From positions 1 through 64,000 of the IMG/VR virus record IMGVR_UViG_3300025098_000019: a DNA stretch of 64,000 nucleotides. One strand, 5' to 3'. The notes under the pieces are model-generated. The model was not told the origin of the DNA. It was given only the letters and a program-made list of their open reading frames with translations, and searched no databases. The number at the start of each line of letters is the position of its first letter. The first letter of the stretch is position 1. Shown here one piece after another: positions 1 through 64,000 of this stretch. Made by a program: the position numbers and the translations under genes. The stretch comes from a virus.

Positions 1-2
1 TG

Positions 3-548
3 CATAAATTTTTTGAAGACTTGCGTGGAGAAGCAACCATAGGAACAGAATGGTTTAATAATTCTCCAAAGAAAATACAAAAATGTGTAGAGCGTTTTAA
101 TATTCTTATACATCAATTAGAAGCAGAATTACGAACAACAAATCATCCTACAGTAGTAGTTACTTTTAAAGATAGACCTATAATAAACCTAACACAAGAA
201 GATATGAAACACTTTACATTTCAATGGACTCACGGAACTGTATACATAAATTATTGTCAAGTTGGAAAAACAGTTTTAGATATTTTTAAAGACAACGATA
301 GTGTAGCCAAAGGAATAAGACCTCAAGAATTTTATAGTGCAGATTTCATGGTTAAGTTTGGACCTGCAATACCTTATCCAATGTACTTACTAAGAAAAAT
401 TTATATAAATTTATGGTTAAAGTTACAATCATTTAAATTTAAAAATCCTAATTTAGGAATGATTCCTGTAGCAGATCTAGTTGAAGATATTGATACAACA
501 GACTTAAAAAAATATAATGAAGTTAAAGGTGTACAATGCATAAAGTAA
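3..548 (+). CDS. Hypothetical phage protein, 5'-truncated by the window edge
   Basis: The frame is open upstream of the annotated TTG at 21 (HKFFEDLRG...). It contains a YINYCQVGKT motif and its stop overlaps the start of the next radical SAM gene. Confidence 0.7.
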   Translation, partial: HKFFEDLRGEATIGTEWFNNSPKKIQKCVERFNILIHQLEAELRTTNHPTVVVTFKDRPIINLTQEDMKHFTFQWTHGTVYINYCQVGKTVLDIFKDNDSVAKGIRPQEFYSADFMVKFGPAIPYPMYLLRKIYINLWLKLQSFKFKNPNLGMIPVADLVEDIDTTDLKKYNEVKGVQCIK

Positions 549-1474
549 TAAGCAAATGGCCGCATCAAGATAGTATACGTGTTGAGTGGAATATGGGCAA
601 ACGCTGTAATTTAGATTGCGGATATTGCCCTGCTGAGATTCACGATAACTTTAGCCCGCATACACCTTTACAAACATTTAAAGATGCAATAGATAAGTTA
701 GTAGAAATAGGCAAACCTATAAGACTTAGTTTTACAGGAGGCGAACCGTGTGTGCATCCTAATATCAAAGAAATATTAGCATACGCTCGAGATAAAGTTG
801 AATGGATTAATGTAACAACAAATGGAACATTGCCTTATAGGTTTTATGAAAGTTTACCAGTAAATCATTATGTATTCAGCATACACTTCGATAACAAAAT
901 GGTTAATCAAGTAATTAATAATGTTTTGATTTGGGCGCAAGCAAACGAAGTTGATAACGTACCGTTTCAACTTAACATAATGGCACACCATGAATACATG
1001 GACAAGGTAAGACATGCTACTATTGTATTTGACGGTCACGAGATTCCGTATGTAATTAGACGCATACGCTGGACAGAAGCCGATAATAGAGATTGGTTTG
1101 ATGACATGCGTTATGATCCAAAAGATTTAGAGTGGATACTTAATCAAACATCAACAGCAAAGCCTAATGTTATCATTGACGATAAAGAAGAAATGCATGC
1201 CAATGATGTTATTAAACACAAACTAAATCAATTTGAAGGCTGGGAATGTAATGCCGGTATTGAAAGTTTAATGATCAACTGGGACGGTGACGTTCATCGT
1301 GCTACTTGTAGAGTAGGCGGAAGTCTAGGTAACATTTATAAAGGAACTTTTGAACATCCTAGTCAGGCTGTAATATGTACACGTAAATGGTGTACTTGTG
1401 CTGCAGATATTCCGTTAACTAAAGTAAATGAGCCAGCTCAGGAAATATTGCCGCTGCGTTTAATCCACGAATAG
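536..1474 (+). CDS. Radical SAM enzyme with C-terminal SPASM/twitch-like domain
   Basis: CNLDCGYC (CxxxCxxC), FTGGEP and TTNG motifs; C-terminal CNAG...ATC...CTRKWCTC cysteines. Confidence 0.92.
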   Translation: MHKVISKWPHQDSIRVEWNMGKRCNLDCGYCPAEIHDNFSPHTPLQTFKDAIDKLVEIGKPIRLSFTGGEPCVHPNIKEILAYARDKVEWINVTTNGTLPYRFYESLPVNHYVFSIHFDNKMVNQVINNVLIWAQANEVDNVPFQLNIMAHHEYMDKVRHATIVFDGHEIPYVIRRIRWTEADNRDWFDDMRYDPKDLEWILNQTSTAKPNVIIDDKEEMHANDVIKHKLNQFEGWECNAGIESLMINWDGDVHRATCRVGGSLGNIYKGTFEHPSQAVICTRKWCTCAADIPLTKVNEPAQEILPLRLIHE

Positions 1475-2804
1475 CATCAAGTTTGTTTACATACTCCTTA
1501 AAGCCTGGAAGTAAATGACTGTTATCTGCTGAATCCATATGTGCTAACAAGCCTTCCCATTTAGGCCAACCAGATGGATTATGTATCCAAAAATCATCGT
1601 CTTGTGTATAATTTTCCCATAGCCATGTTTTAAGTTCTGCAAAACGTTCACGCACTTCTTGTTTGTCTTGTTCTGGAAGTATTGTAATATTAAGAAACGT
1701 TGGTATGTGTACTAGGTGCATATTAACTAATCCGCCTCCCATTTGTACTCCGCCTACTAAGCCAGTATTCATCTTTTTAAAATTACTGTTTAATTTCCAC
1801 TTTATAAAATCAGGCATATGTTTAATATTGAATATTTGTACTGCTGTTGCCATACTAATATGTATGTTGTCAGGTGTATTATCTAACATATGCAATGTGC
1901 GTTCTACATCAGCAAATTTTGTAGGGAAGCGAATATAATCATCGCGTTCAAAACTTGCATCAACACTAACAGCAAATTTAACCTTATGAAACTTTGACCA
2001 TAGCTCAATTAATTCTTCATCTACAAGCAATCCGTTTGAGTTATAACGTAATAGTATTTTATCTTGATATCCTTGACGAATAATTTCTTTAATAAACATT
2101 TTGTGTTCTTTAATCATTAGAGGCTCGCCTCCAGCAAAGTACACTTGTCTTAGGTTAGGAATTTGTGCATTAATTTCCTCCCAGAATGAATCTTTCTCGT
2201 GCCACTTGTTATTAAAAGTTTTACGATCCCATTGCATTTGTCTTTTAACTTCAGGATCTTGTAATACAGGAATAAGTTTTTTATGGTCCGCAACCCACTT
2301 ACTTGAATCATGCGGGCTACACATTACACACTTAATGTTGCACGTATGTCCTAATCTTAGATCCAAGTATTTTAAATTTTCTGGCACAGTGCCGTCTTCT
2401 TTTGTTTGTCGAATAAGTTCAGGAATGTCTACGCCATTATCGTCTCGGTGCCAAGTGCCTGTTTCCCAAATACGTTTACTTACAATGCCTTGGCTTTCTT
2501 CTTTAAAACAACCTGTACAACTTGCAGGAATTTCACCATTAAGCATAGTTGTACGTACACTTTTCATATAATCGTTATTCCATGCCTCCAAAGGAGTGTG
2601 GGTACCAAAGTTTGCAGGTTTGCCGTCTTCCATTTTCACAAGACCTACTTCATGATTATCGCCTGCGCCACTTGCATTAGACGTGCAACATAATCGCATA
2701 TCACCATTTGGCCTAGTTGCCATATGTATCCAAGGTAACACACAAAATGTTTCTGTGCCACTTACTTGTGCAATTTCAGCTTGATACTTTTTTAGGTCAG
2801 ACAT
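1419..2804 (-). CDS. Radical SAM enzyme with N-terminal twitch/SPASM-like domain
   Basis: N-terminal FCVLPW...MRLCC...CTGC; core CNIKCVMC, FAGGEPL, YNSNG, YIRFP. Confidence 0.92.
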   Translation of the reverse strand: MSDLKKYQAEIAQVSGTETFCVLPWIHMATRPNGDMRLCCTSNASGAGDNHEVGLVKMEDGKPANFGTHTPLEAWNNDYMKSVRTTMLNGEIPASCTGCFKEESQGIVSKRIWETGTWHRDDNGVDIPELIRQTKEDGTVPENLKYLDLRLGHTCNIKCVMCSPHDSSKWVADHKKLIPVLQDPEVKRQMQWDRKTFNNKWHEKDSFWEEINAQIPNLRQVYFAGGEPLMIKEHKMFIKEIIRQGYQDKILLRYNSNGLLVDEELIELWSKFHKVKFAVSVDASFERDDYIRFPTKFADVERTLHMLDNTPDNIHISMATAVQIFNIKHMPDFIKWKLNSNFKKMNTGLVGGVQMGGGLVNMHLVHIPTFLNITILPEQDKQEVRERFAELKTWLWENYTQDDDFWIHNPSGWPKWEGLLAHMDSADNSHLLPGFKEYVNKLDAIRGLNAAAIFPELAHLL

Positions 2805-2816
2805 TGTTTTCCTTAA

Positions 2817-3884
2817 TCATAGTTCAATATATTCAATAAACTGATCTTTTGGTTTACTGAGTTTGTTAACTCCACACGTTCTTGCACATGTAATTAGTTT
2901 TTCTGAATTCCAGTACTTGTGCCATACTGTTTGCCAAGCATTAGAATCTATTACATCTTTTATAGAACGATCAAGACCATTTGTATTTCCTAAATCTGCA
3001 ATAAGACTAGAGTGCTGTGATCTCATCTTTTCTCTAATGTCTTTGGCTAAATCATTAGGGTGTATATAATTATACGGAGCACTTGCTAAAAAACAACAGG
3101 GCATAATATCTCTTTGTGCTGTTATATAAATTTCTTTCTGTTTTACAACAAAACAGTCTATTTCACTAGCGTCTACTACATCTTTATAATTGTCAAGTAC
3201 ATCTTGGGTTATAAGAGTTATGTTACTTCCTGTAGGTGGCTCTAGGTAATATTCAAGTTGACCTTTTTTATCTAAAACTTCAAACTTGTTAGTAGCAACA
3301 AATCTTGCACTATCTTTGTATGTAAATCTAGCAAAGCCGTGTTCTTTTGCTAATGCTTCACAAGCAAGTTGTTGATGTTCGTTATGTTTAAATTTTATAA
3401 ACGCCCATTCTGCTATACCGCCTGCATTAATAAACGCTTTTGCATTTTTTAATACAGTGTCAAAGTCAGTACCAATACGATATAGACTGTGCGTATCTGC
3501 TAATCCGTCAATTGCAAAAATAACACAATGTTTACTAGGCAATGCTTTTGCAAGTTTCTTCCACCAATCTGTACTTCTTGCTCCGCCGTTTGTGTGTATT
3601 CTAATCTCTATAGTAGGTTTAACATCAGTTGCATAGCTGCACATTTCTGCTAAATCGTTATTGATGATAGGATCACCAAAGTTTCCACAAAAGTAAAAAC
3701 TGTTTATTTGGTGTAGTACTTCGCTAGTTAAGATGTGCTTAAAATCATCAATTGTCCAATCTTGATTTTTAATCAATGGATTTTCCAACCCGCCGTGATA
3801 GTTTCTGCTACACATAGGACAACTTGCTTGACAGCGATTTGTAATCTCTAGGTGTATATTTTTTAGTTGATTAAATTTAAACAT
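2817..3884 (-). CDS. Radical SAM/SPASM-domain protein
   Basis: CQASCPMC, CGNFGDP, HTNGG, FAIDGL; C-terminal C...PCCF...CARTC. Confidence 0.92.
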   Translation of the reverse strand: MFKFNQLKNIHLEITNRCQASCPMCSRNYHGGLENPLIKNQDWTIDDFKHILTSEVLHQINSFYFCGNFGDPIINNDLAEMCSYATDVKPTIEIRIHTNGGARSTDWWKKLAKALPSKHCVIFAIDGLADTHSLYRIGTDFDTVLKNAKAFINAGGIAEWAFIKFKHNEHQQLACEALAKEHGFARFTYKDSARFVATNKFEVLDKKGQLEYYLEPPTGSNITLITQDVLDNYKDVVDASEIDCFVVKQKEIYITAQRDIMPCCFLASAPYNYIHPNDLAKDIREKMRSQHSSLIADLGNTNGLDRSIKDVIDSNAWQTVWHKYWNSEKLITCARTCGVNKLSKPKDQFIEYIEL

Positions 3885-3924
3885 TTTTATATTTCATATC
3901 TCTTATTTTGAGTCAGAGTAATTG

Positions 3925-3931
3925 TTAAATA
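3925..3931 (+). promoter_or_regulatory. Putative T4-type late promoter (TTAAATA)
   Basis: TAAATA core 5 nt before the ATG at 3937, with no Shine-Dalgarno. Confidence 0.45.
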
Positions 3932-3936
3932 TACTT

Positions 3937-4983
3937 ATGCCGTATCTAGCACCAAAATACTTAGATCCGATTGTCTGTCAATACAAGAACGACTTAGTTT
4001 CGATATCAGATAGTTCTACATTTAAGATTTTAAATAAAAATAGAAACATCATATTAGATCCAATTAGCAAAATAAATGTATACAAAGTTGTTAAACATGA
4101 TATATGGTTAGTTACACAGGATTCTGTTGTACAAGTTAGAAACTACAAACCTAAATATTATAATATAGATACAGACAATAGTCAATATTACAGCCTAGCA
4201 ACTAATGGCGAAATAGCATTTAGCTTTGGTAGTAAGTTTGCAATGCGACTGGATAAGAATATTGATTTTATTGAAATGCCTGTACAAGGTTCTAAGTTAC
4301 ATATAGGAACCGTTTATTGCAACGGTAGTTATTGGAGTATGCCTAGCAGTGACAAATCTAACTATAATTTAATTGTAGAGTTTGATGGTGAAAAAATTAA
4401 CAGTTATCCAGTAACTGGAATTGATAACTCTATAGCAAGAAAATATAGTGATATTATAGTTATGGGTAATATATTGTATGCATTACCCTTTGGCGAAACA
4501 GCAGGCTTAAACGAAGTTATTGAATTTAATACCGAAACTAAAGAAATAAAAGTATACAAAACACAATGTAAGGACTTTGCTAAGAAATATAGTGGCGGTG
4601 TACTAATAGGAGATAAGATTATTGCTGTGCCGCATGGTGACGACAGTAATGATTGTAATTGGGGATTAATATTTGATACTAAAACAAAACAATCTATCAA
4701 TTTTAGTGTTAATTTTAAAGGATATCAATTTAGGTCAGGAATAAAATTTAACACTCACGCTGTGTTCTTTCCTTTAGAAACTTCAGATTGTCCAATATTA
4801 AAAGTTAATACTAGTGGCACTGTTGTAAAAGAAATACATTTAAAGGATTATTTACTAGGAAGACCTATTATGCATAATCATTCACTAAAAGTAATAGGGT
4901 ATCATACAGAAACTGAAACATATCATTTATTAGAATTTAATGAAGAACTAGATTACAAAATACATACTGTAATTACGAATTAA
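3937..4983 (+). CDS. Hypothetical protein, probable beta-propeller
   Basis: Repeated blade-like segments (KYSDIIVMGNILYALP, KYSGGVLIGDKIIAVP, FRSGIKFNTHAVFFP). ATG at 3937 preferred over TTG at 3922. Confidence 0.65.
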   Translation: MPYLAPKYLDPIVCQYKNDLVSISDSSTFKILNKNRNIILDPISKINVYKVVKHDIWLVTQDSVVQVRNYKPKYYNIDTDNSQYYSLATNGEIAFSFGSKFAMRLDKNIDFIEMPVQGSKLHIGTVYCNGSYWSMPSSDKSNYNLIVEFDGEKINSYPVTGIDNSIARKYSDIIVMGNILYALPFGETAGLNEVIEFNTETKEIKVYKTQCKDFAKKYSGGVLIGDKIIAVPHGDDSNDCNWGLIFDTKTKQSINFSVNFKGYQFRSGIKFNTHAVFFPLETSDCPILKVNTSGTVVKEIHLKDYLLGRPIMHNHSLKVIGYHTETETYHLLEFNEELDYKIHTVITN

Positions 4984-5584
4984 ACTTGTGACCTATAATC
5001 ATATATCTAGTATATTTAGGTGTTTCAAACTCTCCTACATAGGCTACATACACATTTGACTGTCTAACAAATTCTTCCATATTACTTGCACATCGTATGT
5101 GTTCATCAAGATCAAAATAGTTGTTACTTTGTAATACTACTTTAGTGCCTGGTTGAATATTGCTCAACCATTTGTCATATTGTTCTTGTGTTAGATGCTC
5201 ACAACTAGTGTTTATAGCAACATCTGCATCTGTAGTGTATTCGCACATATCTGCTGTTGTAGCAAAAAATCTACCCTGCATATGATATCGCATATTAATA
5301 GTTTCTGCAATAGTTTTACATGTAGGATCAAGGTCTACACTTTCGATATCTGATATACAAAGGTCACTATTGAACAATAGGTTTGAAAGTACACCGTTCC
5401 ATCCGCCATACACAGCAATACTACCTTGTAATTTGTATTCTTGCATTTTTTCTATAAGCCATAATTTACTATGTACCTGGCCTTTCCAAAAACTTTCAAG
5501 TGTTCGGTATCGGTCGTCACTGTTGCGAATTGCGTCCATCCAAAATAATACGTCTTCTACATCAACTTTCAAGGGTTTCTCCAC
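4973..5584 (-). CDS. Class I SAM-dependent methyltransferase-like protein
   Basis: IAVYGGWNG glycine loop, acidic SVDLD at the end of strand 2, ADM, INTSCEH. Confidence 0.75.
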   Translation of the reverse strand: MEKPLKVDVEDVLFWMDAIRNSDDRYRTLESFWKGQVHSKLWLIEKMQEYKLQGSIAVYGGWNGVLSNLLFNSDLCISDIESVDLDPTCKTIAETINMRYHMQGRFFATTADMCEYTTDADVAINTSCEHLTQEQYDKWLSNIQPGTKVVLQSNNYFDLDEHIRCASNMEEFVRQSNVYVAYVGEFETPKYTRYMIIGHKFNS

Positions 5585-6555
5585 TTTGGTAGTTTACTAT
5601 CAGCACTACTCATACAACTAGGTGTTATACACGGAGTAGGCTTTTTAAATATTTCAAACCCATCTGTAATTGTTCCTAGTATATCGTCATGACAACTATG
5701 ACTTCTTCTAACTTCTGTATCCCTGATGATTATTCCTTGGTAACCTGCATTACAGGACCAACCTTTAAACTTATTAAAACCAAATGCATTAAATCTCTCT
5801 GCTTGGTCTAATTCGTATTCGTTTCCTTTGCTGTCGTAGAGGGCAACTTGTGCAAGTTGTTCTCCGTAGACTTGCTGTGGGAATCCTTTTTGCATTGTTC
5901 GGATTGCTTCTTCGGTGTATCCTGGAACGACAAAACTAGCGGATGGATCTGATTGTGGCTTGAGAGTAACATTAATGCCTCTGGCGGCAAATCGTTCAAG
6001 ACGTTCGTAAAGTTCGTCAAACATCTCCGGAACCATAACTTGGTTAATTGTAACAAATACTCCTCCTTCCATAAGTTGTAAACATTTATCGCCGAACTTT
6101 TGTTCATCTGCAAACTCAGAATGAAAACTTGCTGTTACACTTCGACGTTGTAAACTTTTTGTATTGTGTAAGTACTTATCCCACCATTTGGTTCCCGGTG
6201 ACAAGTTTGTAGTCATATGTATACTTTGATATTCAGCTTCTTTGTCATTACAGTAATGCTCAACCAATGGCATGAACTGTTTATTTGCTGTTGGCTCTCC
6301 GCCACTGAAGCTAAAATGGAAGTTTGTGAAGTTATTAGCACGAGCTTGTGCTTTGATACTATCCATGGTGTTTAAGTATAATTCTGTCGACTTCGTGTCA
6401 GGGACACTAGATCTTGCGTGTGGCCAGCAATAACTGCACGAATAATTACAATATCTAGTGGTGATCCAAGAGACCGTGAAAAGATGGCTCTCTAGGAGAG
6501 TTTTCTGTCCAAACTTCGTTATATCAGTCCAGGGTATTTTGTTGAAATCGTTCAT
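5569..6555 (-). CDS. Radical SAM enzyme with C-terminal twitch-like domain
   Basis: CNYSCSYC, FSGGEP, MTTN, SFHSEF; C-terminal CNAG...SC...PCITPSC. Paralog-like to 536..1474. Confidence 0.92.
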   Translation of the reverse strand: MNDFNKIPWTDITKFGQKTLLESHLFTVSWITTRYCNYSCSYCWPHARSSVPDTKSTELYLNTMDSIKAQARANNFTNFHFSFSGGEPTANKQFMPLVEHYCNDKEAEYQSIHMTTNLSPGTKWWDKYLHNTKSLQRRSVTASFHSEFADEQKFGDKCLQLMEGGVFVTINQVMVPEMFDELYERLERFAARGINVTLKPQSDPSASFVVPGYTEEAIRTMQKGFPQQVYGEQLAQVALYDSKGNEYELDQAERFNAFGFNKFKGWSCNAGYQGIIIRDTEVRRSHSCHDDILGTITDGFEIFKKPTPCITPSCMSSADSKLPKWRNP

Positions 6556-8191
6556 ATAACCACTCGAAATTGTTTATTAATTTTAAATTATCGTTGTTAT
6601 CGATATTATCATAACCGTACCTGCGGCCATCGCAAGCACCGCTAATGCAAGCTCTTCCAAAGCGAGCATCGTCTCCTCGTGTACACCAGACATCAAGTCT
6701 CTTTTCAGTTTCTTCATCTACTTGTCCTTTAATAGTTTTTGATGATAGTTTTACACATTCTCTAAAAGCACTTTTCCAAGTGCTAAATTCGTCTGTGTTA
6801 AATGCTGTAATATTTGATATACTAGGCATTGGTTTAAATTTATTGCTAATACTAGTAGTCATATCTGCACTATTTGTATCAACGTTAATTGTTAGCTCTC
6901 TAGGTAGCAATTTTACACCGCCATATCCGTAAACTAAATCATTAATAGGGTTTTGACTTTGCCACACATGCACTGTATCAGTTTCGTATGTATTAGCTTC
7001 ATGATCAAAATTAAAGTTATCTAGTATATGTGCATCACCATCTACAATCCAAACTAAATCAGTATCACATATTTTTGCTGCTTCAATATGTGCTTGGTGA
7101 ATTCCTTTTACTCCGTGTATACGCTTTGCTGCTGGAAATCTTTTTACTAACCTATTATAATTATCTTCTGCATCTGGTTCATTATAACTAATAAAGACTA
7201 TATCGTAAGGCTTCAATTTAGATAATACTGTGTCGTGTTCTTTACGTGTAATAATATACTTATGGTTAAATTCACGTTTGCCTATACTGTGTTTTGTTGA
7301 TGCTAGAAAAACTCCATTATGGTATGTTTCTTCATTTCTAAATATGTGTTTGTATACATGATGCATTTCTCTATCTGCATCATATCTACCATCTGTAGGA
7401 TTATAATAAAAATCCCATATACTGTCATCTAATATTTCTACATTATCCCATACACACCAAAATAAAGGACTTGTTTCTTTTTCTATTATATTTAGATAGT
7501 CATCATATGTTTTAACAATGTATCTAGGGTATCTATAACGACTTACTATCTGTTTATTTTCTTTGCGATTAATAATGTATCTATGTTCTATTTCTTTTTT
7601 TGATATAGGTTTGTTTCTCGAAGCAAGAACAACTCCGCCATGATAGCTTTCTTCGTCATTGCATAAATTTTTGTACACATGATTTTCGTTTCTATCATAA
7701 CTGTTGTGATGACTAAAATACGTTGAGTAAATTTTTGGGTCAATTACTTCAACATTTTTCCATATGCACCAAAACATTTCTGATGTAGACTTGTCTATTG
7801 CTTCTACATAATCTTCGTATGTATCTACGAAGTATGTAGGATACGGCCTAGGAGTACTTGCTAAAATATCAATTTCTTTTTTGTTTACAAAGAATCTATG
7901 TTTAATTTCTCTGTCACTAATATGTAAATCTTTGTGTAGTAAACAAATTCCGTCATAGCTATCATTGTTTTTAAATAAATGTATGTAATCTGTACTCCAT
8001 TCATCAGGAGTAAAATTAAAATCAAACTCATCATTTACATTAACATCATTCCAAACAATCCAGAGAAATTTTGTTAGTGAAGTACGTTGTGCAGTTTTAA
8101 AATTATCTGCAATCTTAGCATAGGGATATTTTGTCCTTAGCTCTGGCCAACCTTCGTCAGTTTCTGATCCTATAAAAAAGATATCATACAT
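6524..8191 (-). CDS. Glycosyltransferase-like protein: three N-terminal repeats plus a C-terminal GT-A-like domain
   Basis: C-terminal FISYNEP...GVKGIHQAH...WIVDGD (DxD)...GYGGVKL...WKSAFRE, shared with 12838..13731; three ~105-aa repeats upstream. Confidence 0.7.
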   Translation of the reverse strand: MYDIFFIGSETDEGWPELRTKYPYAKIADNFKTAQRTSLTKFLWIVWNDVNVNDEFDFNFTPDEWSTDYIHLFKNNDSYDGICLLHKDLHISDREIKHRFFVNKKEIDILASTPRPYPTYFVDTYEDYVEAIDKSTSEMFWCIWKNVEVIDPKIYSTYFSHHNSYDRNENHVYKNLCNDEESYHGGVVLASRNKPISKKEIEHRYIINRKENKQIVSRYRYPRYIVKTYDDYLNIIEKETSPLFWCVWDNVEILDDSIWDFYYNPTDGRYDADREMHHVYKHIFRNEETYHNGVFLASTKHSIGKREFNHKYIITRKEHDTVLSKLKPYDIVFISYNEPDAEDNYNRLVKRFPAAKRIHGVKGIHQAHIEAAKICDTDLVWIVDGDAHILDNFNFDHEANTYETDTVHVWQSQNPINDLVYGYGGVKLLPRELTINVDTNSADMTTSISNKFKPMPSISNITAFNTDEFSTWKSAFRECVKLSSKTIKGQVDEETEKRLDVWCTRGDDARFGRACISGACDGRRYGYDNIDNNDNLKLINNFEWLYERFQQNTLD

Positions 8192-8197
8192 GTTATT

Positions 8198-8226
8198 ACT
8201 ATACAGCCTTATTGTAGATTTGTCAA
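8198..8226 (-). promoter_or_regulatory. Sigma70-type promoter TTGACA-N17-TATAGT, probably leaderless
   Basis: Minus-strand TTGACA (8226-8221), 17-nt spacer, TATAGT (8203-8198). The ATG at 8191 lies at the expected +1. Confidence 0.7.
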
Positions 8227-9231
8227 GTAAAGTGACATAGAATAAAGATCAAAATCTAGTCCTGTGCGATTAGATTTATCAGCAGACTCTATCATTTGCC
8301 TTTTTATTAAGCCGGGCACTGTTTTTCCCTTTACATATTCTAATGCAATCTTTCTATTATATTCAAGTGGTTCTTTAATTTTTTGGTATAGCTCGTTAAC
8401 ATCGCTGTTAAGAACATATTCAATATTTTTAACAATTCCGTCTACTCGATCATCTATAAGTTCTTCATCGTCAAACCCATAATCAAAAATTTCATCGTAC
8501 AAAACAAATCCCATGTCTTTTAGGTTTTTATGAAAATGTTTGCAGCCTAGAGTTAAAAAAGGTAATCCAAATAATAATCGCATTGTAGTTTTTTCTGTTA
8601 GGAAAAATTCTTCGATCCAAGATTCAGTAGCAACATGTAAGAAACTTTCAAAATATTGTTTATTAAAAATATAAGGATGATCTTGATTAAAATTATCTCC
8701 TAGTGTTAATAGTTTACCATCATAATGTTTAAATTCTATACCATGCCCGCCTGCACCTAAAAAAGATACAAGACCTTTGTTTAGTATATTTTGCTTTGCT
8801 AGTTGATCAATCAATGCAACACGATGAGGTTTTGCTCTATGATTAAAACAAGAATATGGTATAGTAAACTTATAGTCGTATCCTTCTAAATATTTCTTAG
8901 TATTATTATAAAAATTAGGATGATGATGCATATTGTGATACGCAAACAGAATAAAGAAATCAAACCATTCGTAAAAATTACATAATTCTATATCTATGCC
9001 AAGTTCTTTTACAAGTTTTTTTTGATGATCAATCGACGATGCTAATACTATATTACAGGTAATATTACGTTTGTTAATCAGTCGAACAGCAGTGGGTTTT
9101 ATCTGAGTAAGTTCGCCTTCGTAGAAGTAAAAGAAATTAATTACATCTACATTAGTTTTTTCAATTGTGTTTTGTATTTCTGCTGCCGAATTATACCAAG
9201 GCGTAAAAGATGCTATATTAGGTAGATGCAT
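8209..9231 (-). CDS. Hypothetical protein, putative GT-B-like glycosyltransferase ('TEKT' family)
   Basis: C-terminal VATES...LTEKT...PFL..G...LKDMGF.LY.EIFDYGFD motif shared with 10185..11471. The ATG at 9231 overlaps the epimerase 3' end. Confidence 0.6.
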   Translation of the reverse strand: MHLPNIASFTPWYNSAAEIQNTIEKTNVDVINFFYFYEGELTQIKPTAVRLINKRNITCNIVLASSIDHQKKLVKELGIDIELCNFYEWFDFFILFAYHNMHHHPNFYNNTKKYLEGYDYKFTIPYSCFNHRAKPHRVALIDQLAKQNILNKGLVSFLGAGGHGIEFKHYDGKLLTLGDNFNQDHPYIFNKQYFESFLHVATESWIEEFFLTEKTTMRLLFGLPFLTLGCKHFHKNLKDMGFVLYDEIFDYGFDDEELIDDRVDGIVKNIEYVLNSDVNELYQKIKEPLEYNRKIALEYVKGKTVPGLIKRQMIESADKSNRTGLDFDLYSMSLYLTNLQ

Positions 9232-10183
9232 TCCGCACTTGCTCCAATATCCAATCATATGTTTTCTTAATACCATACTCAAGGTCTTCGTTAGGTGCCC
9301 ACCTTAGCTCTCTTTTTATTAACTTGTTATTACTTTTCCTGCCCATTACCCCTAACGGTCCGTCGACATTTGTAATTTTAATATTTTTTTGAGCAATGCT
9401 ACCTATCATGTATGCAAGATCGTTGATAGATATCATTCTTTCACTACCAAGGTTTATTGGCTGATCATAAGACCCGTTCATAATACGATCAATTCCTTTT
9501 ATACATTCATCAATATACAAAAATGTTCGTGTTTGCATTCCTGATCCCCAAACTTCAATACTATCGTTTTGTGTTTCAGCAACTTTTCTGCATAATGCAG
9601 CAGGTGATTTTTCTTTACCATTATTCCACGAACCTTCAGGACCATATATATTGTGTAGTCGGGCGATCCTTACATGCAAATTATGATTACGTGCATATGC
9701 TAGATATAATCTTTCACTAAACAACTTTTCCCAACCATAATCTGAATCAGGATCTGCTGGATATGCCAACGATTCCTCTAACGATGGATTTGCAATACCT
9801 GTTTGTAACTGTTGAGGGTACATACAAGCACTAGAAGAATAAAATATTCTAGAAACTTTATTCTTTACCATTTCATTAACAATATTTAAATTAATTGTTG
9901 CTGAGTTATGCATAATGTCTGCATCATTTTCACCTGTAAAAATATATCCTGCTCCGCCCATGTCAGCAGCTAATTGATATATTTCGTATAAGTCACTAGT
10001 TACTAGTTTGCTAACTTCGTATTGATCACGTAAGTCTGCTATATAAAACTCGTCAGCAGCAGTTTCTGCATATTCAGGATGCTTTAAGTCAGCACCAATA
10101 ACATAATAACCTTTTTCTTTAAGGTCTTTTACTAAATGTGCGCCAATGAATCCGCCGGCTCCGCATACAAGTATTTTTTTCAT
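9218..10183 (-). CDS. NAD-dependent epimerase, GDP-mannose 3,5-epimerase-like
   Basis: GAGGFIG, LAADMGGAGYI, YSSSACMYP, YGWEK (YxxxK), RLHNIYGP.G.W..GKEKSPAALCRK and QTRTF match the GME subfamily of extended SDRs. Confidence 0.88.
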   Translation of the reverse strand: MKKILVCGAGGFIGAHLVKDLKEKGYYVIGADLKHPEYAETAADEFYIADLRDQYEVSKLVTSDLYEIYQLAADMGGAGYIFTGENDADIMHNSATINLNIVNEMVKNKVSRIFYSSSACMYPQQLQTGIANPSLEESLAYPADPDSDYGWEKLFSERLYLAYARNHNLHVRIARLHNIYGPEGSWNNGKEKSPAALCRKVAETQNDSIEVWGSGMQTRTFLYIDECIKGIDRIMNGSYDQPINLGSERMISINDLAYMIGSIAQKNIKITNVDGPLGVMGRKSNNKLIKRELRWAPNEDLEYGIKKTYDWILEQVRNAST

Positions 10184-10184
10184 T

Positions 10185-11471
10185 TTAGTTTCCATATTTT
10201 TCCTTAAAATATTTAACTTCAGGATGAGACATTGTTGCTAAATGTTTACAGTTATATTCAACAATGTCTTTTACTTCATGTGTAAATTGTACTTTCTTCT
10301 CGTCAGACCAATTTGCAATTTCTTCTACTATCCTATTTATTTCTTCCATACGATCATCATTGTTAACAATTTTATCGTACCCTTCGTTCCACCATTTATC
10401 AAATGTCTTAAACCCTACATCTTTAAGATGCTGTAAACTGTAAGGTGCTGACATCATTATAAATGGTTGTTTAAATGCTATTGGCTTATATGTTTTTTCA
10501 TTAAGATGTATTTCTGGAGTAAAGAAATTTGTCTCACTAATAATGTTAATCATCGAGTCTTTGTAATATTGTTCAACGTCATTAGCACTTGACTCCATTG
10601 GATACCTATCAAAATTAGTTGTGTCTAAAATAAGCGGAAGTACCTTTTCTGAGTCTACAACTTCATCGGCTGTGATTTCAAATTTTGGATGTTTGCGAGC
10701 AACTTGTTCTATATTACTTTTGAAACTTGCACCTGATTCAGGTTGTTTGTTAGACATGCTCATATAAAAATTATCTAGTAAGCCTTTACGCCACATGCTT
10801 AAAAAGAATACCAGTCGGTGATCGCTCCATCTTCGCTGAAAGCAAAGAAAATCTTTTTTTCTAGGTCCCGGAATATAAGGATTATTTGCTCTATCTCTTA
10901 AAGGTTCTTCAACACCTGTTTGATGTATTCTGCAAGTTGGAATATACTCTACATTTAATAAAGGGGACTTTCCTCTTGCTTCGCAGTAAGCATTATACAT
11001 TTCATTAGCATTAGAACAATTAGTAACATAAATTACTCTGTCTAATGGTATGTTATAATGAGTAAAAAAGTTTATCAGTTCATCAAATAATTGATTATGA
11101 ACCCAGCCTTCAAATAAAATTGTAATTAAAAAATAACCGTTGTTTGCAAGAAGGTAATCTATTTGTCCGGGTTCTCTTAACTGATCAGAAAAAGGTCCGT
11201 CATTGATGCTAAAAATTTTTCGCCAATTTCTATAATGATAGGTTGAAAAGTTTAATTCATATAAAACATTACCTTTAGGTATTTTATGGCAACTTACAAG
11301 ATTTGCATCATTGCCAAATATTTCATAAAAATGAGGGTCTTGTAATAAATCTCCAGGAGCACTTTTTCCAAATTGTGCTCGCAACAGATCTATCATTGTA
11401 GGTACTCTATTATTGGTTATAGGTCCTTTTGGGCCTATCCATTGAAATGCAAAATTTAACGACTTAGACAT
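10185..11471 (-). CDS. Hypothetical protein, putative GT-B-like glycosyltransferase ('TEKT' family)
   Basis: NIISETNF...LNEKTYKPIAFKQPFI...LQHLKDVGFKTFDKWWNEGYD. Confidence 0.6.
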   Translation of the reverse strand: MSKSLNFAFQWIGPKGPITNNRVPTMIDLLRAQFGKSAPGDLLQDPHFYEIFGNDANLVSCHKIPKGNVLYELNFSTYHYRNWRKIFSINDGPFSDQLREPGQIDYLLANNGYFLITILFEGWVHNQLFDELINFFTHYNIPLDRVIYVTNCSNANEMYNAYCEARGKSPLLNVEYIPTCRIHQTGVEEPLRDRANNPYIPGPRKKDFLCFQRRWSDHRLVFFLSMWRKGLLDNFYMSMSNKQPESGASFKSNIEQVARKHPKFEITADEVVDSEKVLPLILDTTNFDRYPMESSANDVEQYYKDSMINIISETNFFTPEIHLNEKTYKPIAFKQPFIMMSAPYSLQHLKDVGFKTFDKWWNEGYDKIVNNDDRMEEINRIVEEIANWSDEKKVQFTHEVKDIVEYNCKHLATMSHPEVKYFKEKYGN

Positions 11472-12841
11472 CGAAAACATTCCTCATAAAAATCTTCTAG
11501 TTCTGGAAATACTTCTATAATATTTGTGCCTCTGCGTTTATCATATTCTGTAAACCAAGTATAAAAATTCTTCCTTCCTTTTAGTAGTTTATCGTCATCG
11601 TATGTAGTGTTTTGCATATAGTCTACAACACGTCTAAGACGCTCATACTCCAACGAACTAAACTTAGTACGGTCTGAGTCATCCATATTGTTTTTAATAA
11701 ACTCTAAATGTTTGTGCATATAAGGCATAAATTGTTCTTTAGGAAGTATGTTCATATCAAACTGTAATGGTTCCTTTAAGTACGGAGTATCAAAGCGTAC
11801 TCGTTGCCACTGTGTTTCATTCTCATCTGTATTATACTTTGTGCGCCATTCTAGTATTTTTTCTAATAATAGATCAAAGCTAGTTACAGCAAACAAGTTA
11901 AATGTAATCATAAACGTAACTGGCCAACCGGTATTAGTTAGATAGTAATCTAAATTCTTTTCCCAAAGTTCTACATCTAGTCCAGTACGTGTATACTCTG
12001 CTTTTGGTCCCCACGTGTCAATACTTGTATATAATTTAAAGCTACGTATACAACCCGTTTCTTTAAGATGTTTGACCTGTTTTACTAGTTTAACTACTAA
12101 ACTATTTTTAACACCCATATTACTGTTTATTTCAAGATTAAGATGCGGCTTTGGGTTTGCTTCTAGTTCCTGAAATAGTCTCCAAGTGCTACGGTGCATT
12201 AAAGGTTCGCCACCTGTTACACGCAAGATGTTTAATGTCTTGCTAACTTCAGGCCACCATTCCCACCATGCTTTAACATAAGGGTTATCATCTTCTTCAT
12301 ATAGTTCAAACCAGTCAATGTCATTACGGTGCTCAGTTGAGTCTTTGTATGGACCATGTTGTTTTATTTCGTTGTAGTAACGACTACTAAATTTAGGATG
12401 ACAATAGCCGCACTTAAAGTTACATTCATTTGAGAAATTTACTTCGATATATTCAGGATTAACATCAAAGTTCCAAGGATTAGTTTGTATTTCTTTCATA
12501 CGTTCTTCAGTATGAATACTAGATGTCTTAATGTGCCTGTCGCTTACATAATCTTTGCCCATGCACTCAATATTCCAACAGTACTGACACCCACTTGGTT
12601 TTTCTCCTTGTAACATCTGCTTACGTTCATTTTTCTTTTGAGGAGTATTGTGCAATTGACTTGGGTTAGTGTCTAGTCCTTCTAAAGGAATCTTATGCGG
12701 TGCTGGATGATAACAACTGTGTGTTTCACCTGTTTGCAAGTATATTGTTGTATGGTGCCATTTAGCTAAACAGAAAGTAGGCGAAGTTTGTGCTTCTACC
12801 TTAGGCATAATTTCTTTTATACGTATTAGTTCGTTGTTCAT
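11456..12841 (-). CDS. Radical SAM enzyme with N-terminal twitch/SPASM-like domain
   Basis: FCLAKW...HSCYH...GCQYCW; core CNFKCGYC, VTGGEPL, INSN, EYTR. Confidence 0.92.
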   Translation of the reverse strand: MNNELIRIKEIMPKVEAQTSPTFCLAKWHHTTIYLQTGETHSCYHPAPHKIPLEGLDTNPSQLHNTPQKKNERKQMLQGEKPSGCQYCWNIECMGKDYVSDRHIKTSSIHTEERMKEIQTNPWNFDVNPEYIEVNFSNECNFKCGYCHPKFSSRYYNEIKQHGPYKDSTEHRNDIDWFELYEEDDNPYVKAWWEWWPEVSKTLNILRVTGGEPLMHRSTWRLFQELEANPKPHLNLEINSNMGVKNSLVVKLVKQVKHLKETGCIRSFKLYTSIDTWGPKAEYTRTGLDVELWEKNLDYYLTNTGWPVTFMITFNLFAVTSFDLLLEKILEWRTKYNTDENETQWQRVRFDTPYLKEPLQFDMNILPKEQFMPYMHKHLEFIKNNMDDSDRTKFSSLEYERLRRVVDYMQNTTYDDDKLLKGRKNFYTWFTEYDKRRGTNIIEVFPELEDFYEECFRCLSR

Positions 12842-13731
12842 TTTGCTCTTCTAATTATTCTAGGAGTATTGTTATATACGCTTTTAAAAAACTTAGATCC
12901 AGCTGCATCAAGTTCTGCAATATCAATATCAAGCTCTGACCTTATTTTGTCACCTAGCTCTTGAATTTCTTCAGATAAATTTTCTTCTGTTATCGTTAAC
13001 TGCTTCCAAAACGTATTAAGATATTCAAAGTCACGCACTTGTGCATAGTCCCAGTCGGTACACATAGTCATGTATAATCCTTGTCTGGCGCCTAATACAC
13101 TCCAGTCACCGTTTTCTACATCTGATCCTACTGAGCACCAAATTTTTAATCGATCAAAATTTTGCCACCATACCTTTTTTATATCCGTTGCACGAGCGCC
13201 TTGATCTAATGACATCTTAACACCTTCTCTAAAACCGGCTCTCCATGCCTGCCAAGGTGTCTCATTAGTGTAACTAATACTAAAGTTTTCGTTAAACTGA
13301 TAATATTTGTCGTCGAAGCAGAACTCAACTTTGCCTCGCTCGTCTCCGTCTTCACTATGCTCGTGTGTTTTCATGTTATGTACAAATTTACGTGTCCACA
13401 TCTTAAGACCGCCGTTACCGTACATAAGTCCGTTAACATGTACCTTGCCGCACCAACTAAACACATGATCAGGAGTTAGCCCTAACGTTTCGTAATCAAC
13501 TTCTTGTTGAAAAAACGCAGGATCAACAATATTATCAGCATCAACTGTAATAAAATATTCAGTTTCTGATATATCTGCACAGGCCTTGTGTGCTGCATCA
13601 CTTCCTTCAACACCGTGTACACGTTTAGCCCAAGGTAGTTTGCTACATAAGTCTGCATAATTCTTTTCTGCATTAGGTTCGTCATAACTCAGGAATACAA
13701 CATCCTGGTCAATAACTTTAATTTTAGCCAT
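12838..13731 (-). CDS. GT-A-like glycosyltransferase
   Basis: FLSYDEPNAE, VHGVEGSDAAH, TVDAD (DxD), YGNGGLK, WRAGFREGVK. Confidence 0.7.
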   Translation of the reverse strand: MAKIKVIDQDVVFLSYDEPNAEKNYADLCSKLPWAKRVHGVEGSDAAHKACADISETEYFITVDADNIVDPAFFQQEVDYETLGLTPDHVFSWCGKVHVNGLMYGNGGLKMWTRKFVHNMKTHEHSEDGDERGKVEFCFDDKYYQFNENFSISYTNETPWQAWRAGFREGVKMSLDQGARATDIKKVWWQNFDRLKIWCSVGSDVENGDWSVLGARQGLYMTMCTDWDYAQVRDFEYLNTFWKQLTITEENLSEEIQELGDKIRSELDIDIAELDAAGSKFFKSVYNNTPRIIRRAK

Positions 13732-14281
13732 TAATTACCCCGTATGTATACTTTTCAAACTTCTTATTAGTATATACACTAAATTTAGATAATTCTTCTT
13801 CTTCCTGGCTTATGTACTTAAAGTCTACTGATGCCTGATCAATTAAATCATCTAGCATACACACGCACAACCTATATAAAATATTAGGATTGTTATGCTG
13901 TGTTATACTAAAAGTTAATTTTTGGTTGGGTCTACTTTTTACTGTTGTTAATTGTTGTTTTGTTTCGTCTGATAGTTTAATTGTCCAACATTTTTTAATA
14001 TCATTTTTCCAAACACCTATTTGATAAATTTCTCTTGGGGTTATTTGAAATATTAAATCATTTACTAATAATTCAACTTTTTCTTCTTTTGATACTATGT
14101 TATATGCCGAAGTATTTACGTTGTAGACAACTTTACATAAAGACATTGATTTGCCATGTTCTATAAATTGTATCACATCTTCGTAATCAGTTTCAAAAAA
14201 ATTAGGAAAAGATTGCTCAACATTACTTATAGACTGTATTGCTCCGGTGCCTTCTTCAAAATAAACTTTATACTTTAACAT
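13724..14281 (-). CDS. Hypothetical phage protein
   Basis: 185-aa ORF overlapping both neighbours within the operon; no recognised motif. Confidence 0.7.
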   Translation of the reverse strand: MLKYKVYFEEGTGAIQSISNVEQSFPNFFETDYEDVIQFIEHGKSMSLCKVVYNVNTSAYNIVSKEEKVELLVNDLIFQITPREIYQIGVWKNDIKKCWTIKLSDETKQQLTTVKSRPNQKLTFSITQHNNPNILYRLCVCMLDDLIDQASVDFKYISQEEEELSKFSVYTNKKFEKYTYGVING

Positions 14282-15125
14282 CTGATATACCTAATTTATT
14301 ATTATATGCTTCTACAATACTATCTGTAAGAAAGTCTTTTTCTGTATAGTGAAATATACCGTGTTGTTTAAAGTTTCCAATATATAAGTCTAAATCATCA
14401 GTCAAATATGCTCCAACCTTTGTTTGCCATTTTTCTACTATTCCGGACCAACCTTGTATATTTGGTTTCATGTGTACAAATGCTGGTGCATCTAGTTTCT
14501 TGTTTGTAATAGATGATTCACAGTCTAATATACTAACAGTCATTGCTGATGTTATGTCCATACTTGCAGTCTTTTGTATTAACTGGTTAGTGCCGAATTT
14601 ATAAAACTCTTTCCAATTATTAGTAATAACATCCATCCAAGTATAAAACTCAAGAGCAAACTCGCTTTTCTTAAAATAATGCAATCCAAAATAAGTATTT
14701 GGTAAATTGTATTTTGTAAAACGCTTCCTATAGTAGTCATTAGATATACTATTTCCTCTATAGTCTAACACGTTTGACGTTAGCCATATGTCATAATCGT
14801 TAAACACATCAAAATATGATGTTAAGTCATCTAGTACTAACATGTCTGTGTCTAATACAACTGCATGTTCATATGGAGATATAAAATAAATTTTCCACCT
14901 ATTGTGTATTTTCCATTCATATTTTTCTGCTAGATCGCCCCATGGGATTGGAATAATATGATCAAATAAATGTGTATATTCTGCAGGAACTTTGTCGTCG
15001 GTAATAATTGCTATACTAACATTAGTATTTGTTGCATGTATGCTCATAGCACAAACACATGCTTGTTTTACATAGTCATCAAACTTTGTATTTTGGGCAA
15101 CTAATATAAAGTTTTTATCCATCAA
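14268..15125 (-). CDS. GT-A fold glycosyltransferase (GT8-like)
   Basis: SPYEHAVVLDTDML (DxD) and the late FVHMK histidine motif. Confidence 0.75.
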   Translation of the reverse strand: MMDKNFILVAQNTKFDDYVKQACVCAMSIHATNTNVSIAIITDDKVPAEYTHLFDHIIPIPWGDLAEKYEWKIHNRWKIYFISPYEHAVVLDTDMLVLDDLTSYFDVFNDYDIWLTSNVLDYRGNSISNDYYRKRFTKYNLPNTYFGLHYFKKSEFALEFYTWMDVITNNWKEFYKFGTNQLIQKTASMDITSAMTVSILDCESSITNKKLDAPAFVHMKPNIQGWSGIVEKWQTKVGAYLTDDLDLYIGNFKQHGIFHYTEKDFLTDSIVEAYNNKLGISDVKV

Positions 15126-15936
15126 TAACCTCTGCTAAACTAAACTTGTTCATTACATGTACGCTATTGCCGCTTATTTTTGCTGGAATATATTCATGTA
15201 AAACTTTTTCTTTTTCTAACAAAAACGTAAACTGGTCATCATCAATACTACAAACAATATCTCTGTCAGTAGTATAAAACATAGTACCTGGCATTTTATT
15301 TGCAAAACTACCATCTTCAAAACCATTCATAATATGTATTGCTATACTAAATGCATGATCATTTCTATATACAGGAGTTTGTATTTGGTACACTTGTCTA
15401 TAGTGCTGATAGTTTTCTTGTATATGTTGTAGTAATTCAAAAAATTGTTTATTCTTTTGTGTCTTTGTAAAGAATACACAAGTTGCCCAGTAAAAATCTA
15501 TGCCGGTTTCGCTTATTTTATCAAATTCCGAATAATCTCGATGTCCTGCTAGATCAAATGCATCTTTATAGATCATAAAATCGTATACAGAATCAAAACA
15601 GTTAGATAACACACTGTCTGCAATAATGTAATCAGTGTCAATTAGTAATGTTTTGTCATACGGTGAAAGATCATATGCATACACTCTTTTATCATTCTTA
15701 AAACTTAGAGAATGATTACTAGTTGTGCCATTGTTATAGGTCTTTAAAGTATATTTTTCAGGATCAACTCTTATAACTTTATCAAAACACGTTTCGTCAA
15801 GTTGTGTAACATTATCAGTTACAATACTTGTTGGAAGATTTAGATATTTTTTAATTCGAGCAGAAACATATACTGCTTGTGCAATATAATCAACTTTTTC
15901 ATTATTATATGCAAATAGAAGTACACCTGACGTCAT
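15115..15936 (-). CDS. GT-A fold glycosyltransferase (GT8-like)
   Basis: SPYDKTLLIDTDY (DxD), YRNDHAFSIA, VHVMNK. Paralog-like to 14268..15125. Confidence 0.75.
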   Translation of the reverse strand: MTSGVLLFAYNNEKVDYIAQAVYVSARIKKYLNLPTSIVTDNVTQLDETCFDKVIRVDPEKYTLKTYNNGTTSNHSLSFKNDKRVYAYDLSPYDKTLLIDTDYIIADSVLSNCFDSVYDFMIYKDAFDLAGHRDYSEFDKISETGIDFYWATCVFFTKTQKNKQFFELLQHIQENYQHYRQVYQIQTPVYRNDHAFSIAIHIMNGFEDGSFANKMPGTMFYTTDRDIVCSIDDDQFTFLLEKEKVLHEYIPAKISGNSVHVMNKFSLAEVIDG

Positions 15937-16280
15937 TATAAAATTATACCGTTAGTGTTTCTTTGCGTTTTTAGTCTTTCATATTTGTTAAAATATCCGT
16001 TAGTTGCACTTGCATATGTTTCAACTAGGTCAGATGCAAAATTTTCTAAATTTTCAACTAAGCAAGGAATACTATTGTCGTCTATAATGACAGATTGTGT
16101 TTGCCCAAGTTGAATCATACTTTGACAAAAACTAATTAATTCTTGATCTGCTGTAAACTGACAACCTTTTTGATAGTGTACAAGATCAGCTTGATACTGT
16201 TGTTTGATTATTCGTTTTTGTTGATTAATAACTACCATTAAGTTACTTTGCTCAAGTGCAGCCGAAAGTCTTTGATCCAT
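15936..16280 (-). CDS. Hypothetical phage protein (first gene of the modification operon)
   Basis: 114-aa ORF with AGGAG RBS and TAATG coupling to the next gene. Confidence 0.75.
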   Translation of the reverse strand: MDQRLSAALEQSNLMVVINQQKRIIKQQYQADLVHYQKGCQFTADQELISFCQSMIQLGQTQSVIIDDNSIPCLVENLENFASDLVETYASATNGYFNKYERLKTQRNTNGIIL

Positions 16281-16301
16281 AAGGAACTCCTATTTTACTA
16301 T

Positions 16302-16330
16302 ATTATATAATAAAATAAGAGTTTTGTCAA
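16302..16330 (-). promoter_or_regulatory. Consensus sigma70 promoter TTGACA-N17-TATAAT
   Basis: Minus-strand TTGACA (16330-16325), 17 nt, TATAAT (16307-16302), upstream of the RBS of 16280. Confidence 0.85.
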
Positions 16331-16344
16331 GACATTTATGGATT

Positions 16345-19300
16345 TTAAAGTCCGTTTTCTACGTTGATGCCGTAATAAGCTGTTGCAACAATGTCTGCCG
16401 CACTTGTCGATGACGAAATTTCAATTTTAACAGATCCATTAAACCGATCATTTAATCCTACGTCCCAACGTACAAATCGTTGCTGGCCTTGTGGACCGCT
16501 TAATGGCACAAAAGTATCATCACCCCAACTCTCAACATTGTGAGGTACTTGACGCGGGCGTGGATCAGCTGGATTAGGATTAACTCTTATGAAATAAGTT
16601 CCTGGATTTTGTGACGTGGTCCAAGTATCGTGTAACCCGTTAGTTTGAGTTGCATTGCTGCCTATTCTTACTATGCCGCCATTAGTATCAAATCTCCAAC
16701 CAAGTGTAAGTGCATATTCATCACTTTGTGCAAAGTGGATATTTGGTTGAGAACCTGTTCCTGGTGCAGATATATTTACTGTACCTGTTGCTGAGCCACT
16801 TGCTGGATTAGTCCTGTATGCTACCACTATAACTCCGGTAGCGCCTCTACCAGCATTGTTTGTGCCGCCTTCAGCAGCACAGCCGCCTCCGCCTGCTCCG
16901 TATGGTTGCCCAATTTCAGCACTGCCTGCTTGGCCGCTACTATGTTGTCTTCCGCGGCCGCCATTAAAGTCAGCGGATACTTGACTAACACCACCTATGG
17001 ACCACTCGAAAGGATGATCAGGTTCAACTGTTGCAAGAGCTTCGTTGTATCCTGCACCTTCAACACCAAGGCCTATCAATCCAGCCTGCGCTTGTCCTCT
17101 AAGATTTGGTGCGCCGCCGGAACTTGCTCCTGATCGATCGCTACTAAGATTCCAACCTCTCGATCCGCCGCCTTGATAGTTATTATCGCCACCGCTTCCT
17201 ACACCGCCTTGTGATGCTGGAGCAATGCCCCAATTTGTACCTGAAGTGCTGCCGTCGCCGCCTGATGCGCTAGTGCCACTTGCGTATCCTCGCTCGCCAC
17301 CTGTTGCAGATATTTGAGATTGTCCTGCATTAGGGTTGAATATAGTTGTACCTCCGGTATAACCAGATTGTTTTGCGCCACCGCCTGACGCAGCACCGCG
17401 CCAGCCAAAGCCTCCGATAGTCGCTACAAAAGTAGATATCCCTGATGACTTTTCATATCGTTTTACTGCTGTTCCGCCGCCTCCGCCGCCTGAAGCTACT
17501 TTTTCTCTTCCTGCATCTGTACTTGCACAGCCGCCGCCTCCGCCGCCGCCTATTGCCCAAACCATCATGTAATCCCAGTCATTTTGACTTCTTACATTAT
17601 ATGTAGCACTGCTAGTAATAACTTCTACTGCTACAGTTGATCCACATGCTTGTCCCCAATCTGGAGTGTTAGCACTTTGTAGTGCTGATTCGCCACCGTT
17701 AAAGTTTTGTGCATCACTGTTTTGCTGTAATCCTGCTACACACCAAGTAGATATATCTTGATTGAATCCCTGATGGTGGAAAAACATCTTATTCATGCTT
17801 AACACACTTGTAACGTCCCATGACGAAATATCTTGATTAAACGTTCCTTGATCGTTTGGCGGTTGATTAGACATATTATGTACACACTCAAACATAGATG
17901 TCATGTCAGTAACATTTGACACGTTCCAGTAACTAATATTACTATTAAACAAATGAGCTTGACTAAATGTTCCTTTCATGTCAGTAACATTAGATGTATT
18001 CCAATTTCCAATTGGTCCTACAAATGCTGTTGCATTAAAAAATGTACTGTCAAGTGAAGTAATACTAGAAATATCCCAATCAGATAATCCAGAATTTGAA
18101 CCATCAAAAATGCTGCAATTGTAGAACGTTTCTTTCATGCTGGCGGGTGTATGATTATCAAACGGACTAGATGTATCACTAAAGTTTGTTATAGGACAAT
18201 TTTGGAACATCTGTGAAAAAGAAGTAAACTGAAATTGTCTTCCCCAGTTTGTTACATCTGTAACTTTGCAGCCATTCATATATACCGGCGATGCGGGGCT
18301 AAAGACATCAAAGATATTGAATATTTCTGAACCAAACGATAACTGGCCTCTTCCTTTAAAATCTAGGTAAAATTCGCATGACTGTGAAAACTCAAGCCCA
18401 ACAACATTAATATTAGTAGGGAGTGAGCTAACACTAAGACTATACCAAGTATTATTGTCTAATCCTAAGTTTGTCTCATTAACTGTACCACTTTTTGGAC
18501 GAATTCTTAATTGAAAATCTGAGTTATGTGAATTTACTGCAAAAACAAATTCTTTATCAGACCAATCAAGTCCGCCGAATGAACTTAATTTTGATGCATC
18601 TGGTCTAAAGAATAGGCTAGTGTCAACTACAACTGTAAATGGATCTTCAGATATATCGTACACATTTAATAATCTACTGCTTACTACTGGTTGAGCTGGA
18701 CCATTTCTTCTTAGGTTAACATTAAAAATCATATCGTCGTCAAGTACAGTATCAAGACTTGGAGTTACTGTCCAACAAGGATTTGCTGCCGAGTAAGTTG
18801 ACGCTGAATTATATACAAAGGTTCCAGCAGTTTCATCTACTTGTATTGCGCTTGCATCTGCGTCCCAATATAATGTTTCGCCGTTAAGCTCGCCTTGTCC
18901 AGATTCTAGCCAATATGACACTGATGTACCTTCGTCAACGTTCATACTTGAATAAAATATACTAAAGTTAATATTTGCGCTTGTATCTAAAATATCTACA
19001 CTAGCAGTTAATCCGCCCTGGGCTTGTAGAGTAAAAGTTAATGTTTCTGTACCTTCTGTAATTTCATCTTCTGTCATAGAAAACTGTACTTGAGCAGTTC
19101 CGGCTGCAGAAATTGTCACAGTACCGTTTAATTGTGATAAAGATATATCTTGTAACTGTACGCCAGTGATGTTATATCCAAATACTGTACCAGTAGCAAC
19201 ATTAGAAGTTGCTATATCAAACGTTAATGTGCTACCTTCGCCAACTGCACTAGTAGGTCCTGATATTGAAATTGACGCTTGGTTTGTTGCTGTTCCCGAT

Positions 19301-20337
19301 AAGTTACTGTTAGTTGTTACTGTTGGTACTGAAATTCCTACTGATGTTGCAGTTTTAAGATTAACATAACTTGACATTTCGCCAGTTACAAATTCATCAA
19401 CTGGCGTATCAGGTAGAGGACCGCCTTCACCTAAGTCTGCATCTTGAAAGATGATGTCAAACCTTAAACTATTTGCTGCGGTTTGCCATGCTTTAATAGT
19501 GTAATAGTTATCTGCATATACACCCGAGCCAGTTTTAGTATAAAGTGTTACAGGATTACTTGACGATGTATTAGCCCATTGTGAATAATAATTGCCGATG
19601 GCCGATCCGCTTCCTGGATTTGATCCATTAGCTGCTGTGGCACTTTTACCAAATATAATAGTACCCTGAGTAGACATCATTGATCGCCAGTTAAGTGTTT
19701 TTGCACCTTCGCTGCCGCCAAAAGTTAAACCTTGCTCGTTAAGAGCACTAAATTGTATTTCGCCGCCAGTGTTAAAAAAATATCTTCTTTCGTCAGCGTT
19801 CTGCCATGTTACTGTAATAGTATGGTTAATAGATGATCCAGGTAAACTGGCGTCATTTCCGCCCCAGTCTGTATCTCTTAAAGAACTACTTCCTGATGAT
19901 ATAGAAACTTGGGCTGCGCCAATTAAATCATGTCCAGTAACAATATCGTTAGAAGCATTATCAAAATCTAAAAATCCTTCATCAGTGTCGTTAGCTGAAA
20001 ACGCCGAACTTATATCGTTAGGGTCTAATGGATTAACTCCTACATCTGCGGCATATACACCAATAGTTTCTGCATCACTTGGAGCATTTAGACCATCGCC
20101 TGTCCATGCAAGGTTTGATGATCCTTTTTGATGTGTTCTTGCTTTAACTAAATCATTATATAAAGCAAGCATATCTTCGGATTCAATAACTTTTGCTGTT
20201 GCTATTTGTGAGCTTTCAGTTGCTCGGCCATATCCAAACTGATCGTCAACTCCGTTGTCGCCTAAAACCGACTCAATTTTTGATTGTATCGCATTATATT
20301 CTGCTCTACTTATTACGCTTCCTAAGGTTAACGCCAT
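16345..20337 (-). CDS. Virion structural protein / putative receptor-binding fibre with Ig/Calx-like modules, DUF285 (BspA-like) repeats and a glycine-rich domain
   Basis: N-terminus paralogous to 20382..21701; V.EG...F Ig-like modules; repeats WDISSITSL, WNTSNVTDM, WNVSNVTDM, WDVTSVLSM; GGGGGGG-rich C-terminal domain; late promoter upstream. Confidence 0.75.
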   Translation of the reverse strand: MALTLGSVISRAEYNAIQSKIESVLGDNGVDDQFGYGRATESSQIATAKVIESEDMLALYNDLVKARTHQKGSSNLAWTGDGLNAPSDAETIGVYAADVGVNPLDPNDISSAFSANDTDEGFLDFDNASNDIVTGHDLIGAAQVSISSGSSSLRDTDWGGNDASLPGSSINHTITVTWQNADERRYFFNTGGEIQFSALNEQGLTFGGSEGAKTLNWRSMMSTQGTIIFGKSATAANGSNPGSGSAIGNYYSQWANTSSSNPVTLYTKTGSGVYADNYYTIKAWQTAANSLRFDIIFQDADLGEGGPLPDTPVDEFVTGEMSSYVNLKTATSVGISVPTVTTNSNLSGTATNQASISISGPTSAVGEGSTLTFDIATSNVATGTVFGYNITGVQLQDISLSQLNGTVTISAAGTAQVQFSMTEDEITEGTETLTFTLQAQGGLTASVDILDTSANINFSIFYSSMNVDEGTSVSYWLESGQGELNGETLYWDADASAIQVDETAGTFVYNSASTYSAANPCWTVTPSLDTVLDDDMIFNVNLRRNGPAQPVVSSRLLNVYDISEDPFTVVVDTSLFFRPDASKLSSFGGLDWSDKEFVFAVNSHNSDFQLRIRPKSGTVNETNLGLDNNTWYSLSVSSLPTNINVVGLEFSQSCEFYLDFKGRGQLSFGSEIFNIFDVFSPASPVYMNGCKVTDVTNWGRQFQFTSFSQMFQNCPITNFSDTSSPFDNHTPASMKETFYNCSIFDGSNSGLSDWDISSITSLDSTFFNATAFVGPIGNWNTSNVTDMKGTFSQAHLFNSNISYWNVSNVTDMTSMFECVHNMSNQPPNDQGTFNQDISSWDVTSVLSMNKMFFHHQGFNQDISTWCVAGLQQNSDAQNFNGGESALQSANTPDWGQACGSTVAVEVITSSATYNVRSQNDWDYMMVWAIGGGGGGGCASTDAGREKVASGGGGGGTAVKRYEKSSGISTFVATIGGFGWRGAASGGGAKQSGYTGGTTIFNPNAGQSQISATGGERGYASGTSASGGDGSTSGTNWGIAPASQGGVGSGGDNNYQGGGSRGWNLSSDRSGASSGGAPNLRGQAQAGLIGLGVEGAGYNEALATVEPDHPFEWSIGGVSQVSADFNGGRGRQHSSGQAGSAEIGQPYGAGGGGCAAEGGTNNAGRGATGVIVVAYRTNPASGSATGTVNISAPGTGSQPNIHFAQSDEYALTLGWRFDTNGGIVRIGSNATQTNGLHDTWTTSQNPGTYFIRVNPNPADPRPRQVPHNVESWGDDTFVPLSGPQGQQRFVRWDVGLNDRFNGSVKIEISSSTSAADIVATAYYGINVENGL
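17740..18090 (-). repeat. DUF285/BspA-like ~25-aa coding repeats
   Basis: Four to five F-N-x-x-I-x-x-W-[DN]-[VTI]-S-x-V-T-x-M-x-x-[MT]-F-type units. Confidence 0.7.
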
Positions 20338-20368
20338 TGTTGCTTCCTTTAAATTTCTTTTATACGTA

Positions 20369-20376
20369 TATTTATA
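20369..20376 (-). promoter_or_regulatory. T4-type late promoter TATAAATA
   Basis: Exact T4 gp55 consensus upstream of 20337. Confidence 0.75.
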
Positions 20377-20381
20377 TTAAT

Positions 20382-21701
20382 TTATAATTCTGATCTTTCA
20401 AATACTGTAGGTTCTGGAACAGCAAGTGCTCCTGTTATTAACTTTAAACTAACTGAGCTATCAATTGTTCCAGTAACAAATTCATCCACTGACAGTGGAT
20501 TATTAACATCTCCAATGTCTCCGTCATAAAATACTACTCGAAAAGATAATATAGTTGGTGATCTTTCAAACACAGTTATATAGTATTCGTTATCGCTATA
20601 AATTCCAACACCGCTCTGAGTAAAGATTGTTAATCTATTTTCTGAGCTTGTTGTACTCCAATCTACATCTGCTGTTCCGCTAAAATTTCCGTATTCAACT
20701 CCAGTACCTTCTGAACCAGTTCCGTATACACGGTCCTTTACAAAAAATATAGTTCCTATGTTGTTTAACATAGATTGCCATATTTCATCTTTTACATTTG
20801 GAGGAGCCGATGCTCCCGTTCCGGGTGTTGACAATCCGCCTGTTAAACTAGCATTAATTCGTATTTCACCGCCGGTGTTAAAAAAGAATCTACGATTCTT
20901 TTCAGTATCCCATTCGATATCAAATCCATGATAAATTGCATCTGACCATTGCGATGTTCTTCTTGATGTTGCAACAACTTTTACTGACGACTGCCCAGGG
21001 CCAACTAAATCTTTATCGTTCTCAATATCTGTAATAGCAAGTTCGTAATCTTCAAATCCTTGATTAACATCTTCTACTGCTCCTAACGAACTTTGTTGTG
21101 ATTTAGCTTGTCCAGTTTGTAGTGCAGGATCTGCAAATGAAATCCCGCCGGCAGCATTAATGTTTGATACTGTTATAGTAGCATCGTTTGCTGGTGTTGT
21201 GCCGCCTACAAATATTCCAGGAATATTTATAATTTCTCCGACTACAAAGTTAAGTCCTCCGGCAACTATGTTAAATTCATAATTTGGTCCATTTGTAACT
21301 ACTCGTAATTCTAAATTAGACCCTGCTGACAACGGATTATAAAGTGATAAACTATTTTCCCACTGTAAGTTATATTGTGTTGTAGTTTGAATAGGATTGT
21401 CGTCAACATCTGCTGCATAATAGCCAATAATTTCGTTTATTGAGGGTGCTGCTAATCCGTCAGGATTAGTCCATGCTAAGTTTGGTGTCCCTTTTTGATG
21501 TATTCTAGCTGTAACTATATCATTATACAATGACAGCATATCTTCAGCTGTAATAGTTTCGCCGTCACCCTTGGCCTGACTTTGTAATTCTAAGCCATAT
21601 CCTTGAGTTGATCCATCTCCTGCTCCTAATACTCGGTTGACTCTTCCTCGCATTGCATTGAAAATAGATGACGTTATTACATCGCCTATACGATTAGCCA
21701 T
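20382..21701 (-). CDS. Virion structural protein (baseplate/fibre-associated)
   Basis: Shares G..I....+NA+...+..VLG, ED+L.LYND+V.AR.HQKG, RR.FFNTGGEI, G+Y.DN.Y.I and VDEFVTG motifs with 16345..20337. Confidence 0.75.
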   Translation of the reverse strand: MANRIGDVITSSIFNAMRGRVNRVLGAGDGSTQGYGLELQSQAKGDGETITAEDMLSLYNDIVTARIHQKGTPNLAWTNPDGLAAPSINEIIGYYAADVDDNPIQTTTQYNLQWENSLSLYNPLSAGSNLELRVVTNGPNYEFNIVAGGLNFVVGEIINIPGIFVGGTTPANDATITVSNINAAGGISFADPALQTGQAKSQQSSLGAVEDVNQGFEDYELAITDIENDKDLVGPGQSSVKVVATSRRTSQWSDAIYHGFDIEWDTEKNRRFFFNTGGEIRINASLTGGLSTPGTGASAPPNVKDEIWQSMLNNIGTIFFVKDRVYGTGSEGTGVEYGNFSGTADVDWSTTSSENRLTIFTQSGVGIYSDNEYYITVFERSPTILSFRVVFYDGDIGDVNNPLSVDEFVTGTIDSSVSLKLITGALAVPEPTVFERSEL

Positions 21702-21716
21702 TTTTTCTCCACTATT

Positions 21717-23186
21717 TTACAGGCGCAATATACATTCGACTAATTTTTCAGACTCTTCAGGATTGGATTCTAAAGCTATTCCTACTAACGGATTTCCGTT
21801 AAAGTGTGTACTGCCACAACCTTCAGCATCTACATAAATTTTAGCGCCTTTAACAACTGCTCCTACAACTCTTACAGGTACTCTACCTTCAAGTGCAAGT
21901 GCTTGTCCTTTGATTGCTGAATTCATTAAGTATGCAGGATCTGCTGACACTACGCCAATTGGATACGAATCCAATAACGTTGGTGCTGCTTCAAATCCAG
22001 GGTCTTCACATATGTGCATTACTGTTCCAACAGGCCATGTTTTTTCTGTGGTATATTTTTCTGCCAAGTCAGCAAATCTTGCACTTGTTGCTATACCTTC
22101 AAAAATATCTGCTGCTATAGTATTATTACTATCACGCACTGCAATAGTAGATGCTTGTGCAGTTTCACTGGCATATGTATATGTGCTACCAGTTAATCCT
22201 ACTCTTAACTTGTTAGCATCGTCGGCTGTTCCTTTAAACTCATCAGCCCAAACTTGATCAAATCTTTTATCACTAGTACCTAAATGATAATCGCCTACTG
22301 TTGCACCCGGTAACAACCCATTTGAATTTATTGTTATTGAGTGTACTAAATTGCTTTGTGTATTTTGTGTTATAAAATGTATTTCATTATCAGCAGCACT
22401 TGAATTTTTAATTACGCCGCTAGTATTGTCTACAATAAATTCAAATGTGTCGTTAACAACTAGTCCTTGTGCTAATTCAATTTGATCAGCAAATGCTGCA
22501 TTTCCTGATTGTACAAAACTTGAAGCATCAACACCGCCTAATCGTTCTGCGTTTGCCGCTGTTCCCCAAAATTTAGAAACACTAACACCTGTAGTTGTTG
22601 CTGCGCCTTTAAGAGTAACACCAGATTTAACACTATTAAAGCCTGTTATACTATTTCCTTCAACTGGCTTAATAGTAAATTCTTCATTTGATATAATAAA
22701 TTGTGCAATATCGTTTATATATGCAACAATAACACTTTTAGATACATCTGCACTATCTAATACAGTTTGGCTAACCATTTGTGTTACGCCTTCGCCTGCG
22801 TCTTGAGGACCAATCAAGATAAACGTTGTACCATTGTAAACATATAGCTGCTCGTTTGCACTATCCCACCAAAAATCACCTTGTGCTAATCCTGCTGGCT
22901 GTGTGCCTGACACTTCAGCACCACCAATTGAACGCCACGAACTGTTTTCGTCACGGAATTTCATTCTATCTGTTCCTGTATCGTACCAAACTTGGCCGCT
23001 TACTGGTTTTGGAGGTTGATTTGCTCCTGCAAAATGTTCCATCATATGCAAGAAGTTTTCGTTATGTACTTCTCCGTATCCTGCATAATTTTTACCAACA
23101 AACTTAATGTCTGTTGTTTCGTTTAGCGTTCCATCTTCGACGGTTGTCAAAGGTGTTTTGCTGAATCTGTCTATAGTGTATGCCAT
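21717..23186 (-). CDS. Tail fibre/baseplate-attached protein with C-terminal intramolecular-chaperone-like domain
   Basis: Shared N-terminal VGKNYAGYGE..NENF...GQVWYD domain; C-terminal ADLAEKY...IGVVS..PAYLMN...AL.GRVPVRV.G autocleavage/chaperone-type motif. Confidence 0.75.
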   Translation of the reverse strand: MAYTIDRFSKTPLTTVEDGTLNETTDIKFVGKNYAGYGEVHNENFLHMMEHFAGANQPPKPVSGQVWYDTGTDRMKFRDENSSWRSIGGAEVSGTQPAGLAQGDFWWDSANEQLYVYNGTTFILIGPQDAGEGVTQMVSQTVLDSADVSKSVIVAYINDIAQFIISNEEFTIKPVEGNSITGFNSVKSGVTLKGAATTTGVSVSKFWGTAANAERLGGVDASSFVQSGNAAFADQIELAQGLVVNDTFEFIVDNTSGVIKNSSAADNEIHFITQNTQSNLVHSITINSNGLLPGATVGDYHLGTSDKRFDQVWADEFKGTADDANKLRVGLTGSTYTYASETAQASTIAVRDSNNTIAADIFEGIATSARFADLAEKYTTEKTWPVGTVMHICEDPGFEAAPTLLDSYPIGVVSADPAYLMNSAIKGQALALEGRVPVRVVGAVVKGAKIYVDAEGCGSTHFNGNPLVGIALESNPEESEKLVECILRL

Positions 23187-23217
23187 TTAAGTGTCCTCAA
23201 TAATGTATCTTGTACTG

Positions 23218-23225
23218 TATTTATT
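23218..23225 (-). promoter_or_regulatory. T4-type late promoter (AATAAATA)
   Basis: ATAAATA core in the intergenic gap upstream of 23186. Confidence 0.6.
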
Positions 23226-23232
23226 CTTTTCT

Positions 23233-25074
23233 TTAATAATTATTTACGTCAGTGTTAACGATCCAGTTTCCTAAATTGTTAATAATAAAGTATCTTGTTT
23301 CTCTAGTTATTTGTAGTGTAAATGTAGGTGTTAAGCTATTTGGTAAGTTAACACCCTGTAACACACTTACTGTTCCGCCAGCTGCTGCATTAACATCCAC
23401 AGTAGTAGTAGTTGAATTTGATGCAATATCAATCGGGTCAGTTGACTGGCTTCCGTAATAGTAGCAAGCAACTCTAGATTTTTTGCCTTCTGCAAATGTA
23501 GTTGCAGGATATAGTGTATTTAAATAGTCAATAAGTCTATCATTATATTCACCAGCAGCGTAGCCAGTTAAGTCCATACTAAACACAATGGGCTCAGTTG
23601 TTACAATTCTATCTGCATAAATTTTGTTAGCAGCGTCATAGTCAGCAGTTGGTTCAGCCATACCAGTAATTTTACTAGAAGTTAATGCAATATCTCCGCC
23701 TACATTAAATGTGAAGCCTGTTAATCCGCCAGTACGTGATATTGTATTATTAATTAATCTAGTTGTATTAACTGTAAGACCTGTTAGTGTTCCTACATTT
23801 GTTAAGCTACTGTTAACAACTCCAGATCCTAAAGTATCAGAACTTAAAACTAAATTATTATTAATTCTAAAGTTTTTAGTTTCTACTAAGTCAAAATGCT
23901 CTGACGATGTCCAAGCAGTAGTATTAGTATACCAATTAATTGTTTTGTCTGTTGTTCCTTTAAGTGTTATTCCGCCGCCGTCGGCTGTTAGATTAGTTGG
24001 AGGTGATGATGTTATTGCACCAAGTTCTATATTTTTATCTTCAACTTCAATTGTCGAAACTTGAGAAATTATTTGATCGCCTTCAACAGTCAAATCACCT
24101 GTAATTATTACACTACCGGTAACATCTAACGCTGCTCGAGGGCTTTCATTAAATATGCCAACACGTCGACTACCTGCTTTAACCTTAATGGCTGTTGTAC
24201 GACTTGTTGCTACTGCCGAACTGTTAACATCAATATTAAAGTCACTATCTTCTACTACACTTCTTACTGAAATACCGTTATCTACAAGAAAACGTCCTTG
24301 CCCCGATTCGCCTATAACTAAACCACTTGAGTTAGCAATAGTAAACAAGTCAGCAACAGTATTCTGTTGATTAGTTTTAACAAGTATCGACTCTGGAATA
24401 GGTGTTCCAGTTACTGACAATAAGTTTTGAGCGTTTTCTGCTGTGCCTCTGTAGATAAAACCTGTTTTATCTAATACATTCCAGCCTTTAAAGATTGTTC
24501 CTGTTGGATTTCCTTCATTTACTAATCCCTGAATGACGTTTGTTGGTAACTGATTTGGTATAAATTCTCTTGCTGATACTACTGCCATTAAACTATTGTT
24601 AATAACTAGTTTTAAAATTGTAACCTTATTAAGGTTTTGATCATCTATTGATTCTACAACAATACCACTTTCGCCTTGTGTTTCATTAAATGCAGGTCCA
24701 ATAAGTTGCCATTGTTCACCAGTGTATAAGTAAAACTGTTTATCAATAGTACTAAACCAAGTATCTCCCGGAATAGGACCTAATGGAAATGACTCACTTA
24801 AGAATGAGCCTGCTGCTGACTGAAAGGATTCACCGTCAAATACCTTTAACTTATTTTCTGACTTATCATACCAAAGTTGTCCAGTTAAAGGTGCAACTGG
24901 TTGGTTAGTATTAGCAAAATTTTCTAATAATTTAATAAAGTTTTCGTTTACTGCTTCGCCGAACCCTGTATAATTCCTACCTACTAGACTTATGTCAGTA
25001 GTATCAGTATCAAGTATCCCGTCAATTAGGTCTACTAGTAAGGTTCCGTCAGTTCTGTTAATTGTATATGCCAT
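23233..25074 (-). CDS. Tail fibre/baseplate-attached protein
   Basis: Same N-terminal domain (VGRNYTGFGE..NENF...GQLWYD); fibre motifs RVGI....P...LDV.G, VEDKNIELG, DGGGITL, SSLT.VGTL, DAANKIY. Confidence 0.75.
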   Translation of the reverse strand: MAYTINRTDGTLLVDLIDGILDTDTTDISLVGRNYTGFGEAVNENFIKLLENFANTNQPVAPLTGQLWYDKSENKLKVFDGESFQSAAGSFLSESFPLGPIPGDTWFSTIDKQFYLYTGEQWQLIGPAFNETQGESGIVVESIDDQNLNKVTILKLVINNSLMAVVSAREFIPNQLPTNVIQGLVNEGNPTGTIFKGWNVLDKTGFIYRGTAENAQNLLSVTGTPIPESILVKTNQQNTVADLFTIANSSGLVIGESGQGRFLVDNGISVRSVVEDSDFNIDVNSSAVATSRTTAIKVKAGSRRVGIFNESPRAALDVTGSVIITGDLTVEGDQIISQVSTIEVEDKNIELGAITSSPPTNLTADGGGITLKGTTDKTINWYTNTTAWTSSEHFDLVETKNFRINNNLVLSSDTLGSGVVNSSLTNVGTLTGLTVNTTRLINNTISRTGGLTGFTFNVGGDIALTSSKITGMAEPTADYDAANKIYADRIVTTEPIVFSMDLTGYAAGEYNDRLIDYLNTLYPATTFAEGKKSRVACYYYGSQSTDPIDIASNSTTTTVDVNAAAGGTVSVLQGVNLPNSLTPTFTLQITRETRYFIINNLGNWIVNTDVNNY

Positions 25075-25086
25075 TAGTTCTTATCC

Positions 25087-27186
25087 TTAGGTGTCCGCAA
25101 ATATTATATAATTTATTGTTAAGTAGGGAGGCATAATATCCAATGCTGCACCTAACGATTCTGTTCCTCTATACAGGCCGTTTCCTGTTGGTCCGCCGCC
25201 GTCTATGCCGCCGGAAGAAGAAAGTCCACTGGTAGTTGTAGTACCTGTTGCAATGTTTAGACGTTGTACGTTACCAGAAGCTTCGTCAACTGTTGCAACT
25301 TCGTCGTCACGTATTGCATAATGCCCAATGCCAGCTGGCGACTTCATATCATGTTCGTGTTCTGGTAAATTATTTAACTTAATATCTTTTGTTTCAGAAC
25401 CACCTGACAAACCAACAACATCTGCTGCGGTGTTAGTTACAACATCTGCTGAAAGATCTCCCATATTATCAGCACCTAGTGGCATCCTTCCTCGTAAGTC
25501 TGGAATTCCAAAAAACGCTGTTGACTGGTATCCTTCAGCTTCAAGATCTGATTGAGATTTAAATTTATACTTAATAACATTATATAAATTTACAGCATCT
25601 GCTTGACGCAACACTGTTCCGTCACATATATACCACCCTGGAGGAGCAATGTCTCCTGCAAAAGGAACAATCATTCCTACTGGATTTTTTGGAACATCTT
25701 TTAAGAAGTTAGTTTTAGTAATTTTAAAAATACCTGTATCACCAGTAGTTCTGTTGATAAGTATTTCGTCACCATTTTGTAATTCTACTACGTCATCTTT
25801 TGTTGTAATAAAATCGTTGTTAATAGCAATATCAAATGTTTTTGTAAGCTCTCCTGAACCATCAAAAATAACATCGTCTGATGTAACATCGCCAGTGACT
25901 TTAAACGTAGTTCTATTTGTTAATTTTGCAGCACTTGATGCTGCGCCTGTAATTGTGCCTTCAACTGCTCCTTTGAAAAATCCATGGAATGTTTCAGCAT
26001 ATACATCGTTAAATTTAGCATCTTCGCTACCAATAGACGGTATTGTAACTGCATCTGAGTCAACTAAAATTGAATTTCCAATCTTAGTTTGTCCTTTTAC
26101 TAAAAGATCTGTACCTACTTTTAAGTTTTTAGCAATACTTGTGCCGCCAGCAACAACTAATGCACCTAAACTAAGATCGTCTCCAAATGTATCGTCTGCT
26201 TCTGTAGTGCTTCCTACTTCAAGGCTTTCACTTATTTTTGAATCACCTATTACATCTAAAGAAACTTGCGGACTGGTATTGTTAATTCCTACAAACTTGT
26301 CGCTAGTTGCTCGAATAATTGTATTATAACCAGTTTCGGATTTTGTCTTTACATCAATACCGTTACCAGTAATATTACTTTGAATAATTGCTTGATTGCC
26401 TATTGCTTTTGCAGTAAACTGACTGTTAGTTCCAACTTCAATACCACTATCATTTTTAATTCTTAGTACACCGTAGGAGTTATAATCTATATCTCCTCGC
26501 ATAAAGTTAGATGAGCTAACATTGTCTGATCCAACTTTTAATGTTTCCGCTGTTTCAGCAACACCATTATACTTTAGAGGACCGTTAGCAATATTTCTTG
26601 TTGTTAAATTAATACCCGGTTTAAGTGTTGTATAACCTCTAATAGTTGACTTAGGAGTAAACATGTTGCTTGTAATTATTGCAACTGGAATATTTGAAAC
26701 TTCTACTTTTAATACAACATAATATTGGTCATCTGTTCCTAAAATTTGTTCAGCTTGTATACCCGATCCTAGTCCACCACTAAATTCAGGTCCAACTAGT
26801 AACCAACTTGCACCATTATTTAAATATAGTTGCTGGTTAGCTGTGTCAACCCAAAGATCTCCAGTTAAACTTAAACCTAAGTCAGGTTCAACTGGTCCTT
26901 TCTTAATGCCGCCAGCAGCTACCCAATTTGTTCCGTCATAAACTTTTAACTGTTCTGAACCAGGATTAGTATCATACCAAGTTTGTCCTTCTACAGGATT
27001 TAATGGTGGCTGGTTACTTGCAAAGTTTTCCAACATATGTAGGAAATTTTCACCAATTGACTGTCCGTAACCTGTTGCTTGTCTTCCAAGAAAGCTAATA
27101 CTTGTAGCTGAGTCATTAATTTCGCGATCTTCAACAACAATTGTACCCTTGTTAATTCGATCAGTAAATGGAATTTCGTATGGCAT
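25087..27186 (-). CDS. Short tail fibre-like protein with phage tail collar domain
   Basis: Same N-terminal domain; collar motif PVGMIVPFAG...PPGWYICDG...PDLRGR, LPEHEH, PPYLTINYII. Confidence 0.82.
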   Translation of the reverse strand: MPYEIPFTDRINKGTIVVEDREINDSATSISFLGRQATGYGQSIGENFLHMLENFASNQPPLNPVEGQTWYDTNPGSEQLKVYDGTNWVAAGGIKKGPVEPDLGLSLTGDLWVDTANQQLYLNNGASWLLVGPEFSGGLGSGIQAEQILGTDDQYYVVLKVEVSNIPVAIITSNMFTPKSTIRGYTTLKPGINLTTRNIANGPLKYNGVAETAETLKVGSDNVSSSNFMRGDIDYNSYGVLRIKNDSGIEVGTNSQFTAKAIGNQAIIQSNITGNGIDVKTKSETGYNTIIRATSDKFVGINNTSPQVSLDVIGDSKISESLEVGSTTEADDTFGDDLSLGALVVAGGTSIAKNLKVGTDLLVKGQTKIGNSILVDSDAVTIPSIGSEDAKFNDVYAETFHGFFKGAVEGTITGAASSAAKLTNRTTFKVTGDVTSDDVIFDGSGELTKTFDIAINNDFITTKDDVVELQNGDEILINRTTGDTGIFKITKTNFLKDVPKNPVGMIVPFAGDIAPPGWYICDGTVLRQADAVNLYNVIKYKFKSQSDLEAEGYQSTAFFGIPDLRGRMPLGADNMGDLSADVVTNTAADVVGLSGGSETKDIKLNNLPEHEHDMKSPAGIGHYAIRDDEVATVDEASGNVQRLNIATGTTTTSGLSSSGGIDGGGPTGNGLYRGTESLGAALDIMPPYLTINYIIFADT

Positions 27187-27806
27187 TATGAATTACCCCC
27201 GCTTAAACTCTGCACTCTTACAGTGTAGTCTACTTGAATAAGTCTATTCAAACTCTTTTGTACAGGATGGAAGATAACATGTGTTAGTAGCTGGCCGTCG
27301 CCTAAAACGCCTGACAAATTTGCGCTTCTTAAACCAAGTTCATCAAATACATATAATGCATTTTCGTCTGATGCTGTATCAAATGCATCCTGACCGTTTG
27401 GTTCGCCGTAATCTAATAAACACGTAACTAGTATATCTGTATAATTAGTACCACTAATATGTCTAGTTTCTATCTTATTTCTTGTAGGATCAGTATTATC
27501 AGCATTTCTATCATCTACAACCTTCGTAAATGTTTGATTGTATAACCCAGCGTTTGTTCCTGTTGTGTTTGGTGTCAAGTATGTAATAATACCTGTTGGA
27601 TCAACATTTGTTCCTCCGTTACCAAAGCTCATTTCTGCAATTGGCCCTTGGCCTGCATTACCTAAACTTTCTGCTAGTGCAATACTCATATTTTCATAGT
27701 GTATTGCGTTCTTTTTATCTACAAGGACTTCCCCCGTTTCCGGGTTATGAATTTTTATGTGTCCTTGGACAAATACTCCGTTGTTTTCATTTATCATGTT
27801 TGTCAT
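27186..27806 (-). CDS. Conserved phage baseplate-region structural protein
   Basis: 206 aa (GHIKI...KKNAIHYEN...FDELGL...THVIFHPVQKSLNR); lies between the wedge and fibre genes, with a late promoter upstream. Confidence 0.65.
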   Translation of the reverse strand: MTNMINENNGVFVQGHIKIHNPETGEVLVDKKNAIHYENMSIALAESLGNAGQGPIAEMSFGNGGTNVDPTGIITYLTPNTTGTNAGLYNQTFTKVVDDRNADNTDPTRNKIETRHISGTNYTDILVTCLLDYGEPNGQDAFDTASDENALYVFDELGLRSANLSGVLGDGQLLTHVIFHPVQKSLNRLIQVDYTVRVQSLSGGNS

Positions 27807-27824
27807 ATTCCATTCCTACAAGTA

Positions 27825-27832
27825 TATTTATT
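27825..27832 (-). promoter_or_regulatory. T4-type late promoter (AATAAATA)
   Basis: ATAAATA overlapping the stop of the giant gene, upstream of 27806. Confidence 0.55.
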
Positions 27833-30800
27833 TCGGTAGTTCACTTATGCTCTTACGCAAGAACCTGCCAATGTCATTTTCTGCATCTTTTAGTGGAGTA
27901 CCTGTTTCGCTCCACAATTTACCAATTTTTCTAACTACTGCTATCTTCTGCCCTTCATCTAACGGCGTTGTTAATACTAGTACACTATTAACTACTGTAA
28001 ACTCAGGCGGTATTGTTATGTCTCCAGCTGGACTATCTAATGCTACAGTAGGATCAAAAGATTTAATTTCTGTTTTACGCAATCTTTTGCCTGCTGCAAA
28101 TACTTCAAATTCGTCAACCCCTCTGGTTGGAGTAAAGTCTAATACAAACTGTTTTTGCTGATCAGCAGCAACATAGTTAGTAGTTACAATTTCATCCCTA
28201 TACGGCATATTTTTGTTAATACCCATGGCATATACTGGCGTTCCTACATCGTATATATCTCCTGCGCCGGTACCGTGGGTCGATCTTCGAAGCTGTCGCA
28301 ATGTGTTTCCACTTATTGCAAAATATTCAATACGTTCCTTGTTAATCCAAAGTACTCCTGGCTGGTTTAACTTCTTGTTTGGATTCTGTAAACCAACTGT
28401 ACTATTTACATATACTCGTAAATCGTTACTTTGTAAAGGCTCTGTTAAATAAATTCCTTCTGCTGTATCAAAACGTTTATAATGTGTTCTATTAAGAATA
28501 TCTTTAAACTGTTTCCATGCAATAGTTGGAGTTGATGCCGGTGCTGCAAAATGTATTATGTCAATATCTTGTCCTTTCTCCAGCGTATTATTTAACTGAA
28601 TTAGTAATGGAGTAACTAGTTTATAGTCAACATTTGGTGTTAATAATTGTCCAGATACAGCTATCCATACATATTGTGCATCAATTGCTGGAGCATTTAA
28701 TAAAACTTTACCAGCAGTTAAATTGTTGTATCTATCTGTTTCGTCACCTGGTACTAGTGTTAATGGAATCTCAATATCATACGAAGTTCTGTGTATTTCT
28801 ATAATATCATGATTGCTAAATTGCATTACTTGAACTTTTGTACCAGCATATAAGTCTTGCTCAACAACTAATTGGTTGCCTTCAATAGTATAAGATCCAT
28901 TCTCTAAGAATATTTCAATTTTGTCGCCTTCATTTAATAGTCCTGCTAGGAAATTAATACTACTGCTACCTGTTGCAACTGTAAATGATTCATTTCTTGT
29001 AAGTTTATTACCGTTTAGATAAACAAAAACATCAGTAATGTCTATACTAGAATACGGAACTTGGAATGTTTCTAAGGAGTAATTTAACAATGTATCATCT
29101 TCTACAATATATACTTTTTGGTATCCTGGACGCTGTACTACATTATCTATTATGACTACTGTAAAGAAGGACTGTGGATCTTTATATATCGGTGTCTGCG
29201 ATAATGTAAATTCCTTTTGCAAAGTAGAAGCAACATACGAGTCTCTAACTACTCTGCTGTAGTTTTGTTCTTCTCTGTTTGAATATATTTCATAATCTAA
29301 TACGTTACCTGCTGACGGAATATTAGGATTGAATAAAAACTCAACAAATCCGTTGTCGCTTTCTCTAGAAATAACTTCTAATTCTTTAGTTACTGCGCCA
29401 TTATACCTAGTATAAATTTGTAAAATATCTGTCCATGGTATTGCAGTTTCGTATACTATACTAGTGCCATCTGTAATAAGTTGGTCTATACTGATAATAT
29501 CTTTTCCGCTTACTCCAACTGTAATAATGTTTAATCTGTTATTTGCTACAAATGCTTCATTAAATGTAATAGTTAGATTGATATAATCTAATGTATATTC
29601 TGAAGAATTAATAATTTCGTCATTAACTTTAACAATAACTGCATCATCGCTACTAGGAGTAACTCCTATATTAAATGTGCTGTCGCCTTCATTTGTTATA
29701 AATGTTTGATTATATATTTGTCCGTTACCTGAGCCAATTCTTTCGTATACTGTTAAATCAACCGTATCTAATACTTGTCCCGGAACTAACTCTTCCGGTC
29801 CTCCTGAATTATTCGAAGTAACAAATAAGTCACCATCGATAACAATATCTTCTGCTTTTACACCAGATGCATTTCCTATGAAATCACCACCTATTAATTG
29901 TGTATCGTAACTAGCAGCATCAGGTAAGAAAGAACCATCTGATGAAACTTTTCTTACAATAAATCTATCTCCAGGCATACCGTCAACTTCGTAGTCAGCT
30001 AAGTTAATTAAAACTTGCGAACCGTTACCAGTAAGACTTGGCATTACAGCATTTGGGTTTGATGGATTTGCCGGATAATCAGCATCATCAATTCTAATGC
30101 CATTTTTATAAATGTTATAAACTATGCCGTTTTCTAATGGAGTGTCTAGTTCAATAACAGTAGTCGATCCATCAGCAACAAATAACTGGTCTTCATAAGT
30201 GTTGTCATAGGTATCCCAAGTTGATGTATACCACTCGTCTGTATCCCAGCCTGCTGGACCATCAAAGTCAAAGCTACGAACTTCAACTCCGCCGTAGTCA
30301 ACACCTGACATTAATTGTCCTAAATCAACACCTGGCATACCTTCAGTTGGGAAGTATCTATGCTTAATTCTATCTTGTGCAGAAAGCATCGCTGGATCTT
30401 TAAAGTATTCAACTCTTATTACTGCATCTAATGCTGGAGGTTTTGCAAATACTATTTGTCCTAGTTGTCTAGTATAAGAGATATCAGTATTATCTACATT
30501 TAGATATGTATAATCATTACGTAAAGATTTTTCATCATCAACAAAAACTTGTATCTTATTATTTCTAAGATCCATTGGCCATTTTAGATCAAACTTTGTT
30601 TTTGCGCCTGTACCAGTAAATTGTTGTGTTTCTGGTAAGTCGACTACAAAGTAATCACCTGACACTCTATCAAATTTTACATCAACATGCATTGATCTTA
30701 CTACAGTATCGCCTATTACTGCATTTAATGATCCTTCTCTGCCGCCATTAGCAATTGATCCTGCTACAATTATACGTGGCGCACTTAGATATCCGGTGCC

Positions 30801-33800
30801 TGGATCAACTACTTCTACTGATCTAATTTTGCCAGCACCTATATACGCTCTTGCTTTTGCGCCTGTGCCGCCACCGCCAACGAATGTAATTGTTGGTGTT
30901 GAAGTATACCCTTCGCCAGCATCAAATATGTTAACTGCTGTTAGCTTAAAGCCAACATTGTCTTTCCAATTTTTATCAGGATATTCATCAAACCTGTCAT
31001 CATAAACTGTTAGTTCGTCGTCAATAACAGTAACTCTTGCAGGAACAATTGATTTGCTATCTTCATTATAATATGGAGGAACATCAAAATCTGATACTAA
31101 AGTATTTGTATTATCGACCTTTTGATAAGCACTTAAATATTCTCTAACACTAGTTGAATAAGGCTTTACCTCATTAATATAATCATTATAGCTAGGTAAA
31201 CTGTCATTCTGATAAGTTATCTTTTGCTCTAACTCACCTACATTATGTTTTGCTTTTACAAAACTAGTTTTAAATACCCAGTCTACATTTAGCTGTTCGC
31301 TTAATACATATCGTACACTTGCAAAGAATAGTTTGTTATAATGAACTGCTAAGTTATCAACAAATATATTATCTTTAAGAGCAGTTAAAATATCTCTAGT
31401 TTCTTGAACTGGCTCAGTGTCATAAAAGTTTCCATCAAACGGATAATTATCATATCCAACAAAGTTAGTATTTTTACTGTACAGCTTCTTACTAAATTGT
31501 ATAGTACCATTTTCTCTACCAATAGTTTCATAATCAAAAGTATAATCTCTGTTTCCACTATTGCCAATCTTTTTAAGTAATAACCAACCTGCTGAACCGA
31601 TATTTTTTATTTTGATGATATCATTAATATCATCATCTAGTCCATATAATTGATAGCTTTCTTCTACTAAGAAATCTATTTGTGTAAATTGATTATATCC
31701 TTCTGCATACCAATTAGCATAATCCCAATATGCAGACGTATCGTAACTTTGTACTTGCTTACGTTTCCACGGTACAACAGTGTCAGTATTATCGTAATTA
31801 TAAATTGCCCATCTACCATCTATAGTAGAGTCTGACTGTACTAATACACTCAACGGTCTAACTATAATTAATGTATCTGCATCATAATTTTTACCATGAT
31901 TAATAATATTAACTTTAGTAATTTGACCCAGGTTATTAATAATAATATCTAATTCAAGGCCGGTACCTGATCCAATTACTTCGTAATCTGGGCCTGCTCT
32001 ATTAGCACTAGTTAATGGATCAAATGTCAAGTCGTTGTATCCACGTCCTGAGTTTTGTATTGCTACCCTTCTAACAGTACCGTTTTCTGCAATAACTGGT
32101 GTAAGTATTGCTGTTTCAACTTTTGCAGTGCCTAAAAATTGTAAGTCTAATTCAGTATCTACAATTCTGTCATATAAGCGTGATGTTACTAATGGTACGT
32201 CTTCTTTTCTAGAAAGTATGCTGAGATCAAAATCATCTACAACAATGTTTTCTTGAAGTACAATATTAGCACGTTCAATTACTTCTTTTAATGCTTCTGC
32301 TCTGTTAACAAACCATGACTGGCGCGGTTTAAATAATGTTCCGTACTTTTGTTTCTGAGGAAGTGTCATATCAGGAACTTCTCTGCCCCTGTCGTCATAT
32401 CCTACAAGACTGTGTATCCACTTACGTTCAAGGTCTGCTTTTGGTACACTTGTTTCAAGTCCTTCGGATAATATTTGGTATTCAAAATGTATATTTTTTA
32501 ATTCGCTGTCTGATGTATAATACCCTATATTAAGAGCAATGTCTTTGTCTGATATAAGAGATTCGCAATTAAATAGTGCAAATTTATTGTTACTTAATAA
32601 TGTCACGTAACGATAACCCTGACCACGTGGATCAGCAATTAGTCTTGAAACATCTAATGCTGTCTTTGATCTATTTTCTCTTGTTGGAAGAGTAAATTTA
32701 TCTTTAACCCAGAAGTAATACTTTTCGTTAAATGCACTTGTTTCCTTATCATATACTAATTTAACAGAGTATGCATCGTCACCATATTTACTTAGACCAC
32801 TTATACCTCGTTCTAAACCAGTTGCCGATGATGATATACTGTCCCATTCGCTTGGAATAAGATCGCTTTCAACCCACTCGTAAATATCAATACTATAGTC
32901 TTGAACTAGTGTGTTCCAATTATTAGCCTGTGTTATAGAATCTCCGTGATATGCATCTTTAAATCTTGCTGTGCTTAAATCCCACCATAACTGACCAACA
33001 TACTTGTTTTCCCAATTATTTGTTTCACTAAAGAATTCAGGTAAGTTAGTAGCATTATATCTTGCTAAATCAATATATGACTTCCACGATATTTCTTGAT
33101 CTACTTCACCGAGTATTTTACCTTGTACAGGATCAACAAAATCTAAGTATGTTACTAATTGATTAGTTTTTACATTATACAAAAATGCATGTTTTATCTT
33201 TTTAACATCAACAACATCTACAGGATTCCTAAGAACTGTCCATGCATGTGTGCCTTTTTCCATTACATAATCTAAGAATGATCCAGGATTAGTTGCTTCT
33301 GGTCCAACTGTTGGGTTTGTAGGCAATCCAATATAAACATTGTTTTGATTTAGTAGAAGAGATCTTGCAAATCTAGATCCGCCATCAACATTACTGTTAC
33401 CAACATATTCTAATTGTTCTGCTTGTAACCAATGTCCGTCAATATCTTGATATAATGTAACGCTGCCGCTATTAACGTGATCTGATAAGAAAGATGTAAA
33501 TCCGTCGTCAAACGTTGTTGGAGTTCTTTCATTACTATCTTCATCTAATACATACGAATTTAACGATATTGGATCTTGGTATCTGTCGAAGCGTGTTTCA
33601 ACTTTAATGTTACCGTTGAAACTTGATACACCAATATACTCGTCTGTTATAGACACTGCATATCCAAACTGATCAGCAAGCTCAGTGCCTGGTCCTGATA
33701 TTGTTTGTTTCAACGTAAAGTGAGGTGCAGTGTCAAGTGTATAAATGTATGCTTTACCTGTGTCAAATCCATCTTCATCATTTCCAGGTTCACCAACAAC

Positions 33801-36800
33801 TAAAACGTGTCCAGTTGTACTTAAATCAATTGAACTTCCCCAATTAGTATTTGAAGTGGGTGCAACAATTTCTTGATGGAACACATATCTAGTGTCTTGT
33901 AGTCTGTAAATTAAAATCTTATTATCTTCATCAACCGAAGTATCAGTTTCAGCACTAACTGCTATTACTTCACCGTTTTTACTTACTGCTAAGTCTTTAG
34001 TAAAGTCAATAACTGTTTCGCCTAAGTCATCAAATAGTGCGTCTGGGTCACTACCATTACTATACAAAGGATGATCATTTGGAACATGGCTTAGATAATT
34101 TATTCTGTTGTTTAATGGTTGCCACTTGTTACTAGTAGTTGGCGAGCCTGTTGAAAATGTTCTTGCTTGATATAACTGATAGTTGTCAACTACAATTTCA
34201 TTTATTAAGTAACTGGCTGTTACTGACCATGCACCTCTATATCTTTTATCTTTATCAAGTGCATATTCGTATGTTACGCCGTCATCGTCAGTACCATGTT
34301 TTAATAGATATACTTTATCTTTTGAACCTACAAATATTCTATATAATTCATTTGTTTGTGCTATTGCTACTTTTTGTCCAACACGCTGACCAACGCCGCC
34401 TGTTGCACTACCAGGTATTGAATAAGTGTCAACATAAGACCATTGAGAGTCGAATCTTTTATATATTGTGTATACACCTTGATTAGCAATAGAATTAATT
34501 GTTCCAGTATTATTAACTGGTGCGTTGTAAACAATTACCCAATCATTGTTAAGTATTGACGGAATACTAGCTGGTAAATCTCTGCCTTCCTCGGTCAATG
34601 TTTCTTGGTAAATCCAATATTCTTTATTTGCATAAGCAAAAACATCTAAACTTGAAAATTGAGTTAACCCGCCATAACTATTTGGATTAATTGGGAAGTT
34701 TGATCCGCTTGGATGATTAAGTACTACTAGTTTTCCTGTAATAGAGTTAAACGTTGATACATTTTGTATTTCACCCATTCTACGCTGATTTGGTGAACCA
34801 TTTTCTAAAGTATTAAGTACAATAGAATTTCCTGAACTAAAAATTTTGTTTGCGCTTTTATTTTTAATATATACACGAGCTTTGTTTACATCTCTGTTTA
34901 GATAATAAGCAACTTCAGCCGTTGCTCCAGTAAATGCATCTTCAATAATATCACCTGGAATAGGTTCAAAGAAATCTTGGAACTGACCGTCACCGTCTGT
35001 ATCAACACCAACTGGTTGTCTGTCAATTTGAATAAAATCAATCCAGCCATCCCACATATCTTGTACTTCGTGTGTTTGACTATTAATTTGCTCAATTAAT
35101 CCAGGGTCTTGTAAGCCAACTAAACTAAAATCATATGACGGATTTTGCTTGTCTATATAAAGTCTAACATTAGTACCTACAGTTGTTTGCGCTTCTATTT
35201 CTTTTGGAAGTCTAACAATCCAACGAGTGTCAAAGAAATTTGTAGCACTAGTATTATATTCTATACCAGTATGTGACAATACAGAAATATATGCAAGATA
35301 CTTGTCTGTATTTGTAGGATAAACAGTATCTAAACTATTAATATAATAGTTAGGCTCTCTAGGATCTTCACTAGTAATTAAATCTTGATATACTAGACCA
35401 TATGCTGGTGTTCCAAAATCAGTTAATGCACTAAATTCGTTTGCATTAATATACTCTGCTGTTTGTACTTTCCAAAAACCACCTAAGTGTGATAAAGGTT
35501 TAAAACTAGGTTGTGTATATTGTCCAATTACGTCTTCTCTACCGTTTCTAAGTTCGTCAGTTTCTATTAATACACCATTAGTATCTTTAATGTAAAGTAG
35601 AAGTTTATCTTGTTCGATGAATACTGACGCAACTGTTCCAGCGCCTTCGTTAGTTATAACAGTATCACCTACAGACGGTGGATTATTAAATGCTGTTAGA
35701 TATAACACATAATCAATTTTTTCTAAAATTTCATGTTTGCCGTTGTTTGAAAATCCATTGTCAATAAAGTCTGAATTAGGAATTACATTAACGCCATCGT
35801 TTAAATCATTTAACCCATTTGGCCAAACTTCAATAGCTTCGCCTTCTGCTATTTGTCTATTTAAGTTAGTGTACTTGTTCCATTTTAAAACAATATTATC
35901 TGTAACTTTAGAAGCACGATATTGATCAAACGGTGCTCTAATTAATATATGGTCAACTGTTTTATTTGCAAAATACGGCTGTCCTTGCAATAGTAGCGTA
36001 ATGTCATTAATGTATGATAATCCTGCATTAGTTGCTGCTATTTCAGTAAATGCATAACTGTCAAATGTGCTATACTCTAGTGTTACTTCAGCAGCAGGTA
36101 CATTTCTTACTGCTCTCCAAAAGTTTTCTTGATAAGAAACCATGTCAAGTTGAGAATAGTTAGTATTAGCGTTCCATTCACCTTGGAAAGTTTCGCTTAT
36201 GTTACTTGCGCTTGGTGATCCTACTACTAATAGTTTACCGTCTGGTGATAAAGCAATACTTTCGCCAAATGCTTGACGATCATTCATTGGTGCTACATCA
36301 GTATCAGGCTTTAATATATCTAATAGTTTAAATTCACTTTTATAAGTTGGACGTTGCCAAACTTCAACTACACCATTATTAGATTTTGAATTTGCTATTG
36401 CAACATTTAAGTTTTCGTTAGATGCAGCAATATCGTTACCATAAGAATTATCTATTGACGATTCAGTATCTTGAGTGTAGTATTCGTTAAAGTCTAAGAA
36501 ACTTTCTTTCTTTTGTAAAACAGACCACTGATTGTCAGTACCGTCAATCCATAATTTTTGATTGTGTGATAAATCTTTTTCAATGATTGAATTTGCAGTT
36601 TGTATATTACTAGAACGAACACTTCTTAAACGGGTTAAGTAACCATTGCCTTCTCCAGTTTCAATATCTTGTACAGTTTGTGTTATACCTGTACGTACAT
36701 CGAGCTGGTTGTTACGTACTGCTTTAATTTCATAAAATCCGTCATTACCTCTGCCCAAGTTTCTAACACCAATAATGTCTCCTGGTAAGAAATGTGCAGC

Positions 36801-39800
36801 TTTTTTAATTGTTATAGTTGCTAATGGTGTTGCATTTATAAATTCACCATCTGCTTCTTCAGCAAAGCCTTGTATACCAATTACTTTATCACCTGAAACT
36901 ACATGTTGTAATATATCCCAATCTTCGTTTTTGCCAGTTACCCAAATATATTCATCAGAACTAATTCTATTAACATCTGCTGTGAGCATATCTTTAACAT
37001 CTGCTACAGTATATGTAATATCATCTTCGTTAACATATCCAGAATCTATAATTTCCTTATAATAGTCTTTTACTGTTGGAAACGGTTTGTGATTATAGTC
37101 TAATGGTTTTGAATTTACCTGATACGGTAAAATTTTAATTGATAAATCTACATCATTAATCGCTTTTGAATTTACTAGCTCTACAGTTTGTGGTTGAACT
37201 CTAAATTCATTTTCATCAATAATGTATTCAACTTCTTCGTAACTATCAACAGCACCATATTGCCCTACTCTAAGAGCCCATTCTTCGTAAAATTCTAAAC
37301 TATCAGTATCGTCACTACCTAGTGCATCAAACAGTTTTGTTAATGCATTTGGTGTTCCTTTGTCTTGTATAAATCCTTGATAAAATTTGTACTGACTAAC
37401 ATCATCATTAATGATGTTTGAAAGGTATTGTCTTTTTTGGTAACCAATTAAATGTTGTGCATGTTTTTGTTGTTCAACATCAAAGTTGTCGCTATCTAAA
37501 TCATAAAAATCAGCAAACTGTATTGATCTATAATCAAAGTTAGGAAGTAGTCTTGGCGTTGGTCTTTTATCTAGTCTTTCCCAATCTTGTGGTACAAAGT
37601 TTTCAACACCTTTTAGATCTATTTTTGCAACATAATAAAATTCTTTATATTTGACCAAAGCACCTACATCATAATCTTGCCATTGTTCCCACTCAGTTAC
37701 TATTGCTTCGTCGTAAATAAATCCTGGAATATTTAATCCGCCAGTCCATTCGTCACTTCTATATCCAATAACTTTTATTCGCTCTTGTCTATACCCTGCT
37801 GGACGATCAAAAATTACATCATTAAACACAGTTTCGTTGTCTAACAAAATAACATGTTCTATTTGCACTAATGGCAAACGAACTCCGTAAATTCCGTCCT
37901 CTGAGTTTTTAACTTCAAGACCAAATTGGTTTTCAGAATCTCTAGCAATAGAAGTAAAGTTGCGTTCTAATAGTTTTCCATCAGCTTTTACTAAACTATA
38001 ATTATAAAACTTATCAAAAATATCATCAACAACTGCATATTCTTTATAGAACTTAAATTGTTGTGCGCCAGGTGATAAAGTAAGTACACTACCAGCTGAC
38101 CAGTTTTGTGTAGTCCAGAACATAAGCTCTTTTACACTATATGTCCAATCTTCAATTACACCAGTTTCTTTATTAAAGTAATCAAATACAAACCCTTGGT
38201 CCATTAAATATCTTTCATACCCTAATATAAAGTCTACAAGTTCTTGTACAGTTCTTAAGGTTGTGCCATAAGGGTAGTTTTTTACTACGTTAGTAAAATT
38301 ACGTCTTAATATTGCATCTCTGCCGCCCACTGTTGGCAATGATGATAATTTAGCAAATTTATCTTGGTCAAAGGTTGAGCCACTAACATGACTGCTTATA
38401 CATCTATAATAAAATCCGTCATAACGTACATTAGCTGATTTTACATATTGCTTACTTTCGTTCCAAATAACAAATTCTTCGCTGATGCCGCCAATATTAA
38501 TAACAGGGTCAGTTGACTTAGCACTTGCTTCATAAAAATCAAATGACGCTTTCTGCTTGTCGTAACCTGCTATTGACCAGCCGTTGGGTCTTTTTTCAAC
38601 AATTATACCACTAAGTACAGCAGTATCAATTGGAGCACTTTTATTTAAAATTATCTGATAGTTTTCTTCTGGTACAAAAACATTGCCTTCATTTAAAGGA
38701 GTTCTTGAATCTAATATAAGTTTAAACTTTTCTTTTTCTGTGAAGCCGCCTACTTTAATAGCAAGTTTATTGTCAATCGACGCTATACTCTGTGTATATT
38801 TTTTCCATGTAACATCAATATTTGTTGCTAAGAAGTTGTAAATGTAATTTACTAATCCACTACTTAACACACGGGTGTTATCATTATATGTGTTTGGAAA
38901 TACTAAGTCAGTAGTTCTAATTGGAGTATTACTTTCGGTGTATACCAAATGTCCTACTAAGTTACGCTTAATTCTTGATATGTCATAACCAAGGCCCATT
39001 AGTTTTGCAGGCTGATTTAACATCCATGATGTAATTAATGCAAACGGATATTCTGAACTTTGTCTCCATGCTGTTTCTATTGGGCTGTGATCGCCGAATG
39101 TAAACTGGCTTCTAGTTTTTATTTGTACATAATTTTTAGCATAGTCGCTAGTTAATGGATCAACTAAGTTTCCTTCAGCGTCAACAGGTAAGTGATTTAA
39201 CAACCCAGGACGTACATACTTTGAGTTAACAATAGTTTGTGCATTAGGATCTCTAATTATTCCTTGCTGTAAATCTTCCCACATTACAAAGTTTGAATTA
39301 GTATATGGTGCTGGACCATACACTTCGCTCCACCACTGTGGTTCAATTGTAAGTCCTAACATTTCCCACGGATGTGTATGTGGGCGGTCAGTATCAAATG
39401 CTTCTTTATAAACTCCTCTCCAAAAACCCGGTAATGACTGGTCTTGTGGTGAACTCATTGCTGAGAAGTTAAATGTAAATTTATTTGTTTGTGACCAAAA
39501 ATCTATATTGGAATAATCAAGGCCGCCTGCAATGTCATTCCATTCTACAAAATCAGCTGACATTGCACTATTAATTTGTTGTCTTGTAAATCCTGTATCT
39601 CTATTAGTACCACTAACAAATTCGTTAATATCTAAAATATCTGTATTATACTTTTGTTTAATATTATTAAATATTCTTTTTTCAAAATCTAATATTAAGT
39701 CATCTCTATAATCGCCATATGCAACTACAATGCTGCCGTCGTGTCCTTGAATAACTTCTCTATTAATTGCTGTTGTAGTATCTGTATATTTTTTAGGATG

Positions 39801-42800
39801 GTATGCAGGATATAATCCTAACTTAGTTGGCGTAGCAGGAATAAAACATCCGTCAGTAGTTTCGTACTCGTAAAGATCAATTTCGTCACCGTTGTTCAAT
39901 TCAACTTTAATATTAACAAAACCTTCATCAGTAAACACATATTCTTTTTCATGTGTTAATTGTATTCCGTTAACGTACACTAGTACTGCCTTTGCACTCA
40001 ATGCATCTAAATTAAAATATTCTGATAATGCAAAAAACTTACTAGAGCTAGGTAATACTTTATATGATATTCTATTGTCTGCTTTATATGCAAGCATGTC
40101 AGAGAAGTAAAACGGCATACCTTCTGATTTTTCAGAATTTATTTTTTGTAGTACTTTGTCTACATGTACTTTAACAGGACCGTCAAAACCCAAAGTTGAT
40201 GCAGTTTGTATAAACTGTCTTTTAAATTTAGCATATTCATTTTTAGAATATCTAAGAGCTTTAACAATATTTGCATCTTTATCAACGATATGGAATAATG
40301 GTAAGTTAATTGGACCACTGTGCTTTAAAAATCTTCTGCCATATTGATCAATATCTCCGTAGTCTCTTAACGGATGCTGTTCTAAGTCAATTAAATTTTC
40401 TTGTATTGTGTTAACGTGATCAAGAACTTCACCTAACGTAAATTCTTTTGGATTTTCGTTTAACGGATTTCGTTCAAAGTTACTTGCCATTTCATAGTAG
40501 GCATTACCATTTATAATTGCTTCGCTGCTATAGAGTTTAATAACAATATTATCGTCTACATTTAATGTTTTTTCAAATGTTAACTCTCTGTCTTTGTTAA
40601 TGCTATAGTCTGTAGTAATATCATTATTAACAAATACTGCAATGCTTTCATGTATATTTTTAAAAACACTTACATTAAATGATTCATTATCTACGCCTTC
40701 GGCAATATATTGTAATATTGCTGCTTGCTCACTATTTTTATTAGCTTTAGTCCAACCATTTTGGTATGTAAACTCTGTAGGTGAATTAAACTTCTTTAAG
40801 AATCCAGCTTCTAAATTATATGTTAAAATTTCATTATCTAAATTATACTGAACAGTTTCTGTAATTAACGGAAACTCAAAAAGTATATCACCTAAATTTT
40901 CTATATTTTTGTAAGATAACCCAAAGCCTAACTCTTTGTCATTTGCTTCTACTTCGCTAACTTTATAAGAGAATATTTTAGTTCCTCTAAATGTAGAATC
41001 TGGATATTGAATAACATCTGAAAAACTTGATCCGTCATGGTCAAACAAATCAAATAATGGTTGTTGATTTGTCTGCGTTTTGTCCTGTGCTAAGTGCCAG
41101 TTAGTGCCGTTAAAATAATATATCAACCCAGAATTACTACCGTTTTTAATTAAAACAGTTTCGTCTAACATTGGATTAGTATCTTTTGCTTCAACTAAAC
41201 TAATAATATTATTATTGTCAAACTTAATAAAGTTAACTTCATATATTTTATTATTTGCTCGAACATCAGTATCTGTTGTAACTAGAATACGCATTCCGTT
41301 TGATAACGGTACACCATCAATGCTATAACCTGTGGCGCCTTCAATAGTGCTGAATATATCTGTTGTTACAGTGTCAATTAAATCAACATCATGTTTTGAA
41401 TTAATTCCGTAGCCGAATAACTTTAGTCCTGCTTCAAATTCAATAATAGGTCTAGAAGCTCGCTCGCTCAGGTCAACTACAGGTTGCTGATTATTGTAAA
41501 ACGCACTTTTCTCAATTACGTCTTTGTGAAACCATCTATTATATCTAGTCCAAGCATTTCTATCTAAACTTGCTCTATTAATAATAATATAATCTTTAGT
41601 TCCGGCGTATGCACTTGCATTACCAAAAGGTCTTCTATCAAAAGGTTCAGAATCAAAAGGTACAAATACATCGCCTGTGTATGCTGCTGGTATAACTAAG
41701 TTTCTTTCATCAATAAGTTTAATTGAATCTCCAACACCTTCAACATAATATTCGCTGTTTGCATATTCACTTGGTGTTACATTTCCAAGGAAACTAACTT
41801 TGAGTCCATTAGTAAGCTCTACGCCATTAGCACTTTTATAATAACGCTTTTCAAGTATATCGTTAATATCAATACTTGTATTTTCAACAATATCAAATAC
41901 TTTGATATAACCACTTGTGTTAATATTAGTGCTACTAACATAATATAAATTTTCTGGCGAATTAAACGGAACTGTAAATTCTATAGTTCCTTCTTCGACG
42001 TTTATAGGTAAAATTTCATTGTTATTAACATCGTATGCTTTTATTCCATCAACATATCGATTACTAACATTAGTTGCATTATTATATGTACTTGTTACTT
42101 CAACTCTTACATTTGGTGCACCACCGTCGCCTAGGTCTGCATCAAAGAATGTAATTACTTCTCCTGAAGTAAAGTTTTCGCCACCTTCAATAACGCTTAC
42201 ACTACTAACAACTCCGTCTGCAGAAATAATAACTTCAAACTTTGCAAATTTACCGTTTTCAGTTGAAACATAATCAGTAATTTCGTATGTACCAGGAACT
42301 CTTAAACTATTCTTTGATGTTCTAATATTAGTAGATTTAATTTCACCATTCGAAGGTGTTACTACTACATAATTACCGTCTGAATCTTGAGATAATTTAA
42401 AGTCAGCATCGTTAAATTTTCTATTTGTTGTAAAAGATATTGGATGGCCTTTGCAACGAATTTTAAATCTATATGTCTGTCCTTTATAAAGTGTTAATGT
42501 TGGGTTAGCATCAAACGCAGGAGGATCAAATTTGTATACTGTATTATCATCTTGTACTTCAGTAGTAACAGTATATTCACTTTGTTCAGTGTCATTTCTT
42601 CCAAATACATTTACAGTCTGCGGACCGTTTGGCATCCAGTAGTAATCTCTAAAGTTTACAAACTTATCCCAATCAATATTTGGATTCCAAGCATAAAACT
42701 CTTGTCCTGACAGCAAACTTTGATTTGAAATGTCACCGTTTAAATTTTTAATTTGATTAACATAATCGGAATAGTCACCGTAAAAGTTAACATTATTTAA

Positions 42801-43076
42801 ATTGTCGGTAATAACTGTAGATGATTCAAATTGTCTGTTTTGTCGCTGGGTGCTTACATCTTCAATATAAGTATCGCTGGCCCTATAAGCCTTTGCAGTT
42901 GTTCTTCCAACATACCCCGAAACCTTTTCTGCTGTTCCTGGTTGAAATAATTGATCAATTGTACTTGATAATATTTTTTCGTTAGTGTCAGTTCTAAAAT
43001 ACTTAGGTAAAAGGTCTACGCTTTTTCTTTTTGAATTGTCACCTGTTGGTAGAGCTGCGTCTTCTTTATTTGCCAT
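27828..43076 (-). CDS. Giant (5082-aa) baseplate wedge-type structural protein (gp7-like position)
   Basis: Uninterrupted ORF directly after gp6. N-terminal LLPKYFRT and VKPY wedge motifs, FG-GAP-like propeller repeats, CBM-like W..Y..V.Y modules, G.GY...P.I fibre-type repeats. Confidence 0.8.
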   Translation of the reverse strand: MANKEDAALPTGDNSKRKSVDLLPKYFRTDTNEKILSSTIDQLFQPGTAEKVSGYVGRTTAKAYRASDTYIEDVSTQRQNRQFESSTVITDNLNNVNFYGDYSDYVNQIKNLNGDISNQSLLSGQEFYAWNPNIDWDKFVNFRDYYWMPNGPQTVNVFGRNDTEQSEYTVTTEVQDDNTVYKFDPPAFDANPTLTLYKGQTYRFKIRCKGHPISFTTNRKFNDADFKLSQDSDGNYVVVTPSNGEIKSTNIRTSKNSLRVPGTYEITDYVSTENGKFAKFEVIISADGVVSSVSVIEGGENFTSGEVITFFDADLGDGGAPNVRVEVTSTYNNATNVSNRYVDGIKAYDVNNNEILPINVEEGTIEFTVPFNSPENLYYVSSTNINTSGYIKVFDIVENTSIDINDILEKRYYKSANGVELTNGLKVSFLGNVTPSEYANSEYYVEGVGDSIKLIDERNLVIPAAYTGDVFVPFDSEPFDRRPFGNASAYAGTKDYIIINRASLDRNAWTRYNRWFHKDVIEKSAFYNNQQPVVDLSERASRPIIEFEAGLKLFGYGINSKHDVDLIDTVTTDIFSTIEGATGYSIDGVPLSNGMRILVTTDTDVRANNKIYEVNFIKFDNNNIISLVEAKDTNPMLDETVLIKNGSNSGLIYYFNGTNWHLAQDKTQTNQQPLFDLFDHDGSSFSDVIQYPDSTFRGTKIFSYKVSEVEANDKELGFGLSYKNIENLGDILFEFPLITETVQYNLDNEILTYNLEAGFLKKFNSPTEFTYQNGWTKANKNSEQAAILQYIAEGVDNESFNVSVFKNIHESIAVFVNNDITTDYSINKDRELTFEKTLNVDDNIVIKLYSSEAIINGNAYYEMASNFERNPLNENPKEFTLGEVLDHVNTIQENLIDLEQHPLRDYGDIDQYGRRFLKHSGPINLPLFHIVDKDANIVKALRYSKNEYAKFKRQFIQTASTLGFDGPVKVHVDKVLQKINSEKSEGMPFYFSDMLAYKADNRISYKVLPSSSKFFALSEYFNLDALSAKAVLVYVNGIQLTHEKEYVFTDEGFVNIKVELNNGDEIDLYEYETTDGCFIPATPTKLGLYPAYHPKKYTDTTTAINREVIQGHDGSIVVAYGDYRDDLILDFEKRIFNNIKQKYNTDILDINEFVSGTNRDTGFTRQQINSAMSADFVEWNDIAGGLDYSNIDFWSQTNKFTFNFSAMSSPQDQSLPGFWRGVYKEAFDTDRPHTHPWEMLGLTIEPQWWSEVYGPAPYTNSNFVMWEDLQQGIIRDPNAQTIVNSKYVRPGLLNHLPVDAEGNLVDPLTSDYAKNYVQIKTRSQFTFGDHSPIETAWRQSSEYPFALITSWMLNQPAKLMGLGYDISRIKRNLVGHLVYTESNTPIRTTDLVFPNTYNDNTRVLSSGLVNYIYNFLATNIDVTWKKYTQSIASIDNKLAIKVGGFTEKEKFKLILDSRTPLNEGNVFVPEENYQIILNKSAPIDTAVLSGIIVEKRPNGWSIAGYDKQKASFDFYEASAKSTDPVINIGGISEEFVIWNESKQYVKSANVRYDGFYYRCISSHVSGSTFDQDKFAKLSSLPTVGGRDAILRRNFTNVVKNYPYGTTLRTVQELVDFILGYERYLMDQGFVFDYFNKETGVIEDWTYSVKELMFWTTQNWSAGSVLTLSPGAQQFKFYKEYAVVDDIFDKFYNYSLVKADGKLLERNFTSIARDSENQFGLEVKNSEDGIYGVRLPLVQIEHVILLDNETVFNDVIFDRPAGYRQERIKVIGYRSDEWTGGLNIPGFIYDEAIVTEWEQWQDYDVGALVKYKEFYYVAKIDLKGVENFVPQDWERLDKRPTPRLLPNFDYRSIQFADFYDLDSDNFDVEQQKHAQHLIGYQKRQYLSNIINDDVSQYKFYQGFIQDKGTPNALTKLFDALGSDDTDSLEFYEEWALRVGQYGAVDSYEEVEYIIDENEFRVQPQTVELVNSKAINDVDLSIKILPYQVNSKPLDYNHKPFPTVKDYYKEIIDSGYVNEDDITYTVADVKDMLTADVNRISSDEYIWVTGKNEDWDILQHVVSGDKVIGIQGFAEEADGEFINATPLATITIKKAAHFLPGDIIGVRNLGRGNDGFYEIKAVRNNQLDVRTGITQTVQDIETGEGNGYLTRLRSVRSSNIQTANSIIEKDLSHNQKLWIDGTDNQWSVLQKKESFLDFNEYYTQDTESSIDNSYGNDIAASNENLNVAIANSKSNNGVVEVWQRPTYKSEFKLLDILKPDTDVAPMNDRQAFGESIALSPDGKLLVVGSPSASNISETFQGEWNANTNYSQLDMVSYQENFWRAVRNVPAAEVTLEYSTFDSYAFTEIAATNAGLSYINDITLLLQGQPYFANKTVDHILIRAPFDQYRASKVTDNIVLKWNKYTNLNRQIAEGEAIEVWPNGLNDLNDGVNVIPNSDFIDNGFSNNGKHEILEKIDYVLYLTAFNNPPSVGDTVITNEGAGTVASVFIEQDKLLLYIKDTNGVLIETDELRNGREDVIGQYTQPSFKPLSHLGGFWKVQTAEYINANEFSALTDFGTPAYGLVYQDLITSEDPREPNYYINSLDTVYPTNTDKYLAYISVLSHTGIEYNTSATNFFDTRWIVRLPKEIEAQTTVGTNVRLYIDKQNPSYDFSLVGLQDPGLIEQINSQTHEVQDMWDGWIDFIQIDRQPVGVDTDGDGQFQDFFEPIPGDIIEDAFTGATAEVAYYLNRDVNKARVYIKNKSANKIFSSGNSIVLNTLENGSPNQRRMGEIQNVSTFNSITGKLVVLNHPSGSNFPINPNSYGGLTQFSSLDVFAYANKEYWIYQETLTEEGRDLPASIPSILNNDWVIVYNAPVNNTGTINSIANQGVYTIYKRFDSQWSYVDTYSIPGSATGGVGQRVGQKVAIAQTNELYRIFVGSKDKVYLLKHGTDDDGVTYEYALDKDKRYRGAWSVTASYLINEIVVDNYQLYQARTFSTGSPTTSNKWQPLNNRINYLSHVPNDHPLYSNGSDPDALFDDLGETVIDFTKDLAVSKNGEVIAVSAETDTSVDEDNKILIYRLQDTRYVFHQEIVAPTSNTNWGSSIDLSTTGHVLVVGEPGNDEDGFDTGKAYIYTLDTAPHFTLKQTISGPGTELADQFGYAVSITDEYIGVSSFNGNIKVETRFDRYQDPISLNSYVLDEDSNERTPTTFDDGFTSFLSDHVNSGSVTLYQDIDGHWLQAEQLEYVGNSNVDGGSRFARSLLLNQNNVYIGLPTNPTVGPEATNPGSFLDYVMEKGTHAWTVLRNPVDVVDVKKIKHAFLYNVKTNQLVTYLDFVDPVQGKILGEVDQEISWKSYIDLARYNATNLPEFFSETNNWENKYVGQLWWDLSTARFKDAYHGDSITQANNWNTLVQDYSIDIYEWVESDLIPSEWDSISSSATGLERGISGLSKYGDDAYSVKLVYDKETSAFNEKYYFWVKDKFTLPTRENRSKTALDVSRLIADPRGQGYRYVTLLSNNKFALFNCESLISDKDIALNIGYYTSDSELKNIHFEYQILSEGLETSVPKADLERKWIHSLVGYDDRGREVPDMTLPQKQKYGTLFKPRQSWFVNRAEALKEVIERANIVLQENIVVDDFDLSILSRKEDVPLVTSRLYDRIVDTELDLQFLGTAKVETAILTPVIAENGTVRRVAIQNSGRGYNDLTFDPLTSANRAGPDYEVIGSGTGLELDIIINNLGQITKVNIINHGKNYDADTLIIVRPLSVLVQSDSTIDGRWAIYNYDNTDTVVPWKRKQVQSYDTSAYWDYANWYAEGYNQFTQIDFLVEESYQLYGLDDDINDIIKIKNIGSAGWLLLKKIGNSGNRDYTFDYETIGRENGTIQFSKKLYSKNTNFVGYDNYPFDGNFYDTEPVQETRDILTALKDNIFVDNLAVHYNKLFFASVRYVLSEQLNVDWVFKTSFVKAKHNVGELEQKITYQNDSLPSYNDYINEVKPYSTSVREYLSAYQKVDNTNTLVSDFDVPPYYNEDSKSIVPARVTVIDDELTVYDDRFDEYPDKNWKDNVGFKLTAVNIFDAGEGYTSTPTITFVGGGGTGAKARAYIGAGKIRSVEVVDPGTGYLSAPRIIVAGSIANGGREGSLNAVIGDTVVRSMHVDVKFDRVSGDYFVVDLPETQQFTGTGAKTKFDLKWPMDLRNNKIQVFVDDEKSLRNDYTYLNVDNTDISYTRQLGQIVFAKPPALDAVIRVEYFKDPAMLSAQDRIKHRYFPTEGMPGVDLGQLMSGVDYGGVEVRSFDFDGPAGWDTDEWYTSTWDTYDNTYEDQLFVADGSTTVIELDTPLENGIVYNIYKNGIRIDDADYPANPSNPNAVMPSLTGNGSQVLINLADYEVDGMPGDRFIVRKVSSDGSFLPDAASYDTQLIGGDFIGNASGVKAEDIVIDGDLFVTSNNSGGPEELVPGQVLDTVDLTVYERIGSGNGQIYNQTFITNEGDSTFNIGVTPSSDDAVIVKVNDEIINSSEYTLDYINLTITFNEAFVANNRLNIITVGVSGKDIISIDQLITDGTSIVYETAIPWTDILQIYTRYNGAVTKELEVISRESDNGFVEFLFNPNIPSAGNVLDYEIYSNREEQNYSRVVRDSYVASTLQKEFTLSQTPIYKDPQSFFTVVIIDNVVQRPGYQKVYIVEDDTLLNYSLETFQVPYSSIDITDVFVYLNGNKLTRNESFTVATGSSSINFLAGLLNEGDKIEIFLENGSYTIEGNQLVVEQDLYAGTKVQVMQFSNHDIIEIHRTSYDIEIPLTLVPGDETDRYNNLTAGKVLLNAPAIDAQYVWIAVSGQLLTPNVDYKLVTPLLIQLNNTLEKGQDIDIIHFAAPASTPTIAWKQFKDILNRTHYKRFDTAEGIYLTEPLQSNDLRVYVNSTVGLQNPNKKLNQPGVLWINKERIEYFAISGNTLRQLRRSTHGTGAGDIYDVGTPVYAMGINKNMPYRDEIVTTNYVAADQQKQFVLDFTPTRGVDEFEVFAAGKRLRKTEIKSFDPTVALDSPAGDITIPPEFTVVNSVLVLTTPLDEGQKIAVVRKIGKLWSETGTPLKDAENDIGRFLRKSISELPK

Positions 43077-43090
43077 TACTAAATAATTCC

Positions 43091-46000
43091 TTAACTACTC
43101 TGCAAACCAATGTTTTGCGTGTTTGTTGCTGTAACTACAGTGCCGGTTGACGACAAACGACTTGCTGTAACTTCAGTTATAATATCAATCTCTGCAACTG
43201 ATGCAGAATTAATGAAAATTTCATCTGATTCTGAACGTATCTCAAACAAGCTACCAAATGATTGTGTTACTTGTTTTGGAACAATAACAAAAGTTACTAG
43301 GTCCGGTGACAGTCTGTTCATTACATATGTTGCTAGTTCTTGGAAATAAAACGTATCTCCAAAGTCCCAATTTTCTAGCGAAAAGTATTGATTTATTGCT
43401 TCAATAGTACGAGTTTTAAGATCACTGTCATTAATAACTTGATCAGGATTTTTAACTATTTTAAATACTGCTTGTAAATCACTTGTTGCTTCTGAGCCAA
43501 ATAATGGCTTGTATTTTACAGGATGATAAATTACTTCATCACTGATAGATTTTATTTTATTAAGTGACGATCCGTAACTTCTAAATAACTCATCAGGTGA
43601 CGGCGGAAGCGGTGCTGTTGGAAGCTGGCCGTCTAAGTACAATCTATAACTTCTATCATAATTTTTAGTTAACATAAACACATCAATTAAGTTACTAGCA
43701 CTAGGATCAATCCTAGCATTATAGTCTGCAACATGTACATAATGGAATTTTAAATTTGCACGACCATTAAATGCTCTATATCCTGCAACAGGTTCTTTTT
43801 TTGGAATACTAGCATTAACTACTCTAAAAAAGTCGCCTTCTTTAAAATACAATATTGTTCCGTCAGTATAAGAACTTATTGGCTGTTCTAAGTTATTGCT
43901 GTCTATTACTTCAATGTTGTTTGCAGCATAATCGATATATCTATAATCTTCTGTTCCTGCTTCTGTTCTGTATTTTTCTAAAATTACAGTTTGGTCAGTG
44001 CTAACTAATTCTGTAAATATCTGTGGATCGTCAATTACTCCATCTTCGTCTGCATCTTTAAATGTAACTTCAATTTTAGTACTGTCAACGTATCCTTCAG
44101 CATCTCTATATTCTTGCATTACTTCCCATGAATAATCTTGGGTGTATGCTTGTGTTGAATTGGGCTGTGTGTTAATGCTTAAAACTGATATTTTATCTTT
44201 AAGTACTTGTCCAGTTTTTGAATCATAAATTTTATCGCTGCTGTCATAATAGAATCTAATTTCTTCATCGCTTTCAAAAACGTAGCGCAATCCTCTATAA
44301 GTTATAGTATATGTTTCACCGTTAGTTTCAAACAAAATTAACCAACTAGAATCAATATTTGAATTTGTCTTATCACCAGCAAATGAGTTACTAAAGTTAT
44401 TAATTTTATTTAAATTAGTTGCCTTAATAACACGCCATGTTTGTGTGTTAATATCATATCGTAAACCAAAATCATTATACGCAAAAATTTGATCAATCAT
44501 TTCAATCTTAACGTCATCTAATAAACTATTAGCAAGACGTGGTTTAATTTCTACTAAGTTAGATCCTTCTGGAATTTTATCAGCAAGTGCAATTGGTCCT
44601 GTTGTAGTTGACAAATTAGTTGTTAAACCGTTTCCTGCAACTGCAAGAACCTTTGTCCATATGTATTGTTTAACTCCATAATTGCTAGAGTTGTTTACAT
44701 CAATTAATTCATTGTTAGAAGTAAATGCATAGCCTGCTGGCGGTTGGAATTTTACAGAAGTGCCTGCTTCAACATATCGCAATGTATTAGATGTAAACGT
44801 GCCTACATTAAATCCTTGCTGATCAGAATCTTCAAAAAATCCTGTATATGTATTAGTATGATTGCTAACTGACTTCCATTTAACCCCTAAATCTAAAGTT
44901 AAAATCTTAGAAAACTTATCTAAGTAAAAATGCTTTATACGTCTATTATCTAAAATAGGCTCTAGGTTATTAATTATAACGCCTTCGATATCAGTTTGTG
45001 TTTGGAATGTAAAACTTGTTTTGTCTGTTGTATATTCTTTATATATTATGCCATCATTGCCGTATAAATTAGTACTAGAATACTTTCCTGTTGAGTCAAT
45101 CAAATCAAAGTATCTTGATATACCGCTTGATATTCTGTTTACACTCTTAACTTTAATAATGTCTTGACTAACTCCTAATGGAGCAACATTATAATCTTCT
45201 CCAGTAATCATTCTATTCTGTGTATAGTATGTTGCAGGAGCATTTTGCTTAATGCTTAGATTTGATTCACTTGCTGCACTATTAGATACAGAATATTGTA
45301 AAGACATTGTTAATGTAAGTTCTTGTACTTTACCTGTTTTACTCAAATACGGTATGTTTATAGAGATATTTGTTAATGCAGCTGGAGAAATAACCATTCC
45401 TCTATTTTCACTTACTCTATAATAAGTACGGAATGTACCTTTTGGTAAACTTCCAAAAACACCATCTGAAAATATAAGATTAATTCTATCATCAATTCTT
45501 GTTAAAACACTGTAAATGTCTCTGATCTTCTTATTAAGACTGTTGTATATAACGTTGTTGCCTTCAACTGCGTCTACCTTTGTCCAAGAATCCACTTCAT
45601 TATTATTAGAATCTAATTTGTAAAGCCAAACATCTGAGTCGTTAATGTTAGTAGCATCAATTGCTACAGTTTGATTAGGAACAGGTTGTGTAATTGAGAA
45701 CTGACCGTTTTCTAAACGCCCTTGTCTAAAGTGTGCAAAGAAACCGGAGTTAGAACTGCCAGCACCTTGTGCATCATCTCTATATAAAAACGCAAAGTTG
45801 TTTCCAGGAATTGGTGGTTCTTCTTGTATGTTGCCATCGTCTATATCTGTTGACACAATTTCAAAACCAGTACTTTTACCTTCAACTGGCTTTTCAAAAC
45901 TAAACACAGGAACATCTGTGTTAACACCGTTAACTCTATATTGTTCTGTTGCTACTCCGCCTACCATTTCTTTTTTGTTTGGTCGACCAAACACACCGTT

Positions 46001-46498
46001 AACTGGAAGTGCTGTGTTTAATACCTTAACAAACTGTTCATACCAATTAGTATTAGTGCTGTCGTTCCATAATATAGTTTGACCTTGCAAGTTTCTACCA
46101 TTTGAATCAATAACGTCTTCAGTTGTACTAACACTAGTGATTTTTAGTAAGCCGTTTGCTGCTTGATTTCTACGAGGATTATAATTAAGTAAACGTGCTA
46201 AACGGAGAACACTTTCTCTACGCTCTGCAAGTTCTAAAAAGTTTTCTCTAGCATTTAGGTCAATACGGAAAGCAAGGTTTTGACCTAAGAAAGCAATCAA
46301 GTCAATTAGTGCTAGATATTCGCTTGATTCTATATAGTCGTTAAAATCCTCAGGATAATTAGTCCTAAGGTAGTTGATCATTGTTCGACGTAAATTGTCA
46401 AAGTCGTATGATTGAAAATCTGCGTTGCGGAAGGTTTGGTATACACGCTTCCAATCTTCTGCAACTAGTAATCTATTCTGTCTATCTGTCGCTGACAT
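43091..46498 (-). CDS. gp6: Baseplate wedge subunit (T4 gp6-like)
   Basis: YDFDNLRRTMINYL, LIDLIAF, ENFLELAERRESVLRLARLLNY.P, IFSDGVFG..P, ES..SIKQNAP..Y.TQNRMIT.EDY. Confidence 0.88.
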   Translation of the reverse strand: MSATDRQNRLLVAEDWKRVYQTFRNADFQSYDFDNLRRTMINYLRTNYPEDFNDYIESSEYLALIDLIAFLGQNLAFRIDLNARENFLELAERRESVLRLARLLNYNPRRNQAANGLLKITSVSTTEDVIDSNGRNLQGQTILWNDSTNTNWYEQFVKVLNTALPVNGVFGRPNKKEMVGGVATEQYRVNGVNTDVPVFSFEKPVEGKSTGFEIVSTDIDDGNIQEEPPIPGNNFAFLYRDDAQGAGSSNSGFFAHFRQGRLENGQFSITQPVPNQTVAIDATNINDSDVWLYKLDSNNNEVDSWTKVDAVEGNNVIYNSLNKKIRDIYSVLTRIDDRINLIFSDGVFGSLPKGTFRTYYRVSENRGMVISPAALTNISINIPYLSKTGKVQELTLTMSLQYSVSNSAASESNLSIKQNAPATYYTQNRMITGEDYNVAPLGVSQDIIKVKSVNRISSGISRYFDLIDSTGKYSSTNLYGNDGIIYKEYTTDKTSFTFQTQTDIEGVIINNLEPILDNRRIKHFYLDKFSKILTLDLGVKWKSVSNHTNTYTGFFEDSDQQGFNVGTFTSNTLRYVEAGTSVKFQPPAGYAFTSNNELIDVNNSSNYGVKQYIWTKVLAVAGNGLTTNLSTTTGPIALADKIPEGSNLVEIKPRLANSLLDDVKIEMIDQIFAYNDFGLRYDINTQTWRVIKATNLNKINNFSNSFAGDKTNSNIDSSWLILFETNGETYTITYRGLRYVFESDEEIRFYYDSSDKIYDSKTGQVLKDKISVLSINTQPNSTQAYTQDYSWEVMQEYRDAEGYVDSTKIEVTFKDADEDGVIDDPQIFTELVSTDQTVILEKYRTEAGTEDYRYIDYAANNIEVIDSNNLEQPISSYTDGTILYFKEGDFFRVVNASIPKKEPVAGYRAFNGRANLKFHYVHVADYNARIDPSASNLIDVFMLTKNYDRSYRLYLDGQLPTAPLPPSPDELFRSYGSSLNKIKSISDEVIYHPVKYKPLFGSEATSDLQAVFKIVKNPDQVINDSDLKTRTIEAINQYFSLENWDFGDTFYFQELATYVMNRLSPDLVTFVIVPKQVTQSFGSLFEIRSESDEIFINSASVAEIDIITEVTASRLSSTGTVVTATNTQNIGLQSS

Positions 46499-46518
46499 GT
46501 GCTTTCCTCGTTATAATG

Positions 46519-46526
46519 TATTTATT
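46519..46526 (-). promoter_or_regulatory. T4-type late promoter (AATAAATA)
   Basis: ATAAATA upstream of the GAGG RBS of gp6. Confidence 0.6.
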
Positions 46527-46550
46527 CAATTTAAAATATGCGTATATAAC

Positions 46551-46997
46551 TTAGGAAAGTAATCCGTTGTCTTGATCAAACTGTAACCGCATAGTTTCAG
46601 CTATACTGTAATTTAAGTAAACTAACACACATTCTATTTGTAAACCGCTTTCGTATTCTTCTACTATTACTTGATCAGCTTGTACTCTTGGATCGTAATT
46701 AATAATATCTTCTACATTTTCAACAATAGCAGCTTTAAGATTCTCAGTTAACGGATCAAATAAAACGTCCCAAATAATTGTTCCAAATTCAGGTTGTTCT
46801 AATTTTTCACCTTGCCGTATGTGAAAATGATTTATTATGTCTTGTTTGATAACTGCAAGATCATATAATTTGTTACCAATATTTTCGTTGCTAACTGAAC
46901 TAATCGATCTGTACGTAGCAGACGATGATGGTTTTTGCTGACTTTGTGGTACATCAACAATTACCCGTTTATATAAGTTTTTTTCTAAAGTGCTCAT
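46551..46997 (-). CDS. gp25: Baseplate wedge / sheath initiator (gp25-like)
   Basis: IKQDIINHFHIRQGEK...PEFGT.IWDVLFDP...I..YDPRV. Confidence 0.88.
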   Translation of the reverse strand: MSTLEKNLYKRVIVDVPQSQQKPSSSATYRSISSVSNENIGNKLYDLAVIKQDIINHFHIRQGEKLEQPEFGTIIWDVLFDPLTENLKAAIVENVEDIINYDPRVQADQVIVEEYESGLQIECVLVYLNYSIAETMRLQFDQDNGLLS

Positions 46998-47001
46998 AAC
47001 G

Positions 47002-47009
47002 TATTTATG
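47002..47009 (-). promoter_or_regulatory. T4-type late promoter (CATAAATA), near-leaderless
   Basis: ATAAATA only 4 nt before the gp25 ATG; no RBS. Confidence 0.6.
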
Positions 47010-49397
47010 TTAAACAATTTGTCCAGTTTGTTTAGCATTCCTTAATGCTGCTACTAATTCTTCAGTAGATATTAATGACTTATTCAGCCCATCGCCTGAG
47101 TAATAACTTTCTCCAGGATTTACAATTCGCTGTGATCCTTGTGTTTTATTAATTACAGGCATACTTGCCCATTCTTGAGCAATACTTTTTGCCATTGCTG
47201 CTTCTGACTTTGTACCTTTAATAAAATCGTTAATTTTTCTTCTACTTAATAATTCCTTGGCTGCTCTATCTTGGGCATCTTGATTAAATAATTCATCTTC
47301 GGATATTGCTACTCCAATAAGGCTTTTAAGTGTCTTTCTAATAAACTGATATCTTCCAACAGCAGAGCTTGCTGAGCCAGCTGCAACACTGTCATCTTGC
47401 CACTGTTGAACTTCTGCTACTGTCATCTGTATAAGCGGCTTAGGTGTTGATATTTTAGATCCACTGTAAATAGTATTATACCCAGAACTTTCTGCATTTC
47501 CGATAACATCTAGTAAGTTTCCAAACGCTCCAACAGCAGAATAGTTTGCTGGAGGGAAGTTGTTTGGACTAGATGTTACTTGTGATGTTCCGCTTCTAGC
47601 TGTAGTTGTTGCAGTACCTGTCGCAGATCCGCCTGTTCCGCTAAAGTTAGCTGTGTTTAGACTTTTTCTAAAAGTATCAACTGCATTTATAAGGGAACCT
47701 GATTGTGTTGAATTGGTATTTAATACATCAGTTTGGATTGGCTTAAATGCCATTGGATTTAAGTTTTCATGATGTGGCCAAGGTTCGTGGCTTGGCATAC
47801 GTTTTACTATTGACGAAACATCAGATGCTACAGTTGTTCCAGGAGTTACTTTTGGAACAGCATGTGTGTTTAACGGTACAACTGGTGTTGCATCCTCTGC
47901 GTCTGTTGATGCTGTAGCAGGAGTAACGTCTCCGCTATTCATATTAATGTTTACACCTTGCTGTTCTATATTCGCCGAGGCTTTAATATTAACGGCGCCT
48001 TCTGATGCAGAAAGATACGTATTTTTACCACTAGCATGTAGATTGGCATCTGTGTTTACATGTAAATCATCCACTGCTTTAATATGTCCTTGTACATCTG
48101 CTAATATGTATAAATTTGCATTTGTATGATGATGAATATCGCCTTCAACTAAAGTTTTTTGGTATCCAGTAACTTTAGTTTCTTGATATCCTGCAACTTC
48201 AGTTTTCATATTTTGTTCAACAAGTATATTAGTATCGTATTTGCTTTCTATTTGTACATTGCCGCTTGTTCCGCCTTCGGCAGATCCGTTAGTTGCTCTT
48301 GCACTTGCACGAATATTAACATTTCGGCCGCCTTCAATATTAACATCTCTATCAGCACTTAAATTAATATCTGCATCGCTATGTATACTAATACTATCTG
48401 ATCCGTAAATATCTATTTTACCATCACTGGTTAATTCTACCCATGCTGTGCCACGAGAATTACCAATATAAACAAAGTCTTCTGTGTTGTGCATTACAAT
48501 TTGATGGCCTGTTCGTGTTCTAAAACGTACTAGCTCATTGTGAAGTAATGTTCTATCGCCGTTTTTTTCGCCGGCTTCAACATTTACATAATCTGGAGGT
48601 CCTTCACTAGCATGTGTTTTTCGTATTAGTGTATTATCTCCGTCATCCATTACAAAACTTGAACCTCCAAGTCTGTTAACAAATACACTTTGCGACCCAG
48701 GTCCAGCTGCTAAACCTCTTAGTGAAAAATCACGTTTATCTACTGGTCCAGGAGTGCTTATTCCAAAAACACTGCTAGGTACTTCTCGCCTAGCACTTGT
48801 CGAAGTTGTTCCTCTATTATCGTCGTTTAAAAGACCTTGGACTTCTAATACTTGTGTAAAATCTTTATTGTATGGTTTTGGAAATTTAGTTGGATCTCTT
48901 GCTTCGCCTTTTTCGATGTACTTGTTATATTCACCAACAGGAAGTTTTTGTCCTTTTATATTATTCGGTGTTCCGTCGGTTGTAATTGTTGTACTGGCTT
49001 TACCGTCAGGCACCATAAAATTCATATGTTTATCTTGTATACAACCTATCCAATAACCTTGTGATACATCGCCTTCAGCAAAAATTACTAATACTCTTGC
49101 GCCTGGATCTGGCGGAACTGCCCAAAACCCATAGCTTTTTTGAGAACTTGCATAACCGTCATTTGGTGTTGTATGGTTAGGATTTGTTACTCCATAAAAT
49201 GGGCTGAGGTATTTTACTATAACACTAGTACCTATTTTATTAGGTATTGAACCTGAGCTGCCTCCTTTGAGTATATCTACTTTTAAACTTCCCATATAAT
49301 GAGGGTCAAGGTTACTAACCACAACTGCTTCATATGGTCCAGGTCCTATTGATTTTTCTAATTTTTCTCTATTAGTTCTTTTACTTTCGCCGGACAT
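47010..49397 (-). CDS. gp5: Baseplate central spike (gp5/VgrG-like) with C-terminal lysozyme-like domain
   Basis: OB-fold (DP...G.LKV, YGFWAVPPDPG..VLV.F.EG), RTRTGHQI, beta-helix repeats, PSHEPWPHHE; C-terminal AESSGYN...SSAVGRYQFI...QD...QEWASMP muramidase. Confidence 0.85.
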   Translation of the reverse strand: MSGESKRTNREKLEKSIGPGPYEAVVVSNLDPHYMGSLKVDILKGGSSGSIPNKIGTSVIVKYLSPFYGVTNPNHTTPNDGYASSQKSYGFWAVPPDPGARVLVIFAEGDVSQGYWIGCIQDKHMNFMVPDGKASTTITTDGTPNNIKGQKLPVGEYNKYIEKGEARDPTKFPKPYNKDFTQVLEVQGLLNDDNRGTTSTSARREVPSSVFGISTPGPVDKRDFSLRGLAAGPGSQSVFVNRLGGSSFVMDDGDNTLIRKTHASEGPPDYVNVEAGEKNGDRTLLHNELVRFRTRTGHQIVMHNTEDFVYIGNSRGTAWVELTSDGKIDIYGSDSISIHSDADINLSADRDVNIEGGRNVNIRASARATNGSAEGGTSGNVQIESKYDTNILVEQNMKTEVAGYQETKVTGYQKTLVEGDIHHHTNANLYILADVQGHIKAVDDLHVNTDANLHASGKNTYLSASEGAVNIKASANIEQQGVNINMNSGDVTPATASTDAEDATPVVPLNTHAVPKVTPGTTVASDVSSIVKRMPSHEPWPHHENLNPMAFKPIQTDVLNTNSTQSGSLINAVDTFRKSLNTANFSGTGGSATGTATTTARSGTSQVTSSPNNFPPANYSAVGAFGNLLDVIGNAESSGYNTIYSGSKISTPKPLIQMTVAEVQQWQDDSVAAGSASSAVGRYQFIRKTLKSLIGVAISEDELFNQDAQDRAAKELLSRRKINDFIKGTKSEAAMAKSIAQEWASMPVINKTQGSQRIVNPGESYYSGDGLNKSLISTEELVAALRNAKQTGQIV

Positions 49398-52300
49398 TAC
49401 TGCGGGCCTCCTGTATTTGGATCTGATTCTTCAGGTGTTGTTGGTAGTGTAGTAGTAGGTTGATATGTTGCATTATAATTTTGATATGCTGCTAATACCT
49501 TGCTTCCAGTGTTATAACTATATAAGTTATCATTCACGTCTGTAGGCAAGTACTGGCGCAATACATCTCCAAATCCGCCTTGTATTTGATTGCTTACTTG
49601 TAGTCGTTGTGTTACTGGCTGTGTCCCTGACACAGTTGGTTGACTTTCAACTGTTTGTTGTGCAGCAGTTTTTACTGTGCCATCTGCATTGTGTGTTTGG
49701 CCATATTTTGCGTTCCATGCTGCCAGTGCTTTACCTTCCAAACCCAAACTAATTCTAGGTGCAACAGGTTGTAATGTTGGAACTTTAGCACTTGTTGATC
49801 CAATCTGTTCACGTCCTCTTGGGTCGTTATCATCTAATTGGGTACTTGCATTATCACTTGTTTGTGCTTGTGGTGGACTTCCATCCTCTGGTAAAGGCGG
49901 TTCTTGATCAGGTGCTTTAGGTATTAATCCGTTGCGCGGCCAGTCTAGCGTTCCTCCTTCAAAAGATGCTGCTGAGAAGTGCATAGCATCAACAGAACTT
50001 TTCCAGTTGCCTCCCCATCCAAGTCCGTGTTTCTTAGCAAGTGCTAACATTTCATTTCCGGTTCCGTCTTCAGGCATGTCTGTAGGTTCGCCGCTCGGAA
50101 GTGGTTGCGGCCTTGGTCTTTTATAAGCATTTTCTGCGGAATTAATATCTATTGCTAGACCACTAGCATGATAACTTGGTTTACTTGACCCGATTGACGT
50201 GCGGTTTACATAGCCGCCTAATGTTCTAATTTCATAACCGTAAAAATCTTCAAGTTCGTCTATAAGAGCTTGAAACTGTTCTCCTACAATTTTTGCAACT
50301 TGTGTTGTTTTTCCAGACTTAGTTGTAATAGTAACAAGTTCTCCATTTTTCTCCGACTGTAAAGGTCTAGCAATTCTTCTTGATGAATTAGGCGCAACTC
50401 TTTCTGTTGGATCTTGACCAATCCTTTCTGCTAAAGGTCTTTCATTAGGGTTTAATGATTTAGATTGTGGATTTTCTACTAATGTCTTAGCTGTACTGAT
50501 ACCTTCGGTACTTTGATTCTTTCTACGAAGTAAGTTTAACTTTTGTGTAAATTTATTACCTGATATACTTGTAGTTAATGTTAAAATTTTATACAATCCG
50601 CTAAAACTATCTACCGGTATAGTGTCTCCTGGAAATTCCATTATTCCTGAATTCATACTATAGTCTATTGGGGTCCTAAAGTTAACTAAAATATCTACTT
50701 CGCTTCTTTGATGATCAATACTACCGTCTGCTGTAATATTAATACTAGGTCCTTGTGCTGCTGTGTAGTTTCCTACACCGCTATCAGGTATATAAAAAGG
50801 GTCTCCCCAAATTTCCAGTTCAGCAGTAATTAAATCTGCGTCACTATTTAAAAGTGTATTATGTAGTTGTCTAGCTAAGTTAGTTGCTGCTGTGGCATTA
50901 AAGTTATTGCTTGTAAATCCAACTTGGTTTACAGCTTGTGTTGTTCCTTCAGGTAACGATCCGCCTGAAGTATCAGGTGTTAACGTAGGTTCAGGTCCTT
51001 CAGCAGTTGATTTGTCTCTACTACCATTTATTTGCGCACTGCTTAGTTGTCCTAAGTCTGCTCTCATAGCTTCAAAGAACGCTGCATTAAATTTAATTTC
51101 AAAACCTAATACGTCAGTGTTCATTCCGCTATAGATATAATTGTATGACTTAGGTGCTTGTTTTGCTAATGCAACATTGCCTTTTGTTGTTTTGTTAGGT
51201 GAACTAAATTGTGATACATTAACATCATACCTAACTACATCATATACAAAGATTCTTGCACTCTTACCTGTAATATTCTCAAAATCCGGATCGTCGATCA
51301 TATACACTTTTGGTTCAACCTTAAACCAAGGTATATTTCCTTCTTCGTTTACTAAATCTAATGCTGATTTTCCGTATGTACTAACTAACACAATTTCTTC
51401 AATAATCTTAGTTATCGGAGTGCCTTGACTAAATTTAAAAGTTCTATTACTGTCACTGATTGTTAATTCAATACCATCTCTTTCATAAAGTTTTTTATCT
51501 TCATTCCAAGTGTATAAGCCTAAACCAAATGGCGAATCGCCGCTTGAATTTGTTCTATCTAACATTGGAGCTGCGCCAATTGGGTTAAGATCACTAACAG
51601 CACTACCTCGTAACACTCCTAATAAACTACTTGAATTTGTATCTAGTCCAATATTTGCAAAATAGTCTGTAATATTTCGTGCTGCGGCATCACTAATATC
51701 TGTACCAAGACGTGAAGCAACAGATTCACGATCAGTAACTGTTGCTGAATTATCGGCTGCTGTTTTTGAATCACCTAACGTAGGATTTCCTGCATCTCTA
51801 GAAGTTGGAAATCTAATAAGATAAAAGTCGCTTGTCGGCATGCCTGCACTTTGTGCAACTTCTTGTAATTTAGCATTCATTGATGTTGTAAGACTTTGCT
51901 CGCCCGCACACAAACATTCAAAAACATTTGAACCTGTAATTTCAATAGTATCCTGTATGTTCATTATTTCGTTCATTAATGCAGATTCGTTCCAAGGTAT
52001 ACAATTAACAGTATATGTTGAGCCGCCTTTTTCAACATCAAACTCTACTGACATTAATTTAAAAGGAATTTTTCTATTTGAATACTTAATAGGTTCTGCT
52101 ATACCGTTATCGTTCCATCCTACGAAATCTAGTTCGAGCAAATAAGGTGCTTGCAGGTAATTTTGAAACCCTCCACTAAATGCTGCTGCTTGTAACGACT
52201 GTAGAAATAATCCCATTGAATACGGTTCTTGCACTTGAAAAGAAAATTGCATAGACTGTGCTACACCTGCTTGTTTAGATGGAGCAATAACTGATTCAAG

Positions 52301-53068
52301 TTCAAAGTTATCAATAAAGTATTCTAAATTTCCAGGTTCAAGTCCTAAAGCATCATACGCTGTTTGTATTCTCTTATCATCAATTCCGCCACCGCCTGAT
52401 CTAAGTATAGTAAAATCGGCTCCGTTTTGTCTATACGAGTCTTGTGGGTTATTAATACTATTTGTCGAAAGTACACCTAGTGTAAAAATACAATTATAAG
52501 AGTGGTATGCTTCTAGCTGATTTTTTAAAACTGCACCAGGTCCTGGAGGATATGTTTCTGCTGTAGATGTTGATCCAATTTGAGAAGTTGATTGTAATGC
52601 AGTCTCGAGTATTGTTTCAAGATCTATTATTGGTGTTGTTAATGATCCTATTTGTCCATAAACATCTTCTAGTGCTGCGGTTGCTGAATTTGCAAGTCCG
52701 GTCAACGATGAAACAGATCCAGGAAGAATATTAGTAACATAATCTTGTATTGCTGATCCAGTAGATGCTCCAAATCCGTTAGCAAACTTGTTTAATGACG
52801 GAGGAAATATATCTTTAAATTCGCCTGTTGGTGCAGCAAATTTAGACATTAATCCTTGAGGACCTTTAGCTATTAATTTTCCTACAGTGTCAACATTAGC
52901 AAATTGATTATCTAGTACCTTTACCTGACTTGAAAAACTAGATGCTGTTGCACTTAACCCATTTTTCAAAGGACTAAAATCAGGAGTCTGAATATTTCCA
53001 AACGATCCATCTGCTGCTTTGGCTAGAGCGGCTGTCTTGTTTTGTATTATCTTACTAGGATCTATCAT
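49397..53068 (-). CDS. Baseplate hub protein (gp27-like) with an inserted M15-family peptidase domain
   Basis: F.V.EPYS, PYLLELDFVG, LEIWGDP, SGLYKI..L...ISG.KFTQ.L hub motifs; GGYVNR...SYHASGLAIDIN...GWGGNW...DAMHF (M15 zinc motif). Confidence 0.8.
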   Translation of the reverse strand: MIDPSKIIQNKTAALAKAADGSFGNIQTPDFSPLKNGLSATASSFSSQVKVLDNQFANVDTVGKLIAKGPQGLMSKFAAPTGEFKDIFPPSLNKFANGFGASTGSAIQDYVTNILPGSVSSLTGLANSATAALEDVYGQIGSLTTPIIDLETILETALQSTSQIGSTSTAETYPPGPGAVLKNQLEAYHSYNCIFTLGVLSTNSINNPQDSYRQNGADFTILRSGGGGIDDKRIQTAYDALGLEPGNLEYFIDNFELESVIAPSKQAGVAQSMQFSFQVQEPYSMGLFLQSLQAAAFSGGFQNYLQAPYLLELDFVGWNDNGIAEPIKYSNRKIPFKLMSVEFDVEKGGSTYTVNCIPWNESALMNEIMNIQDTIEITGSNVFECLCAGEQSLTTSMNAKLQEVAQSAGMPTSDFYLIRFPTSRDAGNPTLGDSKTAADNSATVTDRESVASRLGTDISDAAARNITDYFANIGLDTNSSSLLGVLRGSAVSDLNPIGAAPMLDRTNSSGDSPFGLGLYTWNEDKKLYERDGIELTISDSNRTFKFSQGTPITKIIEEIVLVSTYGKSALDLVNEEGNIPWFKVEPKVYMIDDPDFENITGKSARIFVYDVVRYDVNVSQFSSPNKTTKGNVALAKQAPKSYNYIYSGMNTDVLGFEIKFNAAFFEAMRADLGQLSSAQINGSRDKSTAEGPEPTLTPDTSGGSLPEGTTQAVNQVGFTSNNFNATAATNLARQLHNTLLNSDADLITAELEIWGDPFYIPDSGVGNYTAAQGPSINITADGSIDHQRSEVDILVNFRTPIDYSMNSGIMEFPGDTIPVDSFSGLYKILTLTTSISGNKFTQKLNLLRRKNQSTEGISTAKTLVENPQSKSLNPNERPLAERIGQDPTERVAPNSSRRIARPLQSEKNGELVTITTKSGKTTQVAKIVGEQFQALIDELEDFYGYEIRTLGGYVNRTSIGSSKPSYHASGLAIDINSAENAYKRPRPQPLPSGEPTDMPEDGTGNEMLALAKKHGLGWGGNWKSSVDAMHFSAASFEGGTLDWPRNGLIPKAPDQEPPLPEDGSPPQAQTSDNASTQLDDNDPRGREQIGSTSAKVPTLQPVAPRISLGLEGKALAAWNAKYGQTHNADGTVKTAAQQTVESQPTVSGTQPVTQRLQVSNQIQGGFGDVLRQYLPTDVNDNLYSYNTGSKVLAAYQNYNATYQPTTTLPTTPEESDPNTGGPQ

Positions 53069-53071
53069 ATA

Positions 53072-53374
53072 TTAAACGCCTAAAACTTTTTTTAATTTAT
53101 CTGGTGAAGGTAGATATATTTCTGTTCCTGCTATAAAATCAAAAACAGGATCTTTTATAGTATTCATATTTCGTTGTGCAAATACCCACCATAATTTAGG
53201 AGTACCATAATAATCGTAAGATAGTAAATCAGGACGATATGTATATTGAGGTTCAATAGTATAAACGCTATCGTCAGCACTTTCTGGAACAGGACGTATT
53301 CTCAAAATATCAAGTGCGCCTTGAGCAGTGTATCCTGTATTATTCCAAGGACTTGTTGTAGTATATGATGCCAT
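53072..53374 (-). CDS. gp53: Baseplate wedge protein gp53-like (LysM-like)
   Basis: YRPDLLSYDYYGTPKLWWVF...G..IYLP. Confidence 0.85.
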   Translation of the reverse strand: MASYTTTSPWNNTGYTAQGALDILRIRPVPESADDSVYTIEPQYTYRPDLLSYDYYGTPKLWWVFAQRNMNTIKDPVFDFIAGTEIYLPSPDKLKKVLGV

Positions 53375-54267
53375 TAAATAAACCCTTGTCCGCTATTAAT
53401 ATAATTTCCATTTACAAAACTGTTTAAATTAAATTCTGATACTCGTCTTCGTGAATAAGTAGGTTTCAGCGTTACTGAAATTTGACTCGACGTAGGCACC
53501 CATGTTGTACCAGCATTACTATTTTCGTCTCCTTGAACAACAGGAGTAAGTAAAGGAGTTGCAATGTAATCTACGTCAGCTGGTAAATCAACTGTAAAGT
53601 TTGCTACTACGCAAGGTACTTTGTTAAACACATAATCACCGTATCCGCTTAATTTTACTAGTGGAGGCGGAGCACCTGAGTTATCACCTTGTCCATAAAA
53701 CATTTTAGTAACACTTCTTAAGTAATGTACACATGCAACCCAATACTGGCCTTCTTCAGCAGTTTCAATATTAAATTCGCCTGTAATTACTATATCATCC
53801 GATACACTGTTATCATATATTTGGAATGGATAATTTGTATGTACTGGTTGTAAACTATTATAATTAGCACTATGGCTAACAATAATTGTTGGTGTGTAAG
53901 GAAAACAAAATCCGCCTGTTTTTGTCAAAGGTGCAATAAGTCCTGCACCTGATAGTGATGGCGGAATACTAAGTTTTACCCTCCAATCAGTATCTTTAGT
54001 TGCTTTACTAAATGATGCTGATGCTTCGCTTTTAACTTGGCCAGTATCTGGCTTAGGTAAATTTGCTCCTCTTGACTCTTTTGCAAAACCAAAGGAACTA
54101 AACAATTCGTTTGCAACGTCATTGATTGCAGAGTCAATAGCACCTATGCCCGTTTTTAAGTTATTACCTACAAAATTCTTCACAGATGCTTCTGCTTCAT
54201 TTGCAAAGTTACCAGCTGTATTTTTTATAATATTTCTACCGATGGATTTTGGGTCAAAAAGTGCCAT
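53374..54267 (-). CDS. Tail tube initiator / baseplate junction protein (gp48/gp54-like)
   Basis: FPYTP.I...HSANY, YLRSVTKM, PPPLVKLSGYG..VF..VPCVV..F. The AGGAGA RBS spacing favours the ATG at 54267. Confidence 0.7.
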   Translation of the reverse strand: MALFDPKSIGRNIIKNTAGNFANEAEASVKNFVGNNLKTGIGAIDSAINDVANELFSSFGFAKESRGANLPKPDTGQVKSEASASFSKATKDTDWRVKLSIPPSLSGAGLIAPLTKTGGFCFPYTPTIIVSHSANYNSLQPVHTNYPFQIYDNSVSDDIVITGEFNIETAEEGQYWVACVHYLRSVTKMFYGQGDNSGAPPPLVKLSGYGDYVFNKVPCVVANFTVDLPADVDYIATPLLTPVVQGDENSNAGTTWVPTSSQISVTLKPTYSRRRVSEFNLNSFVNGNYINSGQGFI

Positions 54268-54288
54268 AATCATATCTCCTATTATACT

Positions 54289-54295
54289 TATTTAG
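54289..54295 (-). promoter_or_regulatory. T4-type late promoter variant (CTAAATA) for the baseplate operon
   Basis: TAAATA core upstream of the AGGAGA RBS; directly abuts the gp55 -35 box. Confidence 0.55.
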
Positions 54296-54324
54296 TTGAC
54301 ATAATTAAGTATGTAGTTTATAAT
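54296..54324 (+). promoter_or_regulatory. Consensus sigma70 promoter TTGACA-N17-TATAAT for gp55
   Basis: TTGACA 54296-54301, TATAAT 54319-54324. Confidence 0.85.
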
Positions 54325-54351
54325 ATGTTTATACTAACTGGAGATATTCAA

Positions 54352-55203
54352 TTGAGAAAACGAAATTACCTAAATAACAAAGATATTCTATCTGAAATAC
54401 ACAAATCAAAGAGCACATACTGTAGCTTTATTGAACCTGAACATGCACAGTTTGACATCATTTTACTAGATGTTGACAAAATAAACATAAGAACTATAGC
54501 CGAAGCAAAGCGAAACAAAGCAAAACGTCTTAGTACTGCGGATTACGAAGCAAGAAGAATGGCTGGAGAAAAAGTTAAGCAAGCAGAATGCGAAGTTGAC
54601 TATAGAAAAATTACTAAAGAAGAGCTAATTTTCCGTGTTATGACGTTTGATCATATCCCAGAAGAGCCAGGAAGAAAAAAGAACCCAAAGACCATTGCTG
54701 ACACAAAAGTAAAGCTAAACTTTCCACCATTCCACCATTACAAGTTTGACGAAGACGGAGTCTTGCAATTAGTAGGAAAAAGTCACTGGGAAGGCGGCAT
54801 GCAAAACGGTGCTTTCAATCATAAACACGGAAAAGCAACAAATACACTTGCTACTATGTGGTTAAAGTTAGTTGACAGATATGCTACCCGAGGCAATGTA
54901 CGTGGTTACACATACAATGACGAAATGAAAGGTCAAGCAATACTCCAGTTAGCACAGATTGGCTTACAGTTTGACGAATCAAAGTCAAACAATCCATTTG
55001 CATATTACACAGCAGCCGTTACTAACAGTTTTGTACGTGTTATTAACATTGAAAAACGTAATCAAAACATTAGAGACGACATTCTTGAGATGAACGATCT
55101 TAATCCTAGTTACACTCGACAACACCAAGGTGAATGGGAAGCTTCTGTTAAAAGAAACGAAGAAGCAGGATTTTCTATACACAAAGACACAAAAACCGGT
55201 TGA
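54352..55203 (+). CDS. gp55: Late-transcription sigma factor (T4 gp55-like)
   Basis: NYLNNKD.L, N.RGYTYNDEM, FDESKS.NPFAYYT...NSF.R.I..EK; synteny with gp47/gp46. TTG start after GGAGA. Confidence 0.88.
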   Translation: MRKRNYLNNKDILSEIHKSKSTYCSFIEPEHAQFDIILLDVDKINIRTIAEAKRNKAKRLSTADYEARRMAGEKVKQAECEVDYRKITKEELIFRVMTFDHIPEEPGRKKNPKTIADTKVKLNFPPFHHYKFDEDGVLQLVGKSHWEGGMQNGAFNHKHGKATNTLATMWLKLVDRYATRGNVRGYTYNDEMKGQAILQLAQIGLQFDESKSNNPFAYYTAAVTNSFVRVINIEKRNQNIRDDILEMNDLNPSYTRQHQGEWEASVKRNEEAGFSIHKDTKTG

Positions 55204-55228
55204 CTTTTATAGTATTTGACCTTATAAT
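55200..55228 (+). promoter_or_regulatory. Sigma70 promoter TTGACT-N17-TATAAT for the gp47-gp46-hemE-hemC operon
   Basis: TTGACT 55200-55205, TATAAT 55223-55228, followed by a GAGG RBS. Confidence 0.8.
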
Positions 55229-55256
55229 TAATAAGAGTGAATAGAGGAATCTAAAT

Positions 55257-56276
55257 TTGTTTAAGAAAGCAGCAGTTTTTACTGACATACATTTTGGCCT
55301 AAAAGGCAACAGTCGCATACATAATGATGATTGCGAAGAATTTGTAGATTGGTATATCGAAAAAGCCAAAGAACACGGATGCGAAACAGGAATATTCTGT
55401 GGCGACTGGCACCATAACAGAAACAGCCTTAACCTTACAACTATGGATGCAACTATTCGTAGTTTAGAAAAACTTGGTAAGGCATTTGATAAATTTTATA
55501 TGTTTGTGGGTAATCACGACTTGTACTATAAAGACAAGCGCAATGTTAGTTCAACTATATTTGGAAAACACATTGAAGGTATTACATTTATAGATGAAAT
55601 TTATCAAGAAGATGATGTGGCTCTTGTACCGTGGCTAGTAGGCGACGAGTGGAAGAAGATTGAAAAAATTAAGTCCAAGTATATGTTTGGGCATTTTGAA
55701 TTACCAAGTTTTTATATGAATGCTTTGGTTAGAATGCCTGATCACGGTGACTTACGCCCTCAACACTTTAAACATCAAGAGTACGTGTTTAGTGGACATT
55801 TCCACAAACGTCAAGTACAAGGTAAAATACATTATATCGGAAATGCTTTTCCTCACAACTATGCAGATGTAGGTGATGACGAACGTGGCATGATGATCCT
55901 CGATCGTGAGAATAATAAAGAGCCTGAATACATTAATTGGTGGAACTGTCCTAAGTATAGAACAATTAAACTTTCAAAATTAATTGACGATGCAGATGCT
56001 TTTATTAAACCTAAAATGTATCTAAGAGTTGAACTAGACTTACCTATTAGTTATGAAGAATCTAGTTTCATTAAAGAGACATTTATTAAACAATATAACT
56101 GTCGTGAAATTACACTAATTCCACAAAAACAAATTGAAGAAATTACTACTGATTTAGATATTAGTACGTTTGAATCAGTTGACCAAATTGTAGCAAGTGA
56201 AATAACAGAACTTGATACAGAAAATTACGATAAATCGATGTTACTAGACATCTATCATGGATTAGAGAGTTATTAA
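55257..56276 (+). CDS. gp47: Recombination endonuclease subunit (Mre11/SbcD-like)
   Basis: Metallophosphoesterase motifs DIHFG, GDWHH, GNHD, GHFE, SGHFH. Confidence 0.93.
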   Translation: MFKKAAVFTDIHFGLKGNSRIHNDDCEEFVDWYIEKAKEHGCETGIFCGDWHHNRNSLNLTTMDATIRSLEKLGKAFDKFYMFVGNHDLYYKDKRNVSSTIFGKHIEGITFIDEIYQEDDVALVPWLVGDEWKKIEKIKSKYMFGHFELPSFYMNALVRMPDHGDLRPQHFKHQEYVFSGHFHKRQVQGKIHYIGNAFPHNYADVGDDERGMMILDRENNKEPEYINWWNCPKYRTIKLSKLIDDADAFIKPKMYLRVELDLPISYEESSFIKETFIKQYNCREITLIPQKQIEEITTDLDISTFESVDQIVASEITELDTENYDKSMLLDIYHGLESY

Positions 56277-58049
56277 ATGATTCGCATTAAAGACCTAACT
56301 GTTAAAAACTTTATGAGTGTGGGTAATCAAACACAGGCTGTAGATTTTAACAAAGACAACTTAACGTTAGTACTTGGTGAAAATTTAGATCAAGGTGGGG
56401 ACGACAGTGGCTCACGTAATGGTACTGGTAAAACTACAATCATTAATGCACTAAGTTATGCATTATACGGTACTGCACTTACTAATATCAAACGAAACAA
56501 CTTGATTAATAAAACTAACAGCAAAGGAATGTTAGTTACACTACACTTTGAAAAGAACAACGTAGACTACAGGATTGAGCGAGGACGCTCTCCTAATATT
56601 TTAAAGTTTTATGTGAACAATCAAGAGCAAGAACAAATTGACGAAAGTCAAGGTGATAGCCGTAAGACACAAGAAGAAATTGATTCCTTGTTAGGAATGT
56701 CGCACACAATGTTTAAAAATATTGTTGCACTAAACACATATTCAGAACCGTTTCTTGCAATGCGTACAAATGATCAACGTGCTATTATTGAACAACTATT
56801 AGGTATTACATTATTGTCTGAAAAGGCAGAAGTACTAAAAGAAGGTACACGTAGAACTAAAGATGCAATTACCGAAGAAACTCTTAAGATTGAAGCAATA
56901 CAAACTGCTAACAGTAAGATCGAAGGCACTATTGACAATCTAAAGAAGAATCAACGTGCATGGGTCGCAAAACAACGATCTGATGTTGAAAAACTTAACA
57001 AAGCTATTGGTGAGTTAGAACAATTAGACATCGATACAGAACTTGAATTGCACGAAAAACTATCAAATTGGACTGAACATAATAATTCTATTTTGGCTCT
57101 TAAAAAGGAATTAAGCACATTAGAGCCGGCACTATTACGTGCTGACAGATCTGTTGAAAAAGCAAAAAAAGATGCCGCTGATTTAGATCAAGGCACATGT
57201 CATTCGTGTGGACAAGATCTTCCTGCTGATAAAAAAGCAGAGATAGAAAAACGCAAACAGTCGGAATTAGAAGATGCTATTTCGTATCAAACAGAGATAC
57301 AAGAAAAGGTTTCTTCTGTTGCTGAAGCACTAACAGAAATTGGTGACATTAACGGCAAACCTACAACATTTTACGATACTGCAAAAGAAGCATATGAACA
57401 TCGAAGCAACGTTGAAAATTTACGCAATGCTTTGATAAGTAAACATGAGGATACAGATCCTTATCAGAGTCAAATTGACGAATTAAACGATAGTGCAATT
57501 CAAGAAGTTAATTGGGAAAGTGTAAATCAATTAACGTCTTACAAAGAGCACCAAGATTTCTTATTGAAACTGCTTACTAACAAGGACAGTTTTATTCGTA
57601 AAAAGATTATTGATCAAAATCTTGCATATCTAAACAACAGGCTTACATACTATCTTGACAAATTAGGCTTACCACATCAAGTACTATTTCAAAATGATCT
57701 AGCTGTTGAAATTACACAGTTAGGACAGGATTTAGATTTTGATAATTTAAGTAGAGGCGAACGTAACAGATTGATTTTAGGACTATCATTTGCATTTAGA
57801 GATGTTTGGGAAAGTTTATATCAAGGTGTTAATTTACTGTTTATTGACGAATTAATTGACAGTGGTATGGATACAGCAGGTGTTGAGAATTCACTAAGTG
57901 TCCTTAAGAAGATGGCTAGGGAACGTGAAAAGAATATCTACTTAATTAGTCACAAAGACGAACTAGTTGGTAGAGTTAATAACGTATTAAAAGTAATAAA
58001 AGAAAACGGTTTCACTAGTTACGAGAACGATGTAGAAGTTGTAGAATGA
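56277..58049 (+). CDS. gp46: Recombination ATPase subunit (Rad50/SbcC-like)
   Basis: KNFMS, Walker A NGTGKT, CHSC zinc hook, LSRGE signature, LLFIDE Walker B, ISH. Confidence 0.95.
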   Translation: MIRIKDLTVKNFMSVGNQTQAVDFNKDNLTLVLGENLDQGGDDSGSRNGTGKTTIINALSYALYGTALTNIKRNNLINKTNSKGMLVTLHFEKNNVDYRIERGRSPNILKFYVNNQEQEQIDESQGDSRKTQEEIDSLLGMSHTMFKNIVALNTYSEPFLAMRTNDQRAIIEQLLGITLLSEKAEVLKEGTRRTKDAITEETLKIEAIQTANSKIEGTIDNLKKNQRAWVAKQRSDVEKLNKAIGELEQLDIDTELELHEKLSNWTEHNNSILALKKELSTLEPALLRADRSVEKAKKDAADLDQGTCHSCGQDLPADKKAEIEKRKQSELEDAISYQTEIQEKVSSVAEALTEIGDINGKPTTFYDTAKEAYEHRSNVENLRNALISKHEDTDPYQSQIDELNDSAIQEVNWESVNQLTSYKEHQDFLLKLLTNKDSFIRKKIIDQNLAYLNNRLTYYLDKLGLPHQVLFQNDLAVEITQLGQDLDFDNLSRGERNRLILGLSFAFRDVWESLYQGVNLLFIDELIDSGMDTAGVENSLSVLKKMAREREKNIYLISHKDELVGRVNNVLKVIKENGFTSYENDVEVVE

Positions 58050-59029
58050 GTAACGAAAAATTTAATAATGCATGTAATAGAATAGCACAGCCATGTCCGC
58101 CTATATGGATGATGAGACAAGCTGGACGGTATCAAAAAAGTTACATGGAACTAAAAGAAAAATACACGTTTGAACAAATGTGTAAATTGCCGCAACTTGC
58201 TATGCAAACGGCAATGCTACCGATTAACGAGTTTGACTTTGATGCCGCAATATTGTTTAGCGACATACTTTGGCATTTAGAAGGATTAGGATTTCCTGTT
58301 GAATTTGCTCCAGGTCCTAAGTTTACAGAACACTTAACTGAAGAAAACTATTCTAAGTTTACTGATGTTGACTCAGCAATGTTACACCTTGAATTTCAGA
58401 AAAAAGCAATTATTGCTACAAAAGAAAATTTGTCGCAAAAGAAAAGTTTGATTGGCTTTGTAGGTGGTCCTTGGAGTTTACTTAACTATGCGTTAGGAAC
58501 TAATAAAGTTAGTAAAGAGTTTAAAACAATGTATCTTAAAACTGTACTTGTTCCTCTAATAAAAGAAAGTATTAGAGAGCAAAAAAGAGCAGGTGCTGAT
58601 GTTGTAATGATACTCGATAGTGGACTAGACAATGTTAGTAAAAGTTATTACGACACTACATATATAGAATTTCTTAAAGAAATTGCGTTAATTGGTGATG
58701 TAGGTTATTATGTTAGAGGCATACCAGAAGGAAGTCTTTCTAAAATAAAAAAATTAGACTTCGCTGGCATTGGTATTGACAGTTCTCAAGATTTACCTAA
58801 AACATTAAAAACATATTCAAAAGGATTTGTTCAAGGAAACTTTAACGAACAATTTTTATTACTTGAAACAAGATTATTCAAATACGAATTAGATAAGTGG
58901 TTAGACACACTATCAGGTGTAGACACTACAGGATGGATATGCGGATTAGGACACGGTATTACAAAAACTACTCCAACAGATCATATTCATCATTTTGTAA
59001 AAACAGTTAGGAGTCATTTTAGTTCATGA
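58046..59029 (+). CDS. hemE: Uroporphyrinogen decarboxylase
   Basis: PIWMMRQAGRY, DAAILFSDIL, IGFVGGPWS...Y, QGN, GLGHG. Confidence 0.93.
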   Translation: MSNEKFNNACNRIAQPCPPIWMMRQAGRYQKSYMELKEKYTFEQMCKLPQLAMQTAMLPINEFDFDAAILFSDILWHLEGLGFPVEFAPGPKFTEHLTEENYSKFTDVDSAMLHLEFQKKAIIATKENLSQKKSLIGFVGGPWSLLNYALGTNKVSKEFKTMYLKTVLVPLIKESIREQKRAGADVVMILDSGLDNVSKSYYDTTYIEFLKEIALIGDVGYYVRGIPEGSLSKIKKLDFAGIGIDSSQDLPKTLKTYSKGFVQGNFNEQFLLLETRLFKYELDKWLDTLSGVDTTGWICGLGHGITKTTPTDHIHHFVKTVRSHFSS

Positions 59030-59766
59030 TTAGAGTCGGTGCAAGAGGAAGTAAATTAGCTCTAGCATATGCTAGGAAAGCATGTGAGCAATTAGATTGC
59101 GAAACTGAAATTATTGAAATTACAACTCCAGGTGACATCGACACCGAAACTCCTATATACGAAATGGGAGGTAAAGGTGTATTTTGTAGTACAATTGAGC
59201 AAGAACTATTAAACGGTAATATTGACGTTGCTGTTCATAGTTTAAAAGATGTTCCTGGCCAAGAAACAGACGGATTAATAATTGCTGCAATGTTGCAACG
59301 AAACAGTCCTCATGATGTTCTTATTGGAAAAGTTAGTTATAATTGCACTATTGGAACTAGCAGTCCTAGACGTACTGCACAATTATTAGATCTTTACAAA
59401 GACTTGAGAATTAATATCAAACCTATTAGAGGAAATATAGATACTAGGTTAGAAAAACTTGACAATGGCGAGTATGATGCTATAATACTAGCAGAAGCTG
59501 GGCTTCAAGCACTTAATATATCAAGACCAACAGTTAAGGTACCAACTATTCCTGCTGTAGGACAAGGTATTATTGCTTTGCAGACTAGACAGGACGACGA
59601 AGAAACAATAAAAATAGTTAAACAGGCAAATCACGATAAAACATTTAAACAGGCAACAATTGAAAGAGCATTTTTAAAAGGCATAGACGGAGACTGTCAT
59701 ACAAAAATAGCAGCTCACGCAACTGGATCAAATCCAATTACACTTAAAGCAATGTATTATGAATGA
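59026..59766 (+). CDS. hemC: Hydroxymethylbilane synthase (porphobilinogen deaminase), compact form
   Basis: RVGARGSKLAL, GGKGVF, DVAVHSLKDVP, IGTSSPRR, IRGNIDTRL, ILAEAGL, PAVGQG, ERAFL...GDC (cofactor Cys). Confidence 0.93.
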   Translation: MIRVGARGSKLALAYARKACEQLDCETEIIEITTPGDIDTETPIYEMGGKGVFCSTIEQELLNGNIDVAVHSLKDVPGQETDGLIIAAMLQRNSPHDVLIGKVSYNCTIGTSSPRRTAQLLDLYKDLRINIKPIRGNIDTRLEKLDNGEYDAIILAEAGLQALNISRPTVKVPTIPAVGQGIIALQTRQDDEETIKIVKQANHDKTFKQATIERAFLKGIDGDCHTKIAAHATGSNPITLKAMYYE

Positions 59767-59971
59767 TGACATACACGACGAATTAGTACAAACGTACTTA
59801 AAATACTTTCGGGCAAATGAAAAATTTGCTAGACGTAATTCTGTTAGACTACATGCCGAGGTGCGAAGACATCTTAGAAATCTAAGAAAATTAGCCAAAA
59901 TAAGAATGGAAGAGATACACATATACCAGGCAGAAAACAAAGTAACCAGAAAAGACATAGATAAAAAATAG
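59759..59971 (+). CDS. Small basic helical protein, Hc1 (histone H1-like)-related
   Basis: 70 aa, Arg/Lys-rich: HDELV..Y..Y...NEKF......A.VRR.L..L.KLAK.R..EI. Confidence 0.55.
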   Translation: MNDDIHDELVQTYLKYFRANEKFARRNSVRLHAEVRRHLRNLRKLAKIRMEEIHIYQAENKVTRKDIDKK

Positions 59972-59977
59972 GCACGG

Positions 59978-59983
59978 TAAGTA
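59978..59983 (+). promoter_or_regulatory. Possible late-promoter variant (TAAGTA), leaderless
   Basis: One mismatch to TAAATA, 5 nt before the ATG at 59989; no RBS. Confidence 0.3.
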
Positions 59984-59988
59984 AGTTC

Positions 59989-60438
59989 ATGCAGTGGACT
60001 TATGAAGGCAAAATTATAGACAATATACCAGACGAATACGAAGGTTTTGTTTATATCATTACAAACACCACTACAGATCAAAAATACATAGGCAAAAAAC
60101 TAGCAAAGTTTAAAACTACTAAGCCACCACTTAAAGGCAAGAAAAATAAAAGACGCGGTTACAAAGAAAGCGACTGGAGAACATACTACGGTAGTTCTGA
60201 TAGATTAAACGCAGATGTAGCCGAGCTAGGCGAAGACAAGTTTACAAGAGAAATATTATACCTATGTAAAGGTAGGGGCGAAATGTCCTATATAGAGGCA
60301 CGAGAGCAGTTTGACAGGCGAGTACTTGAAACTGATGATTACTATAATGGTATCATTAATGTTAGAGTAGGCGGATCAGACAAACTTAAACAGGCATTGC
60401 TAGAACATCACATCAAGGCAAAACATTCCAACACCTAA
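59989..60438 (+). CDS. Small stand-alone GIY-YIG nuclease
   Basis: GFVYIITN...KYIGKK, YYGSS, F.REIL, catalytic-type E (YIEA), YYN. Confidence 0.82.
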   Translation: MQWTYEGKIIDNIPDEYEGFVYIITNTTTDQKYIGKKLAKFKTTKPPLKGKKNKRRGYKESDWRTYYGSSDRLNADVAELGEDKFTREILYLCKGRGEMSYIEAREQFDRRVLETDDYYNGIINVRVGGSDKLKQALLEHHIKAKHSNT

Positions 60439-60810
60439 GGTTGGCGGGCCAGATTAGAAATACCGCTGTGGAAAAAGCTCTCGTATAGAAGCACACGTAC
60501 ATATTGATTGACACACCAGAGTGTGGAAGCCACCAAACAAATTGGGCTCACTAGTTGATATAGATTGCATGTTGGCAGTCGAAAAACACAAACACAGTAC
60601 ATAAAAACTCTTTAGCAATAGGAACGAAGCGAGAGGTAGCTGGAAACAGCGATGTCGACGTAGGTTGGGAAAGGTCAGAGCCCATTGTACTTTGTGTATA
60701 AACAATTACCTACTTCCAATGTCTCGGCTGGTGCGACTCACATGAAGCGTATTTTGAGATTAGATGGGACCGTAACAGGTTCCGTCTGACTGAAACAATC
60801 TACATGAAAC
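60439..60810 (+). ncRNA. Putative large structured non-coding RNA (family not recognised)
   Basis: GC-enriched intergenic stretch with many hand-found helices containing G-U pairs and GNRA loops (e.g. GCUG-GAAA-CAGC 60639-50; AGAUGGGACC/GGUUCCGUCU 60762-87) and crossing long-range pairings. Confidence 0.65.
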
Positions 60811-60815
60811 TTAAA

Positions 60816-60935
60816 CATTATTACTTCGTAATAATGCATTCATCTTTATATTCATTTGTATCTATCTGATGTAATTACTTTAAACGAAGTGTTTAGTTTG
60901 AGCGTTAGCGATAACTTGTTTCGTGTAGCGAAACA
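60816..60935. repeat. Array of short inverted repeats (hairpins)
   Basis: CATTATTAC-TTC-GTAATAATG (60816-36), TAAAC-GAAGT-GTTTA (60881-95), AGTT.GA.GC-GTTA-GC.GA.AACT (60895-916), TGTTTCG-TGTAG-CGAAACA (60917-35). Confidence 0.75.
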
Positions 60936-60943
60936 TATAAATA
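60936..60943 (+). promoter_or_regulatory. T4-type late promoter TATAAATA
   Basis: Exact consensus, upstream of the AAGG RBS and ATG at 60974. Confidence 0.75.
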
Positions 60944-60973
60944 CAAGTAATAATTTTAAAGGTATACTCACAA

Positions 60974-61741
60974 ATGAAAATAAATGATATATTAAATGAA
61001 TCTGATGTTAAAGCTGATCCAAAGATAGTGGATAAATTTGCTGGCGTAAGTGATAGTCAAAGATCATACTACATATACCAATGGGCAAAAGAAAAAGGCA
61101 TTGACAGCGATGACGCAATGCAACTAGCTGGATATAAGCGTGGTAGTTATATGGGTGCAGGATCTTACATGTGGAACTATGCTCCAAACGAAAGCATTGA
61201 GGAAGCACCTGCAGGTATGTTAAAACAAGTAGGACGTAGACTTGGTGCTAAGGCCGCAGGCGCTATAGGCATGAAAGGCACCGCAGCAAAATTAGGCGGG
61301 GCTGCTGACGCAGGCAAAGCAGCAAATCAGTTAAAAGTTAAACTTCAAGGATACCTTGGTAAAACTGGCGGTAATATAAAGCAATTAGATGCTCAAGAAC
61401 TTTCTGCATTTTTAAAACAACAACAACTTCCAACTAACGCTGTACCTGCAAGTGGTATAATTGCACCAAAAGACGTTGATAAAGTTTTAATGAAAACTAT
61501 TCAAACAAGTAATAAAGCCGCAGGCGCACCTGCTGGCGATGCACCACAACAAGATGCACCACAACAAGCAGCAGGTGGCGGACAGCAACAAGCAGCAGCA
61601 CCACAAGCAAGTGCTCCACAAAAACAAGCAAGTGCTCCGCAACAACAGGCAGCAAGTGCAACAGGAATACCTGCAAATATACAAGCGCAGTTAGATTCGC
61701 TAACACCAACAGAGAAAAAAGTATTGGCAGGAGTTATATAA
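60974..61741 (+). CDS. Putative head-internal virion protein (Ala/Gln/Pro-rich)
   Basis: MKINDILNE N-terminus, I/L-x-E sites, late promoter, low-complexity linker. Confidence 0.6.
   Translation: MKINDILNESDVKADPKIVDKFAGVSDSQRSYYIYQWAKEKGIDSDDAMQLAGYKRGSYMGAGSYMWNYAPNESIEEAPAGMLKQVGRRLGAKAAGAIGMKGTAAKLGGAADAGKAANQLKVKLQGYLGKTGGNIKQLDAQELSAFLKQQQLPTNAVPASGIIAPKDVDKVLMKTIQTSNKAAGAPAGDAPQQDAPQQAAGGGQQQAAAPQASAPQKQASAPQQQAASATGIPANIQAQLDSLTPTEKKVLAGVI
61538..61650 (+). repeat. Short in-frame tandem repeats
   Basis: GATGCACCACAACAA x2 (61538-61567) and CAAGCAAGTGCTCC-based 21-mer x2. Confidence 0.7.
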
Positions 61742-64000
61742 TGAAATTAACCGAAGTTACATTATACGAAAATAAATCACACAGAATTTTAAAAGAAGGC
61801 TGGCAGGATCTTACTGAATCACAAAAACTTTATCAAGGAAGATTTGAAAAAGAACTTTGGCCATTAGTTGAACAATACACAAAACTAGCAGAAGCAGAAC
61901 TTTCTAGACAACAAGTATTAGATATCTTTAGTGGTGCTGAACAAGTTGCAATGGACAGTGGCGATAATAAAACAATCGCTGGTAAAGTAGGCGCAGGCGC
62001 AGCAGCAGCCGCAAAACTTCCTGTAGATATTGCTAAAAAAGTTGATGCAAAAATTAACGAACTAGGTAAACTAGCACAAAATGCAGGTCCTGTAAAAAAT
62101 GCAGATGCTAAGTTTGCACAACTTAAGAAAGATATTACTGCAAATAACAGTGACAGTAAAATTGTACAAGGTGTACAAAAGATAAGTGATTGGGCAAAAG
62201 CAAATCCTGGTAAAGCAAGTGTAGCTGTTGGTATTTTAACTACTATGGCAGCATTTGCAGGCGGTCCTGCGGGCGGCGCAGCAGCAGGTTTGGTACTACG
62301 TGCATCAAAAGATTTATTACAAGGCGAGGAGCTTTCAGCAGCAGTTGGCAAGTCAATCAAGACTGGTGTTTATGGTGCTCTTGCTGGCATGGCATTTAGT
62401 GAACTTACAGATAATATTGTTGATAACATTTCATCTGCACAAGGCGCAGAGCTTGAAGCAATGGAAGCAAGTTTGAAAGCTGAAAATCTTGCAACAGCAA
62501 AAGCTGACTTATTTGCAGACCTAGGAATGGAAGTTGATGTTCTAGACGGTGCAACTAGAATTGATATGAGTGGAAACTTAAATGGATTCTACTATTCATA
62601 TGACACAGTTATTCCACCAGACATGATGGGTCAATACGAAGCATTAAGTAATGCAGTAAGTAGTGCAGATACATTTAGTCCTGAACACTATGCAGCAGCA
62701 GCCAAGTTCCATGATTTTATGGGCGGATTAGTTGACGCTCCTGAAGCAAAGAATTTAACAGCAGCCTGGGACGCACTAAAAGAAATACCAAAAGAACAGT
62801 TAACTACTGCAAACCTTGATACACTTCTTGCTCAAGCAGAATCTAGTGGTGCAGTATTAACCGCATTAAATGATGCAGGCGGAGCAATAGCTGCGGCTGC
62901 TCAAGGTGCATTACAAACAGTTGACGATACTGCCAAAGATGCACATAAAGCAAAGCCAGTTGATCCAGAAATTAAGCAACAACTTGAACTAGATTTAAAA
63001 GGCGGAAGCAATGCAAAAGCAGAATCAATGTCAATGGAAGAACGCTTTGAATTGTATCTAGCAGAAGCAGATCCTGCACAAGGAGAATTGCCTTTAGATA
63101 ATCCTAATACAATGGGTGCAAAACTAAAGCGTGGAGCAGGAAAACTTGCAGGTAAAGCCGCAGGTGCAGTAAAAGGCGCAGCAAGTTCAGCAGCAGGTGC
63201 AGTAAAACAAGGTGCAAAAGATGTTGGTAATAAAGTTACTGCTAATAAACTTACAAAAACTTGGAAGTCAATGGGAGAACCAACTGACGCAGGAAGTATT
63301 GCTAATATTTTAGCAGATGCAGGTGTAAGTAATGACCAAATTGCACAAATAAGTAAAACTGCTAACGTAAAATTACAACCTACGCCAAAATCAACAGCAG
63401 CAGATCCTAAAGCAGCAGCAAAAGCAACTGCAACTGCAAAAGCAACTGCAAAAGATCCTAAAGCAGCAGCAGCAGAGCCTAAATCAGCAATTTCTAAAGG
63501 TGCTAATAAAGCAACTGCAACAAAGCCAATGAAAAAAGGTACTACAAAAGAAGTAGGCGGCAAAACTTATCGTTGGGAAGGCGCACTTTGGGTAGACACT
63601 GCAACAAATAAACCAGTGAGTGTTGCAAATGCAATGAAAATGGGATTAGGTAATCCTAAATTAGACCCAATTATATCAGCAGCGAAAAAAGATCCTGCAC
63701 TTGCTAAGTTAATTAAACAACAAATTACTTCTAAAGGTGTTAAAGCAGGTACTGCGCAAGCAGCAAAAGCAGCACAACCAGATGCTAAAAATAAAGTAGC
63801 TCCAAAAGCAGCTCCGGCAGCTAGTGTAGCACCAAAAGCAGCACCGACAGCTAATGTAGCACCAAAAGCAGCAGCAACTAAGAAGACAGCCGCAAAAGCA
63901 GCACCAGCAGCTAATGTAGCAACTGCAAAATCAGGTGGTAAACTTAAGAAAGCAGCAGGCGCAGTAAAAAGTGGTTATAAAAATTATAATAAAATGAGTG
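61741..64000 (+). CDS. Large Ala/Lys-rich putative head-internal/ejection protein, 3'-truncated (not in the ORF track)
   Basis: ATG overlaps the previous TAA (TAATG). MKLTEVTLYENKSHRILKEGWQDLTES... reads open to the window end (>750 aa), with a hydrophobic glycine-zipper segment and a PAK-rich tail. Confidence 0.8.
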   Translation, partial: MKLTEVTLYENKSHRILKEGWQDLTESQKLYQGRFEKELWPLVEQYTKLAEAELSRQQVLDIFSGAEQVAMDSGDNKTIAGKVGAGAAAAAKLPVDIAKKVDAKINELGKLAQNAGPVKNADAKFAQLKKDITANNSDSKIVQGVQKISDWAKANPGKASVAVGILTTMAAFAGGPAGGAAAGLVLRASKDLLQGEELSAAVGKSIKTGVYGALAGMAFSELTDNIVDNISSAQGAELEAMEASLKAENLATAKADLFADLGMEVDVLDGATRIDMSGNLNGFYYSYDTVIPPDMMGQYEALSNAVSSADTFSPEHYAAAAKFHDFMGGLVDAPEAKNLTAAWDALKEIPKEQLTTANLDTLLAQAESSGAVLTALNDAGGAIAAAAQGALQTVDDTAKDAHKAKPVDPEIKQQLELDLKGGSNAKAESMSMEERFELYLAEADPAQGELPLDNPNTMGAKLKRGAGKLAGKAAGAVKGAASSAAGAVKQGAKDVGNKVTANKLTKTWKSMGEPTDAGSIANILADAGVSNDQIAQISKTANVKLQPTPKSTAADPKAAAKATATAKATAKDPKAAAAEPKSAISKGANKATATKPMKKGTTKEVGGKTYRWEGALWVDTATNKPVSVANAMKMGLGNPKLDPIISAAKKDPALAKLIKQQITSKGVKAGTAQAAKAAQPDAKNKVAPKAAPAASVAPKAAPTANVAPKAAATKKTAAKAAPAANVATAKSGGKLKKAAGAVKSGYKNYNKMS
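63796..63925 (+). repeat. 30-bp degenerate coding tandem repeat (VAPKAAPAAS-like)
   Basis: GTAGCTCCAAAAGCAGCTCCGGCAGCTAGT / GTAGCACCAAAAGCAGCACCGACAGCTAAT / GTAGCACCAAAAGCAGCA... Confidence 0.7.

What the first reader, a model, noticed from the sequence alone, without database searches (positions are those of the whole stretch)
59989..60810. GIY-YIG nuclease fused transcriptionally to a ~370-nt multi-pseudoknotted RNA
Seen: the only long non-coding gap in the window starts at the nuclease stop codon, and that stop sits in the loop of a CCAAC/GUUGG hairpin (60428-44). The gap is GC-enriched (about 43-45% in two lines counted). Local hairpins include CACAC-CAGA-GUGUG (60512-25), GCUG-GAAA-CAGC (60639-50) and a 10-bp stem with G-U pairs (60762-87). 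Long-range helices: UGGGCUC 60543-49/GAGCCCA 60678-84; UAGAUUG 60561-67/CAAUCUA 60796-802; AUGUUGGCA 60569-77/UGUCGACGU 60653-61; ACACAGUACA 60592-601/UGUACUUUGUGU 60686-97; GUAGGU 60660-65/ACCUAC 60708-13. Several of these cross, implying pseudoknots, and the G-U pairs and GNRA loops point to a plus-strand RNA. It lacks tRNA, tmRNA and RNase P hallmarks and the normal group I P7 order. Known: large nuclease-associated RNAs (HEARO/omegaRNA) and large phage RNAs exist. Inference: this may be an undescribed nuclease-RNA ribonucleoprotein, a ribozyme, or an origin-priming RNA.
Basis: partly seen in the sequence, partly recalled or inferred. Interest (0 to 1): 0.9.

Follow-up and report, generated by a model that had tools for sequence, protein, structure and literature searches.

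The report
Uncatalogued twin-box phage RNA beside nuclease
The gene-free stretch behind a small DNA-cutting enzyme gene of this uncultured marine T4-like phage encodes a real, knotted, roughly 400-base RNA of a family that no catalogue holds; it carries one short word twice, the two copies always mutating together, and it is probably an independent RNA gene rather than the enzyme's guide.

Summary
Real, and not in Rfam. About 60428-60845 (+) encodes a ~400-nt pseudoknotted RNA. It is conserved in several hundred IMG/VR contigs, more strongly than the nuclease gene before it.

On 53 distinct sequences my model has 94 pairs, 95.9% paired. 43 pairs changed on both sides, against 25.4 +/- 2.2 in shuffles (0 of 500).

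Four fail, including the hairpin said to hold the stop codon: CCAACA pairs with a hairpin loop 140 nt downstream.

A 7-nt word (ACAUGAA, 60740-46 and 60802-08) is identical in both copies in 106 of 109 distinct RNAs. Six variant words changed in both copies. No complementary partner exists in cis. The function is unknown.

The SegE-type GIY-YIG nuclease lay upstream in nearly every locus with enough upstream DNA. The two are still separable:
- a second phage lineage has the RNA without the nuclease;
- phage Melnitz has a nested nuclease homologue elsewhere without the RNA;
- about a tenth of loci have another ORF between them.

Best reading: an autonomous trans-acting RNA gene with a resident Seg-type homing endonuclease at its 5' edge.

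Earlier agents of this scan reported the same family ("twin-box RNA") on other genomes. My tests agree with them.

The parts
59989..60438 (+). SegE-type GIY-YIG nuclease, 149 aa: catalytic domain plus a ~25-aa tail, no recognisable DNA-binding domain
   Evidence: PF19835 E 2e-35, residues 3-123. PHROG 447/7363 homing endonuclease. Intact in more than 170 distinct loci. Diversity at codon positions 1+2 is far below position 3.
60428..60845 (+). Twin-box RNA. The earliest supported pair starts at 60428, inside the nuclease's last codons. The RNA ends with the terminator-like hairpin and U-rich tail. True ends are not mapped.
   Evidence: Conservation blocks of 95-99% identity. Covariation counts. 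MI analysis of 113 distinct sequences.
60428..60433 (+). Pseudoknot strand CCAACA, pairing with UGUUGG 60570-75
   Evidence: 100% paired, 3 of 6 pairs with double changes. C-G 81 / A-U 18 and A-U 86 / G-C 21 in the larger set.
60443..60467 (+). Hairpin S1: GGCGG/CCGCU with a 15-nt partly variable loop
   Evidence: 99.6% paired. Four pairs invariant, one G-U/A-U switch. No double changes.
60468..60496 (+). S2 (GUG/CAC), enclosing an A-rich loop and hairpin 60477-82/60488-92
   Evidence: U-A to A-U in 7 sequences. All 5 pairs of the inner hairpin show double changes.
60501..60561 (+). S3, 10-bp helix 60501-10/60552-61. It encloses hairpin 60512-16/60521-25 and AGCC/GGCU 60528-31/60545-48. Another family subtype has a single hairpin here.
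   Evidence: 5 pairs with double changes. Top MI pairs 60502/60560, 60503/60559, 60504/60558, all 100% Watson-Crick.
60563..60580 (+). Hairpin S4: GAUUG/CAGUC. Its 8-nt loop forms the pseudoknot with 60428-33.
   Evidence: U-A to A-U in 17 sequences, 99.6% paired.
60588..60601 (+). 5' strand of long-range helix S5. Partner is 60686-97.
   Evidence: 5 of 6 pairs with double changes in 60596-601/60686-91, 100% paired.
60608..60635 (+). Hairpin S6 with an invariant loop AAUAGGAACGAA. Its GGAA could pair with the invariant UUCC at 60714-17.
   Evidence: 3 pairs with double changes. GGAA/UUCC is complementary in all 53 sequences but never varies, so it is untestable.
60636..60651 (+). Variable peripheral hairpin S7. 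It is GCUG-GAAA-CAGC here and is replaced by inserts of 40-130 nt in relatives.
   Evidence: Alignment A1 columns 217-347.
60660..60713 (+). S8: GUAGGU 60660-65 with ACCUAC 60708-13. It crosses S5, making a pseudoknot.
   Evidence: 99.4% paired, 2 pairs with double changes. A further U-A to C-G change occurs in the nuclease-free lineage.
60673..60791 (+). S9: GGUCA 60673-77 with UGACU 60787-91. Tentative. It lies inside the most conserved block, GGGAAAGGUCAGAGCCCA.
   Evidence: 99.6% paired but only G-U/G-C switches. The core 17- to 19-mer is exact in all members found.
60721..60760 (+). S11: GUCUC/GAGAU, enclosing twin box 1
   Evidence: At 60725/60756: C-G 22, U-A 4, A-U 2, with 16 C-A mismatches. 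Moderate support.
60740..60746 (+). Twin box 1, ACAUGAA, preceded by the constant word ACUC
   Evidence: Identical to box 2 in 106 of 109 distinct RNAs.
60763..60786 (+). Hairpin GAUGGGACC/GGUUCCGUC. It abuts S9, so it may stack on it.
   Evidence: 99.4% paired, C-G to U-A in 4 sequences, many A-U/G-U switches.
60802..60808 (+). Twin box 2, ACAUGAA, preceded by the constant word AAUCU
60816..60848 (+). Terminator-like hairpin 60816-23/60829-36 and a U-rich tail
   Evidence: All 8 pairs show double changes across the family (helix 19). The simple terminator scan did not call it because it has fewer than 3 G-C pairs.
60880..60943 (+). Companion element, not part of the RNA fold tested here: GAGCG-NN-AGCGA mini-hairpin, a covarying hairpin, then a late-promoter-like TATAAATA at 60936-43
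   Evidence: The GAGCG-NN-AGCGA word follows the RNA in 153 of 192 distinct loci. Related words follow it in the nuclease-free lineage.

Best explanation
About 60428-60845 (+) is the gene of a ~400-nt pseudoknotted non-coding RNA of an uncatalogued family. Here it is probably transcribed together with the upstream genes and ended by its own hairpin terminator.

The RNA is an autonomous functional gene. The GIY-YIG ORF in front of it is a free-standing Seg-type homing endonuclease that has settled at the RNA gene's 5' edge, so closely that its last four codons and its stop are RNA sequence. The likely reason is that an almost invariant RNA gene offers a stable recognition and landing site. T4 SegB sits among tRNA genes in the same way.

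Inferred, not shown: the RNA acts in trans. Its conserved knotted core would present two copies of one short single-stranded word, box 1 inside helix S11 and box 2 in the 3' tail. These would bind two copies of one co-evolving partner, most simply a complementary nucleic acid.
For: The RNA is real.
- Blocks of 95-99% identity alternate with variable hairpins.
- 94 pairs are 95.9% paired. 43 have double changes, against 25.4 +/- 2.2 in shuffles (0/500). Slid controls are 34-41% paired.
- MI analysis on 113 distinct sequences recovers the same helices.
- G-U/A-U switches fit only the + strand.

The RNA is autonomous.
- Six contigs of a second phage lineage carry it behind a terminator and an AT-rich spacer. 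They have no GIY-YIG gene and share no genes with this window.
- In about 10% of loci an extra 80-97-aa ORF lies between nuclease and RNA. The RNA's 5' word is unchanged there.

The nuclease is separable and mobile.
- The Melnitz homologue (70.6% identity) lies after nrdB with no RNA anywhere in that genome.
- It nests inside the RNA-linked nuclease clade.
- Short homologues without the RNA are common in cultured cyanophages and rhizobiophages.

The nuclease is functional: there is strong purifying selection on it.

Twin boxes.
- They are identical in 106 of 109 RNAs.
- Six variant words changed in both copies: 23 observed against 1.3 expected, maximum 7 in 10,000 shuffles.
- Two further, unrelated word pairs occur in the nuclease-free lineage.
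- No complementary partner was found in the RNA or its flanks.
Against: - The linkage is far tighter than for a typical sporadic homing endonuclease. The nuclease was present in 51 of 51 loci sampled through the neighbouring gp46 gene, in about 105 of 107 motif-sampled loci with enough upstream DNA and in 100 of 100 further ones. This holds over 53-97% nuclease identity. Some functional coupling is therefore not excluded.
- The nuclease has no recognisable DNA-binding domain.
- No transcript data could be obtained, so ends, processing and expression are inferred.
- No partner of the boxes was found, so the trans-pairing step is inference from the pattern of co-variation alone.
- No cleavage site of the nuclease is known.
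Confidence: 0.55

Rival explanations
1. The RNA is the cofactor or guide of the nuclease. The GIY-YIG domain lacks a DNA-binding module, binds the RNA, and is aimed at DNA by it, for example through the twin boxes.
For: - The two are adjacent in nearly every locus across deep nuclease divergence.
- The ORF has no DNA-binding domain.
- The ORF's stop lies inside the RNA, as in TnpB/omegaRNA loci.
- The RNA core is more conserved than the protein.
Against: - The RNA is kept, with intact twin boxes, in a lineage with no GIY-YIG gene.
- A nested nuclease homologue occurs without the RNA in Melnitz.
- The whole short nuclease family is common without the RNA.
- An unrelated ORF can separate the two.
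- No hypervariable guide-like segment matching a target was found.
Confidence: 0.08
2. The RNA is a cis-acting 3' element of the nuclease operon. It would be a stabiliser, a processing ribozyme or a translational control element for the upstream or downstream genes.
For: - There is no room for a promoter between the upstream ORF and the RNA in the T4-like lineage.
- A terminator lies at its 3' end.
- Complex pseudoknots are typical of ribozymes.
- AUGAA of the boxes is complementary to a UUCAU word just after the terminator hairpin in many members.
Against: - The RNA stands alone after a terminator in the second lineage.
- Upstream and downstream genes differ between contexts.
- The nuclease's start-codon context does not covary with the boxes.
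- The UUCAU word does not follow the box variants: the AUAAA and AUGAU clades keep UUCAU.
- 400 nt of near-invariant core is more than a stabiliser needs.
Confidence: 0.12
3. It is a group I or other self-splicing intron, or its remnant, carrying the homing endonuclease ORF.
For: - GIY-YIG ORFs often sit in phage group I introns.
- The size and a long-range pseudoknot are compatible.
Against: - No intron model matched, even at E up to 10 on 1.2 kb, nor in 10 other members.
- The upstream ORF ends with its own stop and the nuclease has its own start.
- The downstream gene has its own late-type promoter and start.
- The helix order does not match P3-P9.
- The RNA occurs with no ORF in it or beside it.
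Confidence: 0.02
4. It is a DNA-level element, such as a replication origin, primer RNA or recombination site. The twin boxes would be identical crossover or strand-transfer words.
For: - Identical short direct repeats are what strand transfer and crossover sites require.
- Very stable GNNA/GAA mini-hairpins, typical of single-stranded DNA signals, follow the RNA in 153 of 192 loci.
- The locus lies next to the gp46/47 recombination nuclease genes.
Against: - Covariation keeps G-U pairs on one strand only, which argues for RNA.
- No deletion or duplication variants between the boxes were seen. Spacing was 49-67 nt in the 125 distinct family 3' parts where a simple pattern search located both boxes.
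- No recombinase or reverse transcriptase is nearby.
Confidence: 0.06

Closest known systems
Free-standing Seg-type GIY-YIG homing endonucleases of T4-like phages, for example SegB in the T4 tRNA gene cluster (from my knowledge of the T4 literature)
   Same: - A small GIY-YIG ORF (PF19835) lies between genes, directly beside a conserved structured-RNA gene.
- It is separable from that gene and can turn up at other loci (Melnitz).
   Different: - It is fixed in every sampled genome of this lineage rather than sporadic.
- It has no DNA-binding domain.
- Its reading frame runs into the RNA.
- Its cleavage site is unknown.
GOLLD and ROOL RNAs (Rfam RF01998, RF03087)
   Same: - Large, ornate, pseudoknotted non-coding RNAs.
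- Often phage-borne and abundant in metagenomes.
- No known function.
   Different: - No covariance-model match.
- Different architecture and smaller size.
- Not next to tRNA genes.
- The same-sense twin boxes are not, to my knowledge, described for these RNAs.
HEARO/omegaRNA of IscB and TnpB (OMEGA systems)
   Same: A structured RNA lies next to, and overlaps the end of, a small nuclease gene in a mobile context.
   Different: - The nuclease fold is different (GIY-YIG, not RuvC/HNH).
- There is no Rfam match.
- RNA and nuclease each occur without the other.
- No guide segment was identified.
Two-piece tmRNA of pelagimyophages and phage Melnitz (Rfam RF01849)
   Same: A roughly 400-nt pseudoknotted RNA carried by related marine myophages.
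   Different: RF01849 scores 106.7 bits in Melnitz but finds nothing in this genome. ARAGORN finds nothing. There is no tag reading frame and no tRNA-like end.

Membership tests
Group I intron | Match to the intron covariance models | tested here: not met
   No hit at gathering score or at E up to 10. None in 10 other family members.
Group I intron | Interrupts a gene whose two exon halves join in frame | tested here: not met
   The upstream 70-aa ORF ends with TAG at 59969-71. The downstream gene has its own TATAAATA and ATG at 60974. Neighbours differ between loci.
tmRNA, one-piece or two-piece | tRNA-like domain and tag frame; model match | tested here: not met
   ARAGORN finds 0 genes. RF01849 finds nothing in G000, while the Melnitz control scores 106.7 bits.
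RNase P RNA | Match to any RNase P model | tested here: not met
   No match at E up to 10. The GGGAAAGGUCAGAGCCC word only loosely recalls the P4 region; that is a resemblance from memory, not a test.
HEARO/omegaRNA guide RNA | Obligate partnership with its nuclease | tested here: not met
   RNA without nuclease. Nuclease without RNA.
HEARO/omegaRNA guide RNA | Variable guide segment matching a DNA target | tested here: inconclusive
   Only the twin boxes vary in a patterned way. The one 11-nt complement in the 110-kb genome lies inside an ORF and is near chance.
GOLLD / ROOL | Covariance-model match | tested here: not met
Seg-type GIY-YIG homing endonuclease (the ORF) | GIY-YIG catalytic domain of the SegE type | tested here: met
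   PF19835, E 2e-35. The ...VY... and YIG motifs and downstream conserved residues are invariant across 74 distinct ORFs.
Seg-type GIY-YIG homing endonuclease (the ORF) | Free-standing and mobile between loci | tested here: met
   It has its own start and stop between genes. The Melnitz copy lies at another locus yet inside the clade.
Seg-type GIY-YIG homing endonuclease (the ORF) | Sporadic presence among close relatives | tested here: not met
   Present in 51 of 51 loci sampled through gp46.
Seg-type GIY-YIG homing endonuclease (the ORF) | Cleaves the nuclease-free allele near its insertion site | not testable with these tools
   Needs enzyme assays.
Intrinsic terminator (3' end of the RNA) | Stable hairpin followed by a U run | tested here: inconclusive
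   The hairpin covaries at all 8 pairs. It is A-U rich, the tail is only U-rich, and the consensus scan did not call it.

The most novel reading that the evidence does not exclude
The RNA is the missing DNA-recognition module of a GIY-YIG nuclease that has no DNA-binding domain. The knotted core would bind the enzyme. The two identical boxes would pair with the two arms of an inverted-repeat DNA site, giving an RNA-aimed homing endonuclease of a fold never yet seen to use RNA. The nuclease-free lineage would then use another partner or have lost it.
Probability: 0.06. Interest if true: 0.95.

Novelty: categorically new. Interest (0 to 1): 0.7.

Why it matters
Large, highly conserved RNAs with complex pseudoknots have usually turned out to be ribozymes, ribonucleoprotein cores or assemblies with unusual chemistry.

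It carries a feature I know from no described RNA. Two same-sense copies of a short word change in step. That points either to two-site capture of one partner or to a strand-transfer type of mechanism.

It also offers a clean natural system for asking why a homing endonuclease stays fixed beside an RNA gene. The function is unknown, so the value lies in a well-defined new RNA class with a testable handle, the boxes, not in a demonstrated mechanism.

Tried and rejected
- Hidden coding. Six-frame translation of the gap shows nothing longer than spurious antisense ORFs. Small ORFs starting at the AUG of each box are not kept in frame across the family, and several box variants lack a start codon.
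- Decayed C-terminal domain of the nuclease. The covariation is RNA-like, and the same RNA exists with no nuclease.
- Boxes pairing with the nuclease start codon. UUCAUG is there in this window, but start contexts do not follow box variants.
- Boxes mimicking the start region of the downstream gene. ACUCACAAAUGAAA resembles box 1 here, but most of these phage genes start AUGAA(A/G) and there is no co-variation.
- An anti-box in cis. The MI partners of the box columns are only each other. A per-sequence complement search found nothing positionally conserved. UUCAU after the terminator does not track the variants.
- An anti-box elsewhere in the 110-kb genome. There are 9 sites against 12 expected. 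One 11-nt match lies inside an ORF.
- RNAalifold helices 60555-60/60651-56 and GUAGGUUG/CAAUCUAC. Better-covarying partners displace them.
- Cellular homologues. An exact-core scan of 596 Gb of prokaryote genomes gave 70 hits, near chance. Only 3 are real, all on phage-like, gp46-syntenic contigs binned into MAGs.
- Cultured phages. There is no DNA match to the RNA in 50,697 phage records.
- Literature. Two full-text searches found no description of a GIY-YIG-associated RNA of this kind.
- Read mapping.
- One call was wasted on a mistyped reference and one on a disallowed search term.

Full report
WHAT IS THERE

The window is the first 64 kb of a 110-kb IMG/VR virus record. Around the finding the + strand carries these genes:
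- a gp46/SbcC-like recombination nuclease subunit, 56277-58049; its nearest cultured relatives are jumbo and T4-like myophages at about 49% identity;
- uroporphyrinogen decarboxylase and porphobilinogen deaminase genes;
- a 70-aa ORF;
- a 149-aa ORF at 59989-60438, a SegE-type GIY-YIG nuclease (PF19835, E 2e-35, residues 3-123);
- 535 bases without a credible ORF;
- a 255-aa gene starting at 60974.

G+C rises to 0.42-0.445 across 60300-60799 and falls to 0.25 after 60800. Rfam finds nothing in the window at gathering scores. At E up to 10 on 1.2 kb it gives only three noise hits. ARAGORN finds no tRNA or tmRNA. The minimum-free-energy fold of the single sequence is not exceptional (z -0.87 on the + strand, +1.71 on the - strand). 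On its own, this sequence proves nothing.

COMPARATIVE EVIDENCE

The nuclease and the roughly 400 bases after it recur in IMG/VR:
- the RNA core 19-mer matched at least 120;
- a variant of the core matched 108 more.

In an alignment of 54 sequences (A1), 20-base windows reach 95-99% identity at 60460-79, 60600-19, 60660-79 and 60780-99. They are separated by variable, indel-rich hairpins, and conservation collapses after about 60840. The nuclease protein varies between 53% and 97% identity across the sampled loci, all of which keep the core word used to find them.

Supported:
- the CACAC/GUGUG hairpin (4 pairs with double changes);
- GUACA/UGUAC of the long-range helix (5 of 5 pairs);
- GUAGGU/ACCUAC (2 pairs, 99.4% paired);
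- 9 bp of the 3' hairpin;
- a hairpin of variable size at 60639-50.

Not supported:
- The CCAAC/GUUGG hairpin said to hold the stop codon. It is broken in 14 sequences.
- UGGGCUC/GAGCCCA. It is broken in 13 sequences, with no compensation.
- UAGAUUG/CAAUCUA. It is broken in 19 sequences.
- AUGUUGGCA/UGUCGACGU. It is broken in 20 sequences.

The bases of the failed helices covary with other partners. A mutual-information scan of 113 distinct sequences and a second count show three replacements:
- CCAACA 60428-33, the codons Ser-Asn-Thr of the nuclease, pairs with UGUUGG 60570-75.
- UGUUGG lies in the loop of a covarying hairpin, 60563-67/60576-80.
- A 10-bp helix 60501-10/60552-61 closes the 5' three-way junction.

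The refined model has 94 pairs, 95.9% paired. 43 pairs have changes on both sides, against 25.4 +/- 2.2 in shuffles (0 of 500). Controls slid by 1-3 columns are 34-41% paired.

Helix 60588-601/60686-97 crosses 60660-65/60708-13, and the 5' pseudoknot is a second crossing. GGUCA/UGACU (60673-77/60787-91) and GCC/GGC are invariant or nearly so and stay tentative. Many A-U/G-U and G-C/G-U switches fit only the + strand. A hairpin at 60816-36 with double changes at all 8 pairs, followed by a U-rich tail, is the likely terminator.

THE TWIN BOXES

ACAUGAA occurs at 60740-46, after ACUC, and again at 60802-08, after AAUCU.
- The two 7-mers are identical in 106 of 109 distinct RNAs.
- Six non-majority words each occur in both copies: ACAUAAU, ACAUGAU, ACGUGAA, ACAUAAA, ACAGGAA and ACAUGAG. 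That is 23 sequences observed, against 1.3 expected and at most 7 in 10,000 shuffles.
- A seventh word, GUAUGAA, appears in the second sample.
- The nuclease-free lineage has ACAGAAAG twice, or AUCAUCAAGU twice.
- The copies are same-sense, so they cannot pair with each other.
- Nothing complementary was found in the RNA, its flanks, the nuclease start region or the downstream gene's start region.
- Spacing between the boxes is 49-67 nt. Both boxes were found in all 125 family members that a simple pattern search could score.

Such a constraint is expected in two cases: if both words bind the same co-evolving partner, or if a polymerase or recombinase must find the same word twice. I cannot tell which applies.

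RELATION TO THE NUCLEASE

Adjacency is almost universal:
- about 105 of 107 motif-sampled loci with enough upstream DNA;
- 100 of 100 in a second sample;
- 51 of 51 loci sampled through the neighbouring gp46 gene, which does not bias towards the module;
- all loci sampled through the downstream gene that had enough upstream DNA.

The locus is mostly syntenic. gp46 lies upstream in 130 of 162 loci and the 255-aa gene lies downstream in 91 of 135, with assorted inserted genes. The nuclease is under purifying selection.

Three facts nevertheless separate the two.
1. Six contigs of another phage type carry a diverged but recognisable RNA behind a terminator and about 340 AT-rich bases. They have no GIY-YIG gene and share no protein with this window. 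The RNA keeps the same 5' pseudoknot logic and has twin boxes.
2. In about a tenth of loci an 80-97-aa ORF lies between nuclease and RNA. The nuclease then ends differently, while the RNA's UCCAACAC-UAAGG start is kept. The overlap seen in this window is therefore incidental.
3. The cultured phage Melnitz has a 146-aa homologue (70.6% identity) after nrdB. No trace of the RNA is found anywhere in its genome. In a maximum-likelihood tree it falls inside the RNA-linked clade, with cyanophage and rhizobiophage homologues outside. Support for the nested position is moderate, 83-85%.

I therefore read the nuclease as a Seg-type homing endonuclease resident at the edge of an RNA gene, not as the RNA's partner. 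The unusually complete linkage keeps the partner hypothesis alive at a low level.

WHAT IT IS NOT

- Not an intron: no model match, no exon halves, and the downstream gene has its own late-type promoter.
- Not a tmRNA: RF01849 finds the Melnitz two-piece tmRNA at 106.7 bits but nothing here.
- Not RNase P, HEARO, GOLLD or ROOL by covariance models, in this window or in ten other members.
- Not cellular: an exact-core scan of 596 Gb of prokaryote genomes gave 70 hits, near the chance expectation. Only three are real, all on gp46-syntenic phage-like contigs inside MAGs.
- Not in any of 50,697 cultured phage records.
- Two full-text literature searches and one paper on viral structured RNAs gave no description of it.

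EARLIER NOTES OF THIS SCAN

Agents working on other genomes had already described this family as a 'twin-box' RNA of unknown function that also occurs without the nuclease. I re-derived the structure, the boxes and the nuclease-free copies independently and agree.

- the 5' pseudoknot reaching into the ORF;
- linkage counts from unbiased sampling;
- the intervening-ORF loci;
- the nested Melnitz nuclease;
- negative tests of several candidate partners for the boxes.

LIMITS

- No transcript evidence could be obtained, so ends and expression are inferred.
- The alignments are MAFFT-based, and the variable hairpins are poorly aligned.
- The full RNA is too long for the covariance-model tool.
- The function is unknown. 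The trans-pairing mechanism I commit to rests only on the pattern of box co-variation.

Noticed in passing
window 60880-60943, and the same position in 153 of 192 related loci: A GAGCG-NN-AGCGA mini-hairpin (GNNA loop, two G-C pairs, tandem G-A) follows the RNA at a fixed distance. After it come a covarying hairpin with C-GAA-G type loops and a late-promoter-like TATAAATA. Related words follow the RNA even in the nuclease-free lineage. This element may belong to the same unit.
   Followed up: partly
loci, for example L026, L035, L038, L315, L327, L350: A striking share of metagenomic contigs end inside the module. Many end 75-235 nt after the nuclease stop, and about 28 of 80 gp46-selected contigs end within 1.3 kb after gp46. 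The likely cause is assembly breaks where invariant RNA blocks flank alternative hairpin variants of co-occurring strains.
   Followed up: partly
window 58046-59766: Uroporphyrinogen decarboxylase (PF01208, E 8e-63) and porphobilinogen deaminase (PF01379, E 5e-64) genes lie between gp46 and the module. These are haem/tetrapyrrole auxiliary metabolic genes. Most relatives lack them at this spot.
   Followed up: no
L121, L169, L124, L152 (between nuclease and RNA); L136, L153: The inserted 80-97-aa ORFs are of at least two kinds. One has a GKHxGxxL...YLxW motif. The other has a Cys-x2-Cys zinc-ribbon-like end. They occupy the place where a DNA-binding domain of a homing endonuclease might be expected.
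   Followed up: no
L279 and L286 (contigs PBPT01000016.1, 335 kb, and PBPT01000082.1, 153 kb): A Red Sea MAG labelled Candidatus Neomarinimicrobiota holds two large contigs with the gp47-gp46-small ORF-nuclease-RNA arrangement. These are probably giant-phage contigs binned into a bacterial genome.
   Followed up: partly
window 9283-10184: A second ORF-poor stretch (240 and 464 bases without an ORF of 60 aa in a crude map). The gap under study is therefore not the only one in the window. Rfam and ARAGORN find nothing there.
   Followed up: no
upstream of the nuclease start, window 59974-59988, and the same place in many loci: A conserved GGUAAGUA word lies 5-8 nt before the nuclease start codon in most loci, even where the sequence further upstream differs. 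It may be a ribosome-binding or regulatory word, or the left edge of the mobile unit.
   Followed up: no
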